From assembly GCA_003559395.1 (NCBI GenBank), contig PWLL01000016.1, positions 1-13,468 of the forward strand: a DNA stretch of 13,468 bases, read 5' to 3'. The DNA is from Candidatus Iainarchaeum sp. (GTDB lineage Archaea; Iainarchaeota; Iainarchaeia; Iainarchaeales; CSSED10-239). Shown here in pieces: positions 1-13,468 of this stretch; position 1 is the stretch's first letter, and each line of letters starts with the position of its first letter. A program made the position numbers and the translations under genes. Under the pieces are notes generated by a model, which saw only the letters and a program-made list of their open reading frames with translations, ran no database searches and was not told the DNA's origin.

Positions 1-498
1 ATCGCAGCATCAAATAATGATGCTGAAGGATATGAAAATATAACTACTCCAAAAATAGAAAATAGGCGTACTTTAACTTTAAGTAACGGTCAAGTAATTT
101 GGGATTTAGCAGGTAATGTTTGGCAATGGACTAATAATGTAATTGATCCTGATAATAAACCAACAGGATTTGATAGTGATGGAAGTGAAATTATAACTGA
201 TGGGTGGTATGATTATAGTAATGATAATAGTAATCATATACAATGGAATAATTTAGGATCACAATCTGCACTAAAATATAAAGATTTGTTTTTGTTAACA
301 AGTGGAGAATATAATGCTGAAGATAATGGTGTTGGTATGATTTATTTGAGAAAAAGTGCAACGACAGATAGAAGTTTCCTTCGGGGCGGCCGCTGGGGCA
401 GTGCCACGTACGCCGGGGTTTTGAACTTGTACCTGGACCACGCGTCGTCGTACCCGCACTCGGGCTTCGGGCTTCGTTGTTCAGTAGTTCCAGAATAA
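1..498 (+). CDS. C-terminal part of a C-type-lectin-fold / FGE-sulfatase (SUMF1-like, PF03781-type) domain protein, 5'-truncated by the window edge; candidate DGR target protein
   Basis: Frame +1 is open from nt 1; the ORF track only starts at an internal Met at 286. The translation contains DLAGNVWQWTNN (the GNVWEW-type motif of FGE-sulfatase domains) and ends with LRGGRWG...GFGLRC, the conserved C-terminal core of this fold. Stop TAA is at 496-498. Confidence 0.7.
   Translation: MAASNNDAEGYENITTPKIENRRTLTLSNGQVIWDLAGNVWQWTNNVIDPDNKPTGFDSDGSEIITDGWYDYSNDNSNHIQWNNLGSQSALKYKDLFLLTSGEYNAEDNGVGMIYLRKSATTDRSFLRGGRWGSATYAGVLNLYLDHASSYPHSGFGLRCSVVPE
376..480 (+). other. Candidate DGR variable region (VR): a GC-rich, A-depleted recoded block inside the CLec-fold CDS
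   Basis: Hand count gives 69/105 G+C and only 10 A. Of 35 codons, none ends in A and 29 end in G/C, including many NNC codons (TAC x3, CAC x2, GCC x2, GGC x4, AAC, GAC, TTC x2). Codons immediately upstream in the same ORF are A/T-ending. The block encodes exactly the RGGxW...GFxxRC tail where known DGR VRs lie. Confidence 0.45.
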
Positions 499-558
499 TA
501 TATTTAATCCCCCAACCATATATTTCACGGGTGTACGGTCTACGGTCTGCGGGGTCCC

Positions 559-594
559 AAAAAAATGGCTGGGCTTTAGGCCAGCCATTTTTTT
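559..594. terminator. Perfect 14-bp inverted repeat (AAAAAAATGGCTGG / CCAGCCATTTTTTT) with an 8-nt loop; bidirectional intrinsic-terminator-like hairpin downstream of the CLec-fold gene
   Basis: 559-572 is the exact reverse complement of 581-594. A T7 run follows the stem on the + strand, and because of the A7 run the same holds on the - strand. The hairpin lies 60 nt after the stop codon. Confidence 0.5.
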
Positions 595-808
595 AATTTT
601 TGCATCTTTCATAAAGCATGTTTAAAAAAAAGAAAGCACCCGCTATAAAAAATTTATAAAACCTTATAAAAAATAAAACCATCTTATTTTTCTAAAAACA
701 TCTAAACAACACAATTTTTTAAAAATTAACAATTATAATAGTATTAAAAATATTTTCTATTCTATATATATTAGATACTAAAATATATTTGAAAGGAAAG
801 AAGATAAA

Positions 809-1612
809 ATGAGATCTAAAAAATATTTGTGGACTTTTGTGTTGTTGTTTTTATTTGTTTTTTTGAATAGTGTTTATGCGTTTAATATAGATAGCTTTGA
901 TATAACAGTAAACGTAGAACAAGACAAATACGCAGCAATAACAGAAAGATGGTTTGTTTCTTTTGAAACAGAACAAACAAAAATAAATTTTAAAAACAGT
1001 ATTCTTGAAGCCAACATAAACCCAAACATGCTAGAAAGAATAGACTCTAAACTAAAACCAAAAATATTTATTAACGACTACTCAAACCTAAAAGTTGGAT
1101 TTGATGAAATAAATAATTTTGTAAGACTAGAATATGTTATCACAGACGTTGTGTTAATAAAATATCTAGATTATGATAATGAAATTATTTGGAGATTTAA
1201 TGATAATCTTTTTAGATATTTTGTAGAAAATAATCTTTATAATATTCCATCATCTTCGTTTCTTAGGATTTATTTACAAGAACCTTTGATGGTTGGAGAA
1301 ACTGCACCAAGAGCAGAAAAACAAAACAACACGATTTATTGGACAGGCATAAGTTCAAACGAACTTAGACTTATAGTCATAGAAAAAAAACCACCAAAAC
1401 CAACTTTTGTTATCGCAGATTTTTTTGAAGATCTTTATTTAACTAAAAATTTCATGTATTTTGTGTTTGGTTTGTTAGCGATTATTGTTTTGTTATTAAT
1501 ATTTAAACAAAAAGTTTCAAAAAATATAAAAAAATTTGTGATCAAAAACTCAAAAATAAAATCTTCTAAAAACAGAAAAGAAATTATTGATTTTGATGAG
1601 TTTAATAAATAG
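809..1612 (+). CDS. Predicted secreted, C-terminally membrane-anchored protein of unknown function
   Basis: The N-terminus MRSKKYLWTFVLLFLFVFLNSVYA looks like a signal peptide. A hydrophobic helix (FMYFVFGLLAIIVLLLIF) lies near the C-terminus and is followed by a Lys-rich tail. The start of the mature part (FNIDSFDITVNVEQD...ITERWFVSF) is faintly reminiscent of DUF2207-type membrane proteins; this is unverified. Confidence 0.65.
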   Translation: MRSKKYLWTFVLLFLFVFLNSVYAFNIDSFDITVNVEQDKYAAITERWFVSFETEQTKINFKNSILEANINPNMLERIDSKLKPKIFINDYSNLKVGFDEINNFVRLEYVITDVVLIKYLDYDNEIIWRFNDNLFRYFVENNLYNIPSSSFLRIYLQEPLMVGETAPRAEKQNNTIYWTGISSNELRLIVIEKKPPKPTFVIADFFEDLYLTKNFMYFVFGLLAIIVLLLIFKQKVSKNIKKFVIKNSKIKSSKNRKEIIDFDEFNK

Positions 1613-1621
1613 TGACTATTT

Positions 1622-3106
1622 ATGGTGTTAAAATTTACTGATAACGATATTAAAGTTTATGAATATATTAAACAAAAAAAACAAACAAGCTTTGAAGAAA
1701 TTATAAAAGCACTAAACATAAATGAAGACTCAATAAGAAGGACTTTAGAAAACCTAAAAGCCTTGTTGATAATTTCTGAAAAAAAACAACAAAAAAAACA
1801 ATATCTTCTAGATAAAAATGCAAAAAAAGCGCTTGAAAAAGGATTTATTGAAGAAATATTTTGTGATTTTTGTAAAAATAAAGAAGTATTTGTTTCTGAT
1901 ATAAAAAATCTAAATCTTGAAAATTTTGATGATCAAGAAATATCCCTAGCTTTTGGACTTGCAAAAAAACAAGATTTAATTTCTGTTGAACAAGGAAAGA
2001 TTGTTGTTGATGATAAATATAAATCAAAAATAAATACGAAAAAAGAAACTCTTAAAAAAATATCTGAAAAAAAACCAGTAGATGAAAAAACAATTGCAGA
2101 ACTTTTAAAAAGAAAAAACTTTTTAATAGAAACACAAGATACACAAAAAACCTATTTTTTTGAAAAAATAATCAACTATGAAAGTATCTCAAACAAAATA
2201 AACGAAATGACTCCAGAACTTCTAAAAACAAACGATATTCTTGAAAAAGAGTTTAAAGAATATGATGTGGAAACGCTTCCTAAACCAGCAATTCCTGGAA
2301 GAATACATCCTTTAAGACAAATCATCTATTATCTAAGAGATGTTTTTTTACAAATGGGTTTTTCAGAAATGAAAGGACCATATGTTGAGACTAGTTTTTG
2401 GAATATGGACTCTATGTTTATCTCTCAAGACCATCCTGCAAGAGATATTCAAGATACTTTTTATCTTAGTGAGAAAGGAGTGTTACCAAATGATGAAGAA
2501 CTTCTAGAAACAATAGCACAGCTTCATCTATCAGGTCATGACACAGGCTCAAAAGGCTATGGCTACGTTTGGGATGCCGAAAAAGCAAGGCAACTGGTGT
2601 TAAGAACACACACGACTGCTACCAGCTATAGGACCTTTTATAAACTTAATTTTAAAGAAGCTCAAAAGTTCTTTAGTATTGATAAAGTTTTTAGAAACGA
2701 AACCATGGACGCAACTCATTTGCCAGAGTTTTATCAAGCAGAAGGTTTTGTTATTGGAAATGATCTATCTTTAGCAGATCTTATTGGTTTTATAAAAGAA
2801 TATCTTAGTCATTTAGGAATAGATAAAATAAAAATAAAACCAAACTACAATCCATATACAGAACCAAGTATAGAAGTCTTTGCATATTCAGAAAAACAAA
2901 AAAAGTGGTTAGAAATAATAAACGCAGGAGTTTTTAGACCAGAATCTTTAAGACCCTATAATATTAAACAAAATGTTATTGCTTGGGGTTTTGGTGTAGA
3001 AAGAATAGCAATGTTGATTTATGAAAAAACAATCAAGGAAATAAACGGAGATGAATGTGATCTTAATTGGTTAAGATTATATCCAATACCAAAAAGAACT
3101 TTGTAA
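1622..3106 (+). CDS. pheS: Phenylalanine--tRNA ligase alpha subunit, archaeal/eukaryal type
   Basis: The protein is 494 aa with an N-terminal winged-helix-like extension. It has class II aaRS core motifs: GRIHPLRQ, FRNE (motif 2 region, KVFRNETMDATHLPEFYQAEG) and GFGVERIAML (motif 3). It sits directly upstream of pheT with a 13-nt gap. Confidence 0.95.
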   Translation: MVLKFTDNDIKVYEYIKQKKQTSFEEIIKALNINEDSIRRTLENLKALLIISEKKQQKKQYLLDKNAKKALEKGFIEEIFCDFCKNKEVFVSDIKNLNLENFDDQEISLAFGLAKKQDLISVEQGKIVVDDKYKSKINTKKETLKKISEKKPVDEKTIAELLKRKNFLIETQDTQKTYFFEKIINYESISNKINEMTPELLKTNDILEKEFKEYDVETLPKPAIPGRIHPLRQIIYYLRDVFLQMGFSEMKGPYVETSFWNMDSMFISQDHPARDIQDTFYLSEKGVLPNDEELLETIAQLHLSGHDTGSKGYGYVWDAEKARQLVLRTHTTATSYRTFYKLNFKEAQKFFSIDKVFRNETMDATHLPEFYQAEGFVIGNDLSLADLIGFIKEYLSHLGIDKIKIKPNYNPYTEPSIEVFAYSEKQKKWLEIINAGVFRPESLRPYNIKQNVIAWGFGVERIAMLIYEKTIKEINGDECDLNWLRLYPIPKRTL

Positions 3107-3119
3107 ATTATGATTATTT

Positions 3120-4847
3120 ATGGCAATTTTAGAGATTGATATTAATGTTATTAAAAAAGAAATATCTGAAGATCTTTCCTATGAAAAACTAGAAAAACTT
3201 TTGTTTGATTTTGGTTTAGAGATAGAAGGTTATGAAAAAGAGATCCTAAAAATAGATGTTACTACAGATAGACCAGATCTTCTATCAGAAAGAGGTTTTT
3301 TAAGAGCCTTAAAGGCATATTGTGAAAAACCAGTCAAAACTTATTCTGTAAAAAAATCAGACTATAATGTTGTTGTAGATGAAAGTGTTGCAGATGTTAG
3401 ACCCTATACAGTTTGTGCAGTTGTTAAAAATCTTTGTTTAGATGATAAGAAAATAAAAGAAATTATTTGGATACAAGAAAAACTACATCAAACGCTTGGA
3501 AGAAAAAGAAAAGAAGGGGCTATTGGGATTTATCCTTTAGATAAAATTAAGTTTCCTATTGTTTATAAAGCACAAGAAAGAATAGATATTTCTTTTGCAC
3601 CACTTGGGTTTAATGAAAAAATGAGTGTTGAAGATATTTTAAAAAAAACAACAGCCGGCAAAGAATATGCTTTTCTTTTAAAAGATAAAGAAAAATGTTC
3701 TTTGTTTATAGATAGTAACAATAACATCTTGTCTATGCCACCAATAATAAACTCACAAAAGATAGGTGAAATAACAGAAACAACAAAAGAAGTTTTTATT
3801 GAATGTTCTGGACATAATCTTAAAAGACTTAATTATTTGTTAAATATTCTAGTTTGTGCTTTTGCTGATCTTGGAGGAGAACTTTATTCTGTAAAAATAA
3901 GCTATCCAGAAAAAAAACTAACCCCTCCAAACAAAGCCACACTTGCTAGATCTATTCCTTGTCTAGCTCAAGAAAAGTTTTTTATTGACTATAATCTTGT
4001 TACTCCTGATCTTTTAGAAGAAGTTTTTGTTGTTTCTTTAGAGAGTATTAATAAGTTGTTAGGAACCAATATTAATCAAAAAGAAGCAATCGGATATCTA
4101 GAAAGAATGTTGTATAAAGTTAAGAAAAAAGGAAAAGATAAGCTGGAAGTATATGTGCCTGCATATAGAACAGATGTTTTACATGAAGTAGATGTTGCAG
4201 ACGATATCGCAAGAGCTTATGGTTTTTCAAATATCCAAGAAAGATTTCCACAAATATCTACTATTGGTTTATTAAAAGAAATAACACATACTCAAGATAA
4301 CCTTATATCGACTATGACCTCCTTAGGCTTTCAAGAAGTTATGTTGTTAACCACTTCTTCAAAAAAAGAAATGTATGATGCGTTTGGAGTATCTACAAAA
4401 GATGCAGTAGAAATAAACTATTCAAAAGACAAAACGATTGACGTTGTTGTTTCTTGGTTAACTCCAAAGATGTTAAAGTTTTTAACTAACAACCAACATA
4501 TGTTTTTTCCACAAAAAATCTTTGCTTGTGATTTTGTTGTAAAAAAAGATAAAGATAAAGACGTGCTTTCAAGAACAAAACTTGCATTAGCAGGAATGAT
4601 AGCAAACCCTAAAGTTAGTTTTTCTGAAATTTCTTCTGTTCTTTTGGGGTTGTGTAATAGTCTTGGTTGGAGATTAAGTTTAGAAGAAAAAGAATTTCCG
4701 TTCTATATAAAAAGCAGATCTGCAAAGATAATGATTAATGAAAAAGAAGTTGGGCATGTTGGAGAGTTAGCACCAAAAGTCTTAAAGTCTTTTGAATATT
4801 ATATGCCTGTTTGTTGTTTTGAAATAGATGTGGAAGAAATAAAATAA
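3120..4847 (+). CDS. pheT: Phenylalanine--tRNA ligase beta subunit, archaeal type
   Basis: The protein is 575 aa. The N-terminal DVTTDRPDLLSERGFLRALKAY is typical of archaeal PheT (B3/4 region), and the central YVPAYRTDVLHEVDVADDIARAYGF is the B5-domain signature. It is adjacent to pheS. Confidence 0.93.
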   Translation: MAILEIDINVIKKEISEDLSYEKLEKLLFDFGLEIEGYEKEILKIDVTTDRPDLLSERGFLRALKAYCEKPVKTYSVKKSDYNVVVDESVADVRPYTVCAVVKNLCLDDKKIKEIIWIQEKLHQTLGRKRKEGAIGIYPLDKIKFPIVYKAQERIDISFAPLGFNEKMSVEDILKKTTAGKEYAFLLKDKEKCSLFIDSNNNILSMPPIINSQKIGEITETTKEVFIECSGHNLKRLNYLLNILVCAFADLGGELYSVKISYPEKKLTPPNKATLARSIPCLAQEKFFIDYNLVTPDLLEEVFVVSLESINKLLGTNINQKEAIGYLERMLYKVKKKGKDKLEVYVPAYRTDVLHEVDVADDIARAYGFSNIQERFPQISTIGLLKEITHTQDNLISTMTSLGFQEVMLLTTSSKKEMYDAFGVSTKDAVEINYSKDKTIDVVVSWLTPKMLKFLTNNQHMFFPQKIFACDFVVKKDKDKDVLSRTKLALAGMIANPKVSFSEISSVLLGLCNSLGWRLSLEEKEFPFYIKSRSAKIMINEKEVGHVGELAPKVLKSFEYYMPVCCFEIDVEEIK

Positions 4848-4856
4848 TTGTTTAGT

Positions 4857-4881
4857 AGAAAGAAAAATATTATTTCTTTCT
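4857..4881. terminator. Hairpin between convergent pheT and aIF5A genes (AGAAAGAAA / TTTCTTTCT, 7-nt loop)
   Basis: 4857-4865 is the reverse complement of 4873-4881. The hairpin sits in the 22-nt convergent gap and overlaps the aIF5A stop codon. The stem is A/T-rich, so support is weak. Confidence 0.3.
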
Positions 4882-5262
4882 GACTATTTTTATTAAACTT
4901 CCTGCTTTAATATATTCTATTTCTGAACCAGCTTCAAGGTTTTTAAAATCTTCTTTTGCTATGTCGTATGTTTGATAGTCTTCTGTATCCATAATCTGAT
5001 ATTTATCTCCAAGATCAGCAATCACTTGTGCGTTTCCTTTATCTAAAATTGGGACTTCTACATTTGTGACTGTTGGTTTTAGAAGATTCTTTTTTTGATT
5101 ATTAAAAACACCAGTTGCTGTAACTCTCATCTTTGCAGAACCATGTTTTCCTGGTTTTGATTTTGTCATAGAATCTATTCTACAAACTACATCATCAATA
5201 ATGATATATTGTTTTTCTTTAAGTTGTCCAAGCTGTGCAAACTTTTTGTCATATCCGCTCAT
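4870..5262 (-). CDS. eif5a: Translation initiation factor 5A (aIF5A)
   Basis: The protein is 130 aa. It contains TKSKPGKHGSAKMRV, the hypusine/deoxyhypusine loop motif (KPGKHG-x-AK), and has the typical length and domain order of archaeal IF5A. Confidence 0.95.
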   Translation of the reverse strand: MSGYDKKFAQLGQLKEKQYIIIDDVVCRIDSMTKSKPGKHGSAKMRVTATGVFNNQKKNLLKPTVTNVEVPILDKGNAQVIADLGDKYQIMDTEDYQTYDIAKEDFKNLEAGSEIEYIKAGSLIKIVRKK

Positions 5263-5511
5263 GTTAATTCCTCATTTTTATTATTTTTTTGTAAATTTTC
5301 TAAAAAAAAGACTTGTTTTACAAATATACTATAATAAATATGTTTTTAAATATGTTTTGTTTAATATATATTATAGAAGAAACAATTAATTATAGATTTT
5401 ACTAATGATTTCGCTGTAGAAATCAACTCAATACAGAGAATAAACAGATATACGGTTTATATAAGATCGTATTTTATCTAATCTGTATATATGGAGTCAA
5501 TAGCAAATAGA

Positions 5512-5517
5512 AGGTGA
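5512..5517 (+). promoter_or_regulatory. Shine-Dalgarno-like site AGGTGA, 4 nt upstream of the ATG at 5522
   Basis: The site is complementary to the conserved archaeal 16S 3' end (..GAUCACCUCC). Similar sites precede the downstream genes: AGGTG at 6511-6515, GTGAT at 6976-6980 and GTGAT at 7797-7801. Confidence 0.5.
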
Positions 5518-5521
5518 ATAG

Positions 5522-5986
5522 ATGTTTAAGATATCAGATTTGTTTTTTGATAAAAATAAATCAGCAAAACTATCAAGAAGAAATAATATTGCAGTTTTTA
5601 TAGATGGCCCAAATATCCTACGAAAAGAATTTAATATTGATCTATCAAAAGTAAAAAATCAATTGTTAGAAGAAGGAGCCATAAAGATTGCAAGAGTTTT
5701 TCTTGATCAATATGCAACTGATAAATTAATTGAAGCAGTAGTAAATTTAGGATTTGAAACTAAAATTACTGTTGGTGATGTTGATGTATCAATGGCAGTA
5801 GATGCAACAGAAGTATCATTTAATAAAGAAATTGATATTGTTGCGTTTGTTACAAGAGACTCAGATTATCTACCAGCAATACTTAAAGCAAAACAACAAG
5901 GGAAAAAAACAATTGTTTTTCTTAAAGATGAAGGAAGTGCAATTGCTTTAAAAAACACAGTAGATAAAGTTGTGTTTATAAAATGA
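5522..5986 (+). CDS. NYN / LabA-like (PIN-related) nuclease domain protein
   Basis: IAVFIDGPNI at the N-terminus, GDVDVSMAVDA, and FVTRDSDYLPAILKAKQQGKKTIVF match the three acidic-residue blocks of the NYN/LabA (PF01936-type) domain. The protein is 154 aa. Confidence 0.75.
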   Translation: MFKISDLFFDKNKSAKLSRRNNIAVFIDGPNILRKEFNIDLSKVKNQLLEEGAIKIARVFLDQYATDKLIEAVVNLGFETKITVGDVDVSMAVDATEVSFNKEIDIVAFVTRDSDYLPAILKAKQQGKKTIVFLKDEGSAIALKNTVDKVVFIK

Positions 5987-5992
5987 TGATAT

Positions 5993-6511
5993 ATGAATTT
6001 GCCTGTTAATGATCCTATAGTAAAAAATGTTGATTTGGATAAAGTTGTACCTCACAAGTTATTTTTTGATCTTAATCAAAAGAAGTTTGACGGATACATA
6101 CAATTAACAGTGGATGGAAAATATGGTTTTGAAGAATCGTTTGTTATTTTTGAAAAAGGAAACATTGCAGGCCACATATATTTGATAGAAGGATATGATA
6201 TAGAACTTTATGGAAAAGAAGCCTTTGATCTTTGCATTAATTCTTTTGGTGCAGAGCTGGGTATCTTTAATATTTATAATTTAAAAGAAGACCAAATAAA
6301 ATTAGTTTTAATATTTAATGATAAAATAAAATATGAAAAAAATATAGTTGCAGAAAAAAAAGCTAATAAAAATAAAAAATATTTTCTGAACAATATAAAA
6401 TATGATCAACAAAAAATAGATGAATTACTAAAAGATAAAATAAAAACAGAACCTTCTCAAAAAGAACTACTAGACGAAAGAGGACTAGATGAGCTTTTTG
6501 AAAAGTTTTAA
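5993..6511 (+). CDS. Hypothetical protein; N-terminal roughly 110 aa possibly a PATAN/DUF4388- or DUF2226-like regulatory domain, with a Lys-rich C-terminus
   Basis: The ORF is compact, with a 6-nt gap to the upstream gene and 10 nt to the downstream one. The pattern FDGYIQLTV...FVIFEKGNIAGHIY...LYGKEAFDL...IFNIYNL resembles, from memory only, the F-x-G-Y...G-x-I...G-x-x-A pattern of domains that accompany Roadblock/NTPase modules. Confidence 0.55.
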   Translation: MNLPVNDPIVKNVDLDKVVPHKLFFDLNQKKFDGYIQLTVDGKYGFEESFVIFEKGNIAGHIYLIEGYDIELYGKEAFDLCINSFGAELGIFNIYNLKEDQIKLVLIFNDKIKYEKNIVAEKKANKNKKYFLNNIKYDQQKIDELLKDKIKTEPSQKELLDERGLDELFEKF

Positions 6512-6521
6512 GGTGTTTTAA

Positions 6522-6968
6522 ATGTTTAAAAAAACAATGACAAAGATATTAACTAAACTTTCAACAAAAATATTAAATGTTGATGAAGAAACCTACGCTA
6601 GAGAACTTTCATCTATGATGACCTTTAAAGAAATTGATTTGTCCTCCAAAGATATAGATGATTTTTTAAATAAATTAAAGGACAAACATGTAATAAATGA
6701 TATAATTGTTACAGATGTTAATGGTATTGTCATAGGTAGCACAAACAAAAACCTAAAGGAAGGTTTTAAAAGTGCTGCAATGTATAATTATATAAACACA
6801 GAAATAGACAATTTATCAATAATCCTAATAGAAGCAAAAGGATGGCAAATAATCTTTAAATATAAACAAAAAGTATATTTTTTAAAAGCAAACGATTCTT
6901 TATCAAAAATAGAAGTGTTGGCAATAGTTTCAGAAATTGAAAATTTTTTAAAATATATGATGGAATAA
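6522..6968 (+). CDS. Roadblock/LC7 (MglB-like) fold protein, putative
   Basis: LNKLKDKHVINDIIVTDVNGIVIGST...FKSAAMYNYINTEI...IILIEAKGWQIIFKYKQKVYFLKAN...EVLAIVSEIENFL follows the alpha-beta-beta-alpha-beta-beta-beta-alpha pattern and the DG-x-hydrophobic signature of Roadblock/LC7 proteins. An AGGTG RBS lies at 6511-6515. Confidence 0.5.
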   Translation: MFKKTMTKILTKLSTKILNVDEETYARELSSMMTFKEIDLSSKDIDDFLNKLKDKHVINDIIVTDVNGIVIGSTNKNLKEGFKSAAMYNYINTEIDNLSIILIEAKGWQIIFKYKQKVYFLKANDSLSKIEVLAIVSEIENFLKYMME

Positions 6969-6985
6969 AAATAATGTGATTAAAA

Positions 6986-7792
6986 ATGGGTGAAGTTTAT
7001 ACGATTGTCTCAGGAAAAGGAGGCGTAGGAAAAACAACCGTTACTGCAAATTTAGGCATTGCTCTGACAGAGTCCTTTGGGTATTCTGTTTTAATGATAG
7101 ATGCTGATGTGGCAATGGCTAATCTTAGTTTGTTGATGGGTTTAAAGAGCCCACCAATAACTTTACATGACGTTTTGTTAGGGTCTTCGCCGGCAATGGA
7201 TGCTGTTTATGATGGCCCAAAAAACACAAAAATAATACCATCTGGTCTTTCTCTTTCAACTTACCAAAGAGTAGACGCTGACAGACTTGTTTCTGTTGTA
7301 AAAGAACTTCAGTCAAAGTTTGATTATATCTTGATTGATGCAGCTGCAGGTATAGAAAAAAACGTACTTGCTGCAATGTCAGCATCAACACAACTGATAT
7401 TAGTAACAGAACCAACAGCCCCGTCTGTTGCAGATGTTTTTAAAACAAAAATGGTTGCTCAAAGGATTAATCAAAGAGTCTTAGGAGTAATTGTAAACAA
7501 AACAAGTAATCAAAAAGGAGAAATTTCAGAAAAAGAAATAATGAAGATGTTAGAGATGCCTTCTTTTGGTAAAGTGCCTTATGCAGAAGATATTAGAACA
7601 TCTTTTTTACTTAAAAAAATAAAACCTGTTATGTTGCATAATCCATCTGGTTTTTCAGCAGAATCATTTAGAAAAATTGCAAGAAGAATAACAGGCAAAG
7701 AAGTAGAAACAACACAAGAAAAAGAAAAAAAAGGGTTGTTCTCTTTTTTAGGAAAAATTTTTAAGAAAAAGAAAAAAATAAAAAAAAAATAA
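6986..7792 (+). CDS. minD: MinD/ParA-family (SIMIBI) P-loop ATPase, archaeal MinD-like, with an amphipathic Lys-rich C-terminal tail
   Basis: A deviant Walker A (SGKGGVGKTT) lies at the N-terminus, followed by IDADVAMANL (switch I region) and ILIDAAAG (Walker B). The C-terminus KKGLFSFLGKIFKKKKKIKKK resembles the bacterial MinD membrane-targeting helix. Confidence 0.9.
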   Translation: MGEVYTIVSGKGGVGKTTVTANLGIALTESFGYSVLMIDADVAMANLSLLMGLKSPPITLHDVLLGSSPAMDAVYDGPKNTKIIPSGLSLSTYQRVDADRLVSVVKELQSKFDYILIDAAAGIEKNVLAAMSASTQLILVTEPTAPSVADVFKTKMVAQRINQRVLGVIVNKTSNQKGEISEKEIMKMLEMPSFGKVPYAEDIRTSFLLKKIKPVMLHNPSGFSAESFRKIARRITGKEVETTQEKEKKGLFSFLGKIFKKKKKIKKK

Positions 7793-7806
7793 AAATGTGA
7801 TGTATT

Positions 7807-8037
7807 ATGAACGATATAAAAGTAACAAGACCTTTTGATATGTTGAATAGTTCTTTAAATAAACAAGTATTGATTATACTTAAAGGAAATGTTCAAATAA
7901 GAGGCAAACTAAAATCATTTGATGTTCATTTGAATGTAGTTTTAGAAGATGCAGAAGAACTTTCTGGAGGAAAGCCAAAAACTAAATATGTTGAAGCTTT
8001 TTTAAGAGGCGACAATATAGTTTTTATAACTGTATAA
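7807..8037 (+). CDS. lsm: Sm-like archaeal protein (SmAP/LSm)
   Basis: The protein is 76 aa. It has an Sm1 motif (VLIILKGNVQIRGKLKSFDVHLNVVLEDAEE) and an Sm2 motif (FLRGDNIVFI). Confidence 0.9.
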   Translation: MNDIKVTRPFDMLNSSLNKQVLIILKGNVQIRGKLKSFDVHLNVVLEDAEELSGGKPKTKYVEAFLRGDNIVFITV

Positions 8038-8053
8038 ATAAAATAGAGAACTT

Positions 8054-9043
8054 ATGATATTGAACTTATACTCTGGAGAAGATCTTTTAGAAAACGCAGA
8101 TCTAATTAGTTTTTTTGAGTCAATATCAAGTTCTATTTTATTTTATTTTCTTCTTATTTTTGGTATTTTTTTAGTAATTGTTTTATTTATTTTTGTAATT
8201 AAGCCTCTTTTGTTTAAGCAAAATCCAGAGCAAATATATCAAAAATATAAAAGACTAAGAGAGGATATGGAAAGAATAGATATTCTTTATAGACAAAACG
8301 AAATTGGTTTTGAAGATTATGTTTTTGCACAGTTTAATAATGCAAAAGAATATGAACAAGTTATCTTGTTATTATCAAAATATCCAGAATATAAATCAAA
8401 GATAAAAAATTATAAAATAGAATATACAAAACAAAAAGAAGTAAAAGAAAGTAAGTTGTCTAAAGAAGAACTTATGTTGATGAAAAAAGTATCTTTACTT
8501 TATAATGTTTTAAGTCCTTTTGTAAAATATTATACAAAAAATGAACTTATTCAAGGAGTTCTTGATGAAGGCTATAATTTAAAAGTAGCAAATGCTTTAG
8601 TTAATAGGTTTTCACAAAACAATCTTATTTTTGCAGCAGAACATAGAAAAAGAGAAAGTAAAACTGCTAAAGTTATAAATAAAATGTTTGGTGTAAAAGA
8701 ACAAGAAGAAGTAATAGAAAAACCAGTTAAGAAAATACCTGATGTACAAGAGAAACAACCAAAAACTATAGAAGAAACCTACGTTAAAGAAAAACCAACT
8801 CCATATAAAGGTTATAAAGACTTTGATAGTTTAGAAGAAAGTATTGATATCTCTTCTTTAAACCAAAAAGAAAAACCAAATGTTTTTGAAGAAAAAACAG
8901 ATGTGAAAAGTTTTAAGTTTATAGATAATGTAGAAAAAAGACAAAGTTTTTTTAGTAGATTGTTTAAGAAAAAACCAAAAAAACCAACTGTTGATCAAAT
9001 AAATGATATCTTTAAGGATATTGGTGATCACATTAATAATTAG
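8054..9043 (+). CDS. Single-pass membrane protein with a long Lys/Glu-rich cytoplasmic region, unknown function
   Basis: One strong N-terminal TM helix (ILFYFLLIFGIFLVIVLFIFVI) is followed by about 270 aa of charged, probably helical or disordered sequence. It is the last gene of the same-strand cluster, with a 16-nt gap after the Sm gene. I recognise no family. Confidence 0.65.
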   Translation: MILNLYSGEDLLENADLISFFESISSSILFYFLLIFGIFLVIVLFIFVIKPLLFKQNPEQIYQKYKRLREDMERIDILYRQNEIGFEDYVFAQFNNAKEYEQVILLLSKYPEYKSKIKNYKIEYTKQKEVKESKLSKEELMLMKKVSLLYNVLSPFVKYYTKNELIQGVLDEGYNLKVANALVNRFSQNNLIFAAEHRKRESKTAKVINKMFGVKEQEEVIEKPVKKIPDVQEKQPKTIEETYVKEKPTPYKGYKDFDSLEESIDISSLNQKEKPNVFEEKTDVKSFKFIDNVEKRQSFFSRLFKKKPKKPTVDQINDIFKDIGDHINN

Positions 9044-9192
9044 TTTTTTGCAGAAATTAATAATAGTATTCCTATAATTATTAAAATTATACCAAAATAA
9101 GCATTAATTGTTGATAAAGGACCAGGTAAAGAAGGAATGTATGTTCCAATTCCGATTCCTAACAAAATTCCGCTTGCAAGTAGTTTACTCAT
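9040..9192 (-). CDS. Small (50 aa) hydrophobic protein with two predicted TM segments; not in the supplied ORF track
   Basis: Hand translation of the minus strand gives MSKLLASGILLGIGIGTYIPSLPGPLSTINAYFGIILIIIGILLLISAKN, with ATG at 9192-9190 and TAA at 9042-9040. There are two hydrophobic stretches separated by a Pro/Gly turn. It fills an otherwise empty 255-nt gap, and its stop overlaps the stop of the convergent 8054..9043 gene by 4 nt. Confidence 0.45.
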   Translation of the reverse strand: MSKLLASGILLGIGIGTYIPSLPGPLSTINAYFGIILIIIGILLLISAKN

Positions 9193-9298
9193 CATAAATC
9201 ACATTTTTGTTTATACTCTATATATATTAATAACAAATAAATATTAAATACCTTTTGTTTTTAAAATATATGTATGTTAAGATAAAAAAAGATCAATT

Positions 9299-9973
9299 AT
9301 GAAGAAAAATATAATATTTGGATTGTTTAATGTTTTGATAGATAAAGAAAATAATAAAAAAACATATTTGTTTGATTATCTAAAACCACTAGCTAATTTT
9401 TGTGAAAAGAATAATAAAAATATGTTTCTGGTTACTGGTCTTAAAGAATCAGAAGCAAATGAAATTGTTAAACAATATAATTTAGAAGATTTTTTTAAAA
9501 AAGAAAACATTATTAATATTACTGAAAAATATCAAGAAAGTTTAGGAGACCTAGATAAACAAATGAAACAACAAAAATATGATAAAGATAGATATTATGT
9601 AGACGAATATTTTAAAGTGTTTTATTTTAAAAATCAGTTTTTAGAAGAGATTAGTGATTCCTTGTATGTTGGTTCTGATATTTGGACTGATGGATATTAT
9701 TTGAAAAGATATGTGGAAATGGATTTTGTGTTAATAGAAGACTATCTTAAAAATAATAATAAACAAATACAAAAAGAAGCTTTTTCAGAAATTCATATTC
9801 TTAATCCTTCATTTGAAGATCTTAAAAAATATCTTACAGAAGAAAAAGAATTTAAATATGAACAACTAGAAAAATATGCACAAAAATATTTACACTCAGA
9901 AATGTTTGGAAATAAATTTAGTTTGTTTTCTAAAAAACAAATAAAAGATTTAATTAAAAAAAGAAAACGTTGA
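9299..9973 (+). CDS. HAD-superfamily-like protein with a degenerate catalytic motif I (possible pseudoenzyme)
   Basis: IIFGLFNVLID aligns by eye to HAD motif I (hhFDhDGTLhD), but both Asp residues are replaced. FLVTGLKESEANEIVKQYNLEDFF resembles the motif II region, and LYVGSDIWTD resembles motif IV (VGDSxxD) with an altered acidic pair. The stop overlaps the enolase start region. Confidence 0.55.
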   Translation: MKKNIIFGLFNVLIDKENNKKTYLFDYLKPLANFCEKNNKNMFLVTGLKESEANEIVKQYNLEDFFKKENIINITEKYQESLGDLDKQMKQQKYDKDRYYVDEYFKVFYFKNQFLEEISDSLYVGSDIWTDGYYLKRYVEMDFVLIEDYLKNNNKQIQKEAFSEIHILNPSFEDLKKYLTEEKEFKYEQLEKYAQKYLHSEMFGNKFSLFSKKQIKDLIKKRKR

Positions 9974-9978
9974 AGAAA

Positions 9979-11214
9979 ATGTATATAAAAGATATAAAAG
10001 CAACAAGAGTCTTAGACTCAAGAGGCGTACCAACCATTAAAACTTTTGTGTGGACAAAAGATGGTGTTGGTTCTGCAATTGTGCCTTCTGGGACAAGTGC
10101 TGGAAAAAAAGAAGCGTGCGAGCTAAGAGATGGAGGTGTAAGATATTTTGGACAAGATGTTTCTAAGGCCATTAAAAAAATAAATACTACAATTAAGAAA
10201 AAATTAGTTAACTCCTTTGTTATAGATCAGAAAGAAATAGACCAGATGTTGATTGATCTAGATGGTACTAATAATAAATCTAAACTTGGAGGAAACGCCA
10301 TATTATCTGTTAGTCAAGCTGTTTTGAAAGCTGCAGCAAACGAACTTCAAATACCTGTTCATAAATATGTTGCAGGACTTAATAAAACTAAAAAACAAAA
10401 AATGCCTATACCTCATCTAAACATAATCAATGGAGGGCAACATGCAGGCAATAATCTTTCTTTTCAAGAATTTCAGATTGTGCCTATGTTTAATAGTTTT
10501 GAAGAAAATATAAAAGCATCTGTTGAGATCTATCATACACTTAAAAAAGATTTAGAAAAAAAGTATGGACTTTCTGCAATAAATGTTGGTTATGAAGGTG
10601 GGTTTTGTCCACAACTGGAATCTAGTTTTGATGCTTTGTCTTTGATACAGGATGCAATCGATAAATGTAAATATACGAAAAAAGTAAAGCTTGCTGTTGA
10701 TGCTGCAGCAAACGAATTTTATGTTCGTAATAAATATCTTGTTGATGGAAAAGAACATACTTCTCTTGAGATGATTGATTATTATAAAAAGATAATCAAA
10801 GAATATAAACTTGTATCTATAGAAGACCCTTTTTCTGAAGATGATAAAAAACACTGGAGTTGTTTTTTAAAAGAAGTTTCTAAAACTAAAGTGATTGGAG
10901 ATGATCTTCTTGCAACTAATCCTAGACTTATAAAAGATGCTGTTAAAAAGAGATATTGTAATGGTCTTTTATTAAAGATAAATCAGATAGGCACAATAAC
11001 AGAAGCAATAGATGCGTTTAATATTGCTAAAAAAGCAGAGTGGAATGTACAAGTATCTCATAGATCTGGAGATACAGAAGATGCCTTTGTTGCTGATCTT
11101 GCCTATGGTTTAGCTTCTGATTCTGTTAAGTTTGGAGCACCTGCAAGAGGAGAAAGAACTTGTAAATATAATCGTTTGCTAGAGATTGAGGCTTTTAAAA
11201 ATTATTCTTTATAA
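9979..11214 (+). CDS. eno: Enolase (phosphopyruvate hydratase)
   Basis: The N-terminus is MYIKDIKATRVLDSRGVPTIKT. Other matching blocks are SGTSAGKKEA, AVDAAANEFY, IEDPFSEDD, GDDLLATNP, LLLKINQIGTITEA and SHRSGDTEDAFVADLA. I prefer the ATG at 9979, which gives the canonical enolase N-terminus, over the TTG at 9970 used by the ORF track. Confidence 0.93.
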   Translation: MYIKDIKATRVLDSRGVPTIKTFVWTKDGVGSAIVPSGTSAGKKEACELRDGGVRYFGQDVSKAIKKINTTIKKKLVNSFVIDQKEIDQMLIDLDGTNNKSKLGGNAILSVSQAVLKAAANELQIPVHKYVAGLNKTKKQKMPIPHLNIINGGQHAGNNLSFQEFQIVPMFNSFEENIKASVEIYHTLKKDLEKKYGLSAINVGYEGGFCPQLESSFDALSLIQDAIDKCKYTKKVKLAVDAAANEFYVRNKYLVDGKEHTSLEMIDYYKKIIKEYKLVSIEDPFSEDDKKHWSCFLKEVSKTKVIGDDLLATNPRLIKDAVKKRYCNGLLLKINQIGTITEAIDAFNIAKKAEWNVQVSHRSGDTEDAFVADLAYGLASDSVKFGAPARGERTCKYNRLLEIEAFKNYSL

Positions 11215-11246
11215 TTTTGTTTTTTCTTGTGTATTTTAAGAAAAAC
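11215..11246 (+). terminator. Oligo-T tract plus imperfect hairpin directly after the enolase stop
   Basis: TTTTGTTTTTTCTT starts immediately after TAA (11212-11214). GTTTTTTCTT (11219-11228) can pair with AAGAAAAAC (11238-11246) with one bulged T. Archaeal termination typically uses oligo-T tracts. Confidence 0.35.
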
Positions 11247-11427
11247 AACCTATTTAAACTTTTTGTAACTAAATATCTTTTAGTGTTGCATATAATTTCT
11301 TAAAAACAAATTTTTAGGAAAGATGAACCATTTGTTTTTGTTTTTTCAAAAACAGATGTTGTTTATAGTGGTTTATCTAAACTACAAGCAATATACAAAA
11401 ACTATACAAGAAATGGGGGAGTAAAAC

Positions 11428-11721
11428 ATGGAAGAAAATGTAGAAAGAAATATGGAGTCAAACACTATTTTTATCGGAAAGAAAGGGACCATGGCATATG
11501 TGCTTGCTGTTATTACACAGTTTAATCAAGGTGCAGATGACGTGGTAATAAAAGCTAGAGGTAAAACTATTTCTAAAGCAGTTGATGTTTCAGAGATTGT
11601 TAAAAACAAGTTTGTGAACACATTGAAGGTAGAAGCGATTAATATATCTACAGAAGAGATAGTTACTGAGAATGAAGCCCCAATGAAAGTTTCTGCAATC
11701 GAGATAAGATTAAAGAAATAA
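11428..11721 (+). CDS. albA: DNA/RNA-binding protein Alba
   Basis: The protein is 97 aa. IFIGKKGTMAYVLAVITQFNQGADDVVIKARGKTISKAVDVSEIVKNKF....VSAIEIRL is the canonical Alba (Sac10b) pattern. A GGGGGAG RBS-like site lies at about 11414-11420. Confidence 0.93.
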   Translation: MEENVERNMESNTIFIGKKGTMAYVLAVITQFNQGADDVVIKARGKTISKAVDVSEIVKNKFVNTLKVEAINISTEEIVTENEAPMKVSAIEIRLKK

Positions 11722-11742
11722 TTTTCTTTTTTCTTTTTTTTT
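11722..11742 (+). terminator. Oligo-T termination tract after alba, in the convergent gap
   Basis: The tract is TTTTCTTTTTTCTTTTTTTTT immediately after the alba stop codon. It lies between the convergent alba gene and the 484-aa minus-strand gene. Confidence 0.4.
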
Positions 11743-11746
11743 ATTT

Positions 11747-13201
11747 TCAAAATGATATTTCTGGGACAGGGATGTTGATTTTTGGAAAGTAGTTGTTTAT
11801 TTTTTCTAGTAGTGTTCTGTCTTTTGTTCTTATAGTTTCTTTTCTTATAGAAAATCTACATTCTTCTTGTGAAATCTGGTCGCAGGTTTTTTGTTTTATG
11901 CTTTTTATTGCAAGATCTACTTCTTGTTTATAGAATTTTGTGTTTTTATTTTGTATAAAGCTTATTGTTTCTTTTAGAAGATGAGTGTATAGGTTTTTCT
12001 CTGAATGATATAAATAAAATAAAGTGTTTTTTTCAAGTTTTTTTACTTGGCCTAAAGAGTTGTTAGAGTAGTTGAGGCTGGTTGTTAGGTTGATTGATTT
12101 TTCTACAACTTGTTTAAGGTTTAAGATGTCTTTTATTATTTCTGAAACAAAAGCTTTTTCTTTTTTACAAAACCATCTATATTCGTGATTTTCTTGTATT
12201 TCTATTTCTTTATCTTCTTTTAGTCTTAAAGCGTCAATAAGTAATATCTTTTTAGAATCTTTTCTGTAGAACGGGCCAACAGGATAGCTTGTTAATGAGT
12301 TTTGTTTTTTGTAGCTTTCTCTTTTTTCTTTTTCTTTATTTTTTATATGATATTCTTTGGACCAAAAATAATCTTTTGATATATAATAATAACCATCTTT
12401 AAGAAAGCTTACATTTATTAGTGAGTTTGATAACACATTTTTATCATGTATGTTTCTTGGTTTACAACATTGACAATTAAGACTTTCATAGCCTATGTTA
12501 TTTTCTTTTGTAAGAAGATATGCTATTGGCTCAGTTATGTCTATTTTTATTGTTTTGTCTTTTTTTTGCTTGTTTTCATAATTGTAGGGTAGTGATTCTT
12601 GTGGTTGTGGCAAGCCTTTTTTATAAAAATTATTTTCAAATATATAGTTGATTGTCTGTGTGGTTGTTATTTCTTTAGTTATCTTTTTTTTAAGATAGTT
12701 TGTAAGTATTATTTTTTTGGTTACTTGGTTTATTCTGGAAGATATTTTTAGGTCTAGGTTGTTTATTATTTTCTTAAGTATAAAGTTAAGGTTTGTTAGC
12801 GGGCTTTGAGAGATTTTGTTTATTTTTTTATTTTCAACTAAATAAAAAGTATCATAATAACTCCAATCTGAATCAATAAGAAATTGTCTTTCTGGTTCTA
12901 TTAAAAGAATGTTTTTGTTTGTTGATAGTTGTAATATCTTTTTACATTTTTGTAAAGTTTCATAGTCTTTTGCTTTTATCTCTAAAGCTTTTCTTTTTTC
13001 TGTAACAATTATGTTTTTTGAAAAATCTGAAAGAAGAGTTTTAGTAAGATCTTTTCTTAGGTTTATAAAAAATGATGGATAAAACTTTTCAGAGTGGATA
13101 AAGGTGTGTTTGTTAATCTCTTCTAGGTTGTTAGAAAACTTACACATTATCCTGCTTTTTTTTTCATCATACTCAACATTAACCAAAAACATTTTTTCCA
13201 T
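11747..13201 (-). CDS. Orphan 484-aa protein; possible miniaturised, exonuclease-less, catalytically degenerate family-B DNA-polymerase-like protein (hypothesis)
   Basis: This is a long uninterrupted ORF with ATG at 13201-13199 and TGA at 11749-11747. By-eye colinear resemblance to archaeal PolB landmarks: FLVNVEYD...FYPSFFINL (res 5-47), IEPERQFLIDSDW (101-113), KIDITEPIAYLL then LNCQCCKPRN (219-250), YKKQNSLTSYPVG (297-309), LLIDALR (320-326) and WFCKKEKAFV (343-352). The coding call is solid; the family call is speculative. Confidence 0.75.
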   Translation of the reverse strand: MEKMFLVNVEYDEKKSRIMCKFSNNLEEINKHTFIHSEKFYPSFFINLRKDLTKTLLSDFSKNIIVTEKRKALEIKAKDYETLQKCKKILQLSTNKNILLIEPERQFLIDSDWSYYDTFYLVENKKINKISQSPLTNLNFILKKIINNLDLKISSRINQVTKKIILTNYLKKKITKEITTTQTINYIFENNFYKKGLPQPQESLPYNYENKQKKDKTIKIDITEPIAYLLTKENNIGYESLNCQCCKPRNIHDKNVLSNSLINVSFLKDGYYYISKDYFWSKEYHIKNKEKEKRESYKKQNSLTSYPVGPFYRKDSKKILLIDALRLKEDKEIEIQENHEYRWFCKKEKAFVSEIIKDILNLKQVVEKSINLTTSLNYSNNSLGQVKKLEKNTLFYLYHSEKNLYTHLLKETISFIQNKNTKFYKQEVDLAIKSIKQKTCDQISQEECRFSIRKETIRTKDRTLLEKINNYFPKINIPVPEISF

Positions 13202-13237
13202 AATCTATTCCCCAATCTAAAGGCATTGTAAGTATTT

Positions 13238-13263
13238 CCTCTTTTCTTAAAGCAGAAAAGAGG
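13238..13263. other. Perfect 10-bp hairpin (CCTCTTTTCT / AGAAAAGAGG, 6-nt loop) 37 nt upstream of the 484-aa ORF start
   Basis: 13238-13247 is the exact reverse complement of 13254-13263. It lies between a TATA-like ATATATATAT element (about 13272-13283) and the ATG at 13201 of the minus-strand gene, so it would fall in the 5' leader or at the transcription start. Confidence 0.3.
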
Positions 13264-13423
13264 TGGTTACATAATATATATATGTCTTTAGAAACGGGGT
13301 TAATTTTGTAAGAGGGGTGTTGGCCAGTGCAAAAAGTGCATAAATTTCATTAATAAATACAAATATTTCTACTAAAAAACCCAAAATTTAAAACAAAATA
13401 AAAAAAAGAAAAAGTTGTTATCT

Positions 13424-13468
13424 CTAACAACCAATAGACTTTAGAAACTCTTCGTTCATGTCTGATGG
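13424..13468 (-). CDS. Possible 3' end of a minus-strand gene running off the window (..PSDMNEEFLKSIGC*)
   Basis: The minus-strand frame is open from the window edge to TAG (13426-13424) and is followed on that strand by a long oligo-T tract (the complement of the A-rich 13381-13414). Only 14 codons are visible, so identity cannot be assessed. Confidence 0.25.
   Translation of the reverse strand, partial: PSDMNEEFLKSIGC

Follow-up and report, generated by a model that had tools for sequence, protein, structure and literature searches.

DGR targets in archaea and bacteria

Work by Paul and colleagues, which appeared in Nature Microbiology in 2017, is said to have described the variable proteins of diversity-generating retroelements (DGRs) with an FGE-type C-type-lectin (CLec) fold in CPR and DPANN organisms. 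The DGR variable proteins of these organisms were surveyed by Wu et al. 2018 (PMC5758913), and the literature documents GC-rich constant flanks repeated in both the template repeat (TR) and the variable region (VR), targets that are non-adjacent to or remote from their cassette, and the occurrence of DGRs in CPR and DPANN (PMC5758913, PMC8144416). In the Bordetella phage that encodes Mtd, the cassette is contiguous with the target gene (PMC5758913). Metagenome surveys anchored on the reverse transcriptase (RT) state that remote targets are missed by them, being undetectable in fragmented metagenomes (Roux et al. 2021, PMC8144416).

The locus described here lies at the start of a 13,468-nt stretch of DNA from Candidatus Iainarchaeum sp. 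(contig PWLL01000016.1), the whole of which is referred to as the window. Positions 376 to 491 of the window are likely to be the VR of a DGR target gene in a DPANN-type archaeon, written from a template that lies out of view. The evidence comes from the nucleotide composition of this segment, from bona fide DGR targets among its homologues, which carry a VR at the matching position (L003 and L011, and the VR of L004 when set against the TR of L003), and from elements conserved at and beyond its 3' end.

Nucleotide composition of the 3' block

A single open reading frame occupies positions 1 to 498 (+ strand; 165 codons and a stop codon). It is open at the window start, with its N-terminus beyond the window, and on the evidence of the reading frame, its homologues, a family profile and a structural model it was assigned as the 3' part of a target (variable protein) gene with a predicted FGE-type CLec fold. 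The frame runs without interruption through a GC-rich, adenine-poor block of 35 codons at positions 376 to 480 (+ strand, FLRGGRWGSATYAGVLNLYLDHASSYPHSGFGLRC), which was delimited by composition, codon statistics and its match to the VR/TR of the family. The 105 nt of the block consist of 36 G, 33 C, 26 T and 10 A (65.7% GC), compared with 27.6% GC for the whole window and 30.1% for positions 1 to 375 of the same reading frame. Across the whole window, the best 105 nt outside the block reach 49.5% GC, at about position 2532. The second-highest GC stretch, of about 47-50%, spans positions 2516 to 2640 and lies inside the PheRS alpha gene.

The change is sharpest at third codon positions, which are C16 G13 T6 A0 in the block and T65 A46 G12 C2 in the 125 codons upstream of it; GC3 is 83% in the block versus 17% in the genome. 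An earlier note on this DNA, made by eye, had given 69/105 GC, 10 adenines, 29/35 codons ending in G or C and no codon ending in A, and these counts were exact on recount. The A/T bias that it had described for the upstream codons is confirmed by the third positions given above, and so is the raised GC that it had seen past the stop codon, which amounts to 43% over positions 499 to 600.

When expected codon use was taken from the 14 other open reading frames together with codons 1 to 125, the amino acids of the block predicted 6.2 G/C-ending codons against the 29 of 35 that are present (Poisson-binomial P = 5.8e-19; Fisher 3e-17). The arginine codons CGG and CGC are used in the block, and none of the 108 arginine codons elsewhere in the window is of either kind. 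Amino-acid content as the source of the GC excess was ruled out by this synonymous-codon test. Because the same 35 residues predict so few G/C-ending codons, and because CGG and CGC are otherwise missing from the window, the anomaly resides in the nucleotide sequence, being mutational or templated, and not in the encoded residues. The ten adenines of the block are distributed over codon positions 1, 2 and 3 as 3, 7 and 0.

The probable target protein and its predicted fold

Searches with the 165-residue fragment identified 32 homologues, the best of them at 54% identity, and many of these are annotated with PF03781 (FGE-sulfatase). Two homologues are named, one from a Ca. ainarchaeum MAG and the other from an unclassified archaeon. 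For residues 1-165 themselves, the expected relationship to PF03781 was only partly borne out: a match to the Pfam FGE-sulfatase family is present, but it is weak (E 0.0033) and stays under the curated cutoff. Comparison of the family profile with the PDB gave the human FGE paralogue pFGE (1y4j, E 5e-4) and a weak match to the C-terminus of the Thermus aquaticus variable protein TaqVP (5vf4, E 0.16).

The AlphaFold model of the window fragment alone was poor and unusable (pLDDT 53.7). That of a full-length homologue, P0007, reached a pLDDT of 63 and a pTM of 0.68, with core blocks at 80-90, and its best structural match in the PDB was TaqVP (5vf4, E 5.5e-6), followed by formylglycine-generating enzymes and then by Mtd of the Bordetella phage. 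Sequence identity in these matches is 13-17%, and the P0007 model, being of moderate confidence, gives low TM-scores (0.3-0.44). Ten scaffold residues (F126, R128, G129, G130, W132, G139, L143, G157, R159 and C160) are invariant in the family and intact in the window, with variable columns between them. The assignment to the CLec/FGE fold, which had been put forward from the sequence of this gene, is thus supported at the level of the family by the PF03781 homology, the 1y4j match and the model of P0007, and would extend to the window protein as a member of that family.

DGR cassettes at homologous loci

In a Ca. ainarchaeum MAG (GCA_028690785.1; locus L003), a homologue of the window protein, P0002, is encoded at the end of a 61.8-kb contig. 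The gene order there is target P0002, a hypothetical gene, bAvd, TR and an RVT_1 reverse transcriptase. The VR occupies positions 533 to 650, the last 118 nt of the target, and is repeated as the TR at positions 1739 to 1856, between Avd and RT. Sixteen of the 17 mismatches in the VR/TR core fall on TR adenines, and L003 is therefore a canonical target-Avd-TR-RT cassette. GC content is 53% in the TR and 66% in the VR, so that A-to-N replacement itself raises GC. Directly downstream of the RT gene of this locus, two perfect 127-nt direct repeats were also observed (3168-3294 and 3395-3521), 227 nt apart. A second cassette, at locus L011, comprises target (homologue P0018), bAvd and RT, and all of its VR/TR mismatches (10/10) are on TR adenines.

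At locus L004 (JGI 3300015214), which comes from a different sample than L003, the VR of homologue P0005 (516-645) differs from the TR of L003 (1739-1856) at 17 positions, every one of them a TR adenine (17/17). No TR, Avd or RT was identified in the 10 kb downstream of this target, and L004 is a precedent within the family for a VR with no cassette in view. The place of the cassette is taken at L004 by two uncharacterised genes of 353-354 aa on the opposite strand. Likewise, no cassette was present at L005, where the flanks of the target in view measure about 8 kb and 3 kb, nor within view at L006, L007/L008, L009 and L010. A VR without its cassette in view is therefore the common situation for this family on metagenomic contigs.

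Comparison of nine family loci shows that the block running from FLRGG to (F/L)RC is exactly 35 codons long in each of them (with RV in place of RC in L011), and in L003 and L011 this block is the VR/TR repeat. All nine show the composition flip: the block has 56-66% GC and a GC3 of 60-86%, and the gene body has a GC3 of 10-21% in eight of them and 42% in L011. The GC3 of the window block is as high as that of the loci with a demonstrated TR. The cassettes of L003 and L011, their mismatches on TR adenines and the shared 35-codon block together support what the earlier note had proposed, namely that the window gene carries the VR of a CLec/FGE DGR target whose TR and RT are out of view.

The boundaries of the window block also correspond to those of the repeat in L003. 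The flip begins at the F codon (376), and the VR/TR homology of L003 begins about 4 nt before its own F codon; it ends just before a conserved GTAGTT, which is where the VR/TR homology of L003 stops. Nine codons of the window block contain adenine, and seven of them lie on the 10 AAY positions of the L003 TR (Fisher P 5e-4), a TR that is not cognate to this VR. At those same positions, 9 of the 10 window codons are NNY (P 0.04). The NNG codons of the block had been raised as a caveat against a DGR origin; most of them are at adenine-free scaffold codons of the L003 TR (such as CGG, TGG, GGG, TTG and CTG). Positions 376 to 480 would accordingly comprise the diversified part of the VR together with adenine-free scaffold codons.

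The L003 TR was considered as the template of the window VR and was ruled out, since 34 of the 52 differences between them are at non-adenine positions. Constant codons differ as well (for example TTC CTT in the window versus TTT TTG in the L003 TR), and a different TR must therefore serve the window VR.

The 3' boundary of the probable variable region and the downstream noncoding element

The VR 3' end (positions 481 to 491, + strand, TCAGTAGTTCC) was delimited by a five-locus alignment and by the end of the L003 VR/TR homology at GTAGTT; it is conserved at the DNA level and is IMH-like. In the alignment GTAGTT is invariant, as is the CC that follows it (GTAGTTCC, 484-491). In L003 the VR ends in GCAGTAGTTCCATAG and the TR in GCAGTAGTTTATAG. 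The motif CAGTAGTT is kept at the VR end of L007 (915-921) and of L008, and in L007 the stop codon falls inside it (CAG TAG). The pattern suggests that selection acts on this motif as DNA, in the manner of an IMH, and not on the residues that it encodes.

Past the stop codon, a noncoding element begins with an AT-rich/C-rich leader (501-527, + strand, TATTTAATCCCCCAACCATATATTTCA) that is conserved with L007. Over window positions 501 to 532 (TATTTAATCCCCCAACCATATATTTCACGGGT) and L007 positions 988 to 1021, about 29 of 33 bases are identical, compared with only 51% identity between the two target proteins. Conservation of this kind would imply either a noncoding constraint or a recently shared 3' module. 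The leader has no match among viral contigs, and nothing was detected with Rfam at gathering thresholds in the window, L003, L004 or L006.

The leader is followed by an array of four CGG units with a period of 7-8 nt (528-552, + strand, CGGgtgtaCGGtctaCGGtctgCGG), identified by a regular expression (CGG-N3-6 three times, then CGG) and by TRF, which reports a period of 7 and 3.3 copies. The expression matches once per locus in the window, L003, L004, L006, L007 and L008, always on the + (gene) strand and 30-96 nt past the target stop codon; the 6 matches observed compare with 0.08 expected from local shuffling. The arrays are at 717-742 in L003, 706-731 in L004, 516-541 in L006, 1017-1044 in L007, 1020-1047 in L008 and about 633-658 in L019, and no CGG array is present near the TR in L003. 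At the matching place, TRF found other short-period tandem units in L005 (8826-8862, period 7/15), L009 (660-679, period 7) and L011 (1008-1056, period 22). Non-AT tandem arrays are uncommon, with 12 in 66 kb, and four of nine loci have one at most 130 nt from the stop codon (binomial P 3.5e-5).

In the DGR literature searched, no description of such 3' arrays was found, and only this periodic array is possibly new here. One tentative idea, more doubtful than probable, is that the tandem array of 7-8 nt period past the VR is a cis element of DGR targets in archaea that has not been described before. The array could possibly serve as a platform for a multimeric factor, for example the pentameric Avd with RT, and so tag the gene as a recipient of retrohoming; a regulatory site in the 3' UTR is just as possible, and so is a conserved remnant that takes no part in homing. 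If arrays of this kind do tag recipients, one cassette could serve non-adjacent targets such as the window gene.

Further downstream, folding and a terminator scan identified a hairpin at positions 559 to 594 (A7-TGGCTGG..CCAGCCA-T7; dG -16.2 kcal/mol, z -5.4) that looks like a terminator on either strand and is where the target transcript probably ends. A GC-rich inverted repeat just past the IMH has been described for 34% of DGRs (Wu et al. 2018, PMC5758913). Hairpins that abut the VR like this classical inverted repeat are present in L003, L004, L007 and L009 and absent in L006. In the window no inverted repeat abuts the VR end, and the nearest strong hairpin is that at 559-594, 70 nt downstream.

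The raised GC beyond the stop codon, together with the sharp composition boundaries, could also be read as a patch from a GC-richer donor that replaced positions 376 to about 590 by lateral transfer or recombination, with no retrohoming involved, and positions 1 to about 729 of the window are indeed not syntenic with its nearest relatives (see below). However, the GC-rich stretch past the stop codon does not look like part of a foreign patch, because the AT-rich positions 481 to 508 separate it from the block and because it appears to consist of the hairpin and of a noncoding element that is conserved in the family loci. The identical 35 codons flip in nine homologous loci that come from different samples and were assembled independently, the block is in frame and encodes the domain's own conserved C-terminal strands, and its adenines are missing only at third positions and located at TR-AAY positions. 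A laterally acquired segment, which had been offered as an alternative, is largely refuted by the same flip at nine loci and by the post-stop element common to the family, and such a replacement is highly improbable.

Genomic context and the search for a template

The other genes of the window encode PheRS alpha and beta, aIF5A, a NYN-domain protein, a ParA/MinD-type ATPase, an LSm protein, enolase and Alba. The PheRS alpha has its named relatives, at 54-56% identity, in Ca. ainarchaeum and unclassified archaeal MAGs. The gene set is archaeal in character and fits a DPANN-type archaeon.

A repeat search showed no TR-like copy of the block within the window, and inspection of the 14 open reading frames in the 13 kb downstream showed no RT or Avd, in agreement with the initial reading that neither TR nor RT is in view. 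A degenerate 54-nt VR/TR pattern (26 specified bases) and a 21-mer at the VR 3' end (GGGCTTCGTTGTTCAGTAGTT) each gave 0 matches in collections of genomes, metagenomes and viral contigs, and neither of them recovered the window's own VR. Both patterns match the window VR by construction; the zero matches therefore mean that the window region is not in these collections, and they say nothing of the absence of a TR.

An exact search with the neighbouring 267-aa protein yielded just two contigs, both short: L001 (JGI 3300000563, 99.3% identical), which starts at window position 625, and L002 (Logan SRR490129, 99.95%), which starts at 729. They are independent assemblies from the same population, and neither contains the target gene. 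Strain heterogeneity at the module may account for their starting points, and so may low coverage. The start of L002 coincides with the synteny breakpoint described below. An assembly chimera or artefact, in which AT-rich and GC-rich fragments were joined at about 376 and at 480-590, would agree with two independent assemblies that end just downstream of the target module. Nevertheless, the reading frame and the domain homology are unbroken across position 376 and nine further contigs, drawn from ENA, JGI and NCBI, have the same architecture, which makes a chimera extremely improbable.

Between the hairpin and the synteny breakpoint lies an AT-rich spacer (595-729), delimited by blastn against L012-L018, the nearest relatives of the window by PheRS alpha (74-75% identity). 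Window positions 1 to 1700 align with these loci from 730-733 rightwards only, and no homologue of the target was identified in L012-L018 by tblastn. Upstream of the breakpoint (about 9109 in L012 and about 7759 in L015), they carry genes of the metallo-beta-lactamase fold in the target's place. Because L012-L018 are syntenic only from about position 730 and have no target homologue, positions 1 to about 729 (the target and its 3' element) are, to judge from synteny, a lineage-specific accessory module that arose by insertion or replacement.

These observations bear on whether the VR is a relic, that is, a block formerly written by a DGR whose cassette was later lost or became inactive, leaving an ordinary lectin-fold gene. 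The 13 kb without TR, Avd or RT agree with such a history, as do the missing hairpin that abuts the VR in L003, L004, L007 and L009, the accessory status of the target module relative to its closest relatives, and L005, which is likewise without a cassette in about 8 kb and 3 kb of flanking sequence. However, there is no sign of amelioration in the block, which lacks third-position adenines and has a GC3 of 83%, compared with 17% for the genome; this is at or above the values of loci where a TR has been demonstrated. Furthermore, neither the reading frame nor any scaffold residue is disrupted, conservation extends to the GTAGTT end and the 3' array, and non-adjacent targets are documented for DGRs (PMC5758913). 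A relic VR is therefore an unlikely explanation for this locus.

Proposed origin of the variable region

The reading of positions 376 to 491 as the VR of a DGR target implies a mechanism that can be drawn by analogy with characterised DGRs. A TR located elsewhere would be transcribed and copied into cDNA by the DGR reverse transcriptase together with Avd, with misincorporation opposite template adenines, and the cDNA would then replace the VR as far as the conserved GTAGTT end. The scaffold codons of such a TR would be free of adenine and its adenines concentrated in AAY codons, which in each round would be turned into other bases. The VR would accordingly carry the codon choice of the TR, G/C-ending and adenine-poor, and not that of its 27.6% GC host, giving the sharp flip at position 376. 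To our knowledge there is no experimental study of retrohoming in archaea.

Since the 13 kb downstream do not contain it, the TR-Avd-RT cassette would be expected before the window start or at another place in the genome, and the window gene would be a non-adjacent target. This VR would have been written by retrohoming, its DGR is presumably still present, and we infer that the DGR may still act on it.

Comparison with known systems

The closest described counterparts of the window gene are the FGE-type DGR targets of CPR and DPANN organisms, of which L003 is an example. They share with it a C-terminal 35-codon FLRGG..RC block in an FGE-sulfatase-like domain, and targets of the L003 type also share the GC-rich, adenine-poor VR in an AT-rich genome, the GTAGTT end and a CGG array in the 3' flank. 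Unlike L003, the window has no adjacent bAvd, TR or RT and no hairpin abutting the VR, and its constant codons are different. DGR targets in DPANN and CPR are already documented, and the window adds one non-adjacent target to these, not a new principle.

TaqVP of Thermus aquaticus (5vf4; PMC6328139), which ranks first among the structural matches of the family model, resembles the window family, as do Mtd (1yu0) and Treponema TvpA, in having a CLec fold of the FGE subclass with the VR at the extreme C-terminus. These proteins differ from it in coming from bacteria and a bacteriophage, and their sequence identity is only 13-17%. Nanoarchaeota AvpA (PMC5006420; PMC4372165) resembles the window protein in being the variable protein of an archaeal DGR and in having a CLec fold. 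Its fold, however, is divergent and non-FGE, its VR is internal and followed by 46 residues, and its hairpin lies inside the coding region; AvpA is absent among the best 50 structural matches listed for the P0007 model.

Non-adjacent and remote DGR targets (PMC5758913) are similar to the window gene in having a VR with no neighbouring cassette, as is L004 within the family. For the published remote targets, VR and TR are both known from one genome, whereas the window VR is known without its TR. The composition flip alone (GC3 of 83% versus 17%, with no third-position adenine) places the VR to the codon in an AT-rich genome, and it could serve to find remote targets that RT-anchored surveys miss (PMC8144416). 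In the conserved 3' array, this locus and its relatives also offer a concrete candidate for target recognition in archaea.
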